Shown one piece after another: positions 1-64,000 of a stretch of DNA of 64,000 bases. The stretch is from NCBI GenBank assembly GCA_965228895.1, contig OZ245842.1, positions 3,648,001 to 3,712,000 on the forward strand, written 5' to 3'. The notes under the pieces are model-generated. The model was not told the origin of the DNA, did not search any database, and worked only from the letters and a program-made list of their open reading frames with translations. The stretch comes from Alphaproteobacteria bacterium. GTDB taxonomy: Bacteria > Pseudomonadota > Alphaproteobacteria > SP197. A program made the position numbers and the translations under genes. Position 1 is the first letter of the stretch; every line of letters begins with the position of its first letter.

Positions 1-136
1 GCTGCATCAAGAGCTTGGTGGCGCGGTCGACATCCTTGCCATCGATCGCGTCCCTGATGTCGTGGACGGTTTGCACGAGCTGGTCGTGCTCCGACTTCAT
101 TTGTTCGAGAGCGCCGTCCAGCGGGTCGTCTGTCAT
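1..136 (-). CDS. 5' part of a small helical protein, possibly hemerythrin-like (runs off the window edge)
   Basis: Manual translation MTDDPLDGALEQMKSEHDQLVQTVHDIRDAIDGKDVDRATKLLMQ...; the 'MxxEHxxL' start resembles hemerythrin/HHE domains; truncated by the window. Confidence 0.45.
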   Translation of the reverse strand, partial: MTDDPLDGALEQMKSEHDQLVQTVHDIRDAIDGKDVDRATKLLMQ

Positions 137-313
137 CCCATCACTCACATCAACCTTTTTGGGCGTTCGGCTTCCGTCCTTCTACCCGGTTGTGACCCTG
201 ACGGGCCTTCACGCAACCGACATTGACACAGGTCAAGGGCAGCCGGTCCGACACCGTGTTTGATGCCAGTGTCACCTCAGGCATGCGGGTGTGCCAGGGC
301 ATACATCGGCGAC

Positions 314-2176
314 ATGACAGACGCGTTAGCGGTCAAGACCTCAGCAACGAACACCAAGGGCCGCCGGCTGGCTGGCCCGATGGCTGCTTTCGTTTTCCTG
401 GGGGTGCTCACCGCCACCTTGATCCCACTCGTCATCGTCTACGCCCTGCTTGTCGACGTTGCGCTATCCAACACCAACGAGCTGGTTCGCGATAAAGCCG
501 CCATCATTGTCAGCGCGGTCGAAGACCACGTTACCGGCTATCTGGACCCGATACCCGAACAGATCGAGGAAGTCGCGGAGCTGCTCGGTGCCCGGGACCT
601 GACGATCGACGACACCGAGGCATTCGATGATCTGTTCCAGGCCGCCATGGCAGCGACACCCCAGGTCGCCACGCTCTCTTATGCCACAGCCGACGGTCAA
701 GTTCTGCGGGTCTATCGCGACCGTGAAACCGACCGGGTGCTGCATGACGACTGGTCCGACGATCCGGCGTTCATGGCAACGCTCGAGACGTTTGCCAACG
801 CGGCCAACCCCGCCTGGGATGGCATCTTCATCGCCGAAGCGGTGAACCGGCCTTTCATCAACTACATCTTTCCCGTCTATCGCGACACGTTTCAGGGCAT
901 TTTGATCGCCAGCGTTTCGTTGGAGGAACTGTCGCGCTATATGCTGACGTTCGAGAAAGGGTTTCTGGGAACGCCGTTCCTGTTGCGCGGCGCCGACAGT
1001 GTGCTGGCTCATCCACGCCTGCCCGATCTCTACGGTCAACTGACGGACGCTGCGCCGCTGCCCCGCCTGAACGAGATCGACGACCCCCTCCTGGCAGGCA
1101 TGTGGAACGGTCAACTGGACGGCGACCACGTGAACCGTTTTACCGGCAGCGTCAGCGCGCGTGTCGTCGAATGGAACGGCGAGACTGAAGTCTTTCTCTA
1201 TCGCCCACTGCACGGCTATGATACCGCGACCTGGTATGTCGCGACGCACCTGCCGCTTTCGACGATCGCGCCGCAGCTCGACCGGCTGGATATTCTGTCG
1301 ACCGCGGCGCTTGCCGCCGTTATCTGTGCGTTCGCGATATCGCTCTTTCTTAGCCACACGCTGACACGTCCGATCCGCCGGCTCGCGGCCGCCATGCGCC
1401 AGATTGCCGAACTGCAATTCGACGCACCGCGGGAGCCAACCCGCAGCACCTTCGTCGAGGTCGAGGACGCCATGGCCGCGTGCGATCACGCGCGCCGCAG
1501 CCTCAAGACGTTCGGGCGTTACGTCCCCAGAAAACTGGTCCGCAAGCTGCTCGATGCCGACCATGCCGGCCGCATGCCGGGCACACAGACCGACATCACG
1601 GTCCTGTTTACCGACATCATGGGTTTCACCGCGATGTCGGAGAAGATGTCGGCGGTGCAGTTGGAGGAGTTCCTGAACGAACACTTCGCCCTGTTGGACG
1701 CATGTATCGAAGCCTCTGACGGCACGACCGACAAATACATCGGCGATTCCTTGATGGCGTTTTGGGGCGCACCGGAGCGGCAGGACGATCAGGCCCTGCG
1801 AGCCTGTCAAGCGGCGGCGGCGATCGCGCGCGCGATCCGCGACAACAACGACAAGAGAGAGCGCAACGGTCTTGACCGCGTTCAACTGCGCATTGGCATC
1901 CATTCCGGTCCCGTTGTGGTCGGCGATATCGGGCCGACGGGCCGCGTCAACTATACCGTCGTCGGCGACAGCGTGAACATCGCCGAACGGCTCGAAGAAC
2001 TCGCCCGTAATGTGCCACACCGCAATGGCGATGTCGGCGCGGTAATCAGCCAGCAGACCGCGATGGCGGCCGGCGGCGATCTGCCGACGCGTTCGCTGGG
2101 GCGACATGTGCTGCATGGGCGGCGCGGTCGCATCGAAGCCCTTGTTCTCGATCTCGACCACGTACCGGCCCCCTAG
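314..2176 (+). CDS. Class III adenylate/guanylate cyclase with periplasmic Cache-type sensor and HAMP domain
   Basis: Two TM segments flank a periplasmic region, then HAMP (LTRPIRRLAAAMRQIA) and cyclase motifs VLFTDIMGFT, DKYIGD, RIGIHSGPVVVG, VVGDSVNIAERLE; Lys in DKYIGD suggests ATP specificity. Confidence 0.92.
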   Translation: MTDALAVKTSATNTKGRRLAGPMAAFVFLGVLTATLIPLVIVYALLVDVALSNTNELVRDKAAIIVSAVEDHVTGYLDPIPEQIEEVAELLGARDLTIDDTEAFDDLFQAAMAATPQVATLSYATADGQVLRVYRDRETDRVLHDDWSDDPAFMATLETFANAANPAWDGIFIAEAVNRPFINYIFPVYRDTFQGILIASVSLEELSRYMLTFEKGFLGTPFLLRGADSVLAHPRLPDLYGQLTDAAPLPRLNEIDDPLLAGMWNGQLDGDHVNRFTGSVSARVVEWNGETEVFLYRPLHGYDTATWYVATHLPLSTIAPQLDRLDILSTAALAAVICAFAISLFLSHTLTRPIRRLAAAMRQIAELQFDAPREPTRSTFVEVEDAMAACDHARRSLKTFGRYVPRKLVRKLLDADHAGRMPGTQTDITVLFTDIMGFTAMSEKMSAVQLEEFLNEHFALLDACIEASDGTTDKYIGDSLMAFWGAPERQDDQALRACQAAAAIARAIRDNNDKRERNGLDRVQLRIGIHSGPVVVGDIGPTGRVNYTVVGDSVNIAERLEELARNVPHRNGDVGAVISQQTAMAAGGDLPTRSLGRHVLHGRRGRIEALVLDLDHVPAP

Positions 2177-2189
2177 AAAGGAAACGCCG

Positions 2190-2312
2190 ATGGATCTTCA
2201 CAAGCGCATCCTGGAATGGCAGGCCGCACACCCCATCACCACCTGGATCTTCTGGCTCATCGTCTGGGCCATCGTCCTGGTGCTGCTCCTGTGGCCCGAA
2301 ACCGTGGCCTAA
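2190..2312 (+). CDS. 40-aa single-pass membrane protein
   Basis: AAGGA RBS just after the cyclase stop; MDLHKRILEWQAAHPITTWIFWLIVWAIVLVLLLWPETVA. Confidence 0.65.
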   Translation: MDLHKRILEWQAAHPITTWIFWLIVWAIVLVLLLWPETVA

Positions 2313-2372
2313 GCGGGCATGGCGCCCTGCAGTTGATCATGGGAGAATGCCGCGCAGGGATAAACGGGGCCA

Positions 2373-2678
2373 ATGGCTTTATCGCTTTCCTATATTGTGG
2401 AGACCCTCGCGACCAGCGCTGCGGAATCGCTGATCGATCCCGTCTATTTTGTCGTCTACCTCGCCGCCGGCATCCTGATCCGCAAGTTCTGGTGGGCGGT
2501 GGCTGCGGGATTGGCCTGGCCCGTCCTGATTGACGCCGGCGCCTGGATCATCTACCCCGGCGACAGCCTGCCATGGGGCCAGGTCGGCCCGATCATCGGC
2601 GGCCCCATCGCGACGGCGGTGATCTGGTGGATCAGGAACCTGTTCCGGCAGAAGACCGACGGCGATGCGAACGGCTAG
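2373..2678 (+). CDS. Hypothetical membrane protein (~3 TM)
   Basis: 101-aa hydrophobic ORF with host-like codon usage filling the gap. Confidence 0.7.
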   Translation: MALSLSYIVETLATSAAESLIDPVYFVVYLAAGILIRKFWWAVAAGLAWPVLIDAGAWIIYPGDSLPWGQVGPIIGGPIATAVIWWIRNLFRQKTDGDANG

Positions 2679-2693
2679 GCAGTTGTTGCCGGC

Positions 2694-3512
2694 CTAGGCA
2701 TCGGCGTCATACATCGTCACGAACTCCAGAAACTTTGAGGCTTCCAGCATGTCGGCGGCGACGAAACGCACCGTATAGGCGGCGGGACGTTCGACAATCG
2801 ACAGATAATCGAGCAGTTCCGGCTGCATGCGGTTCTTGAAGTCGATTTCCATCGTGACTGGCGCGTCAACACCGCGCGGCTTGAAGTCGCCGAGCCGTTC
2901 CATGGCAACCGCCGCTTTGTGGCGCACCAGCTCGCGGGCATCTTCAGGCCGCAGTGTCCGTGCCGACAACGTGCCGTGCGCCCACTTCACTTCCGCAGTC
3001 TCGATGTCGCCGAACACGTCACGGGCATGGGCACAGTAGACGTCGTCGCCGGTTGCCAGAACCACGGGCACGTGGAAGTGGGCGGCGATCGCCGCGCTCA
3101 GCACCGTCTCCGACGCGACCTCGCCGTTCAGCCTGATCTCGCGGATGCCACCGGTCATGGTGTGTGCCAGAACGCCGCCCATCGCGGTCGATCCGGCGTG
3201 ATAGCCGATCAGCATGGCCGCCGCGAAAGACCCGGTCTCCAGCCCCTGCATCATGGCCAGTGGCCGGGGCCAGGAGCGGATCACCTGCGTGCCCTCGGGC
3301 AAACGCTCCAACAGCAAGTTTTCCCCGCTGCCGTGGGAGTCACTGACCACGATCTCCTCAACACCGGCGCCTTCGGCCGCCTCGCACGCCGCGACGACCT
3401 CGTCGGTCATCCAGGCGCGCGCGCGTTCGTATTCGAACCCCTTGGGTGATGTGTGGTTGCGCGTAACGACACCGGCGATGCCTTCGATGTCGGCGGAAAT
3501 GTACAAACGCAT
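2694..3512 (-). CDS. dppA: D-aminopeptidase, peptidase M55 family
   Basis: SADIEG, DSHG, GYHA and LAHT motifs; 272 aa. Confidence 0.9.
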   Translation of the reverse strand: MRLYISADIEGIAGVVTRNHTSPKGFEYERARAWMTDEVVAACEAAEGAGVEEIVVSDSHGSGENLLLERLPEGTQVIRSWPRPLAMMQGLETGSFAAAMLIGYHAGSTAMGGVLAHTMTGGIREIRLNGEVASETVLSAAIAAHFHVPVVLATGDDVYCAHARDVFGDIETAEVKWAHGTLSARTLRPEDARELVRHKAAVAMERLGDFKPRGVDAPVTMEIDFKNRMQPELLDYLSIVERPAAYTVRFVAADMLEASKFLEFVTMYDADA

Positions 3513-3524
3513 GACGGCCCTCCC

Positions 3525-3663
3525 CTAGAGCAGATCCTGTTTTGATGGGATCGCTTCGCGATTCCGTCAAGGCAGGTGAGTCTGCTCTACTTATGGATAG
3601 AGAGCGGATTCACATGGTTAAGTGGAACCGCTTAACGGTTCCACTTAACCATGATCCGCTCTA
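3525..3663. repeat. Double-hairpin palindromic intergenic element (RIME/Bru-RS-like)
   Basis: Hairpin 1 TAGAGCAGA...TCTGCTCTA; hairpin 2 AGAGCGGAT-tca-CATGGTTAAGTGGAACCG-cttaa-CGGTTCCACTTAACCATG-ATCCGCTCTA. Confidence 0.75.
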
Positions 3664-3724
3664 ACACCGATCATAGCGCGCGGGGCTAAAGCCGTATCGT
3701 TCAATTCACCTCAGTCGGCCCAAC

Positions 3725-4912
3725 CTATGCGGCAAGCGCCCGGGTCAGGTCGTCCTTGACGTCCTCGGCGTCTTCCAGGCCGACATGCAGGCGCACCAGA
3801 CCGTCGCCGATACCCAGGTGATCACGCTCTTCCTGGCTCAGCCGCTGATGGGTTGTGGTCGCCGGATGGGTGATCAGGCTTTTCGAATCACCCAGATTGT
3901 TCGAGATGTCGATCAGCTTGAGCGCGTTCAGGAACCGGAACGCGCGATCCTTGCCGCCGTCCAACTCAAACGCCACAACGCTGCCACCGTCGGACATCTG
4001 CCGCTTCACCAGCGCGCGCTGCGGATGGCTGGCCAGCGTCGGATAAAGCGTCCGGATGATGCCGTTGCGGGTCTCCAGATGGCTCGCGACGTCGAACGCG
4101 TTCTGGCAATGACGCGCCATCCTGAGGTCAAGCGTCTCCAACCCCTTCAGCAGCAGCCACGCGTTGAACGGACTGAGCGATGGACCGGTATGGCGCATGA
4201 ACGGCACCAGATTGTCTTTTACGAATTCCTCGCTGGCCAGGATCGCACCGCCCAGGCACCGGCCCTGGCCGTCGATATGTTTGGTCGCCGAATAGACGAC
4301 GACGTCGGCGCCCAGCTCCAACGGTTTTTGCAGCAGCGGTGAGGCAAAGACGTTGTCGACGACAACCGTCGCGCCGGCCTCGTGCGCCAGGGTGCAAACC
4401 GCCGGCAAATCGATGATCTCCAGCGTCGGGTTGGATGGCGTCTCCAGAAACACCGCCTTGGCGCCCGGCTTCAGCGCATCGCGCCACTGATCGAGGTCGG
4501 TGCCGTCGACCAGTGTCGTCTCAACGCCATAGCGCGGCAGGATTTCGGAAACGATGAAATGGCACGAACCGAACAGGGCGCGCGACGCGACGACCCGGTC
4601 GCCTGCCTTAAGCTGGCACATCAGCGATGCGAACACCGCGGCCATGCCGCTTGACGTGGCGCGGCATGCTTCGGCGCCCTCCAATAGGCGCAACCGTTCC
4701 TCGAACATGCCAACGGTCGGGTTGCCGTAGCGCGAATAGATGTAACGGGGATCCTTGCCCTTGAAGGCGGCCTCGGCCGCTTCGGCACTTTCATAAACGT
4801 AACCCGACGTCATATAGAGCGCTTCCGACGTTTCGGCGAATGCGCTTCTTGCCAGACCGCCACGCACAAGCTCGGTCTGGGGACGATAGGTCGGGGTATC
4901 CTTGTCGGTCAT
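3725..4912 (-). CDS. metZ: O-succinylhomoserine sulfhydrylase
   Basis: Cys/Met PLP-family motifs YSRYGNPT, SGMAA, ETPSNP, YSATKHIDGQGR, SNNLGDSKS; GGAGG RBS before ATG at 4912; SAM riboswitch upstream. Confidence 0.95.
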   Translation of the reverse strand: MTDKDTPTYRPQTELVRGGLARSAFAETSEALYMTSGYVYESAEAAEAAFKGKDPRYIYSRYGNPTVGMFEERLRLLEGAEACRATSSGMAAVFASLMCQLKAGDRVVASRALFGSCHFIVSEILPRYGVETTLVDGTDLDQWRDALKPGAKAVFLETPSNPTLEIIDLPAVCTLAHEAGATVVVDNVFASPLLQKPLELGADVVVYSATKHIDGQGRCLGGAILASEEFVKDNLVPFMRHTGPSLSPFNAWLLLKGLETLDLRMARHCQNAFDVASHLETRNGIIRTLYPTLASHPQRALVKRQMSDGGSVVAFELDGGKDRAFRFLNALKLIDISNNLGDSKSLITHPATTTHQRLSQEERDHLGIGDGLVRLHVGLEDAEDVKDDLTRALAA

Positions 4913-4929
4913 AACGCGGCCTCCATATG

Positions 4930-4961
4930 AAAAAACCCCGACCGGCATATGGGGTCAGGGC
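4930..4961 (-). terminator. Intrinsic terminator in the metZ leader (riboswitch expression platform)
   Basis: Minus strand CCCTGACC-ccatatgcc-GGTCGGGG-TTTTTT between the aptamer and the RBS. Confidence 0.75.
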
Positions 4962-4981
4962 TTTCGTTTCGGAAACCGCGA

Positions 4982-5037
4982 CCTCTTTAGCGTTTTGTTT
5001 AACGTGGCCGCAAGCCGGTCGGCACAAATCACCACGT
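4982..5037 (-). ncRNA. SAM-II (SAM-alpha) riboswitch
   Basis: Minus strand ACGTGG-TGATTT-GTGCCGACCGGC-TTGC-GG-CCACGT-TAAACAAAAC-GCTAAA-GAGG matches the SAM-II consensus; upstream of metZ. Confidence 0.9.
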
Positions 5038-5119
5038 GATCTGCTAGGTAATCCCGCAAGCCCCGCGTGTCAAGGGGCGGTGTTTTGCCTAGAGCATGGC
5101 CTGCTCACAGAGGGTCGGT

Positions 5120-5186
5120 CCGGCCCGCTCCGCTCCCTGCCACCCATGGCAGCATCCTTGGGGTGGCCGGGAGGGGAGCGAGCCGG
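5120..5186. repeat. REP-like palindrome, family A copy 1
   Basis: CCGGCCCGCTCC...GCCACCCATGGCAGCATCCT...GGGTGGCCGGGAGGGGAGCGAGCCGG; close copy at 16780. Confidence 0.8.
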
Positions 5187-5211
5187 GGATGCCAACTATA
5201 CCGCGAAAGCC

Positions 5212-5835
5212 CTAGAGACCCGGATGCGTGGTGATGCCCTCGATAATCATCTCGACGGCGATGGCCAGAACGATCATGCCGGCGAGCCGATTGATGACCA
5301 TCAGGCCGGCGGTCCCCAACACGCGCCCAATTGGCGCGGCGGCGCAGTAGGCGATGGCGACGATGACGCCGAGGGCCACGATGATTAGCGAAATGACGCC
5401 TTGATGTTCGATCCCGGTGCTTTCGTGCGACTCGACAATGACCTTGGCGATCGCACCGGCGCCACCCAGCATGGGTATGCCGATCGGCACGATGCCGACA
5501 TGGGTCCCGGACTGTCCCGCGACTTCATCCTCGACATTGACATCCGGCATGGGTGTCATCGCCAGCATCTGCAGACCGACAATAGCGATCACGATACCGC
5601 CGGCAATCTGGAACGATGGCAGCGACGATCCCAATGCCTGGACGACGGTTTCGCCAGAATATTGGAACACCAGCAGGGTCAACGTTACCGTTATGGCCGC
5701 CGCAATCGCAGCCTTGATCCTGCCATTGCTTGTGAGATGCGACGTCAGCGCCAAAAACAACGGAATGCTTGTAAATGGATCGACCAGGGCAAGCAGTCCA
5801 ACCGAAAATCGTGTGTACTCAGACCAGCTTTCCAA
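5212..5835 (-). CDS. MarC family membrane protein
   Basis: VDPFTSIPLFLALT, SFQIAGG, IVPIGIPMLGG, RLAGMIVLAIAVEMI. Confidence 0.9.
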   Translation of the reverse strand: MESWSEYTRFSVGLLALVDPFTSIPLFLALTSHLTSNGRIKAAIAAAITVTLTLLVFQYSGETVVQALGSSLPSFQIAGGIVIAIVGLQMLAMTPMPDVNVEDEVAGQSGTHVGIVPIGIPMLGGAGAIAKVIVESHESTGIEHQGVISLIIVALGVIVAIAYCAAAPIGRVLGTAGLMVINRLAGMIVLAIAVEMIIEGITTHPGL

Positions 5836-6055
5836 GATTCGATCCCTGACGATTCAACGTGAGAGGCCCCAAGGCGTACTGCCCCCTTGATGGTGTTTGC
5901 GCAGCGCGTCTCCTCAAGCAATAGACCAGTGACGGGGCCCTGCCAACACTCCTGCTGACGCAGGGGAAAGCACTCGGCTTGGGCGCCAAGGGTTGTCATT
6001 GCCGCGAATGCCTGTTTTTAGTGTGCCCAACGTGTTGATGGGGGAAATCAGTCCG

Positions 6056-6682
6056 ATGTCGTGGGAATTGTGGATCGCGTTTGTCGTGGCCAGTTCGGCG
6101 CTCTTGGCCATACCCGGCCCGACCGTCCTGATCGTGGTGAGTTACGCGCTGGGCAAGGGGCGGCGAACCGCGTGGGCGACCGTGCCGGGTCTGACACTCG
6201 GCGACTTCACCGCCATGACCATATCGCTGATGGGCGCCGGTGCGATTCTGGCCGCCTCGGCCGAACTCTTCACCGTTCTGAAACTTGCCGGCGCCGGGTA
6301 TCTCATCTGGCTGGGGATCAAGTTGTGGCGCGCCCGGCCCGATCCCGACGCCACGATGGGTGCGGCAATCGGTGCCGAAGACCGGCGGATGTTCTGGAAC
6401 AGTTTCGTCGTGACGGCGCTCAACCCAAAAAGCATCGTCTTCTTTATCGCTTTCGTGCCCCAGTTCATCGACCCCACCGCGCCCGTCTTCTGGCAATTTG
6501 TCATCCTGGAAGCGACGTTCCTGTTCCTGGCCGCGGTCAACGGCGTCATCTGGGCCGTGCTGGCCGGCAACATGCGGGCCCGCTTCCAGCGGCCCGCGGT
6601 ACTGCGCATGGCCAACCGCATCGGCGGCTCTTTCTTGATCGGCGCGGGTCTCTTGACCGCCTTCGCGCGACGCACCGGCTAA
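6056..6682 (+). CDS. LysE/RhtB family translocator
   Basis: IPGPT, LKLAGAGYLIWLG, ALNPKSIVFF. Confidence 0.92.
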   Translation: MSWELWIAFVVASSALLAIPGPTVLIVVSYALGKGRRTAWATVPGLTLGDFTAMTISLMGAGAILAASAELFTVLKLAGAGYLIWLGIKLWRARPDPDATMGAAIGAEDRRMFWNSFVVTALNPKSIVFFIAFVPQFIDPTAPVFWQFVILEATFLFLAAVNGVIWAVLAGNMRARFQRPAVLRMANRIGGSFLIGAGLLTAFARRTG

Positions 6683-6688
6683 GCCCGC

Positions 6689-7990
6689 GTGGGTGATGAC
6701 CGTCGGCTCAAGGCGGCGCGGCGCGCCATCGCCCTGGTACGCGACCGGGTCGATGCGCACTTCTCGATCCGCCTGTGGGACGGATCGCTGGAACCTTTGG
6801 GAAGCAACGTCGTTCCGGGCCTTGCCATCCAAATCAACACGCCGGGCGTGTTGCCGTCGATCCTGCGCCGCCCCAGTCTCGATCGGCTGATCCGTCACTA
6901 CGCCCACGGCCGCCTGGATATCGAAGGCGGCACGCTGGTCGATATCGCCGGTCCGTTTGCCGTGGACAAGGCCGCGCGGCGTCGGTTCAAGACGGTCAAC
7001 AAACGCGCCCTCCTCACCGCTCTGTGGCCACTCCTGATCGCCAAGGCCGATCATCCCGACGCCAGCCGTCAGTTCGATGATGACTCCGAAGGCGCCGACC
7101 GCGGGCAAGACGACAACCGGCGCTTCATTCAGTTCCACTATGACGTCGGCAACGACTTCTATCGGCTCTTCCTGGACCCGCGGATGCAATACTCCTGCGC
7201 CTGGTATCCGACCTGGGACACCAGCCTGGAAGATGCCCAGGAAGCCAAGCTCGACATGACCTGCCGCAAGCTTCGCCTGAAACCGGGCGAACGCCTGCTC
7301 GACATCGGCTGCGGCTGGGGCGGTCTTTTGATCCACGCAGCCCAGAACTATGGCATCACCGGTCACGGCGTCACCTTGTCGGAAGAGCAACTGGCCTTGG
7401 CGCGGGCGCGAATCGATGAACTTGGACTTGGCGATCGCATCACGCTGGAGCTCAAGGACTATCAAAACCTTGACGGCCAATTCGACAAGATTGCGTCAAT
7501 CGGCATGTACGAGCACATCGGCCTGGACAATATCCCAGCCTACTTCGCCAAAGTTCAGACGTTGCTCGCCGAAAGCGGCCTGTTCCTCAACCACGCCATT
7601 TCGCGCGGTGCGAAAAAACGCAAGAAACGCTTTTCCAAACGCCCGGAACAAAAAGCGCTGCAGAAGTACATATTCCCAGGCGGCGAGCTCGACGATATCG
7701 GTCACACAATCGCGGCGATGGAGCAGCACGGTTTCGAGGTGCACGATGTCGAGGGCTGGCGGGAGCACTATCAAAAGACGACGCGGATCTGGTGCGAACG
7801 GTTGACCGCGCGCCGTGACGAGGCGGTGGCTTTGGTCGGACCGGAAACCTATCGTATATGGGTTGCCTATCTGGGTGGCTGTTCGCTGGCGTTCCAGCGC
7901 GGGTCGGCACGTATCTATCAGACGCTTGCCGGCAAGTCGGCGAAGGGTTCGGCCGCCGTACCGCCGAGCCGCGCCGACCTCTATCGCTGA
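6689..7990 (+). CDS. cfa: Cyclopropane-fatty-acyl-phospholipid synthase family methyltransferase
   Basis: IQFHYDVGNDFY, MQYSCA, LLDIGCGWG, SIGMYEHIG, YIFPGGEL. Confidence 0.9.
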   Translation: MGDDRRLKAARRAIALVRDRVDAHFSIRLWDGSLEPLGSNVVPGLAIQINTPGVLPSILRRPSLDRLIRHYAHGRLDIEGGTLVDIAGPFAVDKAARRRFKTVNKRALLTALWPLLIAKADHPDASRQFDDDSEGADRGQDDNRRFIQFHYDVGNDFYRLFLDPRMQYSCAWYPTWDTSLEDAQEAKLDMTCRKLRLKPGERLLDIGCGWGGLLIHAAQNYGITGHGVTLSEEQLALARARIDELGLGDRITLELKDYQNLDGQFDKIASIGMYEHIGLDNIPAYFAKVQTLLAESGLFLNHAISRGAKKRKKRFSKRPEQKALQKYIFPGGELDDIGHTIAAMEQHGFEVHDVEGWREHYQKTTRIWCERLTARRDEAVALVGPETYRIWVAYLGGCSLAFQRGSARIYQTLAGKSAKGSAAVPPSRADLYR

Positions 7991-8013
7991 AACGAGGTGG
8001 GGATGCCGGCGTG

Positions 8014-9552
8014 ATGACGATCATTACGGACGACAACCGCCGCTGGTGGATTGCCGGTTCCATGGCACTGCCGGTCATCGTTCTGACCATCGACTTCTTC
8101 GGTGTCTCTGTCGCCCTACCCACCATCGGCCGCGATCTCAACACCGGTACGGTCACCCTGGCCTGGGTGATCAACGCGTTCATGCTGGGTCTAGCCAGCA
8201 TGCTGATTGTCGGCGGCCGACTGGGCGATTTGATTGGCCGACGCAAAATGCTGATTTTTGGCGTCACGATCTTTGTCGCGTCGTCGATACTGTGTGGCTT
8301 CGCCCCGTCCGGACCCTGGCTGATCGCGGCACGCGCCATTCAAGGCGCCGCGGCCGGTTTCACCTACACCAACTCGCTCTCTATCGTTTCGAACGCGTTC
8401 CCCAGCGAACAGCGCCATGTCGGCATCAGTTTGTGGATCGGAATTGGGGCGGCTGGTTCGGCAATCGGGCCGTTCGTCGGTGGCCTGTTGACCTATGAGT
8501 TGTCATGGCGCTGGTTCTTCTTCTTGAACGTCCCGTTCGGAATCGCCGCGGTCATCATGACATTCCTGCTTGTAAAGGAATCACGCGACGAGGAGGCGCC
8601 GCCCAAGATCGATTGGCTTGGTTGCCTGTTGGCGGTCGCCGGTCTGGTTTTCCTGGTCATGGGCCTACAGCTCGCCGGCAATCTCGGCTGGTCGTCGTTG
8701 ACTGTTTGGGCGTCCCTTGTTTTCGGCCTGGCCGTCTCGGCCGTCTTCATCGTGTTCGAGACGAAGGTCAAATTTCCGCTGATCGACTTCCAACTCTTCC
8801 GGAACCGTGAGTTCGGCAGCAGCGCGTGTATCGGGTTCACGATCAATTTTACGCTCGGCACGCTCATGCTGTTCCTGACGCTTTACCTGCAGCATGTTCT
8901 GAACCTCACACCGCTTTCCGCCGGCTTTGTGTTCCTCGGCTACTCCGTTCTGTTGGCCGCGACATCGTCGTCCAACGCCTTCTTTCTGAACAGGTGGGGT
9001 GCGCGCCGGACCATGGCCACCGGCATGCTGTTGAACAGCGTCAGCTTCCTGGTCCTTGCGTTCGCCGAACCCACAACCGGCCTTGCCATCATCGCTGGCG
9101 CCCTCATCGTGGGCGGTGCCGGCCAAGCGTTTGCCTATACGACCTCAACGTCGTTGGCCATGGCGTCGGTTTCCGAACAGAAATCCGGTGCGGCATCCGG
9201 CGCCATAGGAACGATTAGGATATCCGCAACGGCGATGGGCGTTGCTGTTTCAACCGCGATTTTCAAGATGATTGAGACCAGCGAACTGGTGTCGTTGATC
9301 GGCAAGGCCGGCGGTCACCTGACGCGCGCGGAGGTTCGCGACATCCACGTGCTGGTGGCCGGTTCCGACAAGGCCGCCGACAGGCTAGCCCAAGAAGTAC
9401 CAGCAGCAGCCGGCAAGATGCCCATGATTGTTGATCAGGCGATGGTTGCCGGATTCAGCGGCGTCATGCTGGTTTGCGTTGCCGTCTCGGTCATCGGCTT
9501 GGCCGCTGCCTTTCTGGCGCGCCAGATTCAAACCGATAGCGACGACGGTTAG
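8014..9552 (+). CDS. MFS transporter, DHA2 (14-TM) drug/H+ antiporter family
   Basis: GRLGDLIGRRK motif A, ARAIQG, GPFVGGLL, WRWFFFLNVP. Confidence 0.9.
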   Translation: MTIITDDNRRWWIAGSMALPVIVLTIDFFGVSVALPTIGRDLNTGTVTLAWVINAFMLGLASMLIVGGRLGDLIGRRKMLIFGVTIFVASSILCGFAPSGPWLIAARAIQGAAAGFTYTNSLSIVSNAFPSEQRHVGISLWIGIGAAGSAIGPFVGGLLTYELSWRWFFFLNVPFGIAAVIMTFLLVKESRDEEAPPKIDWLGCLLAVAGLVFLVMGLQLAGNLGWSSLTVWASLVFGLAVSAVFIVFETKVKFPLIDFQLFRNREFGSSACIGFTINFTLGTLMLFLTLYLQHVLNLTPLSAGFVFLGYSVLLAATSSSNAFFLNRWGARRTMATGMLLNSVSFLVLAFAEPTTGLAIIAGALIVGGAGQAFAYTTSTSLAMASVSEQKSGAASGAIGTIRISATAMGVAVSTAIFKMIETSELVSLIGKAGGHLTRAEVRDIHVLVAGSDKAADRLAQEVPAAAGKMPMIVDQAMVAGFSGVMLVCVAVSVIGLAAAFLARQIQTDSDDG

Positions 9553-9564
9553 CCCGGCGCTAGC

Positions 9565-9792
9565 TCAAGGCGGGTCAACGGGAAAATTTCGATTGAGACG
9601 TTCGACACGGAACGGATTGAATTGGTAGCAGTCGTCCGGCGAACGGCCGCGCCCGCATGTTGGTTTGGCCGGCTGGCGCTTGATACCGACGCAGGTCGCC
9701 AGCGGCGCGCTCATCAGGAACACCAGAAAACCACGCCGGCCAAAACTGTTGCCCGTGCGGTTTGCCGATGTCTTGGCGACCTTGTTCTGCAT
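9565..9792 (-). CDS. Putative small Tat-exported (lipo)protein
   Basis: 75 aa; GRRGFL twin-arginine motif, hydrophobic stretch and lipobox-like LATC; fills the gap between the MFS gene and the ibpA terminator. Confidence 0.45.
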   Translation of the reverse strand: MQNKVAKTSANRTGNSFGRRGFLVFLMSAPLATCVGIKRQPAKPTCGRGRSPDDCYQFNPFRVERLNRNFPVDPP

Positions 9793-9819
9793 GGTGCGGA
9801 CCTTATCAAGGCGCCCCGG

Positions 9820-9856
9820 AAAACAAAAGAGCGCCGGGCCAAAAGCCCGACGCTCT
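9820..9856 (-). terminator. Intrinsic terminator of ibpA
   Basis: Minus strand AGAGCGTCGGGC-ttttg-GCCCGGCGCTCT-TTTGTTTT, about 20 nt after the ibpA stop. Confidence 0.8.
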
Positions 9857-9878
9857 CCTTAAGACCATTCAACGGGTG

Positions 9879-10355
9879 TTAAGCGGCCTTTTGGTCGCTC
9901 TCGTCGATCAGCTTGCCGGCGACATTCTCACCGGACTGGATCGCGATCTTGCGCGGCTTTTTCTCTTCAGGAATTTCGCGCTTCAGATCGATGTGGAGCA
10001 GGCCGTTGACCAACCGCGCACCGACGACCTTGACGTGGTCGGCGAGCTGGAAGGTGCGCTTGAAGCTGCGCCCGGCAATACCGCGATAGAGGAAGTTACG
10101 GTCGTCTCCGGTCTTGTCTTCGGAGATGCGGCCGCTGACGTGAAGGGTGTCCTCACGCGCCTCGATCTCGACATCGTCTTCGCTGAATCCGGCGACAGCC
10201 ATCGTGATCTGATAGGTGTCGGCGTCCAGCTTCTCGATGTTGTAGGGCGGATAACCGGTCTGATCGGCGACACCGGTCGTCGAGTCAAGCAGGTTCATCA
10301 TGCGGTCGAAGCCGACGGTCGAACGGAAAAGGGGAGAGAAATCATAACGGTTCAT
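9879..10355 (-). CDS. ibpA: Small heat shock protein, Hsp20 family
   Basis: MNRYDFSPLFRSTVGFDR, YPPYNIE, AVAGF, LYRGIAGRSFKRTFQLAD, NGLLHIDL. Confidence 0.95.
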   Translation of the reverse strand: MNRYDFSPLFRSTVGFDRMMNLLDSTTGVADQTGYPPYNIEKLDADTYQITMAVAGFSEDDVEIEAREDTLHVSGRISEDKTGDDRNFLYRGIAGRSFKRTFQLADHVKVVGARLVNGLLHIDLKREIPEEKKPRKIAIQSGENVAGKLIDESDQKAA

Positions 10356-10468
10356 TGCCACATATCCTCCTATGAGCAACATGTAGATCCAAGTGGCCCA
10401 CCCGTCTGGGCTGAGCCGGTGATGTGTCCTCAGATGGCGTTCCCGCGAAGCGGCGAATGCCGGACACG
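10353..10468 (-). ncRNA. ROSE RNA thermometer in the ibpA 5' UTR
   Basis: Final hairpin ACAUGUU-G-CUC-auag-GAG-GAUAUGU sequesters the SD, with the UUGCU motif and bulged G; 5' boundary estimated from the promoter. Confidence 0.8.
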
Positions 10469-10474
10469 ACCTTG

Positions 10475-10502
10475 ATATGGGGCGCTAGCGAGCGGTTTCA
10501 AG
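10475..10502 (-). promoter_or_regulatory. RpoH (sigma32) promoter of ibpA
   Basis: Minus strand CTTGAA-N14-CCCCATAT matches the sigma32 consensus. Confidence 0.85.
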
Positions 10503-10566
10503 ACCCCCTTCCGGAGGCCTAACCCTATGATTAAGAAGGAAAGTCAGGCGGAAATGTGGCGGCTTG

Positions 10567-10992
10567 CTATTCCTGGCGCCAAGGCAGGCCGGCCAGTTTC
10601 CAGCCGCCGACACGGCCGCGATGGCCTTCGGCGTCCTTGTCGCCCTCGAAGCCTTCGGCGACGTTGTAGCAGGGACCGAAACCGGCCGCCGTCATCGCCA
10701 TCGCCGCGTTGCGCGAGCGAGCGCCTGAGCGGCAAATGAACAGCAAGGTTTGGTCGGTCGTCAGACCTTGGGCCTTCAGATCCTCGACAAACGCCGTGTT
10801 CGGCGCGCCGTCCGGGTAACGCTGCAACTCGACCAACAGCACGTGCTTACCGATCGGCGTCAGGTCGGGGATGCCGACAAAACGCCATTCTGCGTCCGTC
10901 CTGACATCGATCAGGACAGCTGAATCGTTTTCTTCCAACATCGTCCAGGCATCAGGCGGCACCAGATCGCCGGCATAAGGTGGCGTGTTCAT
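10567..10992 (-). CDS. Rhodanese-like domain protein
   Basis: LIDVRTDAEWRFVGIPD, FICRSGARS, NVAEGFEG, GWKLAGLPW. Confidence 0.9.
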   Translation of the reverse strand: MNTPPYAGDLVPPDAWTMLEENDSAVLIDVRTDAEWRFVGIPDLTPIGKHVLLVELQRYPDGAPNTAFVEDLKAQGLTTDQTLLFICRSGARSRNAAMAMTAAGFGPCYNVAEGFEGDKDAEGHRGRVGGWKLAGLPWRQE

Positions 10993-11180
10993 GGCTCGTC
11001 CCTTCCTTCCGTTAAAAAGTCCAGGCTCGGCGGCCTCACCGGCATGCCTCAAAAGCAAGACAAACGCAACCATACCCCGCTAGCGCGTCGCCGTGTCGAG
11101 CGCACATTGTTCGGCCTATGCCAAACCATCTTTGGCATCGCGCACGCTAGGATCACGCCTCCGACCACAGGAGAACAACC

Positions 11181-11510
11181 ATGACGCCCGAGTGTTATGC
11201 TGCCCGCGACCTTAATGACGGCTTTGTTGTCGCCATCAATCTCGAAGCGAAGGACGGCGAAGGCGACGCCGTCGCCGCAATTCTGGAAGACCTGGTCGCG
11301 CCGACCATGGCCGAACCGGGCACCAAGCTTTTTCTGCCCTACCGCTCGCCCGATGACTCCGCTCACTTCTTTGTTTTCGAGCTCTACAAGAACGAAGCCG
11401 GCTGGGGTGCCCACCAGAAGACCGAACACTTCAAAGCGGCGATCGAACAACTGCTGCCAAAGCTGTCCAGGCGGGACCGCGTGCCTTACGTGCCCTATGT
11501 GTCGTTCTAA
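11181..11510 (+). CDS. ABM-family (putative quinol) monooxygenase
   Basis: AEPGT, FFVFELY, AHQKTEHFK; GGAG RBS. Confidence 0.85.
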   Translation: MTPECYAARDLNDGFVVAINLEAKDGEGDAVAAILEDLVAPTMAEPGTKLFLPYRSPDDSAHFFVFELYKNEAGWGAHQKTEHFKAAIEQLLPKLSRRDRVPYVPYVSF

Positions 11511-11524
11511 GGTACGCCGAAGCG

Positions 11525-12205
11525 TTAGGACGTGTACCAGGCGATGAAGCTCTTTTCGCCTCGCGCGGTGAACTTGACCGTGCGCGAGCCTTTTTCGCGC
11601 GTCGCCCAGCCCGTGTTGACGACATCGACCAACACCGCCGCACCCAGACTGCCGCCCAGGTGATTGCGACGCTCGCTCCAGTCCAGGCAGGACCTGCACA
11701 GCGGGCGGCGTTGGTTCTCCAACGGCGCGACGTCAATGCCGCACTCCAGCAGAAACGCCCTGCCCTTGCGCGTGACATCAAGCGCGTCGCCGCGCCAGCG
11801 AAGCACGCGATCGGAGAGCCACCGATCGAACAGACCGACCGCAAGGTGACCGGCAAGATGGTCGTAACACGAGCGCGCATGGCGCATGGCCTCGTCCTTC
11901 GGCCCCGGTCGGGTGCGCAGATGGCCAACCCGCGACGCGACGGTCGACAACGCTTCGACCGCATGGGCAACATCCGGATCAGCAATGCTGTAGTAGCGAT
12001 GGCGGCCCTGCTTGCTGACCGTGATCAATCCCGCCGCCTCCAGTTTCGCCAGATGGCCGCTGCCGGTCGCGGCAGTAATGCCGGCCTCACGCGCCAGCTC
12101 GGTCGCGGTCAACGACAGGCCCGACATCAGCGCCATAATCATGTTGGCGCGCGCGGGATCACCCATCATCGCGGCGGTGATCGAGATATCCGGCCCGTCC
12201 TTCAT
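11525..12205 (-). CDS. ArsR/SmtB family transcriptional regulator with Cys-rich C-terminus
   Basis: GDPARA, TATELA, QGRHRYY, ARSCYDHLAG, CLDWSERRNHLGG. Confidence 0.9.
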   Translation of the reverse strand: MKDGPDISITAAMMGDPARANMIMALMSGLSLTATELAREAGITAATGSGHLAKLEAAGLITVSKQGRHRYYSIADPDVAHAVEALSTVASRVGHLRTRPGPKDEAMRHARSCYDHLAGHLAVGLFDRWLSDRVLRWRGDALDVTRKGRAFLLECGIDVAPLENQRRPLCRSCLDWSERRNHLGGSLGAAVLVDVVNTGWATREKGSRTVKFTARGEKSFIAWYTS

Positions 12206-12281
12206 AGTTTGATGCTCGCCGAATCATAATCGTCCGTCAAGGTGCTATGTCCTGGTGTCACGAGAACGACGCGGGAAGACC

Positions 12282-12905
12282 ATGGCTCTTCAAACACTGT
12301 TGGCTTTTGCCATGATCTGGACGGTCGCGATGATTGGTATCGGCGCCAATTCGGTCGTCTGCATGACAGCAGGGGCGGTGAACGGCTTCCAGCGCGGCCT
12401 CTGGTCCGCCCTCGGCGTGACGGCGGCGAGCTTCATTCATTCGATGATCGCCGTGTTTGGCTTCAGCGCCGTTATGCTTGCCAGCGCCGAAGCCTATGCA
12501 GCACTCAAGTGGTGCGCTGTTGCCTATCTCGTCTATCTGGGCATCCGTCAATGGACCAGCGCGCCGGCTGCAGTCGATGACGGCGCGTGGGCCGGCGAGA
12601 ACCGAACCACCCTGTTTCGGCGCGGATTGCTGATCTCGCTCACCAATCCCCAGGCCTTCCTGCACTACCTCCTCTTCTTCGCGCCGTTTATCGCCGTCGA
12701 CCGGCCGTTGATGCCGCAGTTGTTGACGATCGTCCCGACCGCCGTCGGCATCGTGCTTGGCGGTTACAGCCTTTACGTGCTGCTCGGCTCACCGCTGCGC
12801 CGCCTGCTGACATCGCCAAGCCGCCAACGCGCGCTCAACCGTGTCGCCGGAACCTTTTACATCGTCTCGGGCGCCCTGCTGATGGTTGTGGGTTCCAGGC
12901 GATAG
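12282..12905 (+). CDS. LysE family translocator
   Basis: LKWCAVAYLVYLGI, SLTNPQ, LNRVAG. Confidence 0.88.
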   Translation: MALQTLLAFAMIWTVAMIGIGANSVVCMTAGAVNGFQRGLWSALGVTAASFIHSMIAVFGFSAVMLASAEAYAALKWCAVAYLVYLGIRQWTSAPAAVDDGAWAGENRTTLFRRGLLISLTNPQAFLHYLLFFAPFIAVDRPLMPQLLTIVPTAVGIVLGGYSLYVLLGSPLRRLLTSPSRQRALNRVAGTFYIVSGALLMVVGSRR

Positions 12906-12988
12906 AAACCGCATGTGACGCAAAGGTCAGACCGCCACAATCTCGGCCGGTTTACGGCGTCTGATCGACTGCTTGGCCGCAGGACCGC

Positions 12989-13450
12989 ATGGGCGCATCA
13001 CACTACATACGAGACATCCGCAGCCGGATCGGCAACGATCTCCTGTTGTGCCCGGCGGTTGCGGCGGTCATCCATGGCGCCAAAGGCCGTGTGCTGCTGC
13101 AAGAAAAGCGCGATGGTGGCGAATGGAGCCTTCCCGCCGGCGCCATCGAACCGGGAGAGGATCCACAAACCGCCATGCGGCGTGAGGTCCTTGAAGAAAC
13201 TGGCCTGATCGTCTGGCCAAAAAAGATCCTTGGCGTCATTGGCGGCGAAAAGTTCCGACATGTCTACGGAAACGGCGATCGCGTTGAGTACACCGTTGTT
13301 CTCTTCCAGTGTGATGTAACTGATCGCACCGAAGGACCTTACGACCGGGAGACAAAGTCGCTGCGTTACGTCGCCAGGCAGGACATGCCCCGATTGGCAC
13401 AGCCCTACCCTATGGATGTGCTGTTCCTTCGAAACGACAATACCCGGTGA
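12989..13450 (+). CDS. NUDIX hydrolase
   Basis: Nudix box GAIEPGEDPQTAMRREVLEETGL. Confidence 0.92.
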   Translation: MGASHYIRDIRSRIGNDLLLCPAVAAVIHGAKGRVLLQEKRDGGEWSLPAGAIEPGEDPQTAMRREVLEETGLIVWPKKILGVIGGEKFRHVYGNGDRVEYTVVLFQCDVTDRTEGPYDRETKSLRYVARQDMPRLAQPYPMDVLFLRNDNTR

Positions 13451-13558
13451 CCCTTTGCAACTTCACTGGATTACGCATCACGGCAACACGCAATCGCCTT
13501 CCGATTATCGAACGAGTGGTTTAGGTTCACCGCCGAGTTTGATCGGACGGGGGACAGT

Positions 13559-14308
13559 GTGGAGTTTAACGATAGGGTTGTCGTCGTTACCGGCGCGACA
13601 TCCGGCATCGGCGAGGCCACTGCGCGCGCCTTCGCCAAAGCCGGCGCGCGGTTGATGCTGACCGGTCGCAATGTCGAGCGCGGGTGCGCGCTTGCCAGCG
13701 AAACACGCGGCGCGTTCACCGCCGGTGATGTGACCGATCGCGCATTCGCCGACCGCTTGATCGGTGACACCGTGGCGCGCCACGGCCGGCTAGACGTGCT
13801 CGTCAACAACGCCGGCACGATCTATCGGCGCACCATCGCCGACATGACCGACGACGAGTGGCAGACCACCATGGCGGTCAACGTGCATGCCGTCTTCTAC
13901 CTGTGCCGCGCGGCAATCATCGCCATGCGCGACCAGGGCGGCGGCGCCATCGTCAATGTCTCGTCCGACGCCGCCTTTATCGGCGCCAGTGCCATGCCCG
14001 CCTATTGCGCCAGCAAGGCTGCGGTCATGCAGATGACGCGCGCCATGGCGCTGGATCACGCGCGCGAGGGTCTGCGTATCAACGCGGTCTGCCCGGACAT
14101 GGTGAGGACGCCGATGCTGGCCAGCGAAGCCCAGCAGATGGGCAGCGACCCCGAGACCTACTTCTCCGAAGGTGCTGAGGGCATTCCCATGGGCCGCATC
14201 GGCGAGCCTGAAGAGGTCGCCGATGCGATCCTCTATCTCGCCTCCGAGAAGGCAAGTTTTGTCACCGGCGCCGGCCTTCTGGTCGACGGCGGCGCGACGG
14301 CGACGTAA
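13559..14308 (+). CDS. Short-chain dehydrogenase/reductase
   Basis: TGATSGIG, NNAG, YCASK. Confidence 0.92.
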   Translation: MEFNDRVVVVTGATSGIGEATARAFAKAGARLMLTGRNVERGCALASETRGAFTAGDVTDRAFADRLIGDTVARHGRLDVLVNNAGTIYRRTIADMTDDEWQTTMAVNVHAVFYLCRAAIIAMRDQGGGAIVNVSSDAAFIGASAMPAYCASKAAVMQMTRAMALDHAREGLRINAVCPDMVRTPMLASEAQQMGSDPETYFSEGAEGIPMGRIGEPEEVADAILYLASEKASFVTGAGLLVDGGATAT

Positions 14309-14320
14309 GGGGCGGCGGAC

Positions 14321-15076
14321 ATGTTCAACGGCAAGACAGCCCTGGTCACCGGGGCGACATCGGGTATTGGACGGGCGACGGCGCTGGCCTTCGCCAAGTC
14401 GGGTGCCCAGGTGATGCTGACCGGACGCAACGAGTCACGCGGGGCGGATGTGTTGTCCGAATGCGGCGACAACGCCGGGTTCCTGGCCGGGGACGTCACG
14501 GACTCCTCCTTTGCCAGCCAGCTCGTCAGCCAGACGGTCGACCGGTTCGGCAGCCTGGATATCCTGGTCAACAATGCCGGCATCGATGTCGGCCTCGACG
14601 CGCCGGAGACGACGGACGAACAATGGCTCGACGTCATGGCGACCAATCTGGACGCGGTCTTCTACTTCTGCCGTGCCGGCGTGCGCCAGATGCGCCGCCA
14701 GGGCACCGGCGGCGCCATCGTCAACATCGGCTCCGATTGGTCGCTCGTCGCCGGCAAACAGGCCGTCGCCTATTGCGCGTCGAAAGGCGGCGTCTTGATG
14801 TTGTCGAAGTCCATGGCGCTGGACCACGCGCGCGAGAACATCCGCGTCAACGTCGTCTGCCCGGCAGAAATCGACACGCCGATGATCGACGAGACCGCGA
14901 GGGCGCATGGCAAGGATGTCGCAGAAGCCCGCGCCGCCTATGCCGAGGCCATACCGCTGGGCCGCATTGGCGCACCGGAAGACGTCGCGGCCTCCGTGTT
15001 GTTTCTGGCGTCCGACGCCGCACGTTTTATCACCGGTACCGCACTCAGCGTTGACGGGGGAACCACCGCACGATGA
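14321..15076 (+). CDS. Short-chain dehydrogenase/reductase (tandem paralog)
   Basis: TGATSGIG, NNAG, YCASK. Confidence 0.92.
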   Translation: MFNGKTALVTGATSGIGRATALAFAKSGAQVMLTGRNESRGADVLSECGDNAGFLAGDVTDSSFASQLVSQTVDRFGSLDILVNNAGIDVGLDAPETTDEQWLDVMATNLDAVFYFCRAGVRQMRRQGTGGAIVNIGSDWSLVAGKQAVAYCASKGGVLMLSKSMALDHARENIRVNVVCPAEIDTPMIDETARAHGKDVAEARAAYAEAIPLGRIGAPEDVAASVLFLASDAARFITGTALSVDGGTTAR

Positions 15077-16050
15077 CACAAACACCGCGAATCCTGCTGC
15101 ATTGCAGCGCCGACTCCGCCGAGCGGATCGGCACGCAGATCGAAGCGCATCTGCCGGGGACCGAAACCACCGTCGTCAACGATTATGACGGTCTGGCGGC
15201 CGCCATGGCGTCATTCCACCCGAATGTCGTCTACAGCGAGGTCTTCATGCGCGAGGACTATCCGCGCGACGCCTTGTTCAGCCACGACGCGCTCTCATGG
15301 GTCCATGTCTCCGGCGCCGGCATCAACCATCTGGTGCCGTGGGATGCGGGCGCGGTGACGGTCTCCAATGCCGGCGGCGTGCAGGATGACGGCATGGCGC
15401 AGTTCGCGTTTGCCCGCCTGTTCGCCATCAACAGCAACTTCTTCGCCTATCACGAGCAGCAGCAGCGTCACGAGTGGCAAGAGCTCGACAACCTGAACTC
15501 GGTCGGCGGCACCTTGACCGTGGTCGGCCTGGGACGCATCGGTAGTGCCTGCGCCCGGCTGGGCGCACAGCTCGGCATGACCGTCTATGGCGTGCGCGCC
15601 AGGCCCGAGCCCATGGAGAATGTCGCCGAGGTGGTCGGTCCCGATCGCATGAACGAGGTTCTGGCGAAAAGCGATTACGTGATCGTCGTGACGCCGTTGA
15701 CCGATGCCACCCGCGGCCTGATCGGCGCCGACGCCTTTGCCGCGCTCAAGCCCGGCGCCATCCTGCACAACATGGCGCGCGGCCATGTGGTCGACGAAGC
15801 CGCCATGGTTGACGCACTCAACGCGGGCCGGCTGCGCGCCGCATCCGTCGACGTCTTCTCCGAAGAACCCTTGCCGGCAGAGAGCCCCTTATGGGATCAA
15901 CCCAACCTTTACATGACGCCCCATATCGGCGGTATGCTGACCTACGAGGAATACGACCGCCTCTCGACCCAGGTCTTTCTCGACAATCTCGACCGGTGGC
16001 GCGGCGGTGAGCCCTTAGAGTATGTCTGCAGCCCCGATCGCGGTTACTGA
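15073..16050 (+). CDS. D-2-hydroxyacid dehydrogenase
   Basis: GLGRIG, NMARG, DVFSEEPLP, TPHIGG; ATGA overlap with the SDR gene. Confidence 0.92.
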   Translation: MTQTPRILLHCSADSAERIGTQIEAHLPGTETTVVNDYDGLAAAMASFHPNVVYSEVFMREDYPRDALFSHDALSWVHVSGAGINHLVPWDAGAVTVSNAGGVQDDGMAQFAFARLFAINSNFFAYHEQQQRHEWQELDNLNSVGGTLTVVGLGRIGSACARLGAQLGMTVYGVRARPEPMENVAEVVGPDRMNEVLAKSDYVIVVTPLTDATRGLIGADAFAALKPGAILHNMARGHVVDEAAMVDALNAGRLRAASVDVFSEEPLPAESPLWDQPNLYMTPHIGGMLTYEEYDRLSTQVFLDNLDRWRGGEPLEYVCSPDRGY

Positions 16051-16097
16051 CGGCGGCCTGAATCGAAAGCGGCGCAAGACTAGAGGGACTCGGGTCC

Positions 16098-16739
16098 ATG
16101 AGCGAACCAGCAGCCAAGAAACATTCGGCAACGACCATCACGTCCGTCGACAAACTCGAGACGCTCTATGGCGCGCCGGTGCCCCGTTCGCTGATTAAGG
16201 AGCTAGATCAGCTCAACGAGCACTACCGCGCGTTCGTCGAAAAAGCACCCTTCGTGGTGGTCGCCACCAGCGGGCCGGGCGGCCTGGATTGCTCGCCGCG
16301 GGGCGATCCCGCGGGTTTTGTGCGTGTTGTCGACGACAAGACGCTGATGATCCCCGACCGGCGCGGCAACAACCGGCTGGACACCCTGCGCAACCTGGTG
16401 ATCGACCCGCGTATCTCGCTGCTGTTTCTTGTTCCCGGTATCGGTGAGACGCTAAGGATCAACGGCCGCGCCGAAATCGTCGTCGACGACGATCTCAACG
16501 AGAGCTTCGCCATGCAGGGCAAGGCGCCGCGCAGCGTCATCACAGTCACAATCGACAGCGTCTATTACCAATGCCAGAAGGCTCTGGCCCGCTCCCGCCT
16601 TTGGGACCCCGACGCACAATTGGCGCGATCAGATCTGCCGACACCCGGCCAAATGAACACCGTCTTCCACGACGGCGACTTCGACGGCGAGGCCTATGAC
16701 CGGGACTATCCCGAACACATGAAAAAGACGATCTACTGA
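16098..16739 (+). CDS. Pyridoxamine 5'-phosphate oxidase family FMN-binding protein
   Basis: DCSPRGDPAGFV, PDRRGNNRLD, ETLRINGRA. Confidence 0.9.
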   Translation: MSEPAAKKHSATTITSVDKLETLYGAPVPRSLIKELDQLNEHYRAFVEKAPFVVVATSGPGGLDCSPRGDPAGFVRVVDDKTLMIPDRRGNNRLDTLRNLVIDPRISLLFLVPGIGETLRINGRAEIVVDDDLNESFAMQGKAPRSVITVTIDSVYYQCQKALARSRLWDPDAQLARSDLPTPGQMNTVFHDGDFDGEAYDRDYPEHMKKTIY

Positions 16740-16779
16740 GGTCGCGCCGCCTAGGGCGTACCCAGCCTCGTTGGCATCA

Positions 16780-16848
16780 CCGGCCCGCTCCCCCTCCCGG
16801 CCACCCATGGCAGCATCCTCGGGGGGGCCGGGAGGGGGAGCGGGCCGG
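16780..16848. repeat. REP-like palindrome, family A copy 2
   Basis: CCGGCCCGCTCCCCCTCCCGGCC...GGCCGGGAGGGGGAGCGGGCCGG between convergent genes; matches 5120-5186. Confidence 0.8.
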
Positions 16849-16875
16849 CACCGTTGCTGCGCAAGCTGGAAAGAC

Positions 16876-17241
16876 CTAAAACGCGGCTTTCCACTGCTCC
16901 GTGTCAATGAACCACCGTTCTTCAAACACCAGGCCGCCTTTGAGTTTGAACAGTACCGCAAGCTGGCTTCCATCCGGGACCTTTTCGCTCGTCCACTCCA
17001 TGATGGAGACGACTTCGCCGGCATCGCCAATTTGACGGATGGATGTGATGTTGAAACCGGGCGGCAAAACGGCGCCCAGGTTCTCCAGCGCACTTCGGAA
17101 CGCAGCCGTGCCCTTCAGCACATCATTCTGACCAGGCATCACAAAGATCATGTCGTCGGTGTAGTCGGCGATCAGCGTATCCCAATCGCCGCGCGCCACC
17201 GCTTCCCAACCACGTTGTACAATCTCGGCATCACTCGCCAT
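16876..17241 (-). CDS. NTF2/SnoaL-like protein
   Basis: WEAVARGDWDTLIADYTDD...EERWFIDT; GAAGG RBS. Confidence 0.85.
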   Translation of the reverse strand: MASDAEIVQRGWEAVARGDWDTLIADYTDDMIFVMPGQNDVLKGTAAFRSALENLGAVLPPGFNITSIRQIGDAGEVVSIMEWTSEKVPDGSQLAVLFKLKGGLVFEERWFIDTEQWKAAF

Positions 17242-17339
17242 GTCGCCTTCCCCTTTTCTGTTAAGGAGCAAATGAACGCCGCGTAGATCTGTTGCTCACG
17301 CCGCCATTTGCTCCGGTTACCAATTGGCCAGTTTGGCCT

Positions 17340-17750
17340 TCACTCGACGATGCCGTCACGCTTGAACTTTAGGAAACGTGGCAGCTCATCGGTCACATCG
17401 ACCCAGGAAAGACGCTGCGACCGCCAGATATGAACTTCCGGCGCGCAGGCCTCCGCCTCCTCCAGAATCGCAATTGCAACGAACATTTGCGCGGCATCAT
17501 CCCGATCCCAGATCGTAAGCGTGGTACCGCAGCGACCGCAAAACGTCCTCTCCACGGCCGGACTGGATTCAAAGCGCCGGAGAGTGCCGCCTGTTATGGC
17601 AACGGCGTCTCTCTCAACACCTGCCCAGGCCATCACGGGCGCCCCGCTTGCGCGTCTGCAAGTTTTGCAGTGGCAGAACTCAGCAAGATCCACAGGCGCT
17701 GAGATCGCGACCTCGACCTCACCGCATAAACAACTGCCCCTCATCGTCAT
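17340..17750 (-). CDS. GFA/CENP-V family protein
   Basis: GSCLCG, CHCKTCRR, FCGRCG. Confidence 0.92.
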   Translation of the reverse strand: MTMRGSCLCGEVEVAISAPVDLAEFCHCKTCRRASGAPVMAWAGVERDAVAITGGTLRRFESSPAVERTFCGRCGTTLTIWDRDDAAQMFVAIAILEEAEACAPEVHIWRSQRLSWVDVTDELPRFLKFKRDGIVE

Positions 17751-17853
17751 GCCGCCCTTCTATGAACCATCGATCCGCCGCCGAAGCTGGACAGCACAAC
17801 AATAGCCTGTGCTAAATCGTACAGACACTGGAGAAACCGCAAGGCTGGTTTGC

Positions 17854-18765
17854 ATGTCTGAACAGGCTATCAAATGGGACGATCTTCGTTTTGTTCTGGC
17901 CATCAAACGATCACGCTCGCTTTCGGGTGCCGGGCGGAGCCTTTCACTGAGCCATGCGACGGTGTTTCGACGCCTAGAGGCACTGGAACGGCGGCTGGGC
18001 GTTCAATTGTTTGAAAGAGGCCGCGACGGCTATAGCCCGACAGTCGCGGGCGAACACCTTTGTGTTGCAGCAGAGCGGGTCGAGACAGAGGTCGCGACAG
18101 CGGAACGGCGTGTTGTCGGTCAGGACCTCAAGCCCGAAGGAACGGTGCGCGTCACGGCGACCGATACGATCTGGTACGCCATCCTCATGCCGCTCTGCCA
18201 TGGATTCCGGCGACAGTTTCCCGACATCAAACTTGAAATTATCGTTTCGGATCACCTTTCCAACCTCTCCAAACGCGAGGCTGATGTCGCACTGCGATCC
18301 ACACGGCGTCCGCAGGAGACCATGCACGGCAGAAAACTCGGGAAGATTGTTCAGGCCGTCTATGGTCCGGTCGGGCACCCCGCATCGAACGCGGCCGAGC
18401 CCTCTTGGGGCGACTACGATTGGGTCGGACCCGATGCAACGCTTCACTACCCACCTCTTGAAAAATGGATGGCCAGGAACTGTCCCGATGAACGCATCAA
18501 TTGCCGCGTCAACACGCTGTTGGGCATGCGCGAAGCAATGCTGGCCGGCATGGGACTGACGGTCTTGCCTTGTTACTTCTGCGACCCCGATCCGCGGCTG
18601 GCGCGCATCGGCGAGCCGCTTCCCGAACTGGAAACCGAACTCTGGTCCCTCACACACCCCGACCTCAAGTCCGTTTCACGCGTGCGCGCTTTTCTGGATT
18701 ACGTCGCTGGTGAGATCGTGGAGAAACGGCACGCGCTGGCAGGCGCGGCAACGTCTACTCGCTGA
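17854..18765 (+). CDS. LysR family transcriptional regulator
   Basis: WDDLRFVLA HTH, LGVQLFER, LSKREADVALR; divergent from the GFA gene. Confidence 0.93.
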   Translation: MSEQAIKWDDLRFVLAIKRSRSLSGAGRSLSLSHATVFRRLEALERRLGVQLFERGRDGYSPTVAGEHLCVAAERVETEVATAERRVVGQDLKPEGTVRVTATDTIWYAILMPLCHGFRRQFPDIKLEIIVSDHLSNLSKREADVALRSTRRPQETMHGRKLGKIVQAVYGPVGHPASNAAEPSWGDYDWVGPDATLHYPPLEKWMARNCPDERINCRVNTLLGMREAMLAGMGLTVLPCYFCDPDPRLARIGEPLPELETELWSLTHPDLKSVSRVRAFLDYVAGEIVEKRHALAGAATSTR

Positions 18766-18777
18766 ACCGGTTGGCAC

Positions 18778-19518
18778 TCAGGCGCCACTCTCCGCCGAAG
18801 CGATCGATTCCAACAGATCTGCCGTCGCCTCGGGCGCGATGACCATGGCGTCATGGCCGGTCTTGAGCTCATGGACCGGCCAGCCCCGCTCTTGGGCCCG
18901 CGCCAGCGCGCCTTGCGCGGGGCGATAGACCGGGTCGGTGCAGGTGATGTAATGCGCCGGCAGGCCGTTGCCGGCCGGATGACCCAGGTTGACCGGCGTC
19001 GTGAATGTGGCGAAGGGATGGGGTGTCAATCGTGGCTCCACAAACGCCACATCCTCCGGCTTCGTCACGCCCAGGCTGTCGATCGGGCCGACCGGCAGGC
19101 TGACGCCGCCGCTCGATGTCTCGGCCAGTTTGCGGCGGTCTTCGGCCATGTCTGGCGGCAACAGCGAAAACCAGGTTTCGCCGTCCTCCATGATGGCGGC
19201 GTCCAGATAGATCAGCATGCCAATCCGCTCGGGGACTCGATCGGCCGCACCGGTGACCGAACAACCGGCAAAACTGTGGGGGACCAGCACGACGTCCCGC
19301 AGGTCGTTCCAGACGAGATGGTTCACCACGTCGTCGATAAAGACATCCATGGTGACGTCACGCGACAGCAGGTGACTGCGCTCGCCAAGTCCCGTCTGGG
19401 TCGGCGTCGTGACGCGATGGCCGCGCGCGCGCAGGATGTCAGCCACCCGGCTCCAGCACCAGCCGCCGTGCCAAGCACCGTGCACGAGAACGAAGGTGCG
19501 TGGTCCGCTCGAAGCCAT
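18778..19518 (-). CDS. Alpha/beta hydrolase (methylesterase-like)
   Basis: LVHGAWHGGWCW, HSFAG, YLDA, TGHDAM. Confidence 0.9.
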   Translation of the reverse strand: MASSGPRTFVLVHGAWHGGWCWSRVADILRARGHRVTTPTQTGLGERSHLLSRDVTMDVFIDDVVNHLVWNDLRDVVLVPHSFAGCSVTGAADRVPERIGMLIYLDAAIMEDGETWFSLLPPDMAEDRRKLAETSSGGVSLPVGPIDSLGVTKPEDVAFVEPRLTPHPFATFTTPVNLGHPAGNGLPAHYITCTDPVYRPAQGALARAQERGWPVHELKTGHDAMVIAPEATADLLESIASAESGA

Positions 19519-19544
19519 TCTTGATCTCCCCTGCCTGTGCGCCG

Positions 19545-21635
19545 CTACACGCGCAAACCGGCCATGGCATTACGCAGGCCCGCCGTCGTCTCGATCAGCT
19601 TGCGCGCATAATAGTACTCCTCGACGACCAGGACGGCCTCACGCGCGGGCACCGAACCGTCCAGGGGCACCGACGTCTGCCACGTCTTGAGCAACTCGTC
19701 GACCTGCTGAATGTCGTGATCACCATCAATGTCGGCGCTTAGCTGGACGCGGACCTGTTCCGCCAACTTGTCTTCAAGGTCCCGGATCTGTTGCGGCAGC
19801 GTTAAACCCTGCAGCGTGCGGACTGTGCTGATATAGAGCGCCGCATAGCCGACGACTGCGTCGGCGTGTGCCTGCAGTTGATAACTGTCCAGGTTGTGAT
19901 GGCGCATGATGAACCGTTCGGAGTTGAGGCCGATCAATTCGCCCGTCAGCGTCTGACTGTCGCCGTTAAGCTGGGACAGACTTACCTTGACGACCTCATC
20001 GCCGGCCTTTGCCGAACCGATGGCGGCATCGGTGTCCGCGAGCAGCTTTGTGACGACCGGGCGCACATGATCCTTGGCGCGAATCGGAAACAACAGCCAC
20101 GAGGCGAGCAGCGCCAGGCCGGCGCCCATCGCGGTCTGATAGAGCCGGGCCTCCATGCCCGCGATACCGACACCCTCGATCAGGTGGAGCGCCAAGACGA
20201 CCATGAAACCGATCAGGGCGGCGGTCACCATGTAGTGCCGCTCGATCAGCACGAAGATCGGCAGCGCCGCCAAGCCGATAAGGACGATCTGAACGGCAAG
20301 GTTGTCGCCGATCAAGGGCTGTAGCCCGATCGCGAAAAGCACGCCGACGGCCGTCCCGACGGCGCGCTCGACGGTGCGCTTGATGGTGGCGCCCAGGCTG
20401 GCGCTTAAGACGATGAAGACCGTCATCGTCGCCCAGTACGCGTGATCCAGTTGGAAGATCAGTCCTATGGCGACGGTTATGCCGGCGGCGACTGCGCCCT
20501 GGATGGCGAGCCGCCAGCCCATCGCCGCACCATCCTTTCCCGGCGAGGACGCGCCGGCGGGCTTCTGGAACGCGTCCTGCCAGGGCTGGCCGAACGCCGC
20601 AGCGGTCGCGCGCATGTCCTCGGCCGTTGTGATCAAACGCGACAAACCAAGCACCTGCCGGATCCAATGGAAATTGTCGACGCGCGGCAAACCGGTGCCA
20701 CCGATCAGATCGTCGCGGGCCGCCCGTGCGTCCCTGGCAAAGGCCCCTGTGCGCTCCGGACCCGGACCCGACGGCGCGTTCAACAAATCGATCGCATCCG
20801 CGTACATCCGGTCGAAATCGCGCTGTTCGGTGCCGCCCGGCGGGTCGTCATGACTGTTGTCGACCGCTTCGGTGACAACCTTGAGCGCCATGAGGGATCG
20901 CAGAGCCGTCGAATTGATATGCTGCAGGCGTGGCCGCTCATGGGGGTTTTGGGCTAAGGCAAGCTCGCATGCCCGCGACAGCATGTCCCATGCCCGCTTC
21001 GCCCAATGGGGCGGCAGATCGCTGTCCGACGACCGGCATGCGCTCACCTCCGCGGCGACGGCGCGTTGGAAGCGCACGATCTCGCGCTTGAGCGCCGCGA
21101 GCGCGGACGGCCGCCACAGGGTGCGTTGAACCAGCAAGCCGACCACGCCGGCCACCAGCGCCGACAGCACCAGCCATAGCGCCACCTCGCGCGTCGGGTT
21201 GGCCAGCGTCACGAACATGAACATCAACGTGACCATCAGGCCATACTGCGTCGCGACCGCGCCATAGCGGCGCAGGTAGAGACCGAACGCTATGACCAGC
21301 ACCCATGCGCCATCGATCGGCGCCTCACCGAAACCGATCTCGCGCCAGCCGACGACAACACCCAAACCGAACACGGCCAACGCGACACCCACGTTCTTGG
21401 CGAAGGCGATGGCCTCCGACTGCCGTGTACCAGGCGGTGTGAAAATGAACGCGTTAAGGGCGACAGCGCCGCCCAGCAACGCGAACAACAGGTTCTCCGG
21501 CGCCCGCAACCATTCGCCTACGAAATAGCAGACGCCGCCCGCGACCGCGGACACCACGAAAAAGTGGACACCGCGCACCAGCCGTATGCCGCCCGGATCG
21601 AGCGCTCGCAGCGACTCAACCCAACGGTAACTCAA
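19545..21635 (-). CDS. FUSC family membrane protein
   Basis: Two TM blocks; HAYWATMT, ERAVGTAVG, ARLYQTAMG; TTG start. Confidence 0.88.
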   Translation of the reverse strand: MSYRWVESLRALDPGGIRLVRGVHFFVVSAVAGGVCYFVGEWLRAPENLLFALLGGAVALNAFIFTPPGTRQSEAIAFAKNVGVALAVFGLGVVVGWREIGFGEAPIDGAWVLVIAFGLYLRRYGAVATQYGLMVTLMFMFVTLANPTREVALWLVLSALVAGVVGLLVQRTLWRPSALAALKREIVRFQRAVAAEVSACRSSDSDLPPHWAKRAWDMLSRACELALAQNPHERPRLQHINSTALRSLMALKVVTEAVDNSHDDPPGGTEQRDFDRMYADAIDLLNAPSGPGPERTGAFARDARAARDDLIGGTGLPRVDNFHWIRQVLGLSRLITTAEDMRATAAAFGQPWQDAFQKPAGASSPGKDGAAMGWRLAIQGAVAAGITVAIGLIFQLDHAYWATMTVFIVLSASLGATIKRTVERAVGTAVGVLFAIGLQPLIGDNLAVQIVLIGLAALPIFVLIERHYMVTAALIGFMVVLALHLIEGVGIAGMEARLYQTAMGAGLALLASWLLFPIRAKDHVRPVVTKLLADTDAAIGSAKAGDEVVKVSLSQLNGDSQTLTGELIGLNSERFIMRHHNLDSYQLQAHADAVVGYAALYISTVRTLQGLTLPQQIRDLEDKLAEQVRVQLSADIDGDHDIQQVDELLKTWQTSVPLDGSVPAREAVLVVEEYYYARKLIETTAGLRNAMAGLRV

Positions 21636-21793
21636 GATTTGTTCGGCTCGGTCTTGTCCGGGTCCGGTTCGGGTTCATCCGGCGATGCAAGCCGCGCGCT
21701 TTTCTTTCGCCTTTCCGGTTGCTCTGCGGCCAAAAAGTCGGGATCCAGCTCGTGCAGGAAACACGGTGGTGATGCGTATTGGTCACCGGTCAT
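21632..21793 (-). CDS. 53-aa small protein with SPPCFLHELDP motif (absent from the ORF track)
   Basis: Manual translation MTGDQYASPPCFLHELDPDFLAAEQPERRKKSARLASPDEPEPDPDKTEPNKS; its TGA overlaps the FUSC TTG start (TTGA). Confidence 0.6.
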   Translation of the reverse strand: MTGDQYASPPCFLHELDPDFLAAEQPERRKKSARLASPDEPEPDPDKTEPNKS

Positions 21794-21851
21794 GGTCACA
21801 GTCCGCCGTAAACGTCAGTGAGCCGATACCCGACAGCGTCCCATTATGACG

Positions 21852-24272
21852 CTACGACCGCAACACCTCGTTCGCCGGATCGAACGCCGGTTCGGCCAAC
21901 ACCGTCGCGGTACATTTCTTACCCAGAAGATCGACCTCGAAGGTCGAACCGGGTTCGGCGAACGACGGTTCGACATAGGCAAAGAACAGGCTCTTTTCGA
22001 CGCTGTGGCCATAGCCGCCCGATGTCGTGACACCGATGGCGCGATCGCCATCGAGCACCGGCTCGCCGCCGAAGACGTCGGTATCGCCGGCGTCGATTTC
22101 GCCATAGCACAGACGGGTCACCGGCTCGGCCTGGAGCACCCGCTCGACCGAGGCCTTGCCGTTGAACTCCTTGTCCAGTTTGACGAAGCGCATGATGTCG
22201 GCTTCGACCGGCGTGATCTCGTTGGTCAGTTCCGCACCGACACCCTTGTACGCCTTTTCCATGCGCAGGCTGTTCAGCGTATAGGTGCCGAAATCGGCGA
22301 TGCCGTGCGCCCGCCCCGCCTTCCAGATGGCGTCGTAGATCTGGGGCAGCTTTTCCATGGGCGCGTGCAGTTCCCAGCCGAGCGAACCCACATAGTTGAC
22401 GCGCAAGGCCGCCAGCTCGACGCCGGCCACCTCGATCACCTGGGCGGTCAGCCAGCGGAAAGCGTCGTTCGACAGGTCGGCGTCAGTCAGGTCGGCGAGC
22501 ACATCACGACTCTTCGGCCCGGCCACCACCAGAATGCCGATGTCGTCGGACGTGTTGCCGACCTGAACGTCCAGGTCCTCGTCGAGCGCCTCGTTGAAAG
22601 CGTCGCCATCGCGGATCTCCCATGCCGCGCCGGAGCACACGTGGAACCAGCCCTCGTCCAGCTTGGTGATGGTCGATTCGCCCTGGATACGGCCGTTCTC
22701 GCCCAGGCGATGGCACAGGCCGATGCGCCCGACCTTGCTCGGCACCTTGTTGGCGAAGAGCTGGTTGAGCCAGGTTTCCGCATCGGCGCCACGCACGTCG
22801 AACTTGGCGAAGCTGGAGAGATCGAGGACGCCGACGCGTTCGCGCACCGCGCGGCATTCCTCCGCGATAACCTCGAAGGTGTTGTTGTGACGAAAGCCCG
22901 TCTCTTCCTCGCGGCCGTCCAGGGAGAACCACTTCGGCCGTTCCCAGCCGAACGCTTCCGTATAAACCGCGCCTTTCTTCAGTAGCTTGTTATATAGCGA
23001 CGACGCGCGTGCCGGGCGTCCCGCCGGGCGTTCGTCCCCCGGCAGATGCTGGACATACATATGCGCGTAGTCCTGGAACGACTTGGCGCGCGTATAGTCG
23101 TTGTCGGCATAGCCGCCGAAGCGGCGCGGATCGACGGTCGCCATGTTGATGTCGGAATCGCCGTGCACCATCCACTGGGCCAGGTACTTGCCCGAACCGG
23201 CGCCCTGGGCGATGCCAATGGAGGATCCGCAACACATCCAGGCGTTCGTCACACCCGGCGCCGGACCCAACATCGGATTGCCGTCCGGCGAATGGGGAAT
23301 CGCGCCGTTGACGATGCGTTTTATGCCCGCGTTGCCGAAGATCGGCACGCGCTGGAACACCTTCTCGATGTAGGGCAAGACGCGGTCGATCGCGTCAGTG
23401 AAGAGTTCGTTCTCCGAATCCCAGGCCGGAGAGCCGCCACGCTCCGCCCAGGCTTCCGTCGACTCCTGTTCGTAGATGCCGATCAGGCCGGACTTCTGCT
23501 CTTGACGATAATAGCTGCTGGCCCACGGATCACGCACGACCTGCATTTCTTCCTCGCGCTCCATGAAGTCGGGCAGCGCCTCGGTGACGATGTAGTGATG
23601 TTCCATGTTGGTGATCGGCGACGCCGATCCCATCATCGCGGAGACTTCGCGCGCATAACAACCAGCGGCGTTGACGACGTGTTCGCAGATGACGTCGCCC
23701 TGCTCGGTAATCACCCGCCATTCGCCGGACGGCTGCTGTTCGAGGTCGAGCACGCGGTTACGGCGCACAATCGTCACGCCTTTCTGGCGCGCGCTGGTGG
23801 CGAACGCGTTGCAGCAACCGGCGGGATCGACATGGCCGTCATCGGTCGTCCACGCGACGGCCAAGACGCCGTCGGTGTTCAGGAACGGGTTCAGCTCCTT
23901 GGCGCGCTCCGCGCTGATAATCTCCATGAAGAAGCCGACATTGGGCGCGAAGCTCGCGACCTGATGAAAGAAGTCGACCTCGGCCTGGGTGACCGCCAAA
24001 CGCAGGCCGCCCGCCTTGTGCCAACCGGTGTATTGGCCGGTCTCCTTCTCCAGCGTCGGGTAGAGCGTGTTGGAGTAGTGGTGGATCTTGGCCATGTTGT
24101 AATCGCCGTTGAAGCTGGGGCAGAGCCCCGCGGCGTGCCAGGTCGAGCCGGAGGTCAACTCGGCCTTTTCGATCAGCATCACGTCGGTCCAGCCTTCTTC
24201 GGCCAGGTGGTAGGCAAGGCCCACCCCCATCATGCCGCCGCCGATAATCACCACCTTGGCTTGATCACGCAT
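21852..24272 (-). CDS. Dimethylglycine dehydrogenase-like FAD oxidoreductase with GcvT domain
   Basis: GGGMMG, LTSGSTWHAAG, GWERPKWF, DLSSFAKF, YVGSLGWELH, SLRMEK; 806 aa. Confidence 0.92.
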   Translation of the reverse strand: MRDQAKVVIIGGGMMGVGLAYHLAEEGWTDVMLIEKAELTSGSTWHAAGLCPSFNGDYNMAKIHHYSNTLYPTLEKETGQYTGWHKAGGLRLAVTQAEVDFFHQVASFAPNVGFFMEIISAERAKELNPFLNTDGVLAVAWTTDDGHVDPAGCCNAFATSARQKGVTIVRRNRVLDLEQQPSGEWRVITEQGDVICEHVVNAAGCYAREVSAMMGSASPITNMEHHYIVTEALPDFMEREEEMQVVRDPWASSYYRQEQKSGLIGIYEQESTEAWAERGGSPAWDSENELFTDAIDRVLPYIEKVFQRVPIFGNAGIKRIVNGAIPHSPDGNPMLGPAPGVTNAWMCCGSSIGIAQGAGSGKYLAQWMVHGDSDINMATVDPRRFGGYADNDYTRAKSFQDYAHMYVQHLPGDERPAGRPARASSLYNKLLKKGAVYTEAFGWERPKWFSLDGREEETGFRHNNTFEVIAEECRAVRERVGVLDLSSFAKFDVRGADAETWLNQLFANKVPSKVGRIGLCHRLGENGRIQGESTITKLDEGWFHVCSGAAWEIRDGDAFNEALDEDLDVQVGNTSDDIGILVVAGPKSRDVLADLTDADLSNDAFRWLTAQVIEVAGVELAALRVNYVGSLGWELHAPMEKLPQIYDAIWKAGRAHGIADFGTYTLNSLRMEKAYKGVGAELTNEITPVEADIMRFVKLDKEFNGKASVERVLQAEPVTRLCYGEIDAGDTDVFGGEPVLDGDRAIGVTTSGGYGHSVEKSLFFAYVEPSFAEPGSTFEVDLLGKKCTATVLAEPAFDPANEVLRS

Positions 24273-24478
24273 GGTCGTACTCCTGAAGGGCGCCCGAAGG
24301 ATCGATTTCCCGGCGCTTGTCGATCACGTTTCTAGCGGTTTTCGATTGCGCGAGGCAATCGGGAACCACATGAGAAAGCTGTCTAAATGCACGGGCCCCA
24401 GGGTGAATACGGCACCCTCATTCGCCGGATTGGATTGGACCAGACGAAGTGCGTCGTCTGGTTCCATCGATTCGAGCG

Positions 24479-26164
24479 TCATGCCGAACCGTCTGGCGAC
24501 CAACCGAACAGGCGCTCTGCGTCCTCCTCGGTGTAGTAACCTTGGGCAACGTCGCGGGCGATACGTTGGGGATCGCGTTGGTCTGGGTCGCCATAACCGC
24601 CGCCGCCCGGTGTCGAGACCCGCACCGATTCACCGGCCTTCAAACGAATCCCCTGATCCTTGCTCAAGTGTGGCGGGATGTAGTCACCGTCATCGCGTTC
24701 GACCACCACTCGGTTGACGCCGCCGGGCTCGCCGCCCAGGGCGCCATTGGGTCCGACGCGGCCGTGATCCATCACCATGCTGGCCCGCGCCTCGCCGCGT
24801 CTCAGCCGGACCCGATAATTGACGCCGAAACCGCCGCGCCATTCGCCCGCGCCGCCGGAGCCCTCATGCAAGGAATACTCCTCGAACAACACGGGATAAC
24901 GCTGCTCCATCACCTCGACCGGCGTCGTCTTCGAGATGCCGATGGTCGAGCAACCGTTGGTCAAGCCGTCGCTGCCTTTGAAGCCGCCATAGCCGCCGCC
25001 GGAGATGACGTACATGACGTAGGCGCGTCCGACCTCCGGGTCGTAACCGCCCAACGCGAAGTTGCCGGAGCTGCCCGCCGGCGCGGCGAACAAGTCATCG
25101 GGGATCGCCTGCGCCAGCGCGTCGAACACCGCCTCGGCAATGCGCTGGCTGACCTCCGCTGCACAACCGGAAACCGGACGCGGATACCGCGCATACAAAA
25201 AGGTCCCATCGGGATCGGTGATCTCCAGCGGCTCAAAGGTGCCGGCGTTGATCGGCACCTCCGGGAAGATGTGCTTGATGGCCAGATAGATCGACGACTT
25301 GGTTGTCGCGATGACGCTGTTCATCGGCCCCTGGCACGGCGGGCTCGACCCCGCCATGTCGAAGTGCAGGGTGTCGCCCGTCTTCGTCACCGCCATCTTG
25401 ATAGTCAGCGGTTCGTCGACCACGCCATCGGAATCGACGATCGATGTGCCGTGATAGGTGCCTTCGGGAATGGTGCGGATCTTCGCGCGCATCTGCTCGG
25501 CGGCGCGCGACCGCAGTTCGACGATGGAGTCGCCGACAACATCGGCACCGTAGCGGTCGAGCAGTTCGGTCAGCCGTCGCTCGCCCACCACCAATGCCGC
25601 GGCCTGCGCCTTGATGTCGCCGATACGCTGATCGGCGATGCGGATGTTGGAAAGGATGATCGACAGGATCTCCTCATCCAATTCGCCTTCCTTGTAGAGC
25701 TTGACCGGCGGCAGGCGCAGGCCTTCCTGCTCGACCTCCGTGGCGTTGGCAGAAAACCCGCCGGGCACCGCGCCGCCCGTGTCTGGCCAATGGCCGGTAT
25801 TGGCCAGCCAGCACCACAGCTCACCCCGATAGAAGAACGGCCGGACGAAACGCACGTCCATCAGGTGCGTGCCGCCCAGATAGGGATCGTTGACGATAAA
25901 GACGTCGCCCTGTTTGACGTCCTTGGCGCGCGCGATGACGGCCTGGGTCGAGAACTGCATGGTGCCGACAAAGACCGGCAGACCCAGATCGCCCTGGGCG
26001 ATCAGATCGCCGGTATCGCGCGCGTAGATGCCGTCGGACCGGTCAAGCGCCTCGGAGATGACCGGACTGAAGGCCGAACGCACAAAGGCCAGGTCCATCT
26101 CGTTACAGACCTGGATCAGACCGCTCTGCACCACCGCGAGCGTGACGGGATCGGGCGTTGTCAT
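24479..26164 (-). CDS. Hydantoinase B/5-oxoprolinase family subunit
   Basis: NDPYLGGTHLMD, HWPDTGGAVPGG, QEGLRLPPVK, TPGGGGYG. Confidence 0.93.
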   Translation of the reverse strand: MTTPDPVTLAVVQSGLIQVCNEMDLAFVRSAFSPVISEALDRSDGIYARDTGDLIAQGDLGLPVFVGTMQFSTQAVIARAKDVKQGDVFIVNDPYLGGTHLMDVRFVRPFFYRGELWCWLANTGHWPDTGGAVPGGFSANATEVEQEGLRLPPVKLYKEGELDEEILSIILSNIRIADQRIGDIKAQAAALVVGERRLTELLDRYGADVVGDSIVELRSRAAEQMRAKIRTIPEGTYHGTSIVDSDGVVDEPLTIKMAVTKTGDTLHFDMAGSSPPCQGPMNSVIATTKSSIYLAIKHIFPEVPINAGTFEPLEITDPDGTFLYARYPRPVSGCAAEVSQRIAEAVFDALAQAIPDDLFAAPAGSSGNFALGGYDPEVGRAYVMYVISGGGYGGFKGSDGLTNGCSTIGISKTTPVEVMEQRYPVLFEEYSLHEGSGGAGEWRGGFGVNYRVRLRRGEARASMVMDHGRVGPNGALGGEPGGVNRVVVERDDGDYIPPHLSKDQGIRLKAGESVRVSTPGGGGYGDPDQRDPQRIARDVAQGYYTEEDAERLFGWSPDGSA

Positions 26165-28197
26165 ACCCCCACCTCAATCGCGAGATTGCCCATGGCGTCG
26201 ACACTGACCTCGGCGCCGGGGTCAATCACCGTTGTGCAGTCGAGCTGCTCGACAATGGCAGGTCCGGCGAACCGCGCGTCGCGCGGCAGGTGTTTACGGC
26301 GATAAACGGGTGTTGCTGCCCAGCCGCCGGGAAACCAGACATCACGTGTTCCCGTTTGCGCCTCGGCAAGCTTCGCTGCCTGTTCGGTCCCGGCGAGCGC
26401 TTCCAGATCGATTTCGGGCCGCCGGCCGATCGCCGCCGTACGCAGGTTGACCAGCACCGGCCGGATCTCCGGCAAGTCGACGGCGAAACGATCCCAATAG
26501 GCCGTGGCGAACTTCTCGGCCAGTTCTTCTGTTGTGACCTCCGGTCCGGATAGCTCAATCGACAACAGGTGCGTCTGTCCTTCGAACTGCATGTCCGCGA
26601 CATGCAGAAAGTCGACGCCGGTCACCTGTACGCCGTCATGCTCGATCATCGCCGCGCCGTCTTTGCGATGGGTGTCCAGAATGGCGCGCGCCTCCGCGAT
26701 ATCCAACGCCGCCAGCGGCGTGTTCAACGTGTTGGCGAAGTCATGACGTAGATCGGCGGTGATGCAACCCAACGCGTTGGTGATGCCGGGCCGAGTGGGA
26801 ATCAGCACGCGCGGAATGGCAAGCTCGCGCGCCAACGCCACCGCGTGCATCGGTCCGGCACCACCGAAGGCGAACAACGTGAAGTCGCGGGGGTCGTGCC
26901 CGCGCGCCAACGACACCATGCGGATCGCGCCGGCCATCAGATGGTTGGCGATCTGCACGATGGCGGCTGCTGCACCGTCCGCATCAAGGTCAAGCGGTCG
27001 ACCGATTGCCTCCAGGATCGCGGCCTTCACGTCGTCAACCGTCACCGGATTGTCGACGGCGAGCAATCCGTCGGGGTCCAAGCGGCCGAGCGCCAGGTTG
27101 GCGTCGGTGATGGTCGGATCCGTCCCACCCCGGCCGTAAGCAATGGGACCCGGCGCGGCGCCGGCGCTTTGCGGACCGACCTGCAACAGGCCGGCCGCGT
27201 CGATATGGGCGATCGAACCGCCGCCCGCGCCGATCGCGTTCACATCGACCATCGGGATATGCACCGGCATGGCATAGGTCAGTTCGATCTCGGCAGAGAC
27301 CTGGGGCACGCCGTCCATGACCAGGCCGACATCGGAGCTGGTGCCGCCCATGTCGTAGGTGATCACCCGGTCGAGCCCGGTGCTGCGTGCCACGGCGGCC
27401 GCCGCCATGACGCCGCTGGCCGGTCCCGACATCACCGTGTTGACCGCAGCACCGGATACGGCGCGCGCGGCCACACTGCCGCCGTTGCCCTGCATGACCA
27501 GCAGGTCGCGCCCGAAGCCGCGGGTGTTGAGCTCGTCCTGCAGGCGCTGCATATAGCGGTCGAGCACCGGCTGGACCGACGCGTTGACCGCCGCCGTCGT
27601 GCCGCGTTCGTACTCCCTGTACTCCGACAAGATGGCATGGCCGGCGGTGATGTAGCCGTTCGGCCAGACCTCAGCCGCGATCTCGGCGGCGCGCCGTTCG
27701 TGGGCGGGATTGCGGTAGCTGTGCAGGAAGTGAATGACCAGCGCCTCGCAGCCTTTGGCGACAAGCTCTTGCGCAGCGACCCTTACGGCATTCTCGTCGA
27801 GGGGCGTTAGCACCATGCCGTCCGCATCCATGCGCTCGGGCACCTCGAGCCGCAGGTCGCGCGGGATCAGGGGTTCGAAGCTGCCCTTCAGGCCATAGGG
27901 TTTGGGTCGCGTACGTCGGCCCAGTTCCAAGACATCGCGAAAACCCTGGGTCGTGATCAGGCCGACCCGCGCGATCTTGCGCTCCAGCAGCGCGTTGGTC
28001 GTCGTCGTGGTGCCGTGGCTGATATTCGCGAGTTTGGCGAGCGGGACATCGGCTGCTTCCAGTGCGGCCAGCACGCCGAAGGCCTGGTTGTCGACGGTGG
28101 TCGGCTGCTTGGCGACCCGAACGGCGCCGCTCGCCTGATCCAGCAGGATCAAGTCCGTAAACGTGCCGCCAACATCGATACCGGCCACCAGGTCCAT
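26161..28197 (-). CDS. Hydantoinase A/5-oxoprolinase family ATP-binding subunit
   Basis: DVGGTFTD, HGTT, SGPASG, DMGGTS, IGAGGGS, FGGAG. Confidence 0.93.
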   Translation of the reverse strand: MDLVAGIDVGGTFTDLILLDQASGAVRVAKQPTTVDNQAFGVLAALEAADVPLAKLANISHGTTTTTNALLERKIARVGLITTQGFRDVLELGRRTRPKPYGLKGSFEPLIPRDLRLEVPERMDADGMVLTPLDENAVRVAAQELVAKGCEALVIHFLHSYRNPAHERRAAEIAAEVWPNGYITAGHAILSEYREYERGTTAAVNASVQPVLDRYMQRLQDELNTRGFGRDLLVMQGNGGSVAARAVSGAAVNTVMSGPASGVMAAAAVARSTGLDRVITYDMGGTSSDVGLVMDGVPQVSAEIELTYAMPVHIPMVDVNAIGAGGGSIAHIDAAGLLQVGPQSAGAAPGPIAYGRGGTDPTITDANLALGRLDPDGLLAVDNPVTVDDVKAAILEAIGRPLDLDADGAAAAIVQIANHLMAGAIRMVSLARGHDPRDFTLFAFGGAGPMHAVALARELAIPRVLIPTRPGITNALGCITADLRHDFANTLNTPLAALDIAEARAILDTHRKDGAAMIEHDGVQVTGVDFLHVADMQFEGQTHLLSIELSGPEVTTEELAEKFATAYWDRFAVDLPEIRPVLVNLRTAAIGRRPEIDLEALAGTEQAAKLAEAQTGTRDVWFPGGWAATPVYRRKHLPRDARFAGPAIVEQLDCTTVIDPGAEVSVDAMGNLAIEVGV

Positions 28198-28294
28198 GGC
28201 GCCCCTTTCCAAGGCAAAAAGAGAGGCGCCATGCCGGCGCCACAGGCCCTACGCTACAGCGCCCGCCGCACCGCGCAAAGCCCGGGCCTAGTCA

Positions 28295-28417
28295 CCCCTC
28301 ACCCCGGCCCACTCCCTCAAGGCGAGAGGGAGCTCGTCTTTGTTTCCCTCTCCCCTTGAGGGAGAGGGTTGTGCAGGCTTGGGCGCGGCAGCGCCTTAGC
28401 CGGAGCTGGGTGAGGGG
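28295..28417. repeat. CIR/REP-like palindromic repeat, family B copy 1
   Basis: CCCCTCACCC...CCCTCTCCCCTTGAGGGAGAGGG...GGGTGAGGGG. Confidence 0.8.
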
Positions 28418-28499
28418 AAAATGGCCCAGCACTGGCGTAAAGCGGCCCGCACGGCTAGGTTCCGGCAAGAACGAACACGCGACGTCGGGGGGAAAGGCC

Positions 28500-30185
28500 A
28501 TGGCCGCAGGCGGTTGGGACGCGGAGTATGATTACGTCATCGTCGGTGCCGGTTCGGCGGGCTGCGTCATGGCGCGCCGGCTCTCCGAGGACAGCGACGT
28601 CAAGGTGCTGCTGCTCGAAGCAGGTCCCATGGATACGGGCTTCCAAAGCTGGAAGATCCATATGCCGACGGCGTTCGCCGAACCCATGCAGGACGATACC
28701 TATAACTGGTTCTATGAATCCGAGCCCGAGCCCTATCTGAACGGCCGGCGCATCCATTGTCCGCGCGGGCGCGTGTTGGGCGGCTCGTCCTCGATCAACG
28801 GCATGGTCTATATCCGCGGCCACGCGCTCGACTACGACAAGTGGGCGCAGATGGGCTGCCGCGGCTGGTCCTATCGCGAGACCCTGCCCTATTTCCGGCG
28901 CGCCGAGAGTTTCGATCAGGGTGGGAACGAGTTCCACGGCGGCGACGGCCCGCTTCACGTGACCTCCGGACGGGTCAACCGCAACCCGCTCTACGAAGCC
29001 TTCATTAAAGCGGGCGTCCAGGCCGGCTATGCCGAATCGAAGGACCTGAACGGTTTCCGCCAGGAAGGCATCGGCCGCATGGACCGCACGACCCACAAGG
29101 GCCGGCGCTGGAGTGCCGCGGTCGGTTTCCTGAAACCGGTCATGGACCGCCCCAACCTGACCGTCGAGGTCAAGGCGTTCACCAACCGGATTCTCTTTGA
29201 AGGCAAGGCCGCGACCGGCATCGAGTATGTGCGCGACGGCCAGGTAAGAAAAGTCCGCGCGACCCGCGAGGTGATCTCGTGCGGCGGCGCCATCAACTCG
29301 CCCCAGCTTCTGCAGCTCTCCGGCATCGGCAATGCCGATGAATTGCGCGGTCACGGCATCGACGTGGTGCACGACCTGCCGGGTGTCGGTGAGAACCTTC
29401 AGGATCACCTGGAGGTCTTCGTCCAGCACGAATGTACACAACCGATCAGCTTGCTGAACGCGCTCTCGCCCATCGGCAAAATGAAAGTCGGCGTCCGCTG
29501 GTTCCTGTTCAAGGACGGGCTCGCCGAAACCAACCACTTTGATGTCGGCGGTTTCATCCGCACCCGCCCGGGCATCGAACACCCGGACGTGCAGTATCAC
29601 TTCCTGCCCATGGCGATGACCTACGACGCCAAAAACATCAACAAGATCCATGGCTATCAGGCGATGGTCGACATGATGCGCCCGTTGAGCCGCGGCCACG
29701 TCAAGATCAGGAGCGCCGATCCGCGCCAGGCGCCGGAGATCCTGTTCAACTACCTGAAGGAAGAAGAGGACGTCCGCTGTCTGCGCGACGGCACGCGCCT
29801 GACCCGCGAGATCTTCGCCCAGAAGGCCTTCGACCCCTATCGCGGCAAGGAGCTGTGGCCAGGCGAGGACGCCCAGACCGACGCGGAACTTGACCAGTGG
29901 ATCCGCGATACCTCCGAGAGCAGCTACCACCCGTCCTGCGCCTGCAAGATGGGCTCCGACAACGACCCCATGGCCGTGGTCAGCCCCGAGCTCAAGGTCT
30001 ATGGCATCGACAACCTGCGCGTCGTCGATTCCTCGGTCATGCCCAACGTCGTCTCCGGCAACCTCAACGCGCCGACCATCATGATCGCCGAAAAGGCATC
30101 CGACATGGTACGCGGCAAGGCAATGCTTCCGCCATCCGATGCGCCGGTCTGGGTGCACCCGGACTGGGAAAAAGAGCAGCGTTAG
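28500..30185 (+). CDS. betA: Choline dehydrogenase (GMC oxidoreductase)
   Basis: GAGSAGC, GRVLGGSSSINGMVYIRGHALDYD, GENLQDHLE, YHPSC, GNLNAPTIMIAEK. Confidence 0.9.
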   Translation: MAAGGWDAEYDYVIVGAGSAGCVMARRLSEDSDVKVLLLEAGPMDTGFQSWKIHMPTAFAEPMQDDTYNWFYESEPEPYLNGRRIHCPRGRVLGGSSSINGMVYIRGHALDYDKWAQMGCRGWSYRETLPYFRRAESFDQGGNEFHGGDGPLHVTSGRVNRNPLYEAFIKAGVQAGYAESKDLNGFRQEGIGRMDRTTHKGRRWSAAVGFLKPVMDRPNLTVEVKAFTNRILFEGKAATGIEYVRDGQVRKVRATREVISCGGAINSPQLLQLSGIGNADELRGHGIDVVHDLPGVGENLQDHLEVFVQHECTQPISLLNALSPIGKMKVGVRWFLFKDGLAETNHFDVGGFIRTRPGIEHPDVQYHFLPMAMTYDAKNINKIHGYQAMVDMMRPLSRGHVKIRSADPRQAPEILFNYLKEEEDVRCLRDGTRLTREIFAQKAFDPYRGKELWPGEDAQTDAELDQWIRDTSESSYHPSCACKMGSDNDPMAVVSPELKVYGIDNLRVVDSSVMPNVVSGNLNAPTIMIAEKASDMVRGKAMLPPSDAPVWVHPDWEKEQR

Positions 30186-30274
30186 GGATGGCCGTTGATC
30201 TGTTCGCTGTCATGATCACGAACGACTGTGCTATGCACGAGGTGGGGGAAGCGCAACGCAGTGGAGTTTGATTT

Positions 30275-30757
30275 ATGAAGGGCGACAAGAAAGTCATCCA
30301 GCACCTCAACACGGTGTTGAAGAACGAACTCACGGCGATCAATCAGTACTTCCTGCATTCGCGCATGCTGAAGGACTGGGGCGTCGCCAAACTCGCCAAG
30401 CACGAATACGACGAATCCCTCGACGAAATGCGCCATGCCGACCAGTTGACCGAACGCATCCTGTTCCTGGAAGGTCTGCCGAACATGCAGGACCTCGGCA
30501 AACTCATGATCGGCGAGAACGTCGAGGAGATCCTGGCCTGCGATCTGAAACTCGAGAATATCGCCATACCCGACCTGCGCGAAGGCATCGCGCACTGCGA
30601 AAGCGTCGGCGACTACGCAACACGCGATCTCTTCAGCGAAATCCTGCGCTCAGAGGAAGAGCACGTCGACTGGCTGGAAGCCCAGGTCGACATGATCAAG
30701 ATGATGGGTATCGAAAACTACGTGCAGCTACAGAGCGGTGCGGCCGACGCTGGGTAG
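30275..30757 (+). CDS. bfr: Bacterioferritin
   Basis: MKGD start, [27 protein letters not shown]. Confidence 0.97.
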
Positions 30758-30822
30758 AGCGTCGAGCTAAACCGAGAGCCTAACAACCAAATGTAGATTT
30801 ATGGTGGGCCGGGACAGGTCGG

Positions 30823-31035
30823 TCAGGTACCCAGCTGCGATGGCGCCGCAGTCATCGCATCGGCGGGCGAATCGCTGTGGATGTCGTCAATCAGCATCTG
30901 GGCGAAGGCCAGGCATTGCCCGCAACGCGGCAGTCCGCCGAGCCGCTCATAGGCCGCGCGAGCACAGCGAACGCCGGACTGGGCAAGCCCGACGATTTCG
31001 TCTTCCCGATGGCCGTTGCAAAGACAAACGTACAT
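30823..31035 (-). CDS. bfd: Bacterioferritin-associated ferredoxin
   Basis: MYVCLCN...PRCGQC; convergent with bfr; GGAG RBS. Confidence 0.9.
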   Translation of the reverse strand: MYVCLCNGHREDEIVGLAQSGVRCARAAYERLGGLPRCGQCLAFAQMLIDDIHSDSPADAMTAAPSQLGT

Positions 31036-31068
31036 GTCTTTCTCCGTTGCCTCTCAATGTGGCAATGG

Positions 31069-31084
31069 TGAGAATGAATGTCAA
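31069..31084 (-). promoter_or_regulatory. Putative iron-responsive operator (Fur-like box) upstream of bfd
   Basis: TTGACATTCATTCTCA about 34 nt upstream of bfd; similar to the site at 33704. Confidence 0.5.
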
Positions 31085-31215
31085 TCTCATACCGCGTCGG
31101 GCTTGACCGCCCGAACGTCACCGGCATCTAGTGTGGCGGCATCGACACGACAAGACGAGGGAACCGCTCTCAATCGGGGGCGTGGTCGCGACAACAGGAC
31201 CTGGAGGGCGCGAAG

Positions 31216-32220
31216 ATGGCCATGGCTAAAGCTGACCTGGACTTTACCCGCAACGGCAAGCGCTCAACCTGGATTGCGGTGCCGGCCGGGCGCGGCAAGC
31301 CGCCCGTCCGTCTGCCGATCACCATCGTGCGCAACGGGCCGGGACCGGGCGTGCTGTTCACCGGCGGCAACCATGGCGACGAATACGAAGGTCCGATCGC
31401 GCTGATGAAGTTGATCCGCGAGCTCGAGGCCAAGGATCTGATCTGCGGCACCGTCGTCATCATGCCGATGATCAACCCTCCGGCGATCGCGGCGGGCACG
31501 CGGACGTCGCCGATCGACGGCAAGAACCTCAACCGCATGTTTCCGGGCAAGGCCCGCGGCACGGTGACCGAACGCATCGCGCATACGATCACGACCAAGA
31601 TCCTGCCCCATGTCGAGACGGTCTATGACCTGCATGCCGGCGGTGTGGCGTCCCAGATCATGCCCTCCGTCATGATCCATAAGCTGCGCAGCAAGCCTTT
31701 GATGGAACGCACCGTCGCCGCCATGAAGGCGTTCCGCGCGCCGGTCGGGATCCTGATCAAGGAGTTCGAGTCCGAAGGCATGCTCGACACGACGGTCGAG
31801 AAGATGGGCAAGGTCTTCGGCTGCTGCGAACTGGGCGGCGCCGGCATGTCGACGCCGGAGACCATCGATGTCACGGAGACCGGCATCCGCAACTTGCTTG
31901 TCCATCTCGGCATGCTGAAGGGCAAACTGAGAACCCCGGTGTGGATGGGCAAGCGCCAGACCCGCGTTTTGGAGGCGCTGAGCTACGGCTGCTACACCCA
32001 TGCGCCACAGGCCGGCATCTACGAGCCCTTCGTCGCTCTTGCCGACCGCGTCAAGAAGGGCCAGCCGGTCGGCCAGGTGCATAACCCCAAGGCGCCGGGC
32101 CGCCCGGCCGCCATCTGCAAGGCGCCCGCCGACGGCATCGTCTTCACCCGCCACGCGTTCGGCCTGATCAGGAAGGATCAGACCGTCGTCACCGTGGCGC
32201 AAGTTTCGAAAGACTACTGA
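31216..32220 (+). CDS. Succinylglutamate desuccinylase/aspartoacylase family protein (DoeB/EutE-like deacetylase)
   Basis: GGNHGDEYEG, RTSPIDGKNLNRMFPG, DLHAGG, ELGG. Confidence 0.88.
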   Translation: MAMAKADLDFTRNGKRSTWIAVPAGRGKPPVRLPITIVRNGPGPGVLFTGGNHGDEYEGPIALMKLIRELEAKDLICGTVVIMPMINPPAIAAGTRTSPIDGKNLNRMFPGKARGTVTERIAHTITTKILPHVETVYDLHAGGVASQIMPSVMIHKLRSKPLMERTVAAMKAFRAPVGILIKEFESEGMLDTTVEKMGKVFGCCELGGAGMSTPETIDVTETGIRNLLVHLGMLKGKLRTPVWMGKRQTRVLEALSYGCYTHAPQAGIYEPFVALADRVKKGQPVGQVHNPKAPGRPAAICKAPADGIVFTRHAFGLIRKDQTVVTVAQVSKDY

Positions 32221-32262
32221 CCGCAACCATTCCATCGCCCAACGCGACAAGGAGGATCAACC

Positions 32263-33420
32263 GTGCCTGCTGCCTTCGAGACGTCCGAGTACCGCGACCG
32301 CGTCCAACGCACCGCCACCAGCATGGAGGCTTCCGGCATCGATACGCTGGTCATCCTGTCCGAAGCGCACATGGCCTATCTGACCGGTTACGCCGGGCGC
32401 TCGGCCTATGTGCCCCAGGCCGGCATGCTGCGCGCGGGCGACACCGACGCGACGCTGATCCTGCGCGAGATGGATATCCACTGCGCCTACCCGACGGTCT
32501 ATCTCGATCACGACAAGATCACGAGCTATCCCGAAAGCTACATCGGCACGCCCGACCGCTCGCCATGGGACGTCATTGGCGCACGTGTTCTGGAGATGGC
32601 CGGCGACGGGCGCATCGGCATCGAGTTCGGCGCCGACAGCTTTTCTCACGGCGACTATCAAGCGCTTGCCAAGGCGCTGGGCGGCCGCGACGTCGCCGAT
32701 GCCACGAACGTCATGGTGCCGGTCAAGGCCAAGAAGTCGCCGGCCGAGATCGCCTGCATGCGCCAGGCCGCGACCATCGTCGACCAGGCACTCGCCAACG
32801 GCATTAACATGATCGAACCGGGCGTGCGCCAATGCGATGTCGCCGCGCGCATCACCCACGATCTGATCGCCGGGACGCCGGCGTTCGGCGGTGACACGCC
32901 GCCACCGGTCACCATGCCGACCGGCCCGGGTGTCGCCCAGGCGCCGCATTTGAAGTGGACCGACGAACCCTTCAAGGCCGGCGACCAGACCGACTTCGAG
33001 GTCGGCGCCTTCGTGCATCGGTACTGCTGCGGCCTGTCGCGCACGACCTATGTCGGCGAACCGCCGGCGCGCCTCGTCCAGGTCCACGACGCCGTCCAGG
33101 AAAGCTGGCATGCGGCGTTCGACGCCATCCAGCCCGGCGTCACCGGCGGCGACATCCACCGCGCCTTCGCCAAGGCGTTCACGCCCCACGGCATCCGCAA
33201 GGAGTCGCGCATCGGCTATTCGATCGGCATGAACTGGGGCGATCTGTGTTTCAGCCTGCAGGATGACGACGAGAACGTCCTGGAGACCGACTACACGCTG
33301 CACCTGATCATCGGCATCTGGGAACCCAACGACGCCTATGTCTTCAGCGAAACCATCCGCATCGGCGAGGACAAGGGCGAAAGCCTCTCGACTATGCCGC
33401 GCGAACTCTTCGTGCGGTAG
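32263..33420 (+). CDS. M24 family hydrolase (ectoine hydrolase DoeA/EutD-like)
   Basis: MAYLTGY, KSPAEIACMR, APHLKW, RYCCGLSRT, KESRIGYSIG. Confidence 0.85.
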   Translation: MPAAFETSEYRDRVQRTATSMEASGIDTLVILSEAHMAYLTGYAGRSAYVPQAGMLRAGDTDATLILREMDIHCAYPTVYLDHDKITSYPESYIGTPDRSPWDVIGARVLEMAGDGRIGIEFGADSFSHGDYQALAKALGGRDVADATNVMVPVKAKKSPAEIACMRQAATIVDQALANGINMIEPGVRQCDVAARITHDLIAGTPAFGGDTPPPVTMPTGPGVAQAPHLKWTDEPFKAGDQTDFEVGAFVHRYCCGLSRTTYVGEPPARLVQVHDAVQESWHAAFDAIQPGVTGGDIHRAFAKAFTPHGIRKESRIGYSIGMNWGDLCFSLQDDDENVLETDYTLHLIIGIWEPNDAYVFSETIRIGEDKGESLSTMPRELFVR

Positions 33421-33433
33421 AACGCCGCACCAG

Positions 33434-33544
33434 CCCTCACCCTGCCCTCTCCCCAAGGGGAGAGGGGATGTGACATCGGTCGGTTCCCCTCGCCCGCGTG
33501 CGGGAGAGGGAGGGACCCGGCGCGAAGCGCTGGGAGGGTGAGGG
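33434..33544. repeat. CIR/REP-like palindromic repeat, family B copy 2
   Basis: CCCTCACCC-tg-CCCTCTCCCCAAGGGGAGAGGG...GGGAGAGGG...GGGTGAGGG. Confidence 0.8.
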
Positions 33545-33572
33545 TCGGCGACAGCTTTGACACCGGCGACCG

Positions 33573-33668
33573 TTATGTCGTCAGCGCCACCACCGAGTCG
33601 TCCGATACTGCGACCGAGCCGAAGATACCGCCTTCGACCTTGACCATCTCGAAGACGGCCACGTGCAG
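33573..33668 (-). pseudogene. Orphan 3'-end duplicate of the cysteine hydrolase gene
   Basis: Encodes LHVAVFEMVKVEGGIFGSVAVSDDSVVALTT* versus LHDAAVEMVKVEGGIFGSVATSDAFVAALSAPKAG* at 34556-34663. Confidence 0.85.
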
Positions 33669-33703
33669 GGACCGGCAGTAATCGCCGCGATCAAATATTG
33701 CAA

Positions 33704-33719
33704 TTGAGACGCATTCTCA
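33704..33719 (+). promoter_or_regulatory. Putative Fur-like box upstream of the nitroreductase
   Basis: TTGAGACGCATTCTCA, containing the inverted repeat TGAGA-N5-TCTCA. Confidence 0.5.
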
Positions 33720-33763
33720 TGTAAGATCGCACGCCCTTCGATTTGCCCCAGGGAACGCCTGCG

Positions 33764-34390
33764 ATGCACGACAGTCTAGCCACGCCTTTGACGTCACAAA
33801 ACGAAACCGACATTGCCCTCGACATGCTGCTGTCCAGGGCATCGGTGTCGCCGGCCGCGATGACGGAGCCGGGCCCCGAAGGCCACGACCTCAACGATAT
33901 CCTGGATGCGGCCATGCGCGCGCCCGACCACGGACGGCTTCGCCCCTGGCGCTTCCTCACCATCAGCGGCGATGCGCGCTACGCGTTGGGTGACGTCTTT
34001 GTCTCGGCGCTTCGCAAACGGGACCCCGACGCCGCCGATGTGCTGATCGAGCGCGAACGCACGCGCGCCCTGCGCGCGCCCCTCGTCATTGCCGCCGGTG
34101 CGCATATCGACCCCGATAACGCCATCCCCGAAATCGAACAGGTGCTCTCGGCCGGTGCGGCCGTCATGAACATCCTGAACGCCGCCCACGCGCTCGGCTT
34201 TTCCGCCATGTGGGTGACCGGCAAGAACAGCTACGATCCCGTCGTGAACGAAGCGCTGGGCTTTCAAAAGCCCGACCGTCTGATCGGCTTCGTCTATCTG
34301 GGCACGCCAAAGGAACCCGCCAAACCCGTTCAGCGGCCCCTGCGCGACGATTTCGTTCGCGACTGGTCGATGACACCGCATCACACGTAA
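33764..34390 (+). CDS. Nitroreductase family protein (YdjA-like)
   Basis: AAMRAPDHGRLRPWRF, RAPLVI, AMWVTG, IGFVYLGT. Confidence 0.92.
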   Translation: MHDSLATPLTSQNETDIALDMLLSRASVSPAAMTEPGPEGHDLNDILDAAMRAPDHGRLRPWRFLTISGDARYALGDVFVSALRKRDPDAADVLIERERTRALRAPLVIAAGAHIDPDNAIPEIEQVLSAGAAVMNILNAAHALGFSAMWVTGKNSYDPVVNEALGFQKPDRLIGFVYLGTPKEPAKPVQRPLRDDFVRDWSMTPHHT

Positions 34391-34555
34391 CCACGAATTG
34401 CTTCCCCGGAACCCGTCATGGCCGTCGACCGCGACGACACGATGCTTCCCGACCTACGGGCAGCGATCACGCCCACGGGTCTTGTTCACTGAGGTTCTGA
34501 CCGATGACCAACAGACAGAGATCGCCCGGCGATCGGGTCAAGACAAGCAGCGAAC

Positions 34556-35257
34556 TTACCCTGCCTTGGGCGCGCTCAACGCCGCCACGAAAGCGTCCGA
34601 CGTCGCGACCGAGCCGAAGATACCGCCTTCAACCTTGACCATCTCGACGGCGGCGTCGTGCAGCGACGGGCTGACCGCGCCGCAGCAGTCGGACAGCAAC
34701 AGGCATTCGAAACCCCTGTCCGTCGCCTCACGCAGTGTCGTGTGGACGCACACATCGATGGTGTTGCCGGCAAAGGCGATGTTCTCGACGCCCTGGGCGC
34801 GCAACACGGCATCCAGATCGGTGCCGTAGAACGCGCCGTTCGCGGTCTTGTCGATCACCGGTTCGCCGTCGACCGGCGCCAGCTCCGGAATGATCTGCCA
34901 GCCGGGTTCGCCGCGCATCAGGATCCGGCCCAGCGGACCGGGATCGCCGGGCGCGGCGCCACGCTGCTGCGTGCGCCGGCGTTTCTTGACCGGAAGGTCG
35001 GCAAGATCGGCGCGATAGCCTTGGCGCGTGTGGAAGACATGGAGCCCGGCCTGGCGCGCGGCGGCCAACGCCCGCTGCGCCGGTTCGATCGGCGCGCGCA
35101 ACGGCGCGACGTCGTAGCCCATCTGGCCGATGTAGCCGCGGGCGTCACAGAAATCGAGCTGCATGTCGATGACGATCAGCGCCGAGTTGGCCGCCGATCC
35201 GTCGTCCGTATCGGGCCAGGGATAGGGATCGGCGGGAACGTTGACGAAGTCCGTCAT
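34556..35257 (-). CDS. Cysteine hydrolase/isochorismatase family protein, biuret hydrolase-like
   Basis: PYPWP N-terminus; IDMQ, IDK and DVCV give the Asp-Lys-Cys triad; GGIFG C-terminus. Confidence 0.88.
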   Translation of the reverse strand: MTDFVNVPADPYPWPDTDDGSAANSALIVIDMQLDFCDARGYIGQMGYDVAPLRAPIEPAQRALAAARQAGLHVFHTRQGYRADLADLPVKKRRRTQQRGAAPGDPGPLGRILMRGEPGWQIIPELAPVDGEPVIDKTANGAFYGTDLDAVLRAQGVENIAFAGNTIDVCVHTTLREATDRGFECLLLSDCCGAVSPSLHDAAVEMVKVEGGIFGSVATSDAFVAALSAPKAG

Positions 35258-36099
35258 GAAACCGGCTTGTCGCCCTTCAAGGTCACCCGGTGCATGACCC
35301 GGTGCGCGTCGCCGTAATCGCTGGCCGCATAATGCAGGGTGCAGCGGTTGTCCCACATGGCGACATCGCCTTCCGACCAACGCCAGCGCACCTGGAAATT
35401 CGCCTGCTCGATATGCTCGAACAGGAAGTTCAGGATGTTCCGGCTTTCGATCGACGTCACGCCCATGACGTCGGTGGTGAAGGCGCGGTTAACGAACAGC
35501 GCCTTGCGGCCGGTCTCCGGATGGCGGTGCACCACCGGATGCACGCAGCCCGGCTGCTCCTCCTTCAGCTTGCGCAAACGCTCTTCCCCGTTCGGCGTGT
35601 CGGGATCGAGCAGATAGGGTCTGAAATTCGGAACACCGTCATGCAACGCTTCGAGTCCCTCGACCATGTGGCGCATGCGATCGGAGAGCGCGTCATAGGC
35701 CGCGTACATGCTGGCAAAGAGCGTGTCGCCGCCGACATCCGGCAGCTTGACCGCGCGCAGGATCGAACCCAGCGGCGGCGTTTGATCGAACGTGACGTCG
35801 GAATGCCAGACATCATTGTACTTGCCGCCGCCCCTGCGTTCCTTGGTTTCGACCAGCATGACCTCGGAGTTGTCGGGATGGTGCATGAGACCGCCATGGG
35901 GCGGGTCGATTGTGCCGAAGCGGCGCGCGAACCCGGCGAGATCATCGGCGGTCATGTCCTGGCGCGGAAAGAACAGAACCTGGTGTTGCAGAAACGCGTC
36001 ATGGATCGCTTCGGTCTCGTTGTCGCCGATGGCCTTCAGATCCATGCCGGCGATTTCGGCACCAACGTTAGGGGTGAGCTGTCTGAGGTTGCCGAGCAT
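35254..36099 (-). CDS. TauD/TfdA family 2-oxoglutarate/Fe(II) dioxygenase
   Basis: WHSDVTF, GGDT, HPVVHRHPETGRKALFVN, WDNRCTLH; ATGA overlap with the hydrolase gene. Confidence 0.92.
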   Translation of the reverse strand: MLGNLRQLTPNVGAEIAGMDLKAIGDNETEAIHDAFLQHQVLFFPRQDMTADDLAGFARRFGTIDPPHGGLMHHPDNSEVMLVETKERRGGGKYNDVWHSDVTFDQTPPLGSILRAVKLPDVGGDTLFASMYAAYDALSDRMRHMVEGLEALHDGVPNFRPYLLDPDTPNGEERLRKLKEEQPGCVHPVVHRHPETGRKALFVNRAFTTDVMGVTSIESRNILNFLFEHIEQANFQVRWRWSEGDVAMWDNRCTLHYAASDYGDAHRVMHRVTLKGDKPVS

Positions 36100-36290
36100 C
36101 GTGGAAAATCCTCCGCGGCGGCGAAACACACAATCCCTAACGATCACCCTACTGCGCTGCTGCCTTGGACCTCAAGGGGTTCGCTTGGCGCGCAATCAGT
36201 TTCAGCGAACCCAAGAGAATTTTGCGTTTGATTCCCGGTCCTGCCGCGCCCATCAAGTACTGGTTTCAACCAGCCGGGCCTCGCCGCGCC

Positions 36291-37178
36291 TTGTTTTCCC
36301 ATCTTCCGACCCACGTCAAAGGCCTGCTGATCACCGGCTTCGGCGTTCTCGTCATGACGCCGGACGGCCTCTTGGTCCGCCTGGTCGATGCCGACGAATG
36401 GACCCTGCTCTTCTGGCGCGGGCTCTTGGCCGGTATCGGCATGACGATCGGTTTGACGCTGATCTATCGCGGCAAGACCTGGGCGCTGATACGCCAGATC
36501 GGCTGGGCTGGCCTTGTCACCGGCATCATCTTCGGCGTCGGCACCTGCGCCTTCATCATGGGGATCACCCATACATCGGTCGCCAACACGCTGTTTCTGG
36601 TCAGCACCTCGCCGCTGTTCGCCGCCTTCTTCGCCTGGCTGGTGCTGCGCGAACCCGTCGCGTTGCGCACCTGGCTGGCGATCGCCGTGACGATGCTGGG
36701 CATCGGCGTGATCGTCTCGGGCGACCTAGACTGGGGTTCGATGATCGGCAACCTCGCCGCGCTCGCCGCCGCGATAACGCTCGCGGTGAACTTCTGCACC
36801 ATGCGCCACTATCAGGGCCGCAACATGGTGCCGGCCATGGGCATCGGCGGTTTTGTCGCCGCGGTGATCGCGCTGCCGCTGGCCGCGCCGCTTTCGATCA
36901 GCGAAAGCGATATCGGCGTGCTCGCGCTGATGGGCCTCGTCATGGTGCCGCTCTCGTTCGGCCTGCTCTTTGTCGGCCCGCGTTACCTGCCGGCGCCGGA
37001 AGTCGGTCTCATGATGCTGTTGGAGGCGGTGCTCGGCCCGTTTTGGGTGTGGTGGGCGCTGGGCGAAAACCCGGGTCTGGCCGCGATCGTCGGCGGCACC
37101 ATCGTGCTAAGTGCGCTGGCCGCTCATGCCGCGCTTGCACTCCGCGAGGAACGCCGTCAAACACGACCATCCCCATAA
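36291..37178 (+). CDS. DMT/EamA family transporter
   Basis: About 10 TM; TSPLFAAFFAWLVLRE, LEAVLGPFWVW; start uncertain. Confidence 0.88.
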   Translation: MFSHLPTHVKGLLITGFGVLVMTPDGLLVRLVDADEWTLLFWRGLLAGIGMTIGLTLIYRGKTWALIRQIGWAGLVTGIIFGVGTCAFIMGITHTSVANTLFLVSTSPLFAAFFAWLVLREPVALRTWLAIAVTMLGIGVIVSGDLDWGSMIGNLAALAAAITLAVNFCTMRHYQGRNMVPAMGIGGFVAAVIALPLAAPLSISESDIGVLALMGLVMVPLSFGLLFVGPRYLPAPEVGLMMLLEAVLGPFWVWWALGENPGLAAIVGGTIVLSALAAHAALALREERRQTRPSP

Positions 37179-37260
37179 AAACCAGCGCTTGGCCAGAGAA
37201 CCGCCACACTTGCCGGGCCCTATGGCTGCGTCTGCCAGCCATGTGACCTCGGGGATCTCC

Positions 37261-37956
37261 ATGCTTCACAGATACCGCCGCGTGCCGCCTGCCCTTTTTG
37301 CCGGACTTGCCCTGCTCGCCGTGAGCGCCATGGCACCGGTGTCGGCAGAACAGGTTTCCGGCACCTTCGAAAGCGGCGTCGACCGGCCGGGCGGCGACTA
37401 CCGCGCCTTCGACCTCGACAGCGACGAGGCCACCTTGTGCTTCAGTGCCTGCGCCAAGGACGAACAGTGCCTGGCCTGGACCTACGCCAAGCCCGGCGTT
37501 CAGGGCGAGAACGCGCACTGCACCCTGAAAAACGAGGTCACCGCCGGCGCCGCCGATCCGTGCTGCACGTCCGGCGTCATGGCGCGTGCCGGCGTCGATG
37601 CCCAAACCGTGGCTCCCGCCGCCAACCAGAGTGGCGAGCCCCACCCCTGGGACACCGTCCGGGCCGACGGCCGCTGGTGCGCCGATGACCTGATCGCTGC
37701 CGGCCACAAACCGCTCTTCGTGCAGACCGGTGAGACCATCGACAATACCTATGTGTTCACCGATCCCCTCAACAACGGTTACATCGGCATCACCGGATGC
37801 AATCAGGTGGCCTGGAACTGGATCGCCTTTCACCAGGCCTGGGTCGAACAGGACTTGAGCTACCCTTCCGCCGAGGAGGACCCGGTCTATTCGAAAAAGA
37901 TCGTCTACCAGCACCTGGAGACCGGCAATCAGGTCACCATTGCCTACTTTCGTTAA
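37261..37956 (+). CDS. Secreted PAN/apple-domain protein
   Basis: Signal peptide, DRPGGDY, CxxxC...CLAWTY...CxLK...CCTSGV, then an unknown C-terminal domain. Confidence 0.8.
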   Translation: MLHRYRRVPPALFAGLALLAVSAMAPVSAEQVSGTFESGVDRPGGDYRAFDLDSDEATLCFSACAKDEQCLAWTYAKPGVQGENAHCTLKNEVTAGAADPCCTSGVMARAGVDAQTVAPAANQSGEPHPWDTVRADGRWCADDLIAAGHKPLFVQTGETIDNTYVFTDPLNNGYIGITGCNQVAWNWIAFHQAWVEQDLSYPSAEEDPVYSKKIVYQHLETGNQVTIAYFR

Positions 37957-38191
37957 CCATTCCCCGATTGAGTTCCGCTGTTTACGGACTGTTAAGACTT
38001 AGAACAGCTCTCACTAAGCGTTTGAATCCGCGCCATAAAACTCGCTCATTTTGTTGACGTCTGACATTTTGATCAGTCATCCAAAACGCGAAAACGTTTC
38101 ATCCCGCAATGATCTGAGAAACTTCGGCCATGAGCAGCGTCGTCTAGCCCTTCTGCCTAGATCTACCTCGTCCGATTGGAGGGGCAACACC

Positions 38192-38584
38192 ATGGAACCG
38201 ACGACCTGCACGTACGTTATTGGTAGAGATCAGAGCGCGCGAGAGAAGCTGCACCGTTCTTTTGAGGCGACCGGCCTCGGCGCAGCCTGGCAGGCCGAGA
38301 GCCTGCACTCCCTGATGCCGCCGCATATCTGTTATCCCGAACCCAACATCGTTCTGGTCGACATCACCCACATGGCGGGTGATCTCAGGAACCAGTTGGT
38401 CGAGATCCAAAACGAATATCCCGGCGCGACGTTCCTTTTGATGAGCGAAAAGGTCACCTCAAGCCTGCTCATGGAGTACCTGCCGATCGGCATCGGTGGC
38501 GTGCTGCCGCTGGATATCGACCCGCAGATGCTGCGTTACTCGCTGGAATTGCTGCTCGACGACACGCTGATGGCGATGAACTGA
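38192..38584 (+). CDS. Atypical single-domain receiver-like protein
   Basis: GGAGG RBS; PNIVLVDI, FLLMS and GIGGVLP follow REC topology but the conserved Lys is absent. Confidence 0.6.
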   Translation: MEPTTCTYVIGRDQSAREKLHRSFEATGLGAAWQAESLHSLMPPHICYPEPNIVLVDITHMAGDLRNQLVEIQNEYPGATFLLMSEKVTSSLLMEYLPIGIGGVLPLDIDPQMLRYSLELLLDDTLMAMN

Positions 38585-38626
38585 ACGGTTCGTCCCCTTA
38601 GATCCCACTGTCGAAGCGGATCGGAC

Positions 38627-38663
38627 AAAAAAATTGCCCGGCCCCCAGGGATGGGGCCGGGCA
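38627..38663 (-). terminator. Intrinsic terminator (minus strand, possibly bidirectional)
   Basis: TGCCCGGCCCC / GGGGCCGGGCA 11-bp stem followed by ATTTTTTT on the minus strand. Confidence 0.8.
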
Positions 38664-38803
38664 GAAGTCCGTTCCGGAGTCGTTTGCCAAATCGATACAG
38701 TGTTGGCGACCCACCATATAGGGTACGTCTGCTGCCCAATCATCCCCCATCTTGATAGTTCGCTGTTGTTTTCTGTGGATAAATGCGACATTTGCGCGCG
38801 CCC

Positions 38804-39259
38804 TTAGGGCCAGGTGCACGTAGCGCGGAAGGTGAAGACATCGCTCTTGCCGCCTTCATGACTGACCCGTGAATAGGTCAGTTCCGGCCCCATGAAGTGA
38901 AACGTCTCGACCAGACCGATAGGGTAGACGGCGGCCAACACAACGCGTTCGGCGCCGACCTCCAGCGCCATCATGTCGGCGGCGTTATCGGAAATGACAC
39001 GAAGCGCACTGCCTTCCTCGTATTCGACATCGAAGCCTGGTGCCGTCTTGCCGGCCTCATGCACCAGACGTGTCTCGCCCGGCATGCGGCCGAGGTCACC
39101 ACCGGTCTGCACATTGTTAACACCGGCTCCCTGAACAAGATGGCTGACACCGACGAGCGGTCCACACACGGCCACAACGTCGTCATCAGCCGCCGCAGCG
39201 GCGAACGACAGGGCGTAGCCACAAACCACTCCTGACAGAACGGCCTTAAACGAGACCAT
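38804..39259 (-). CDS. Hypothetical secreted protein
   Basis: AGGAGG RBS, signal peptide (FAAAAA), Cys near each end of the mature chain. Confidence 0.7.
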   Translation of the reverse strand: MVSFKAVLSGVVCGYALSFAAAAADDDVVAVCGPLVGVSHLVQGAGVNNVQTGGDLGRMPGETRLVHEAGKTAPGFDVEYEEGSALRVISDNAADMMALEVGAERVVLAAVYPIGLVETFHFMGPELTYSRVSHEGGKSDVFTFRATCTWP

Positions 39260-39544
39260 CGTGATATCCTCCTGTCGCCTTGTCTGTTTCCGGCTGGCGA
39301 GCATCGTCGTCCGACAACTATGCCACAGGTGTGGCGAACGTGGCGGCGCGCTTCTGAAACACGACAGAAACAATAAAGCCTGACGGCTTGAGGTCTCGCA
39401 GCAACGAAACGCCACCACATTGAACAGCCAACCGGCACCAGGCACCTGTTTGGGCAGCATGTGCGCGGGCATACAACGTGACGGGCAACGAGGGAACTCC
39501 TAGCCGTGCTGCATTCGGCGCATAGACGAAACGTGGAACAATCG

Positions 39545-40942
39545 ATGGTGAACGACGACAATCTCGATGAACTCTTCGAAGCGGTCGCGACACGTGCCGC
39601 CGACTATCGACGGTCGCTGGCGAATCGGCCGCAGCGGCCGGAGAAAACCTATGAAGACATGCGTCACGCCTTCGATGCACCACTGCCGGAGGACGGCCTG
39701 CCGTCTCTGGAGGTGATCGAACAACTGGCCGACACCGCCGAGCCGGGCCTTGCCGTCATGGCGGGACCCCGGTTCTTCGGTTGGGTCATCGGTGCGTCGC
39801 ATCCGGTCGGTGTCGCGGCCGACTGGCTGACCAGCGCCTGGGGCCAAAACACCGGAAGCCATCTCGCGACACCGTCCGCGGCCGCAATCGAGGAGACCAC
39901 CGGCCGCTGGCTGCTCGACCTTCTCGACCTGCCGCAAGACTGCTCCGTCGGGTTCGTCACCGGCGCGACTGTCGCCAATTTTGTGGCCCTGGCGGCAGCC
40001 CGGCGCAGTGTCCTTGAAAACACCGGTTGGGACGTCGAAGCCCATGGCCTGTTCGGCGCGCCGCCCATTCACGTCCTGATCGGCGACGACGCGCATACCA
40101 GTCTGTTTTCCGCGCTCAAGTTCTTGGGCCTGGGACATGACCGCGTCCGCCGCGTCGCCACCGACGCGGCCGGACGTATCAAACCCGACGCGTTCGAAGC
40201 CGCGCTTTACGATATCGATGGTCCACTCATTGCCATCGCCCAGGCTGGCCAGATCAACACGGGCGCCTTTGACCCATTCGCCGAACTGGCGGCGATGACC
40301 CACAAGAGGAGCGGCTGGCTGCATGTCGACGGCGCGTTCGGTCTGTGGGCGCGCGCGTGTCCCGATCGCGCCCATCTCGGCGCCGGCCTCGAACAGGCGG
40401 ACTCGTGGGCCGTCGACGGGCACAAGTGGCTTCAGACACCCTATGACTGCGGCTACGCCATCGTGCGTCACGCGGAGGCCCACAGCCGCGCCATGACGAC
40501 CGATGCCAGCTACCTGCCCCAGGTCGCGTCGGGTCAGCGCAACCCCTCCCATTTCGTGCCGGAACTGTCGCGGCGCGCCCGCGGCTTCGCGACTTGGGCC
40601 ATCATCCGTCATCTCGGCCGCAGCGGCATCGCCGACATGGTGTCGCGCCACTGCCGGGTCGCACGCGCCATGGCGACCCGTCTGGCCAACGAACCGGGAA
40701 TCGAGATCCTGAACGATGTCGAGCTCAACCAGGTCATCGTGCGGTTTGGCGACAGCGACGATCTCACCCAGGCGGTGATCGACCGGGTGCAGGAGGACGG
40801 CACGTGTTTTGCCGGCGGCGCGCGGTGGCGCGGCCGCTGGGTGATGCGCATTTCGGTCATCTCGTGGCCGACGACCGACGAGGACGGGGACCTCTCGGCC
40901 GAGACCATCGCGCGCATTTGGTGCGATATGAAGGCGCCATGA
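39545..40942 (+). CDS. PLP-dependent group II (aromatic-L-amino-acid-like) decarboxylase
   Basis: GPRFFGWVIG, GFVTGATVAN, WLHVDGAFG, DGHKWLQTPYDCG. Confidence 0.92.
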   Translation: MVNDDNLDELFEAVATRAADYRRSLANRPQRPEKTYEDMRHAFDAPLPEDGLPSLEVIEQLADTAEPGLAVMAGPRFFGWVIGASHPVGVAADWLTSAWGQNTGSHLATPSAAAIEETTGRWLLDLLDLPQDCSVGFVTGATVANFVALAAARRSVLENTGWDVEAHGLFGAPPIHVLIGDDAHTSLFSALKFLGLGHDRVRRVATDAAGRIKPDAFEAALYDIDGPLIAIAQAGQINTGAFDPFAELAAMTHKRSGWLHVDGAFGLWARACPDRAHLGAGLEQADSWAVDGHKWLQTPYDCGYAIVRHAEAHSRAMTTDASYLPQVASGQRNPSHFVPELSRRARGFATWAIIRHLGRSGIADMVSRHCRVARAMATRLANEPGIEILNDVELNQVIVRFGDSDDLTQAVIDRVQEDGTCFAGGARWRGRWVMRISVISWPTTDEDGDLSAETIARIWCDMKAP

Positions 40943-41013
40943 TTCTGCCGTAAGCTGCAGCCCTAATGCGCGTCTAGGTGCGGAATTGTCACGGCTGTCG
41001 AGGGGGCTTTCAC

Positions 41014-41538
41014 ATGACCAAACGTTCCATGGTGCTTTCTGTCGCGCTTGTCTTCGGTATGGCCGGCACGGCGACACTGGCTTACGCCGCTGCGGTCTTC
41101 GATGGGTTTGTCGAGAGCGTATCGGAGATTTGTACCGAGCAGCCGTCTACCTCCTGTGCCTTTGCGGTGAAAAACTTCCTCGATGCCGACGGCGACGGTT
41201 TCATCACCTATCAGGAAGTGGTCGCGGCGCGCGATGATGCGCGTAGTTCGATGAAGTCCCAGGAAAACCAGCTCGACCCGCAGGCGCGCGGCATTGTCGC
41301 CGTCGCTCTTTTGGTGACGCAGGACTCCCAACTGCCCGGCGTCTTCGACAACTTCGACACCAGTGGCGATAGCCGCTTGGACGAAGGCGAGTTGTTCGCC
41401 GACTTCGACCTCGACGAGCGGCCGTTCGGCGATGTGATAGCCGACCCGAATGGCGCCGATTGGCAGGGTTTCGCCAACCGGTTCGGCCCGGCCGGCATGC
41501 TCATTCTCGGTCTGTTGCCACCGGAATATCGTCAGTAA
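41014..41538 (+). CDS. Secreted EF-hand protein
   Basis: Signal peptide; EF-hand loops DADGDGFITYQE and DTSGDSRLDEGE. Confidence 0.8.
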   Translation: MTKRSMVLSVALVFGMAGTATLAYAAAVFDGFVESVSEICTEQPSTSCAFAVKNFLDADGDGFITYQEVVAARDDARSSMKSQENQLDPQARGIVAVALLVTQDSQLPGVFDNFDTSGDSRLDEGELFADFDLDERPFGDVIADPNGADWQGFANRFGPAGMLILGLLPPEYRQ

Positions 41539-41544
41539 TCCGCC

Positions 41545-42060
41545 TTAGCGCCGGCTAACCAGCTTGGCATCCAGCATAAGCCCGGTGGCCCCGCGCTTCT
41601 TCTGGGTCACGATGACTTGGCCTTCGCTGACCGGCCCCAGATTCTTCTCGCCCTGTGGCAGAAGCGCGATCGCCACATTGCCCTGCCACACGATCAGCGC
41701 GAGCTTTTCGCGCCATGCGGCCTGTGCCCATCGCTTAATCTCGGAATAGTAGGGTTCCTGACGCCAGGCATGTTTCCGTGTGGAATCGACGCGAACCGCG
41801 TAGTGTTTGAGATTGCCGTCCTTGGTCAAAATCATCTTTGAACGCGACGGTTTCCAGTGCTCGCCGACCGACGGATCGAGCAGGTAATGACAGTTGAACG
41901 TCCGGCATTCGCCAGGGCGTTCTTCATAGATGCGGCAACCCGCGCTGGCATCGCAATGCTTGCACCATTGCCACGGCGCCTTGTCGATCTCTTGCACACC
42001 CATGATCTTGCAGCACATCGTGCAGCCATCACAGTTGCGTCCTGCGACATAAGCGACCAT
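41545..42060 (-). CDS. Cys-rich YkgJ-like metal/Fe-S cluster protein
   Basis: CDGCTMCC, WCKHC, GCRIYEERPGECRTFNC. Confidence 0.8.
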   Translation of the reverse strand: MVAYVAGRNCDGCTMCCKIMGVQEIDKAPWQWCKHCDASAGCRIYEERPGECRTFNCHYLLDPSVGEHWKPSRSKMILTKDGNLKHYAVRVDSTRKHAWRQEPYYSEIKRWAQAAWREKLALIVWQGNVAIALLPQGEKNLGPVSEGQVIVTQKKRGATGLMLDAKLVSRR

Positions 42061-42144
42061 TCAGATCTCCCAAGCGCGCGCCGACAGATTAGCGCAGGAC
42101 TTGCTGTAGCAGGACGACGTTCGATGCACCAGCGTTTGCCGGTC

Positions 42145-44214
42145 TCAAGCTTCAATCAGATGCCGCTCACGCCGGAACGGCACACCGTCGGGATCGGGAT
42201 GGGTATCCAGTTCCTGGGCGAAGCGGTGACCCATGTAGACGGCGGTGACGATGGGCCCTGCGCCATAACAGTCGCCGATGCGCCGGATTGACGTGATGCC
42301 AGCGGCGGATATGTCGTCGCCTCTTACCGCCAGATCCTGCCACAGGCCATCGCGAGGCAGTCGCGCCGTCACCATGACAACGCCCGCGCATTCAAGTGTC
42401 ACCTCCCGACGGTTCAGGTCGTCGCTCAAGGCCACCGTGGTTTCGTTGACCGCCTCCAACGTATGACGCGTCAGCATGGTGACGCCGCGCTCGGCCATGC
42501 GCGCCTCAATCGGCTCCTGCTCCAGGGTGTGCTCGGTCCATTGGGCAACCTGCGATGACGGCGTCGCGACGATGACGTCGCGGCCCTCGTCGCGCAGCAG
42601 GTCCGACAGGACGCTCGCCATGTAGTAGCCGTCGTCGTCATAGATCAGCACCGGCCCGTCGGGCGGCCGCTTACCGTCCATCAGATCGTCCGGCGACAGC
42701 ACGTGCGCCTGGTCGGAACCCGGCACCGCTTCGCGAATGGTGTAGCCGACGCCATCGCGCCGCCATGAAGCGCCCGTTGCCAGCGCCACATGCTGGGCGC
42801 CCAGCTCCAGCACCTCGGCCGCGTTCATGGTGCTGGCGGGAAAGACGTCGACATTCGTCATCTGCTGGATCTGGCCGATCCGGTAGTCGCGCACGCGCGC
42901 CCAGGCGGCCAGTCCGGGCAGCCGGCTCTCCCGGCTGACCCGCCCGCCGAGTTCGTCGGCGGCCTCGGCCAGCGTCACGTGATAGCCGCGCCGGCCGGCC
43001 GCGCGCGCGGCTTCCAGGCCCGCCGGTCCGGCGCCGACGATCAACACGCGGTCCTCGCTCTCGTTCGACCGGATGACTTCGGGGTGCCATCCTTTGCGCC
43101 ATTCCTCGCCAAAGGTCGGATTCTGGGTGCAGCGCGACGGCGCGGAGACGTTGTTCCAGGCAACGCAGATATTGCAGCCGATGCATTCGCGGATGTCCTC
43201 GGGCCGGCCCTCCTCGATCTTCTTGGGCAGGAAGGGATCGGCAATCGACGGCCGCGCCGCGCCGATCAGGTCGACGATGCCGCGCTTGATCGCCGAGACC
43301 ATCGCGTCGGGCGAGGTGTAACGCCCGACCGTCGACACAGGCTTGGTGGTCATCTGTTTGACGAAGGCGACATAGTCCTCCTGATAACCCTCCGGTGCGA
43401 AACGCGAGGTCTTGGAGTCATTCGCCCAGTCGCTGACATTGACATCCCAGAGATCAGGCAGCTCGGCGAGCATCTCGACGGCCTCGCGGCCCTCGTTCTG
43501 CCACTCCAGCCCCTCCGGCCCCATCATCTCGTCGACAGCGAAGCGCACGATGACGCCCATGGTGTCGCCGACCGCGTCCTTGGTTTCCTCGATCAGCTCG
43601 CGAAACAGGCGCAGCCGGTTTTCCAGGCTGCCGCCGTATTCGTCAGTGCGATGGTTATGCCGGCGCGCCAAAAAATGCGTCGGCATGGTGCCGTCATGCC
43701 CGGAATAGACGACGACCACGTCAAAGCCGATGTTGCGCGCCCGCTCGGCTGCCTTGCGGTGCCAGCGGCGATAGGCGCGGATATCGTCCTTGTCCATGGC
43801 GCGCGCCTGGATTGGGTGGCGCATCCACGAGACCGGCCGGTGATCCGGCCCGATCGGCACCTCACGGCTATACAAATTTCCGGTGTCCTGGCCGTTATGG
43901 ACCAGCTCAATGCCGGCAAGGCTGCCGTGCTTGTGCACGGCCTCGACCATGCGGCCCAGATAGGTTTCGTCGCCGGCGTCCCACATGTTGGTCTCGGTGT
44001 ACGCCTGGGCATCGCCGGTGACGTGAAAGTCGCACTGTTCTGTCGTGACGATGCCCCAGCCGCCCTCGGCTTTCGTGCCGCGCATGCCGATCATGGCGTT
44101 GGGGAACATGCGCCCCATGCCGTTGCAATGGGGCACCTGATAGAACCGATTGGGTGCGGTCACCGGGCCGATCTGCAGGGGCTCGAACAGAATGTCGTAA
44201 CGTGGGTCGCGCAT
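42145..44214 (-). CDS. Trimethylamine/histamine dehydrogenase-like iron-sulfur flavoprotein
   Basis: NRFYQVPHC (6-S-cysteinyl-FMN Cys), YGGSLENR, RECIGCNIC, GAGPAG. Confidence 0.9.
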   Translation of the reverse strand: MRDPRYDILFEPLQIGPVTAPNRFYQVPHCNGMGRMFPNAMIGMRGTKAEGGWGIVTTEQCDFHVTGDAQAYTETNMWDAGDETYLGRMVEAVHKHGSLAGIELVHNGQDTGNLYSREVPIGPDHRPVSWMRHPIQARAMDKDDIRAYRRWHRKAAERARNIGFDVVVVYSGHDGTMPTHFLARRHNHRTDEYGGSLENRLRLFRELIEETKDAVGDTMGVIVRFAVDEMMGPEGLEWQNEGREAVEMLAELPDLWDVNVSDWANDSKTSRFAPEGYQEDYVAFVKQMTTKPVSTVGRYTSPDAMVSAIKRGIVDLIGAARPSIADPFLPKKIEEGRPEDIRECIGCNICVAWNNVSAPSRCTQNPTFGEEWRKGWHPEVIRSNESEDRVLIVGAGPAGLEAARAAGRRGYHVTLAEAADELGGRVSRESRLPGLAAWARVRDYRIGQIQQMTNVDVFPASTMNAAEVLELGAQHVALATGASWRRDGVGYTIREAVPGSDQAHVLSPDDLMDGKRPPDGPVLIYDDDGYYMASVLSDLLRDEGRDVIVATPSSQVAQWTEHTLEQEPIEARMAERGVTMLTRHTLEAVNETTVALSDDLNRREVTLECAGVVMVTARLPRDGLWQDLAVRGDDISAAGITSIRRIGDCYGAGPIVTAVYMGHRFAQELDTHPDPDGVPFRRERHLIEA

Positions 44215-44301
44215 GATGAGGGAACTCTACGGTGTCAGGTAAGGGATGCCGACCATAGCGCCCCGGACCGTCCAGAGAAACGCTGATTCCCTACCTTCCC
44301 G

Positions 44302-44763
44302 TCAAAGCGGCAGCGCCGTCGTGTTCTTCACCTCCGACACGACGATGCTCGATTCGATCTCGCGCACGCCCGGCATATGGGCCAAATGATCGCGCAAAAA
44401 ACGGTCGAAGTCGTCGAGCGTGCGGACGACGACGCGCAGACGGTAGTCGATCTCGCCCAGCAGCATGTGGCACTCCATGACCTCCGGCAGGTCGTGGATC
44501 GCAGCCTCGAAGGCCGCCGTTGCCTTGAGACCGTCCTCAGACAGCTTGATGCGCACGAAGACCTCGACGCCGAATCCAAGCGCCTCGCGGTCGACGATGG
44601 CGACCCGCCGACGGATAATGCCGGCCTCCTCCATACGGCGTATCCGCCGCCAGCACGGTGACTGCGACACCCCCACCTTCTCGGCCAATTCGGCCGAGGA
44701 CAGGCTTGCATCGTGCTGCAAAAGGCCAAGCAGCTTCACGTCGACGCCATCAAGATCAGGCAT
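44302..44763 (-). CDS. Lrp/AsnC family regulator
   Basis: SQSPCWRRIRRMEEAGII, ECHMLLGEIDY. Confidence 0.93.
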   Translation of the reverse strand: MPDLDGVDVKLLGLLQHDASLSSAELAEKVGVSQSPCWRRIRRMEEAGIIRRRVAIVDREALGFGVEVFVRIKLSEDGLKATAAFEAAIHDLPEVMECHMLLGEIDYRLRVVVRTLDDFDRFLRDHLAHMPGVREIESSIVVSEVKNTTALPL

Positions 44764-44897
44764 TCATCATCCCCGAAATGATCATACTGTGCATTAATTA
44801 TGCAAACTAGAAACCAAAATCGTCAAAATTAGACCAGCATTTGCACCGGCACCTTTCTAGCCTATGCGTCCGTTCAGCCTCGATGCGGGAGTGACCG

Positions 44898-45593
44898 ATG
44901 GCAAAGCCCGACTGGTTCTACGACGACATGCGACAGGTCGGCGTCGACTTCGAGGACGATGACCAAGTGGCGAGTTATGACGAGCGCCAACAGGCGACCG
45001 CCGCGGACGACAACCGCCTGCTCGACAAACTGGGGCTCGGCCCCGATCAGGTCTTTGTCGACATCGGTTGCGGCACCGGCATCCTGTTGGTCGAGGCAGC
45101 CAGGCGTTGCCACCATGCCCACGGCGCCGATGTGTCCACGCGCATGCTGGAACATGCGAAGAAACGCGCCGCCGCCGAAGGGCTCGACACCGTCACCTTC
45201 CATCACGCGGGTTTTCTCAGCGTCGACCTAGACAACGCCAGCGTCGACCTCATCACGTCGAAATTCGCATTGCATCACCTGCCCGACTTCTGGAAGGGCA
45301 TGGCGCTCGAACGTCTCTACCGTGCACTCAAACCCGGCGGCCGCTTGTTCTTGCGCGACGTCGTGTTCTCCGCGACACCCGCCGAGTTCCCGACCGTCGC
45401 CGATGCGTGGACAGCCTGGATGCAGGCCAACACCGGTTACGCCGCCGGCGAGATCGCGGGTCACATCCGCGACGAACACAGCACCTATGCCTGGATCATG
45501 GAGGGCCTGATCCGCGCGGCCGGATTCCGGCTGGTCGAGGCCGCCTATTCCGAACGCGCCTACGGTGACTTCGTTGCGATCAAGGATCCTTAA
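44898..45593 (+). CDS. Class I SAM-dependent methyltransferase
   Basis: VDIGCGTG, ADVS, FALHHLPDFWK, LKPGG. Confidence 0.9.
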   Translation: MAKPDWFYDDMRQVGVDFEDDDQVASYDERQQATAADDNRLLDKLGLGPDQVFVDIGCGTGILLVEAARRCHHAHGADVSTRMLEHAKKRAAAEGLDTVTFHHAGFLSVDLDNASVDLITSKFALHHLPDFWKGMALERLYRALKPGGRLFLRDVVFSATPAEFPTVADAWTAWMQANTGYAAGEIAGHIRDEHSTYAWIMEGLIRAAGFRLVEAAYSERAYGDFVAIKDP

Positions 45594-45625
45594 TCGACTT
45601 GTTCACTGATGAACGCTGGAACAGC

Positions 45626-46867
45626 CTAATCAAAAACATTGCCGTGATGGTAGCGCTCGTCTTCGCCGGCCGCCTTTGTCAGGTCGGCGACATTTGACTT
45701 GGTGAAGAAACCCTCAAAACCGAAACAGCGCTCGACATACTCGGTGATCAAAATCGAGTAGGCCGAGTGTTTGGAGAAGATCTGTTTCAGGTTCGGTTCG
45801 TCCTTGCACTCGCCGACCACGTGCGCCAGGAATGCGATGCCGTCATCCTTCAGCGTATCGACCACGAAGTCGACGTTCTTCTCGCCGGATGCATGGTCGC
45901 CATCCAGCACCTCATAGGCGATGTGATGCATACGCTTGCCGAAGTTCCGCACGAAGTTTTCCGTCGGCATCGGCAGGTTTTCGAACGAGTTGACGAAGGA
46001 CGGCGTGTTGTTGGCGGTGAACACCTTGGCCGGTGATTGTTTGTCGTCGTCGACATTGGCGTTGCGGTTGACGTTGGTCGATGAGTTCTGGTCGGCGATG
46101 TTGTAGGCGCCCCAGAAATAGTAGTTCGACATGGTCAGGAACTCGAGGATGGCGTCCTCGCGCTCGCCCGCCAGGATGCGCGTCGCCATATGGTCGACAC
46201 CCAGGATCAGACTATCCGTTCCCCGGCTCGCCGCCTTCGCTTCTGCAGCTTCCAATCGTTCGATCTCGTTGCCGCGCAACAGAATGCGCTGGCCGATATC
46301 CGGTGATTCCATCTCGTAGGTGCCGGCCGGCGTGTAACCGATCCGATTACCGGTGATCGACGAGGGGAAAGTGAAATAGAAATGCTCGTTGGAGAAAAAC
46401 TTGTTCTCCGTTTCGTCGGGGTAATGAAAACGGATGTTATGGGACTCAAGAACGTCGCGCGTCGCGTTCAGATCCTGCGTTGTAAAGATTTCTCCGACAT
46501 AGCGCGCGTTCGGCTTCTTGCGCGCCAAGGGATAGAGATTGTTCAGCCGTGTCAGGTCGTCTTCGAAATCAGCGTTCAGCGGCTCCAGCACGATGAAGCG
46601 CGGAAACTCGGGCTTGGACTCCATGAAGTAGATCTTGTGGGTGTCGCTGACGAAAGCGTCCTTCAACCGGTACGGCGTCATCACATAAAGCTCTTCCATG
46701 TAAGCGAGAGCATCGCCGGTCTCGACCTGGACAACCAGCGCGCAGATGCTGCCTAACAGATCCTCTACGCCGCTCGCCTTGCGCCGCTCGAAGATCTTCA
46801 GCCGGTACTCGTTGAAGAAATCAGAGCTTTTCTTGTCGCCAAGCGGTTCATAGGTCATCAGGTCCAT
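45626..46867 (-). CDS. Divergent HPPD-like (VOC-fold) non-heme iron enzyme
   Basis: GVDHMA, MHHIAY, LKQIFSK and TEYVER...EGFF...N parallel the HPPD motifs IDH, QHIA, LLQIFT and FEIIQR..GF..GN. Confidence 0.65.
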   Translation of the reverse strand: MDLMTYEPLGDKKSSDFFNEYRLKIFERRKASGVEDLLGSICALVVQVETGDALAYMEELYVMTPYRLKDAFVSDTHKIYFMESKPEFPRFIVLEPLNADFEDDLTRLNNLYPLARKKPNARYVGEIFTTQDLNATRDVLESHNIRFHYPDETENKFFSNEHFYFTFPSSITGNRIGYTPAGTYEMESPDIGQRILLRGNEIERLEAAEAKAASRGTDSLILGVDHMATRILAGEREDAILEFLTMSNYYFWGAYNIADQNSSTNVNRNANVDDDKQSPAKVFTANNTPSFVNSFENLPMPTENFVRNFGKRMHHIAYEVLDGDHASGEKNVDFVVDTLKDDGIAFLAHVVGECKDEPNLKQIFSKHSAYSILITEYVERCFGFEGFFTKSNVADLTKAAGEDERYHHGNVFD

Positions 46868-47050
46868 GCTGCACTCCCTCGCTGCGTCACCGCCTGTGTG
46901 ACGGCCCTCCGCCCTTCGCTATCGCGCCATTGTCGTCACCTGCCGGAACGATGCAACCGCCGACTGTTCGCTTGCGAGGCAGTCTCAACAATGGAACAAC
47001 GCGTACCCGCCATGGGAGATACTGATGACCAGACAGAAAGACGCCCATTC

Positions 47051-48190
47051 ATGAGCGCCCTCTTCGAGCCGATCAGCTTTCGCGGCGTCTCCATCAAGAA
47101 CCGTATCGCCGTCTCACCCATGAGCCAGTATCGCGCCAAGGATGGTCACGCCAACGCTTGGCACCTCGTCCATCTCGGCCGGTTCGCACTGGGCGGCGCC
47201 GGTCTCACGTTTGTCGAAGCGACCGCCGTTGAGGCGCGCGGCCGGCGCACGCCCGGCGATCTTGGCCTGTGGTCCGACGATCATATCGAGTCTCTTCTAC
47301 CGGTTACCGAGTTCCTGGCCGCCGAAGGCTCGGTGCCCGGCATCCAGCTCGGCCATGCCGGGCGCAAGGCATCCGAACGGCGTCCATGGCATGGCGAAAC
47401 ACCGGTGACCGACGAAGACGTGACGCTGCGCGGCGAGGCGTCGTGGCCAGCTATCGCGCCGTCACCGCTGCCCTATGACGAAGACTGGCCGGAACCGGCG
47501 GCAATGAGCGACGACGATATTGCCGATATCATCGCCGCGTTCGGCGATGCCGCCCGGCGCGCGGCCGACGCGGGCTTCCGCGTGCTCGACGTCTATGCCG
47601 GCCACGGTTTTCTGATTCACCAGTTCTTGTCGCCGCTCGCCAACACACGCACCGACCGCTGGGGCGGCGACGGCGCCGGGCGCCGCCGCCTGGCCGTCGA
47701 AGTCGCGCGCAGCATCCGCCGTCAGTGGCCCGACGATCTGCCGCTCCTGTTTCGGCTGTCGGCGACTGACTGGATTGACGGCGGCATCGAGCCCGACGAC
47801 ACGGTCGAGACAGCCCGCGCGCTCGCCACCGAAGGCGTCGACATGATCGACTGCACGACGGGCGGTATCGGCGGGCGCAAACGTCCGGCCCGCATGGCGA
47901 TCAGCCAGGGTTTCCAGATCCCCTTTGCCGAGCGTATCCGGTCCGAAGCCGGCATCGCCACCATGGGAGTCGGCTTCCTGTGGGATGCCGAGGTCTGCAA
48001 CGCCGCCGTCGCCGATGGCAAGGTCGACATGATCGCGCTCGCCCGCGAACTGCTCGACGATCCCAACTGGCCTCTGCACGCCGCCGCCCAACTGGGCGAC
48101 GACGAAGGCCACGCCCTGTGGCCGCCGGAATCCGGCTGGTGGCTCAACCGGCGTGACCGGCTGGTCAAAAAGCTCGGCTTGCGCGATTAG
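47051..48190 (+). CDS. NADH:flavin oxidoreductase (Old Yellow Enzyme, YqjM/XenA-like)
   Basis: KNRIAVSPMSQY, VEATAV, GIQLGHAGRKAS, HQFLSP, ARELLDDPNWP. Confidence 0.92.
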   Translation: MSALFEPISFRGVSIKNRIAVSPMSQYRAKDGHANAWHLVHLGRFALGGAGLTFVEATAVEARGRRTPGDLGLWSDDHIESLLPVTEFLAAEGSVPGIQLGHAGRKASERRPWHGETPVTDEDVTLRGEASWPAIAPSPLPYDEDWPEPAAMSDDDIADIIAAFGDAARRAADAGFRVLDVYAGHGFLIHQFLSPLANTRTDRWGGDGAGRRRLAVEVARSIRRQWPDDLPLLFRLSATDWIDGGIEPDDTVETARALATEGVDMIDCTTGGIGGRKRPARMAISQGFQIPFAERIRSEAGIATMGVGFLWDAEVCNAAVADGKVDMIALARELLDDPNWPLHAAAQLGDDEGHALWPPESGWWLNRRDRLVKKLGLRD

Positions 48191-50915
48191 CGCCCACGCA
48201 CTTCTCCTGGGCCGCAATTCGGTCACAGTGAGCGACACATCGTGCGCCGGGCAACGGCGGATAGCTGGGTTCTCTGAATGGGTGAATATCCGCGACAGCC
48301 AAGGCCGTCTCGCGAACTCCGAAGTCAACGTCTGCGCCCTCGGCATCGACCTGGACAACACAATGGATCACGAGGCGGTGCTGCTCGCGCGCGAGCCATA
48401 GCTGGGTCGAGGCCGTGAAGGCCCGCATAGTCGACGGCCTGATCGTTGGCAGCGCCACCGCCCAGCACATGGATCCGGATGGTGTAACAACGTCAGTCGA
48501 GATTACCCTTACTAGCGCAGTGACTTAGCTGACAGGCGCGACCAGGCATTAGCGATATCGCCCGAAGTGCTGTGGAGTGGTTATCTGTCTGCGTCTGTGA
48601 GCTATGGCAAGATGGTAGTCCAGGGAATGCTAGACAATGCGGTCCACATTGAGTTGCCCACTGTCGTTTGGATAGCCCCTGACAACACCATGGTCTTGAT
48701 TCTCGAAAATGTGTTGGGGTCAGTCTTGGCGAGCTTTTCAAGTGTCGCATTCAGTTCGCTTTCCTGCTCAGCCGTGGCTCGGCCGTCAGCCTTCAATGCT
48801 ACAAGTTCTCCAAAAACTTGAACCAACTTCTCTGATTCTATGGATACGTCCTGGCGCAAACCCCTCAAAAGAGCAAACCACCTTTCGTCGGAAGAGTGAG
48901 CGGTATCCAATGCTCGCGTGAGCAGTAAGATAAGATCTGCGTAGGTCCTCTGTGCAATTTCGTCCGCGTGCTCGATTCTTTGCGCGAGGGCTGCGCTCTT
49001 TTCCTTCTCTGCCTCTATCAGTCTCCTGTTGAATTCCTCCAATTGTCCGATTTCTCGGTCATGAAAACGTCTCTCCGCTTCGATAACCCTTTGTTCATTT
49101 CTCAGCATGAGCGCAGCTTCGTCGAGCTTGTTCTGCAAACGAACTACAAGTATGTCGTTTTCGAAAGCTGCCTCGGCCGTGCTATTCCCAGATAAGACGT
49201 CAGCATACTTCGACAGCAGTTTGTAAACCCCATCCACGTGCTGCGCACGAACTTGGATTTCCATTGCAATACCACTATCGGTTCTTCTAATAGTTGCAGT
49301 AGAGCCGAGGCCAGATATCGAGTTGTCCAGGATGTCCTTGAAAAAGGAAAGAAGTGCAGTCGCAGCATTTGCAGCCGGTCGATCTACGTTGCAACTAACC
49401 GTCACGGTCTCGTTGCGCGGGACTATCGATTTCCAATGTATACCCTTTAGGTCTTCGACTAGGTCGAGCCTTTCCCAAGGAAACCCATCGACCTCGTGTG
49501 CATTGCGGCCAAAGGCACCATAAACGTTTGAAAACTTGTAAATCGGTCGCTGCAGTTGAAATCTTTCGCGAATGGCCCTTGGCCGCAAGTCAACGATCTC
49601 GGCAACTTGCGCCTCTAGCTCTGTCTCCGATATCTCCGACGTTCCAAAGGTTTGTATGTAAATGGCAACCGGACTAGAAACACCCAGCTCGTATTGGATT
49701 TGCACCTGGCAGCGCTTAGCAATTCGTGCGGCGACAATATTCTTTGCGATGTACCGCGCCATATAGGAGCCAGACCGGTCAAGCTTCGTCGGATCGAGGC
49801 CAGAATGAGCCTTACTTGGATAGGGAATTGCGCCTCCATAGGTGTCTGCGCTCACGAGGCGCCCCGACTGCCCCACGTCTCCGTCAGGGCCGCCAATTAC
49901 GAAACGTCCAGACGGATTTATGTAGAGACGATCGGTGGCACACATCCAGGAATTGGGTACAGCTTCCAGAATATGCGGCATCACGACGTCAGCAACATCG
50001 TCAACATACGCGTCCATGCTGTGTTGAGTTGAAACAGTGATCGTCGTGCATCCAGTTGGGAGACCGTCTTCATAGGCCATCGTAACCTGACAGTACGCAT
50101 CTGGCCCCAAGATGGTTTCTTCATCGGCATGACGTGCCTTGCTGAGAAGCCGCAAGATCTTGTTCGCCAAACAAATTGGCGCAGGCATTAAGTCCTCGGT
50201 TTCCTCTGTGGCGTATCCGTAGACGGTGATATTGTCGCCCGCACCTTCATCCATACTTGCGGTGTCAACACCCATTGCAATGTCTAGGGATTGGGAGTCG
50301 ATCAGAGTAGCCAAGTCCAGCGTCTTCCAACTGAATCCTTCTTGATCGAAACCGATCTGGCGAACTGTCTGGCGAACAATGCGATCAAACTCGGCAGTGT
50401 AGTCGAATTGCTCCGCACACCGAATCATGCCGGCCATGATCATGTAGTTCGTAGTAGTCAGTATCTCTATAGAAGAGCGACTAAATGGATCGCGCTGCAA
50501 AAGTTCGTCAAGGACCGCATCAGCAACAATGTCTGACAACTTGTGAGGATGGCCCTCGGAGACTCCGAAGGCGGTTTCCAGGCGGGGCCGACCTTCGCCT
50601 ATCGAACCATACGAGGACAAAGGAATCAAAGAGTTGCTTTGCATATGCGCACTCCATCGCCTGGTCATGTGTAGTAGCTGACAAAGGTAGCCTGGGCCTA
50701 GGGTTTCTTACGTTCACGAGTCGAGCCAATATCCTAGTTGTTGAGGCTTCTGGCCGGTAAGATCGCGCATCCCAAGCTGGGATCATTGATCTCCATTCCC
50801 GTCGAGTATTGTGTTATCGACGAAGTTGGCCATCAATTGAAAGATCATCCACGCAGCACGTCCGGTGTGTCCTACGTCGAGGATAAAGCGTGCCATGACT
50901 CTTACCTTACGCCGT
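48191..50915. mobile_element. Small horizontally acquired islet (no integrase) bounded by duplicated OYE 3' ends
   Basis: Spot counts of 60-nt lines in the cargo gene give ~45-58% GC versus 77% for one line of the OYE gene and visibly GC-rich flanks; direct repeat 47875-48190 / 50916-51132. Confidence 0.7.
48602..50644 (-). CDS. Catalytically degenerate MetK (SAM synthetase) domain fused to an alpha/beta + coiled-coil + hydrophobic-tail module; putative decoy/sensor
   Basis: MetK fold at ~50590-49443 (SEGHPHK, GAGDNI, PDAYCQV, STQH, GRFVIGGPDGD, DTYGG, DPTKLDRS) with catalytic residues replaced; ~280-aa C-terminal extension; GGAG RBS before ATG 50644. Confidence 0.85.
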   Translation of the reverse strand: MQSNSLIPLSSYGSIGEGRPRLETAFGVSEGHPHKLSDIVADAVLDELLQRDPFSRSSIEILTTTNYMIMAGMIRCAEQFDYTAEFDRIVRQTVRQIGFDQEGFSWKTLDLATLIDSQSLDIAMGVDTASMDEGAGDNITVYGYATEETEDLMPAPICLANKILRLLSKARHADEETILGPDAYCQVTMAYEDGLPTGCTTITVSTQHSMDAYVDDVADVVMPHILEAVPNSWMCATDRLYINPSGRFVIGGPDGDVGQSGRLVSADTYGGAIPYPSKAHSGLDPTKLDRSGSYMARYIAKNIVAARIAKRCQVQIQYELGVSSPVAIYIQTFGTSEISETELEAQVAEIVDLRPRAIRERFQLQRPIYKFSNVYGAFGRNAHEVDGFPWERLDLVEDLKGIHWKSIVPRNETVTVSCNVDRPAANAATALLSFFKDILDNSISGLGSTATIRRTDSGIAMEIQVRAQHVDGVYKLLSKYADVLSGNSTAEAAFENDILVVRLQNKLDEAALMLRNEQRVIEAERRFHDREIGQLEEFNRRLIEAEKEKSAALAQRIEHADEIAQRTYADLILLLTRALDTAHSSDERWFALLRGLRQDVSIESEKLVQVFGELVALKADGRATAEQESELNATLEKLAKTDPNTFSRIKTMVLSGAIQTTVGNSMWTALSSIPWTTILP

Positions 50916-51132
50916 GCGCAAGTGTCCGGCACGCATGGCGATCAGCCAGGGATTCCAAATCCCCTTCGCCGAACAAATCCGCGCCAAAGCCGGCATCGCC
51001 ACAATGGGCGTCGGGCTCCCGTGGGATGCCGAGGTCGGCGACGACGAAGGTCACGCCCTGTGGCCGCCGGAATCCGGCTGGTGGCTCAACTGGCGTGACC
51101 GGCTGGTCGAAAAGCTCGGCTTGCGCGGCTAA
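50916..51132 (+). pseudogene. Orphan 3'-end duplicate of the OYE gene with a 99-nt internal deletion
   Basis: RKCPARMAISQGFQIPFAEQIRAKAGIATMGVGLPWDAEV|GDDEGHALWPPESGWWLN...; lacks the equivalent of 47996-48094. Confidence 0.9.
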
Positions 51133-52379
51133 AAACGATCCGCCCTGAACGGTGCGAGGTCCAGGCCGGGATCGCGGCCTGAGACGAGGTCGGCAATGAT
51201 CGCGCCCGTTCGCGCACCCAGTGTCAGGCCCAGGTGCTGGTGGCCGAAGGCGAACCAGCAGTCGCGCACGCCGGGTGCCGGACCGATCATCGGCCGGAAG
51301 TCCGGCAAGGTCGGACGACGGCCCATCCAGGCCGTCATCTTTGGTTTGTCGATACCCTCAAGTTCGCGCAATACCGGTCGTGCGCGCCGCCAGATGGTTT
51401 GGCCGCGCTCATGGTTCTCAGGCGCGTCGACGCCGGCGAGCTCCACGGTGCCGGCAAGACGCAGCCCGGTCGTCGTCGGGTTGATGCCATAGGCGTGCTC
51501 GTAATGCAGGCAGACCCGCGTCAAGGCGCTCTCGAAGCCGTCAAGCTCGACGTGATAGCCGCGCTCGGCCTCCAGCAGCACGCGGACCCCCATCATGTGC
51601 GCCAGACGATGCGAGAACGCACCGGCAGCGACCACCAGCTTGTCGACCGGCATGTCGCCCCGGTCCGTCTTGAGGCCGGTGACCCGGCCGTTCTCGACCT
51701 GCATGTCCTCTACCTCGGCCTGAACGAACCCGTTCGCTTGACCGGCGCATGCCTGATCGGCGATGGCGCGGGTCAGAAGGCCGGGATTGTTGGTGCTGTA
51801 AACGGTCGGGAAGAAGATGGCGCGTGCGACCTGGTCCGACAGGGCCGGCTCCATCTGGCGGATCTCTTCGCGCGCCAGTTCGTCAAAGTTGGCGCCGAAC
51901 GTCCGGTTCATATCGCGCCGCCATGTGTCGTCGGCGAACGTCTGCTCGCTGCGGTAAAGGCCCAGAAGGCCATTGCGCCGGATGTAGCGGTCAGCCTCGG
52001 TGTCGCGCACGATCGCGTCATAGGCCGACGTCGTGCCATTCAGAAGGCTCGCCATCGCGACAGCGGTGCGTTGCTGATCGGCGGTCGTGCAACCGCGCAC
52101 CAGCGCGGCCAGCCACGGCATCATCTTGAGGAGATAGGACCAGCGGATGACAAGCGTCGCATCCTTGTTGAACAACATCGACGGGATGTCTTTGAGAAGA
52201 CGTGGCGACGGCGGCTGGACCGACGAACCGAGTGTCGAGATGACGCCCGCATTCCCGAACGAGCAGCCCATGCCGGGCTCGATACGGTCGAGCAGCGTCA
52301 CCTCGTGACCGGCCAGCGCCAGATAACGCGCGCAACACGCGCCGATAATGCCGGCGCCGATAACCGTAACGTGGCTCAT
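51129..52379 (-). CDS. FAD-dependent D-amino-acid dehydrogenase (DadA/DAO family)
   Basis: GAGIIG, CSFGNAG, ERGYH, WMGRRPTLPD, FGHQHLGLT. Confidence 0.92.
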   Translation of the reverse strand: MSHVTVIGAGIIGACCARYLALAGHEVTLLDRIEPGMGCSFGNAGVISTLGSSVQPPSPRLLKDIPSMLFNKDATLVIRWSYLLKMMPWLAALVRGCTTADQQRTAVAMASLLNGTTSAYDAIVRDTEADRYIRRNGLLGLYRSEQTFADDTWRRDMNRTFGANFDELAREEIRQMEPALSDQVARAIFFPTVYSTNNPGLLTRAIADQACAGQANGFVQAEVEDMQVENGRVTGLKTDRGDMPVDKLVVAAGAFSHRLAHMMGVRVLLEAERGYHVELDGFESALTRVCLHYEHAYGINPTTTGLRLAGTVELAGVDAPENHERGQTIWRRARPVLRELEGIDKPKMTAWMGRRPTLPDFRPMIGPAPGVRDCWFAFGHQHLGLTLGARTGAIIADLVSGRDPGLDLAPFRADRF

Positions 52380-52391
52380 GGACGGAGCGCT

Positions 52392-53219
52392 CTAAACAAC
52401 ATGCCAGACATCATTCAGCATATCCGCGGCGACCACCACCAGGAAGGCGCCGAAGATGCGTTTGAGAACGTGTTTGTTGAGCCGGTTACCCAGACGCACG
52501 CCAAACGGCGCGGCTACCATGACGATCGGCGCCATGATGATAAAGGCGATGCCGTCGACATAACCGACCGCGTGATCCGGCAGGCCGCTCGCGCCCAGGC
52601 CGTTGATGATGTAGCCGGTCGCCCCGACCGCGCTGATCACCACGCCGCCGACACTGGAAACGGCGATGGCGCGGTGGATCGGATAACCGAAGGCGTTGAG
52701 GATCGGCGTTACGAACGTACCGCCGGTCAAACCCAGCAGCGTTGACACGCCGCCGAAGAAGACCGCGAAGAACGTGCGCAGCCAGCCGGCCAAGCGTTCC
52801 GCCAGCTTGAAGCTGTCGCTGGAGACAAGCATGTGTATCGCGGCGACTAAAATCACGATCGCGAACGCTGCTTGCAGATGTTTGCCGTCGATGAAGCGGG
52901 ACGCCACGACACCGATCACAACGCCAACCGCCAAAGCCGGCAGCCACAGCTTCAGAAACGGCACATCGACATTGCCGGCACGCCGTTGCGTGAGCGAGGC
53001 CGAGACGGAACTGGGCAAAGCAAGCGCCAGGGACGTCGCGACGGCAACGTGCATGACCTGCTCAGATGAGACACCGAAGGCGGGAAAGAGATAGAGGAAG
53101 ATCGGCACGCGCATGATACCGCCGCCGATACCGAACAGGCCGCCGGCATAGCCCGAGGCAATGCCGGCCAAGGCAAGCCAGCCCGCATAGATCCACAGAT
53201 CCTGTTCCACGGCGCCCAT
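52392..53219 (-). CDS. Sulfite exporter TauE/SafE family protein
   Basis: GGLFGIGGG, AVATSLA, LLGLTGG. Confidence 0.9.
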   Translation of the reverse strand: MGAVEQDLWIYAGWLALAGIASGYAGGLFGIGGGIMRVPIFLYLFPAFGVSSEQVMHVAVATSLALALPSSVSASLTQRRAGNVDVPFLKLWLPALAVGVVIGVVASRFIDGKHLQAAFAIVILVAAIHMLVSSDSFKLAERLAGWLRTFFAVFFGGVSTLLGLTGGTFVTPILNAFGYPIHRAIAVSSVGGVVISAVGATGYIINGLGASGLPDHAVGYVDGIAFIIMAPIVMVAAPFGVRLGNRLNKHVLKRIFGAFLVVVAADMLNDVWHVV

Positions 53220-53293
53220 CCCTACTCGTACGACTACCGGATATCACGCCATTCACGGTCCAACAAATCGACTCGGCAACGCACCACGTGCGG

Positions 53294-54409
53294 TTAGCCG
53301 AGATGCCATGTCGTCATTTCCGGGTGCGGATGCAGAGCTTCTAGTCGCTGATCGATCGCTTCACGTGTCAACAAGCCACCTTCAGCATCGGTGCGCGTGA
53401 CGACGGAGGCGGCATTGACGGCCGCGGCACGGGCCGCGTTCTCTGCGCTTTCACCGAGCGCGATCTTGGCCGCGAAGGTGGCGGCAAACGCATCGCCCGC
53501 ACCGGCGGTGCCAGCGACCTCGCTGGCGATGACCGGGCAATGAAACAGGCCGTCTTGAGAGCCGACAAAGGCACCGGCCGCGCCATCGGTCACGACAAGG
53601 TAACGTGGGCCCAGTGCCAGCACGGTCTTGAAGAAGGTCGCGAACGGCAGAGCAATGCCCTCACCGGCAAAGCCGCGCACGACAAGAGCGGGCGCGGTGT
53701 CGTCGGGCGCCGGCTGAAGCACAGGTCGATCGCCAGCGGCACGCGTTGCCAGCACCGGCACCAAGGCGTCGGCCTCGATGCGGTTTAAGGTTAACACGTC
53801 GATCTTGCCGAGGCAGCGCAAGAAGGCGCCGGTCTTGGCCGAGAGTTGCCGGATGCCGGGATTCGACGCAATTGTCGCGCCCATGTTTTTCGCCATGTCG
53901 ATGATCGCCGGGAAACACGCCGCCGAACCCTCGCTCAGGCTGGAGACGTAGACGAGATCCCTATCGAACGCGGCCTCGTGAAGATCGCCCGGTTCCATGA
54001 GCGTGTTGGCGCCGCGATAGGTGAAGATGGCGGCGTCACGGTCGTGGGACGACAGATGGACGGCCGCACCGGTCGGCTGCCTGACGTCGCGCACGACCCA
54101 ATCGTCCGTCACGCCCTCATCTTTCAGGTGACGACAGATCGTATCGGCGCGCGCGTCATCGCCCAGTTTCAACAGCGCCGCGGTCGTCAGGCCCAGACGC
54201 GCGAGCGCGACCGCGACATTCAGGCCACCACCGCCGCAATGGGTCGAGACATCCAAGGCCTCGGTTTTGCGGCCGGCCTCCAGCATCAAGAACGAGGTCT
54301 CGGCGTTGCGCAGGGTCAGGTGCTCGATCAGGCCGCTGTCGATGATCGCGATGGTGTCGATCATCGCCGATCCGACCGCGAGCGCCCTGACGGGCAACGC
54401 CTCGCCCAC
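53294..54409 (-). CDS. PfkB family carbohydrate kinase
   Basis: GGGGLNVA, NPG, NRIEA, VTDGAAG, TAGAGDAF; start uncertain (54409 or 54397). Confidence 0.88.
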   Translation of the reverse strand: MGEALPVRALAVGSAMIDTIAIIDSGLIEHLTLRNAETSFLMLEAGRKTEALDVSTHCGGGGLNVAVALARLGLTTAALLKLGDDARADTICRHLKDEGVTDDWVVRDVRQPTGAAVHLSSHDRDAAIFTYRGANTLMEPGDLHEAAFDRDLVYVSSLSEGSAACFPAIIDMAKNMGATIASNPGIRQLSAKTGAFLRCLGKIDVLTLNRIEADALVPVLATRAAGDRPVLQPAPDDTAPALVVRGFAGEGIALPFATFFKTVLALGPRYLVVTDGAAGAFVGSQDGLFHCPVIASEVAGTAGAGDAFAATFAAKIALGESAENAARAAAVNAASVVTRTDAEGGLLTREAIDQRLEALHPHPEMTTWHLG

Positions 54410-54413
54410 GGCC

Positions 54414-55526
54414 TTAGCCTTCGGGAACCGCGTCGGCGAGCGCGGCCGCCTTTTTGATGACGTCGTCCTGGTGAGGATAGAGCTGATGGCCGCCGGCAAC
54501 GTCGACGAACTCGGCAAAGACGTCCTCGACATCGCTGCTGATGCCCGAAAGCTCTTCCATCACGGCCAGTCCGCAATAGGGCACGTAGGCTGCCGAATAG
54601 CCGCCCTCGTGACTCAGCACGAGCTTGCCGCCGGTCAACTCGTCGGCTAGCTCCAGCATGATCTGGGTCAGTTTTCGGTAGGTCGTCGACGTCACCATCA
54701 TGCGGCCCAGGGGATCGTAGATGGAGCCATCGAAGCCCGAAGCGATGATGATCAGTTCCGGCTTGAAGCGGCGCAGGGCCGGTGCGACGACCCGTTCGAA
54801 GGTCTGGATGTAGGCGTCGCGCCCCGAACCCGGCGGCAGCGGAACGTTGATGTTGCAGTCCTTGCCGTCACCCTCGCCGGTCTGATGCAGGTGCCCGGAA
54901 TCGGCGGGGTACCAATTGTCCTGGTGGATCGAAATGGAAAGCACATCCGGGTCCCCATAGAAGATCCGTTGGGTGCCGTTGCCGTGATGCACGTCCCAGT
55001 CAACCACGGCCGCGCGCTTGATGCCATGGGCGTGTCGGGCGTGATGCACGGCAACGCCGATGTTGCTGAAGATGCAGAAACCGCGGCCGATATCCGGCTC
55101 GGCGTGATGACCGGGCGGGCGCACGAGCGCGTAGCCGTTATCGATCCGCCCTTCGGTGACCGCGTCGACCATGGCAATCGTTCCGCCGGTCGACAACAGG
55201 GCGATCTCGTAGCTGCCATGCCCGAACGGCGTCCCTTCGCCCGCGTTACCGCCGTTCTCGGCGCTCATCGCCTTGATGCCGTCGAGGTAGTCGGGTGTGT
55301 GGACCCGCAGGATCTCCTCCTCCGTCGCCGGTCGCGGTGCGATGTGGTTCATCTTGTCGTAGAGACCGGCGACTTCCATCAGGTTGCGCATGCGCCGTTT
55401 GGTCTCGGCATTCTCCGCATGTTCGCCCGGCTGCACCTTCAATCCGGCCGGATACCACAGCGCCGCGCTGCCGGTGTCGTGCCACATGTAGAGCTCGTGC
55501 ATCAGAAAACCGGTCTTGCGGTTCAT
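54414..55526 (-). CDS. Class II histone deacetylase-like amidohydrolase
   Basis: RPPGHHA, GFCIFSN, DWDVHHGNGT, SGFD, HEGGY. Confidence 0.93.
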   Translation of the reverse strand: MNRKTGFLMHELYMWHDTGSAALWYPAGLKVQPGEHAENAETKRRMRNLMEVAGLYDKMNHIAPRPATEEEILRVHTPDYLDGIKAMSAENGGNAGEGTPFGHGSYEIALLSTGGTIAMVDAVTEGRIDNGYALVRPPGHHAEPDIGRGFCIFSNIGVAVHHARHAHGIKRAAVVDWDVHHGNGTQRIFYGDPDVLSISIHQDNWYPADSGHLHQTGEGDGKDCNINVPLPPGSGRDAYIQTFERVVAPALRRFKPELIIIASGFDGSIYDPLGRMMVTSTTYRKLTQIMLELADELTGGKLVLSHEGGYSAAYVPYCGLAVMEELSGISSDVEDVFAEFVDVAGGHQLYPHQDDVIKKAAALADAVPEG

Positions 55527-55592
55527 GGTCCTTCTCCCCGACTGGCGTTATGCCATGTGATGCTTTCCGAAGTGCGGATCAAAGACAATGCT

Positions 55593-57608
55593 CTAGCGCT
55601 GCCGCCAGGCCTGACTTCGGCGCCCCAGAACTCGGCCGGCGCCAGCATGAAGCAGGCGCGCGGTAACGTTGGTGTAGAAGATCATCATGCCCATGGCGGC
55701 CGCCGGAGCGATATCGCCGGCATCGTCCATGTTCAACACGGCGACGGCGGCCAGCGTCGTCTGCGGGCTATAGAGGAACACCACGGCGGAAACGGTCGTC
55801 ATGGCATTGACGAACATGTAGATCGCGATGTCCAGGATCGCCGGCTGGCAGACCGGCATGGTGACCCGGCCGAACACCTTCCATACCGACTGCTTGAGCG
55901 ACGCGGAAACCGACTCGAACTCGCGGTCCATCTGCTTCAGCGCGGTCGTCGCTGTCAGATGGGCGACCGTGTAGAAATGGGCGATCGTACAGATCACAAG
56001 GATCGCCATGGTGCCGTAGAGAAAGCCCAGCGGATTGTCCGGGTGATTGAAGAAGAAGATGTAGGAGAGGCCCAGCACCATGCCCGGCACCGCCATCGGC
56101 ATCATGGCGAGTAATTGCAGCAACCAGCGGCCGCCAGCGAAGACCCGCGTCTTCTCGACCACGAAGGCGCCGATGAAGACAATGACGGTGCCGATCAGCG
56201 CGACATAAAACGCCATGCGCAGCGAGTTGCCGTAAGAATCCCAACCGCCGCCGTCCATGCGGTCAAAGTCGTAGTTCTTCAGGCTGAAGCTCAGGTCATA
56301 AGGCCAGAACTTGAACAACGCGGCCAACTGACACATGGCGAGAATGCCGAGGATAAAGAACGACACCAGAGCGCAATAGGCCAGCATGGAGATGTCGAAG
56401 CGTAGATTTCTGGTCGGTACGTAAGGCACGGCACGCGCCGACAAGAGCGCGACCTGGCGCCGCCGTACACGGCGGTCGACGGTGAATGCGACCAGCGCAG
56501 GCACCAACAGGATCATTGAGACGACCGCGCCCATCTGGAAGTTCTGCTGGCCGATCACCTGTTTGTAGATATCGAGCGCCAGCACGTTGTAGCCGCCGCC
56601 GATCACCTTGGGCACGCCGAAATCGGTGATGACCAGCGTGAAGACGACAAAGGCCGAGGAGATCAGACCATAACGCGCGCCGGGCACGGTGACCGTCCAG
56701 AACGTACGCCAACGCGTCGCCCTCAACGCGATCGAGGCCTCGTAGAGTCTGGCATCGGAAATCGACAGCGCGACCAGGATGATCAGGAAGGCGTGCGGAA
56801 AGGTAAAGAAGACCGACGCGATGACGATGCCGATAGGCCCATAGATCGATTCACCCATCAACAGCGTGTTGAGCGGGCCCTGGTTGCCGAACAGATAGAC
56901 GAGCCCGATACCGGGCAGAAGCGACGGCACCAGGATCGGCACCATGGCGATGGTCTTGAAGAGGCCCTTCGCCGGCATACAGCTTCGCGTGATTGCATAG
57001 GCAAAACCGAAGGCCAGTGGCACGACGATGAAGGTCGTGATCAGCGACACGATCAGGCTGTTCAGGATCGATCCGCGCAGCGACGGTGTCTCGAAATAGA
57101 AGAGATAGTTATCCAGCGTGACATGGCTGACCGGGCGCACCAGCACCTTGCCCAGACCTGATCGCTCGACCTCACGCCACGCATCGTCGATACTGACGCT
57201 GCCGTCGAACAGCAGCATGCCTTTGTCGTCGGACAGGTCGCGCAGGCGGAACAGCTCGACATCCTTGCGGTCGGCTTTGGAGATCAGCTTGGACACCTGA
57301 AGCCGCGTGCGTTCGCTGGGCCTGAGCCCGTCGTTAAGCGGCGTGCCCAATCTCTCCTGCCAGTAGGCCAGGCTATGCGCCTCGCCCCAGGTGCCGTCGG
57401 GAAGCTGGAACTGAACCTCGACGTCCTGAAGCTTAAAGCCGTAGGTCCTGAGCGACTGCTCGAACATCGCCAGCAAAGGCGCGGCGACGGCGACCACCAG
57501 ATAGAGCGCGATGATGACGATCAGGCCGCGCGTCGTGATGCCGTCGGAGGTTGCGCCGCGCGCCGCGGCGGCGACCGCCGGTCCTGCCGTGTCGCCGGCC
57601 GCGCTCAT
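55593..57608 (-). CDS. Putative 2-aminoethylphosphonate ABC transporter permease (fused double domain)
   Basis: PSLLPGIGLVYLFGNQG, TDFGVPKVIGG, NAMTTVSAVVFLY, NMDDAG. Confidence 0.85.
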   Translation of the reverse strand: MSAAGDTAGPAVAAAARGATSDGITTRGLIVIIALYLVVAVAAPLLAMFEQSLRTYGFKLQDVEVQFQLPDGTWGEAHSLAYWQERLGTPLNDGLRPSERTRLQVSKLISKADRKDVELFRLRDLSDDKGMLLFDGSVSIDDAWREVERSGLGKVLVRPVSHVTLDNYLFYFETPSLRGSILNSLIVSLITTFIVVPLAFGFAYAITRSCMPAKGLFKTIAMVPILVPSLLPGIGLVYLFGNQGPLNTLLMGESIYGPIGIVIASVFFTFPHAFLIILVALSISDARLYEASIALRATRWRTFWTVTVPGARYGLISSAFVVFTLVITDFGVPKVIGGGYNVLALDIYKQVIGQQNFQMGAVVSMILLVPALVAFTVDRRVRRRQVALLSARAVPYVPTRNLRFDISMLAYCALVSFFILGILAMCQLAALFKFWPYDLSFSLKNYDFDRMDGGGWDSYGNSLRMAFYVALIGTVIVFIGAFVVEKTRVFAGGRWLLQLLAMMPMAVPGMVLGLSYIFFFNHPDNPLGFLYGTMAILVICTIAHFYTVAHLTATTALKQMDREFESVSASLKQSVWKVFGRVTMPVCQPAILDIAIYMFVNAMTTVSAVVFLYSPQTTLAAVAVLNMDDAGDIAPAAAMGMMIFYTNVTARLLHAGAGRVLGRRSQAWRQR

Positions 57609-58714
57609 GACCGGGCGAAGAGCTGAATACGATCGGCCGGCAGATGCAGTCGGATGGTTTCGCCGTGCCTAAGGCCTCCGGTATCACCGCCCTGGACCGG
57701 CATGTCGACGCTTAAGCTCGCCGTGTCGCCGAGGTCGCCCCCTGAGACTTCTAGGCGTTGAAACGAGCCCAGAAACTCGATGTCGCCGACAACCACGGTC
57801 AGTTCGCCTTCGGCGCCGCCGCGTTCAAGCTTCACATCTTCCGGCCTAATCGCGAGCGTCACCTTGTCGCCAGTCTGGTGGCCATGTGTCGGACAGGCGA
57901 TGCGGTGCGCACCGACCTTGACGCTGCCATCGTCGGCGACCACGGCTTCGATCAGGTTCATCTTGCCGATAAAGTCGGCGACAAAGGCGGTGGCCGGCGC
58001 GCCATAGATTTCTTCCGGCGTGCCGATCTGTTCGATGTGGCCCTCGTTCATGACGACGATGCGGTCGGCCATGGTCAGCGCTTCTTCCTGATCGTGCGTC
58101 ACCATGATGGTGGTGACGCCGAGCTCGCGCTGCAGGTGCTTGATCTCGCGGCGCAGTCGGCCACGCACCTTGGCATCCAGCGCCGACAGGGGTTCATCGA
58201 GCAGCAGAAGACCCGGCGACGGCGCAAGCGCGCGCGCCAGCGCGACACGCTGCTGCTGGCCGCCGGAAAGCTGTGCCGGGTACTTGTCGGCCTGGTCCGC
58301 AAGCCCGACGGTGGCCAACAGTTCGTCGACGCGATTGTTGATGTCGGTGCGTTTCAGTCCGCGGTTTTCCAGGCCGTAGGCGATGTTGGCGCGTACGGTG
58401 AGATTGGGAAACAAGGCATAGGACTGAAAGACGATACCGAAATCACGGTGTGTCGCGGGCAGGCCTGAGACATCGCGGCCGGCTTGCACGATGCGACCGG
58501 CTGTCTGATTTTCGAGACCGGCGATGATGCGCAACAGCGTCGTCTTGCCGCAGCCTGACGGCCCCAGAAAACACACGAACTCGCCGGCGTGTATGTCAAG
58601 GCCGACCTCGGATAGCGCCGCAAAGTCACCAAACAGTTTTGAGATGCCGGAAAGACTCAGATAAGCCTCGCCGGTCGGGGTCTCGTCATCCGGGGTGACA
58701 GCCACCACGCTCAT
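57605..58714 (-). CDS. ABC transporter ATP-binding protein (putative 2-AEP)
   Basis: GPSGCGKT, LSGGQQQR, LLLDEP, C-terminal TOBE domain. Confidence 0.92.
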   Translation of the reverse strand: MSVVAVTPDDETPTGEAYLSLSGISKLFGDFAALSEVGLDIHAGEFVCFLGPSGCGKTTLLRIIAGLENQTAGRIVQAGRDVSGLPATHRDFGIVFQSYALFPNLTVRANIAYGLENRGLKRTDINNRVDELLATVGLADQADKYPAQLSGGQQQRVALARALAPSPGLLLLDEPLSALDAKVRGRLRREIKHLQRELGVTTIMVTHDQEEALTMADRIVVMNEGHIEQIGTPEEIYGAPATAFVADFIGKMNLIEAVVADDGSVKVGAHRIACPTHGHQTGDKVTLAIRPEDVKLERGGAEGELTVVVGDIEFLGSFQRLEVSGGDLGDTASLSVDMPVQGGDTGGLRHGETIRLHLPADRIQLFARS

Positions 58715-58727
58715 CGAAGTCTCCGAT

Positions 58728-58779
58728 AAAACGGCGAACCCTCCGCGCCTTTCTTTGAGGACGCGAAGGGTTCCGTTTT
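58728..58779. terminator. Stable hairpin between the SBP and ATPase genes (partial terminator or mRNA stabiliser)
   Basis: AAAACGG-c-GAACCCT-c-CGCG ... CGCG-a-AGGGTTC-CGTTTT. Confidence 0.6.
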
Positions 58780-58792
58780 CACCCGTGCTCTA

Positions 58793-59833
58793 TCAGCCTT
58801 CCGGTTCCGACTTCTCGTCGTAGCGCGACTGCCACTCGGCCAGGATGCGCTCCCGGTTCTGGGCGGCCCACTCAAAGTCGTTATCGATCATGGCATCGGT
58901 GATGCCTTCGGGAAAATGCTCGACCGGCTGTGCCAGCTCGGTGATGCCGATGACGGCATAACCTTCGTTGTACATCCGGTTGGCGTCTTCGCTGATCGAC
59001 CAGTCGACCAGAGTCTGCGCGGCCTCAAGGTTATCGGTGCCGGCGACGATCGCGGTCGCCTCCATGTCCCAACCAATACCCTCCTCGGGGATAATGATCT
59101 CCAACGGTGCGCCGTCCGCTTTCGACTTGGCGCCACGGAAAGCGAAGGAGACGCCGATCGGCACTTCGCCGCGCGCTGCATCCTTGCACGGCTTGGAGCC
59201 CGAATGGGTGTAGAACGCGATGTTCTCGTGCAACCGGTCCATATAGTCCCAGCCGCCGTCCTCACCGAACAGCTGCAACCAGGACGAGACGTCCAGGAAG
59301 CCGGTGCCCGACGAGTTGGGGTTGGGCATGGCGACATGGCCCTGATAGACGGGATCGGTCAGGTCTTCCCATGAGCTCGGCATCGGCAGGCCGTTCTTTT
59401 CGGCCTCCACCGTGTTGACGCAAATCGCGGCGACCCAGGCGTCCATGCCGGTCCAATAGGGCGGCTCGGCGGCGTCACGGAACTTCGAGTTCAAGCGATC
59501 GAGGCCAGCGGGCGCATAGGGTTCCAGCATGCCTTCGCTTTTCATCAGCAGCAGCGAGGTTGCGGCCAGCCCCCAAACCACATCCGCCTGGGGATTATCT
59601 TTTTCGGCCAACAACTTGGCTGTCACGACACCGGTCGAATCGCGAACCCAGTTGATCGTGATATCCGGATGCGCTTCGTTGAAACGCTCGGCGTATTTGT
59701 CCAGATCCTCAGCCTCGACGGCGGTATAGACCGTCAACTCCGTCTGGGCGAAAGCGGTCGTTGCCATCAGTCCGGCCACGGCCGCGCCAAGCACGCCGGT
59801 CGTCAAGGTCTTGAGATATGTGTGAATGCTCAT
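58793..59833 (-). CDS. Putative 2-aminoethylphosphonate ABC transporter substrate-binding protein (AepX-like)
   Basis: Signal peptide; LTVYTA, WVRDSTG, VWGLAATSL, MPNPNSSGTG, YTHSGSKPC. Confidence 0.85.
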   Translation of the reverse strand: MSIHTYLKTLTTGVLGAAVAGLMATTAFAQTELTVYTAVEAEDLDKYAERFNEAHPDITINWVRDSTGVVTAKLLAEKDNPQADVVWGLAATSLLLMKSEGMLEPYAPAGLDRLNSKFRDAAEPPYWTGMDAWVAAICVNTVEAEKNGLPMPSSWEDLTDPVYQGHVAMPNPNSSGTGFLDVSSWLQLFGEDGGWDYMDRLHENIAFYTHSGSKPCKDAARGEVPIGVSFAFRGAKSKADGAPLEIIIPEEGIGWDMEATAIVAGTDNLEAAQTLVDWSISEDANRMYNEGYAVIGITELAQPVEHFPEGITDAMIDNDFEWAAQNRERILAEWQSRYDEKSEPEG

Positions 59834-60019
59834 GCAGGTACTCCCCGAGTGAATGTTGCCCCGGCGCGGCGAGCAGCCGCCCCGTCCCCGCCGTCCGGCC
59901 TTTTCTGGTCTTACGGCCAGCACAGCAGGATCGGCAAATGACAGGATAATGACGGCCGCGGACACTTGCTACGGAATTGTCGCGGCTGGAGCATCAATCA
60001 TTCAATAAAATCAATCTCT

Positions 60020-60044
60020 TATAGATCTATACGTCTAGACGTAT
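60020..60044. promoter_or_regulatory. Overlapping palindromes; candidate GntR/HutC-type (PhnF/PhnR-like) operator
   Basis: TATAGATCTATA (60020-60031) and the perfect 16-mer ATACGTCTAGACGTAT (60029-60044) in AT-rich DNA upstream of the transporter. Confidence 0.5.
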
Positions 60045-60084
60045 TGAGATACCGCACCGCATTTCTGATGTCCGCTTGGCAAGA

Positions 60085-60462
60085 TCAACCTGTCTTGGTT
60101 AGGTCCTGCGCCAGCATCAGGGCATTGCGGTCGGGATCATAGAACGTTGCCGTGCTGACCATCCCTTCGATGGTTTCGGTCTCCCCGTCGAAGATCACAC
60201 CGGCTTTTTCCAACGCGGCCCGTGCGGCGTCGATGTTCATGACCCCGAACACAGGGACCGTGTTGCCCGGGCTGGGCTCTGCCTGTTCGCCTAGGCCCAG
60301 GGTGACGCCTTCAGTCTTGGTCTGCATTTCGCTCCACCCGGCTTCGTCAATATGGTGGATCAGCGCGAAACCGAGATTGTCTTCGTACCATCGTGCGCTT
60401 TTGTGCCTGTCGCGAACCGACAACGCCAACGTGATGGTGTTTTCCAACGAAACGACGGGCAT
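60085..60462 (-). CDS. VOC/glyoxalase family protein
   Basis: LSVRDRHKSARWYEDNLGF, FYDPDRN. Confidence 0.88.
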   Translation of the reverse strand: MPVVSLENTITLALSVRDRHKSARWYEDNLGFALIHHIDEAGWSEMQTKTEGVTLGLGEQAEPSPGNTVPVFGVMNIDAARAALEKAGVIFDGETETIEGMVSTATFYDPDRNALMLAQDLTKTG

Positions 60463-60502
60463 GATTCTTTCCATATTATCAAAAATATATTAACTATACT
60501 TT

Positions 60503-61039
60503 ATGGACATCCGACTCCTTGTCAAGCTCACGTCCAAAGCGTGGTCGTTGAATATTCTGGCCCTCTTGCATACCGGTGTGCCGGGCCGACAAGCGCCTTT
60601 GCTGGCGGCAACAAGCGCAAGCCGGACCTCGTTTACGTCAAGTCTGAATCATCTTGTGCAACTCGGACTGCTGGAAAGAAACCCGGGTCATGGTCATCCG
60701 TTAAGGCCCGAATTCCGACTGACACCGCGCGGTATTGTCGCTGCCGAGGCGGCCAGCAGAATCGTGGGGGTCGTACCCGATGACAAAGAGTTCGCATTGT
60801 TGCGGCGTAACTGGAGCGTGCCGATTCTGGCGGTGACCGCGACGCCGCAACGCTTCTCGACAATCAAGTCCGGTCTGGTGCCCATCACGGACCGAGCCTT
60901 GTCGAAGTCGTTGTGCATGCTCGAAGAAAGAGCGTGGCTCAAGCGCAACGTTGATATCTCACAGCGCGCGCCGTTCCCGACATATCACGCTGTCAATGCA
61001 GGCAGGAAAATCAACAAGGCGATTGGCCTGAGCGCCTAG
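60503..61039 (+). CDS. HxlR-like double winged-helix regulator
   Basis: Two wHTH repeats; RNPGHGHPLRPE, WSVPIL, ITDRALSKSL; divergent from the VOC gene. Confidence 0.85.
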   Translation: MDIRLLVKLTSKAWSLNILALLHTGVPGRQAPLLAATSASRTSFTSSLNHLVQLGLLERNPGHGHPLRPEFRLTPRGIVAAEAASRIVGVVPDDKEFALLRRNWSVPILAVTATPQRFSTIKSGLVPITDRALSKSLCMLEERAWLKRNVDISQRAPFPTYHAVNAGRKINKAIGLSA

Positions 61040-61054
61040 CTGGAAACGACAGCA

Positions 61055-61996
61055 TCACAAGGACCCGTCTTCGATGCCCCTGGCAACCATGGCCGCGCCG
61101 CATGGTGGTTGATCCATCAGCCAGTCGCGGAACGCCGCGATCTTGGTTTCACCGCGCCGCGCGCCGTCATAAACGAGGTAATAGGAAAACGGATGGGGCG
61201 CGGCGAACGTGAACGGCCGCACCAGCCGCCCGGCCTCGACATCAGCGGCGGCCAATTCGACGTAACCCATCGCAATACCCAACCCGTCGATCGCCGCCTG
61301 CAGCGCCAGGCTGGGATCATGAAACGACAGGCCGGGCAAGTTATCCGGCACATCGACACCGGCCGCGCGCAGCCAAAGCCGCCACTCCTCGCCCAGTTCG
61401 TGGCCGGTGATATCGGCGTGGATCAAGGTTGCTTGCAAGAGATCCCCGGGCGACGGGGCACCGCCCAGACGGTTCAGAAAACTCTGGCTGCAGACCGGCG
61501 CCAGATGTATCGGCAGCATGAACTCCTCCACCAGCCCGGTCCATGGCGGCACGCCGCAACGAATCGCGACATCGGACTCACCGGCGGCCAGATCCAAGAA
61601 ACCCAGGGCCGGATGCAGGTGGATCGCGATATCGCCATGGGCGTTGCGCCAGTCGCCTAGTCGCGGGATCAGCCACTTGGCCGCCAGGGTCGGCGTTGTC
61701 GTCACCCGCAGCACGTCTTCATCCGGCGCTGCGACCAGCCCGTCGAGCGTCGCTGTGATGCGATCGAAGGACTCCGCCAGCACCGGCAACAGGGTGTGGC
61801 CCGCCTCGGTCAACGCGACGCCGCGGTTGGTGCGGGTGAAGAGCGAAATGCCGAGCATCTCCTCAAGCTGGCGTATTTGATGGCTCACCGCGCTGTGGGT
61901 CACGGCCAGCTCGTCGGCGGCGCGCGAGAAGCTTAGATGGCGCGCGGCGGCCTCGAAAGCCCTCAGCGAATTGAAATGCAACGATCTCCGGCGCAT
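61055..61996 (-). CDS. LysR family regulator (GcvA-like)
   Basis: LRAFEAAARHLSFSRAADELAVT, WLIPRL, DVAIR. Confidence 0.93.
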   Translation of the reverse strand: MRRRSLHFNSLRAFEAAARHLSFSRAADELAVTHSAVSHQIRQLEEMLGISLFTRTNRGVALTEAGHTLLPVLAESFDRITATLDGLVAAPDEDVLRVTTTPTLAAKWLIPRLGDWRNAHGDIAIHLHPALGFLDLAAGESDVAIRCGVPPWTGLVEEFMLPIHLAPVCSQSFLNRLGGAPSPGDLLQATLIHADITGHELGEEWRLWLRAAGVDVPDNLPGLSFHDPSLALQAAIDGLGIAMGYVELAAADVEAGRLVRPFTFAAPHPFSYYLVYDGARRGETKIAAFRDWLMDQPPCGAAMVARGIEDGSL

Positions 61997-62108
61997 GGCT
62001 GAGCCTTGATGTGAACGGAACTAACAGCAATGGTGCAGAATCGTCGTTTGCTGTCAAACCGCCCTGTACGGCATACCGTTGGGCGATCAGATTTTTGGGA
62101 CCGGCACC

Positions 62109-63470
62109 ATGACCTCACACGCCGCAGCTTCGACCCGACCCCACGCCGCGTTCGACGGCTACCACCAGACCGGACCGGGCGACAGCGACGAACGCCTGAC
62201 CCGCGTCGGACCGGGGACGCCCGCCGGCGAACTGTTGCGCCGCTTCTGGCAACCGGTCGCCATGACCAGCGAGATCGGCGAACGCCCCAGCCTGATCCGT
62301 ATCCTGGGCGAAGACCTCGTTCTGTTTCGCGACAAGTCGGGAACGATCGGTCTGGTTCACCGCAACTGCCCACACCGCCGCGCGTCGCTCGAATACGGCA
62401 CCTGTGAAACGCGCGGTATCCGTTGCTGCTATCACGGCTGGCTGTTCGATGCCGACGGTACGGTCCTGGAAGTCCCCGGCCAGCCCGACGGCGTCGAGGA
62501 CAAACTGCGCGCCTCGGTCCGTCTCGGCGCTTATCCGGTGCGCGAGTACCGCGGTCTCGTCTTTGCCTATATGGGGCCGCCGGATCTGTGTCCCGAGTTT
62601 CCGATCTACGACACCCAGGAGATCCCCGACCAGGTCTACGTTCCCTATCGCGCGCCATTCCACTGCAACTGGCTGCAGGTGCTCGACGCCATTCTCGATC
62701 CCATTCACACGAGCTTCCTGCATTCGCGCATCAGCCGCGAGCAGTTCTCCGAAGGGTTCGGCGAAGTCGGCGAGATGAAGTTCTACGAACGCCAGTTCGG
62801 TTTCATCGGCACCAATTCGCGGCGCGTCGACGACAACGTGTGGGTGCGCGTCAACGAACTCGTCCTGCCGAACTACACCCAGGCTGGCGCCGCCTTTGCC
62901 GCCGACGGCACGCAGTCGCGCTATTTCGGGCGTACAGCCTTTGCCCGCTGGGTTGTGCCGATCGACGACGAGGACACGCAATGCCTCGCCTGGGCCTGTT
63001 TCGGTGAACGCGGCGACCCCCACGAGTACAACACGCCGGAAGGCCCCGAACTGATCGAACAAGGCGAAGTGTTCGACCGGCCCTATGACGAGCGCCAGCG
63101 CTATCCCGCCGACGCCGAAGCCTGCGAAGGCATGGGCGCGATCACCGAACACTCGCTGGAGAATTTGGTGCCCAGCGACAAGGGTATCGTCATGGCGCGC
63201 CGCCGCCTGGCCGCCATGGCGAAGGCGCTCGAAGAGGGTACCGAACCCGATAACACCGCGACCTTCTGGCCCGGTCCCGTGCCGACCTATGGCGGCGACA
63301 CGGTGCTGCGCGCGCCGGCCAGGACGAACGACGACCGCAAGCTGTTGCGCGATGTCGCCAAGGCGGTGATGGACATCCAGTTTGGCGCCGAAGAACTCAT
63401 CGGTGTCGAACGCGACAACCAGGTGATCGCCCAATTGAAAGACCTCGAAGCGCGTGGGATCGCATCATGA
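62109..63470 (+). CDS. Rieske non-heme iron oxygenase alpha subunit (phthalate dioxygenase/LigX-like)
   Basis: LTRVGPGTPAGELLRRFWQP, CPHR...CCYHGW, NWLQ...DPIHTSFLH. Confidence 0.92.
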   Translation: MTSHAAASTRPHAAFDGYHQTGPGDSDERLTRVGPGTPAGELLRRFWQPVAMTSEIGERPSLIRILGEDLVLFRDKSGTIGLVHRNCPHRRASLEYGTCETRGIRCCYHGWLFDADGTVLEVPGQPDGVEDKLRASVRLGAYPVREYRGLVFAYMGPPDLCPEFPIYDTQEIPDQVYVPYRAPFHCNWLQVLDAILDPIHTSFLHSRISREQFSEGFGEVGEMKFYERQFGFIGTNSRRVDDNVWVRVNELVLPNYTQAGAAFAADGTQSRYFGRTAFARWVVPIDDEDTQCLAWACFGERGDPHEYNTPEGPELIEQGEVFDRPYDERQRYPADAEACEGMGAITEHSLENLVPSDKGIVMARRRLAAMAKALEEGTEPDNTATFWPGPVPTYGGDTVLRAPARTNDDRKLLRDVAKAVMDIQFGAEELIGVERDNQVIAQLKDLEARGIAS

Positions 63471-64000
63471 GCGCCGAACGCAAGGTTCGCGTCCACGTCA
63501 AGAACAACCACGCCTCACCCGACACCTTCCCGCCGACACCGGAGGGCGAGGAGGTTTTCACCATCACGGCGGAACGGTTCAAGGCGGCGGCAGGGCGCCA
63601 TCCCGATGTCGGGCCGCATCTCGACGTGCTCATCGATTGGGACACCGACCACTTCGCGGACTCCATGGCAACCGCCGAGGCACTGGTGACCTGGGACCTG
63701 CCGACCGAGAATCTGGGCGACGTCGCGCCCAACCTCAAATGGATCCACATCATCGGCGCCGGCGTTGAACACCTGTGCCCCATGGATTGGGTTCCCGACG
63801 GCGTCACGGTCGTGAACAACAAGGGCGCGCACAAGGCCAAGGCCGGCGAGTTCGCGTTGATGGCCGTCTTGATGCTGCACACCAAGATGCCGGCCATCAC
63901 CTTCAACCAGCGAACCGCCGACTGGACGTCGCTTTATTCGTCGCCGATCGCCGGCAAGACGGCGCTGATCGTCGGCACCGGCAGCCTGGGCAGCGGCGCG
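63467..64000 (+). CDS. D-2-hydroxyacid dehydrogenase (5' part, runs off the window)
   Basis: ATGA overlap with the Rieske gene; APNLKWIHIIGAGVEH; IVGTGSLG Rossmann start at the window end. Confidence 0.85.
   Translation, partial: MSAERKVRVHVKNNHASPDTFPPTPEGEEVFTITAERFKAAAGRHPDVGPHLDVLIDWDTDHFADSMATAEALVTWDLPTENLGDVAPNLKWIHIIGAGVEHLCPMDWVPDGVTVVNNKGAHKAKAGEFALMAVLMLHTKMPAITFNQRTADWTSLYSSPIAGKTALIVGTGSLGSGA

Follow-up and report, generated by a model that had tools for sequence, protein, structure and literature searches.

A MetK-like protein with replaced catalytic residues is fused to a rare, previously undescribed C-terminal module in an alphaproteobacterium

Introduction

In bacterial conflict systems, inactive versions of cellular enzymes have been proposed, in the text of Kaur, Burroughs, Iyer & Aravind (2020, eLife; PMC7159879), to act as decoys or in a dominant-negative manner, and the decoy idea for such proteins is already in print there. 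The integrated decoys of plant NLRs, for example RRS1-WRKY, are invoked for bacterial bNACHT11 in passages of a further report (PMC11702601). MetK is itself a phage target, as sections of a preprint on the complex of phage T3 SAMase with MetK in E. coli describe (Andriianov et al. 2023, bioRxiv).

We investigated a fusion gene in a 64,000-nucleotide window of an alphaproteobacterial genome. An earlier note, made from the sequence of the window, had read the gene as a catalytically dead MetK joined to a coiled-coil and hydrophobic-tail module and had proposed it as a candidate SAM-synthetase decoy in defence against phages. Here we examined the gene, its two halves and the family to which its C-terminal half belongs.

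Results

The fusion is encoded by an intact gene in a low-GC tract

The dead-MetK fusion is encoded on the minus strand by an ORF at 48602..50644, which specifies 680 aa from an ATG at 50644 to a stop codon at 48602-48604. An in-frame upstream ATG at 50668 would lengthen the protein to 688 aa (48602..50668, minus strand), and residue numbers of the fusion refer to this 688-aa form. A GGAG Shine-Dalgarno-like motif (50652..50655, minus strand), read off the sequence, is located 7 nt 5' of the ATG at 50644; this motif and the match to the database copy P0002 indicate that the 680-aa form is the likely product. The ORF was found to be intact and low in GC, as had been claimed, with a GC content of 0.51-0.53 versus 0.60-0.68 in the surroundings. 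The probability of 688 codons without a stop at the local composition is 4.8e-15, which excludes a chance open frame. An Rfam scan of 47800-51400 and of the region around the true metK gave no match, and hence no riboswitch contrast between the two; a promoter scan at the locus found none, and terminator-like matches were near chance level.

Contigs from other sources were used to examine the junction between the two halves. Run X1 yielded one contig (2963 nt, 0 differences) spanning the locus including the domain junction, and run X2, from another study and with another organism label, yielded one contig (2945 nt, 9 differences) that also crosses the junction; each of the two spans 48137-51081. 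From run X4 came only two contigs, both of 151 nt, which match 50465-50615 and 50664-50814 without differences. Since the X1 and X2 contigs, from two studies, run across the junction, the possibility raised before that the fusion is an assembly chimera was ruled out. In a comparison of two strains, 2 of 2043 nt of the ORF were different, one change being synonymous and the other E->D, versus 7 of 902 nt in the flanking sequence (p=0.005).

A tract (48480..50905) with a GC content of ~0.46-0.55 and two windows up to 0.60 encloses the gene together with short flanking stretches, and the gene was not found in the 2 same-genus and 38 further related genomes searched. On this sequence evidence the low-GC tract is judged to be horizontally acquired. 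To its left lies an intact OYE-type NADH:flavin oxidoreductase gene (46898..48190, plus strand), the 3' end of which constitutes the left repeat copy. The right insertion border is a duplicated, internally deleted 3' end of this OYE-type gene (50910..51132, plus strand), which is 84-93% identical to 47869-48185 and touches the stop of a DAO-type gene. Within about 8 kb on each side we found metabolic genes and no defence genes, and no integrase was found among the neighbours. The gene's own locus thus shows no defence island, although it is a low-GC insertion flanked by a repeat.

These features bear on whether the gene is a functionless relic, that is, a transferred gene under decay with a stop codon still to come, which we regard as quite unlikely. 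The fusion is a singleton, both of its halves are the most divergent of their families, and a broken gene duplicate flanks it, all of which would fit a relic; against this stand the open frame of 680 codons with its low chance probability, the good Shine-Dalgarno motif and start codon, and the finding that the ORF differs less than its flanks between the two strains, with neither of the two changes disruptive. Also against decay are the retention of MetK consensus residues in proportion to their conservation and the preservation of hallmark module residues, both described below.

The MetK-like domain appears to retain the fold but not the catalytic chemistry

The MetK-like domain (49445..50575, minus strand; residues 32-408) has the three-domain fold of MetK, with catalytic positions replaced. 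The Pfam MetK families (PF00438, PF02772 and PF02773) matched the fusion in its N (residues 32-127, 3.9e-23), M (141-256, 4.3e-30) and C (258-400, 3.7e-46) domains, and TIGR01034 scored 370.9 bits versus a cut-off of 309.4, so that the alignment of the N-terminal ~400 aa with MetK from end to end, previously made by eye, was confirmed. The domain is 46% identical to the MetK of the host and up to 52% identical to alphaproteobacterial MetKs, and it has in common with the host enzyme the lineage-typical LGPD and GGPDGD and an insertion ahead of FPWE. Among the 119 closest MetKs, lengths of 383-422 aa are seen, versus 680 aa for the fusion with its 270-aa C-terminal extension. A normal metK (498 bits) is present elsewhere in the same genome, and the fusion is a second copy.

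Alignment to E. coli MetK chains bore out, residue by residue, every substitution that had been listed: TSES->TAFG (E8F), GHPDK->GHPHK (D16H) and GGEI->AGMI (E55M), followed by GAGDQG->GAGDNI, DAKSQ->DAYCQ (K165Y) and GRKII->GRLVS (K245L), and in the phosphate loop HGGGAFSGKD->YPSKAHSGLD (K265L), with the loss of HGGGAF. The residues reported as retained (H14, E42, Q98, D163, R229/F230, D238, K269 and D271) were likewise found in place, as were D118 and R244, and K17 also remains. The columns of D16, K165, K245, K265 and the Gly-rich loop, which are catalytic and phosphate/Mg-binding positions of E. coli MetK, are each at least 97% conserved in 120 MetKs, and D16, K165, K245 and K265 have been reported as essential in the E. 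coli enzyme. D163, R229, F230, D238 and Q98, all of which are retained, line the adenosine and methionine pocket of MetK. The protein could still be an enzyme with a remodelled active site and an atypical adenosyl-transferring or SAM-using activity, given its score above the TIGR01034 cut-off and the presence of H14, K17, R244, K269 and D271; the replacement of D16, K165, K245 and K265 by non-equivalent residues and the loss of the Gly-rich phosphate loop make this very improbable.

We examined the extent of conservation across the whole domain. At columns conserved at 97% or more in the 120 MetKs, the consensus is retained at 127 of 175 (73%) and changed at 48, E55 also being among the latter, and in the less conserved column classes the match falls to 45%, 29% and 21% (gradient, Fisher p=4e-15). 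In the same test the MetK of the host retained 174 of 175 columns and the control MetK with the longest branch 171 of 176. The branch length of the fusion is 1.34 substitutions per site, versus a median of 0.03. Active-site residues known from the literature (5/18) and other conserved columns (48/175) were lost at a similar rate, and a selective loss of catalysis is therefore partly a post hoc reading. Together, the results support the conclusion, drawn from sequence, that the MetK fold has been held under constraint and that the triphosphate and Mg chemistry has been lost.

No second MetK fusion was found among the 48 family ORFs of the fetched loci, 87 database members and 72,556 plasmid records, or in 300 genomes of the host's class; long MetK frames in 3 other genomes were rejected as fusions because they represented upstream read-through. 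A phage origin of the MetK-like domain was also considered and is unsupported, since phage-borne MetKs (44% identity at most) and plasmid MetKs (47% at most) are no closer to it than chromosomal alphaproteobacterial ones. In the host genome PglZ, searched for as a mark of BREX, was not found, and a single N6_Mtase frame was located at a distance of 2.8 Mb, which gives no tie to SAM-dependent defence.

The C-terminal extension is a divergent member of an undescribed family

The extension contains a constant C-terminal module (48623..49378, minus strand; residues 431-682 of 688) that consists of an alpha/beta part, a heptad-patterned helix, a variable helical part and a Gly-rich tail. An exhaustive phmmer search of 1.84 billion proteins gave 84 matches including the fusion itself (best E=6.7e-11), and an HMM confirmed 81 of the 83 others. 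Profile A2, built without the fusion, matched it with E=1.2e-23 (positions 16-185) and 4.4e-7 (177-230). The separate C-terminal module that had been proposed is thus real and conserved. The search methods differed in reach: a word-index search that used the last 279 aa as query recovered only the fusion itself, and a metagenome scan with the fusion's own C-terminus recovered no relative. Nothing significant was obtained from PDB sequence searches with the module profile, a typical-member profile, a 1747-aa member, a Vibrio member or the C-terminus of the fusion. No model of the module was found in Pfam, NCBIfam or PADLOC. PADLOC 2.0 assigned the fusion to 0 families and no family to the 82 members in common; AbiTi (PADLOC PDLC02333) matched the tail of one of the 82 members (P0166, residues 470-585, 4.6e-7).

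By these sequence comparisons, the C-terminal ~260 aa of the fusion belong to a previously undescribed family. The family is unnamed, rare and modular, and the fusion is a divergent member, with 25 of 58 consensus columns identical versus a minimum of 32 in members; it is the most divergent of all. The motif R.I.FPPE.KQAG, present in strict form in 27 of the 83 family matches, is missing: R, I, F and P are gapped, and E, Q and G are changed to P, N and A, respectively. This divergence and the lost motif could also be compatible with decay, as read from the alignment. The tail motif (48644..48679, minus strand), KG.IQG.AGN.LY in the family, reads SGAIQTTVGNSMW in the fusion; in the pattern G...G..GN.(L)Y, G664, G671 and N672 are kept, and G668 and Y675 are changed to T and W.

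Two structural claims about the C-terminus fared less well. For the coiled coil, a 3-4 heptad spacing of hydrophobics can be read by eye in a helix (48989..49138, minus strand; residues ~511-560; family L..KLE.A.LELR...ER...RI..LE), and a strict heptad scan of the C-terminus of the fusion detected no window, so that the claim leans on the consensus spacing. The supposedly hydrophobic tail is only weakly hydrophobic, with a best 19-residue Kyte-Doolittle mean of 0.82 versus ~1.6 usual for a transmembrane helix, and by this hydropathy measure it is not a transmembrane helix.

The family combines one module with many N-terminal domains

In all 81 confirmed database members the module is located C-terminally, behind a variable N-terminal domain, and 135 of the 136 family proteins inspected have this arrangement. 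The 118 unique N-terminal parts fell into 60 clusters, 41 of which were singletons. Pfam detected pentapeptide repeats in 7 of 82 members, and other N-domains included GerE, REC, XRE, ClpX zinc finger, DnaA, FtsZ, ATP-cone, GAF, Clp_N, LRR and TPR; longer forms bear TIR, CHAT or PAS. Some N-terminal parts are housekeeping cores (DnaA AAA+, FtsZ, ATP-cone and Clp_N). The T7 loop of the FtsZ fusion is altered (NLDFAD -> SVSIND), and the DnaA fusion is reduced to the AAA+ core, with domains I, II and IV missing.

MetK active sites are located at dimer interfaces. If the dead MetK stood in the position of an effector, it might co-assemble with the MetK of the host and shut down or tune SAM synthesis once the module is active, and the fusions with FtsZ and DnaA would, in a similar manner, poison division or replication initiation. 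We consider such a poison or regulatory subunit unlikely. It would account for the classic effector domains TIR and CHAT in the same N-terminal position, for the altered T7 loop and the truncated DnaA core, as expected of dominant-negative proteins, and for the retention of 73% of the near-invariant MetK columns, and dominant-negative action is one reading of inactive enzyme domains in the text of Kaur et al. (2020). It fits less well with the identity of only 46% between the domain and the host MetK, and most N-domains of the family are of binding or sensor types (pentapeptide, HTH, REC, GAF, PAS, TPR and LRR).

The family is sporadic. It was found in 2 of 400 other Pseudomonadota genomes and in 6/201 in one family. 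For the examination of its loci, these were gathered with A3, a closer member set, since the broad alignments A1 and A2 had no conserved stretch. The GC content of the member gene was below that of its locus in 41 of 48 cases. No neighbour gene was conserved across family loci, save tyrosine integrases in 6 of them. Six loci are on viral contigs or in a prophage, five of them on viral contigs and one inside a P2-like Vibrio prophage, and one locus is on a plasmid, adjoining integrase and methyltransferase/PDDEXK/helicase genes. Defence neighbours were present at three loci, L017, L018 and L032; in L017 a SIR2-APAZ plus short pAgo, and in L018 a dCTP deaminase, is directly adjacent to the member. 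The defence association of the family is anecdotal. The G176 member sits amid metabolic genes, as does the dead-MetK fusion.

A cellular role outside conflict, in which the fusion would be a regulator or scaffold that binds SAM, methionine or adenosine and the module a general assembly or localisation domain, appears improbable to us. The adenosine/methionine pocket residues are retained (D163, R229, F230, D238 and Q98), many N-domains of the family are those of ordinary signalling (REC, GAF, PAS and HTH), and the metabolic surroundings of the fusion and of the G176 member would suit such a role. Against it stand the sporadic distribution and low GC of the family, its ties with integrases, with prophages and with plasmids, its TIR and CHAT fusions, and the failure to find the gene in same-genus genomes, all of which fit accessory conflict genes better than core regulators.

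Discussion

On balance, the sequence data lead us to favour, by a modest degree of confidence, the reading that the dead-MetK fusion is a stand-alone, horizontally acquired conflict protein, likeliest anti-phage, with the dead MetK as input and the module as output or assembly part. A conflict role is made likely by the hypervariable partner domain, the rarity, the low GC, the integrases and prophages, some defence neighbours and the TIR/CHAT fusions of the family. The earlier proposal of a conflict gene therefore stands as far as these marks of the family go (hypervariability, rarity, low GC and mobility), and the gene's own locus and PADLOC speak against it.

In the favoured reading, the disabled MetK fold would be the variable N-terminal domain that receives an input or binds a partner, and the last ~260 residues would be the constant output or assembly module. 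The pseudo-MetK would bind a partner rather than produce SAM. It would act as bait if this partner is a phage protein aimed at MetK, and as a sensor if the partner is SAM or another adenosyl ligand. The heptad helix might then relay the signal to the module with its Gly-rich tail, and assembly of this module would stop growth or block the invader. Two steps of the decoy reading, the capture of a phage protein directed at MetK and abortive infection, are purely conjectural, and the data are just as compatible with a ligand sensor or with a poison subunit as with a decoy. More tentative, and doubtful in our estimate, is the full form of the idea, in which an integrated decoy guards SAM synthesis: inhibitors of the SAM-lyase type would be captured by its dead MetK and the tail would abort infection, with the whole family forming a single-gene "bait library" whose FtsZ, DnaA AAA+, ATP-cone, Clp_N, ClpX zinc finger and DNA-mimicking pentapeptide N-termini watch for attacks on essential host machines.

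If the decoy reading is true, a recognisable host enzyme would have become the sensor portion of an immune protein in bacteria, and a single-gene family would mount copies of essential host proteins (MetK, FtsZ, the DnaA core, ATP-cone and Clp parts) and sensors on one module. A single gene, together with MetK-binding SAM lyases, would then allow a direct test of the "inactive enzyme as decoy" idea, and the N-terminal domains of the family would indicate which host proteins are commonly attacked by phages. In our search of the literature, which covered the main text of Kaur et al. (2020), we found no description of a MetK decoy, a MetK pseudoenzyme or the module. Were the protein a poison subunit or a SAM sensor instead, it would still apparently be the first bacterial MetK pseudoenzyme described within that literature.

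Comparison with known systems places the fusion near several of them. It has the fold in common with MetK and differs from it by the lost residues, the extension, the long branch and the low GC. Like the module family, the systems in the text of Kaur et al. (2020; PMC7159879) combine constant modules with hypervariable, often inactive domains of cellular enzymes and other variable domains, including pentapeptide, TPR, caspase/CHAT, TIR and, rarely, FtsZ. As described there they are multi-gene, with MoxR-vWA, GTPase or peptidase cores, whereas the module family has no conserved partner gene, and the main text of that paper makes no mention of MetK, DnaA or ClpX. The module does not readily fit the constant components described there, among them EACC1, a single TM helix, and TRADD-N, an RRM fold in which a conserved Ser lies between the beta2 and beta3 elements. 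Membership in EACC1 is unlikely because the module has no TM helix by hydropathy; as to TRADD-N, the conserved turn residues of the module are Q and G, not S. The likeness to AbiTi (PDLC02333) is confined to the P0166 tail, and the fusion is unmatched. Bacterial Schlafens resemble the module family in combining, in one polypeptide, a constant part with diverse fused domains and in their sporadic distribution; unlike the constant effector of Schlafen-type defence proteins, the module has no recognisable enzymatic or pore-forming signature.

The decoy reading has as its premise that T3 SAMase binds MetK. That case comes from E. coli, and divergent SAMases lack the MetK-binding residues of T3 SAMase, according to sections of Andriianov et al. 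(2023, bioRxiv). The fusion has none of the NLR or STAND NTPase of integrated-decoy proteins. It resembles the integrated NLR decoys, as these are outlined in PMC11702601, in that a copy of a host target domain would be built in as bait, and it combines homology to a phage-targeted host protein with the loss of catalytic residues.

Integrity of the fusion gene

The MetK-like fusion gene occupies a minus-strand ORF (48602..50668) encoding 688 aa from the first ATG, and a second ATG at 50644, with GGAG seven bases upstream, gives a 680-aa product, which is the form found in public protein databases (P0002). The GC content of the ORF region is 0.51-0.53 vs 0.60-0.68 in the remaining window, and a finer GC profile placed the low-GC tract at ~48480-50905. 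The probability of 688 stop-free codons at the base composition of the ORF is 4.8e-15. These results bear out the intact, low-GC 680-aa ORF described in the earlier note.

A single contig of sequencing run X1 (2963 nt, 0 differences) and a single contig of X2, a run from another study with another organism label (2945 nt, nine differences), each spanned 48137-51081 and crossed the domain junction unbroken, indicating that the fusion is not an assembly chimera, a possibility that had been raised. The X2 version of the protein (P0211 in the protein collection) is identical at 679 of 680 residues. Two differences, one synonymous and one changing E to D, fell in the 2043-nt ORF vs seven in the 902-nt flanks (Fisher p=0.005; small sample); some flank differences were clustered and may represent a single event. 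Two 151-nt contigs of a marine metagenome (X4) were identical to 50465-50615 (5' part of the fusion gene) and 50664-50814 (its upstream region); therefore, the strain or the insertion is present in seawater samples.

A constrained MetK-like fold with altered catalytic positions

Pfam matched all three MetK domains in the fusion protein, and TIGR01034 scored 370.9 bits against a cut-off of 309.4, confirming the proposed MetK homology of the N-terminal part. Alignment to the E. coli MetK chains showed the substitutions E8F, D16H, E55M, Q119N/G120I, K165Y, K245L and K265L and the replacement of the HGGGAF loop by YPSKAH, whereas H14, E42, Q98, D118, D163, R229, F230, D238, R244, K269 and D271 were retained; every substitution listed and every residue called kept in the earlier note was recovered. 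For the aligned positions (E8, D16, K165, K245, K265 and others) we assume the catalytic roles given in the MetK literature, where the Gly-rich loop and the charged residues lost at four positions are reported to be essential for triphosphate chemistry. The genome also contains a true metK (498 bits), 1.15 Mb away.

The MetK-like domain is 46% identical to the host MetK and at most 52% identical to any MetK found. Where the nearest MetKs have a source name, it is an alphaproteobacterial one (Kiloniellales, Rhodospirillales), and these MetKs are ~75% identical among themselves; neither phage-borne (<=44% identity) nor plasmid-borne (<=47%) MetKs are closer. The terminal branch of the MetK-like domain measures 1.34 substitutions/site, whereas the median branch is 0.03 and the next-longest 0.31. 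The consensus residue is kept at 127 of 175 columns of >=97% conservation and at 39/87, 18/63 and 13/63 as column conservation falls (Fisher p=4e-15); by the same measure, the host MetK kept 174/175 and the longest-branch true MetK 171/176. This graded retention therefore indicates that structural constraint of the MetK type persisted on the fold even as 48 near-invariant positions were substituted. The alignments demonstrate the maintenance under constraint of a MetK fold that is predicted to be non-catalytic.

The earlier description of a fold held while catalysis was lost stands for the fold, but the 'selective' loss of catalysis is partly an after-the-fact reading, as five of 18 ligand-contact residues given in the literature were lost, about the same fraction as among conserved columns generally. 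The residues of the adenosine pocket were retained, which fits one of three versions of the function of the domain, a sensor that would detect SAM or a related adenosyl ligand.

A C-terminal module shared by a protein family

A word-index search with the C-terminal part matched only the fusion protein itself. When 1.84 billion representatives were searched exhaustively with phmmer, 84 proteins were recovered at E<=1e-3 (best foreign match, 6.7e-11), and an HMM from the first-round alignment supported 81 of the 83 foreign matches; a fibronectin repeat protein and a 1733-aa protein lacked HMM support and were dropped. A profile of eight short module-only members, with the fusion protein left out, found the ORF at E=1.2e-23 and its tail at 4.4e-7, and in the source genome it matched nothing besides this ORF.

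The module is ~235 positions long and has no match in Pfam, NCBIfam, PADLOC or PDB. Its start is alpha/beta-patterned (consensus R.I.FPPE.KQAGISILSYF..IL..KYP...V.IEQ.G..V.L.I.TP.G..E.IE..L..YGLVV.G). The module also contains a helix with hydrophobic residues spaced 3-4-3-4 (consensus read by eye), with a variable helical stretch after it, and a conserved, Gly-rich end (KG.IQG.AGN.LY). The fusion protein is the most divergent member: of 58 consensus columns, it is identical at 25 (members: median 46, minimum 32) and similar at a further 14, and the R.I.FPPE start is missing. The tail had been described as hydrophobic; hydropathy analysis gave no transmembrane helix (best 19-residue mean 0.82), and a mean of 1.6 is attained by just 2 of the 81 tails in the family.

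In 135 of the 136 family proteins examined (129 unique), the module lies at the C-terminus behind a variable N-part. The N-part is 60 aa or longer in 118 proteins, and these 118 fell into 60 BLAST clusters, including 41 singletons, one of them the MetK-like part. Among 82 members, Pfam, which names only some N-parts, identified pentapeptide repeats in seven, GerE, receiver, XRE HTH and ClpX-type zinc finger domains in two each, and DnaA ATPase, FtsZ, ATP-cone, GAF, Clp_N, LRR and TPR domains in one each. The domains of longer members are TIR with TPR, CHAT, PAS, or pentapeptide repeats with a ClpX zinc finger. In a 1747-aa member (locus L029, 5013-10256, + strand), the module is at the very end (1516-1731), and neither Pfam nor PDB matched the preceding 1500 residues. 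The last residues are LPK, MPK, FPK or IPK in many members (P0139, P0148, P0149, P0150 and others), and the fusion protein ends in ILP (48605-48625). ClpX zinc fingers and a Clp_N domain recur at the N-termini, and a Clp-type recognition or proteolysis link is conceivable for the family.

The DnaA fusion contains an AAA+ core that scores high enough for the DnaA equivalog cut-off, is 44% identical to the DnaA of the genome carrying the MetK-like fusion gene and has the Walker motifs; domains I, II and IV are absent. The FtsZ fusion is below the FtsZ cut-off and 31% identical to the FtsZ of the genome carrying the MetK-like fusion gene, and its T7 loop reads SVSIND in place of NLDFAD, residues that we take to be significant in FtsZ. 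Both fusions resemble dominant-negative forms, and TIR and CHAT are found at the same position in other members; these points fit a second version, in which the MetK-like domain would act on the host MetK as a poison subunit.

No second MetK fusion was found among the 48 module-family ORFs of the fetched loci, among the module-family database members, in plasmid records, or in 300 genomes of the class, for which the best 150 of the 277 listed MetK matches were considered. Three long open frames with MetK in the 300-genome scan were upstream read-through and were rejected as fusions.

Insertion of the gene between OYE- and DAO-type genes

The insertion is bounded on the left by the intact 3' end of an OYE-type flavin oxidoreductase gene and on the right by a second copy of that 3' end (last ~320 nt; 50910-51132, + strand), which is 84-93% identical to 47869-48185 with a 99-nt internal deletion and overlaps or abuts the stop of the convergent DAO-type oxidoreductase gene. 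The duplication resembles a scar left when an element integrated into the 3' end of the gene and supplied a surrogate end; no integrase is left at the insertion. The same OYE-DAO slot of the same-genus genome G001 holds a different, 305-aa gene (L004 502-1419, minus strand, ending ...HDDHIHIEVRS), and therefore genes turn over at this slot within the genus. The fusion gene was not found in the searched genomes, two of the same genus and 38 other related ones, and, together with the other gene in G001, this indicates that the gene was acquired recently and alone, in a variable slot that retains no integrase.

A GC-rich stretch of 290 nt (48191-48480) separates the OYE stop from the low-GC tract; only 48206-48256 of it resembles the native OYE-downstream sequence of a same-genus genome (76%), the rest being unmatched, and three of the nine inter-strain differences fall in this stretch. 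A further GC dip (0.56) at 38051-38584 (+ strand) contains a 177-aa ORF that is receiver-domain-like by eye.

Distribution and neighbors of the module family

The module profile detected the protein family in 2 of 400 other genomes from the phylum; within a single taxonomic family, 6 of the 201 genomes carry it, including two that were chosen as carriers. Named hosts are Vibrio, Photobacterium, Chromatiales, Geminicoccaceae, Polaromonas, Syntrophales, Desulfobacteraceae, SAR324 and Planctomycetaceae. The GC content of the family gene is below that of the remaining locus in 41 of 48 loci (several near-duplicates, some short). Tyrosine integrases lie near the family gene in six loci and no other neighbor is recurrent; therefore, the family looks like a single-gene unit. 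Five loci are on viral contigs. One further locus is in a P2-like Vibrio prophage, in which a 458-aa member (L031 1457-2833; phage 1F53_PE003 gene _41) lies in opposite orientation directly after the tape-measure gene, a moron-like position. Another is on a mobilizable Polaromonas plasmid, where genes for an XRE regulator and an integrase and methyltransferase/PDDEXK/helicase genes adjoin the family gene. These results show that the constant module is common to a mobile, sporadic family with hypervariable partners and without a partner gene.

PADLOC analysis of 75 ORFs from seven loci detected SIR2-APAZ (1.9e-198), short pAgo (6.8e-192) and dCTP deaminase (8.7e-107), with weaker matches to mad2, RT-protease, Csa3 and two PDC candidates. 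By PADLOC and Pfam, the SIR2 protein is directly downstream of the family gene in locus L017, and the deaminase is two genes downstream in locus L018. The short pAgo match of L017 is probably the gene after the SIR2 protein, and the ClpX-type zinc finger member lies 204 nt upstream of this pair on the same strand (L017 9590-14150). Other loci are plain, with ilvC in L030, TelA in L013 and TPR proteins in L016. The neighbors of the MetK-like fusion gene in the window, which besides the two oxidoreductases encode a TauE exporter, a PfkB kinase, a deacetylase, an Lrp regulator and a methyltransferase, include no defense gene. Strong defense matches lie near the family gene in L017 and L018 but not at the locus of the fusion gene, and the defense association of the family is suggestive only.

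Possible function and comparison with published systems

The MetK-like fold may serve as a binding domain, and the module would turn this binding into an output. The constrained dead fold and the mobile, sporadic family make a conflict role of the fusion protein likely, in agreement with the earlier note, but the decoy step is a proposal with equally good rivals. In that third version, the MetK-like domain would be a bait catching phage proteins that target MetK, based on the T3 SAMase-MetK complex described by Andriianov et al. 2023.

Conflict-system domains described in the main text of Kaur et al. 2020 (PMC7159879) include inactive MinD/ParA and FtsK and, rarely, FtsZ, and decoy or dominant-negative action was proposed there for such domains; therefore, the idea is not new. 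That main text does not mention MetK, DnaA or ClpX. Judged by their published descriptions, the module does not appear to fit EACC1 or TRADD-N, and no description of a MetK decoy, a MetK pseudoenzyme or this module was found in the literature searched. The MetK case is new, as are those of DnaA, ATP-cone and Clp, the layout as a single gene, and the module.
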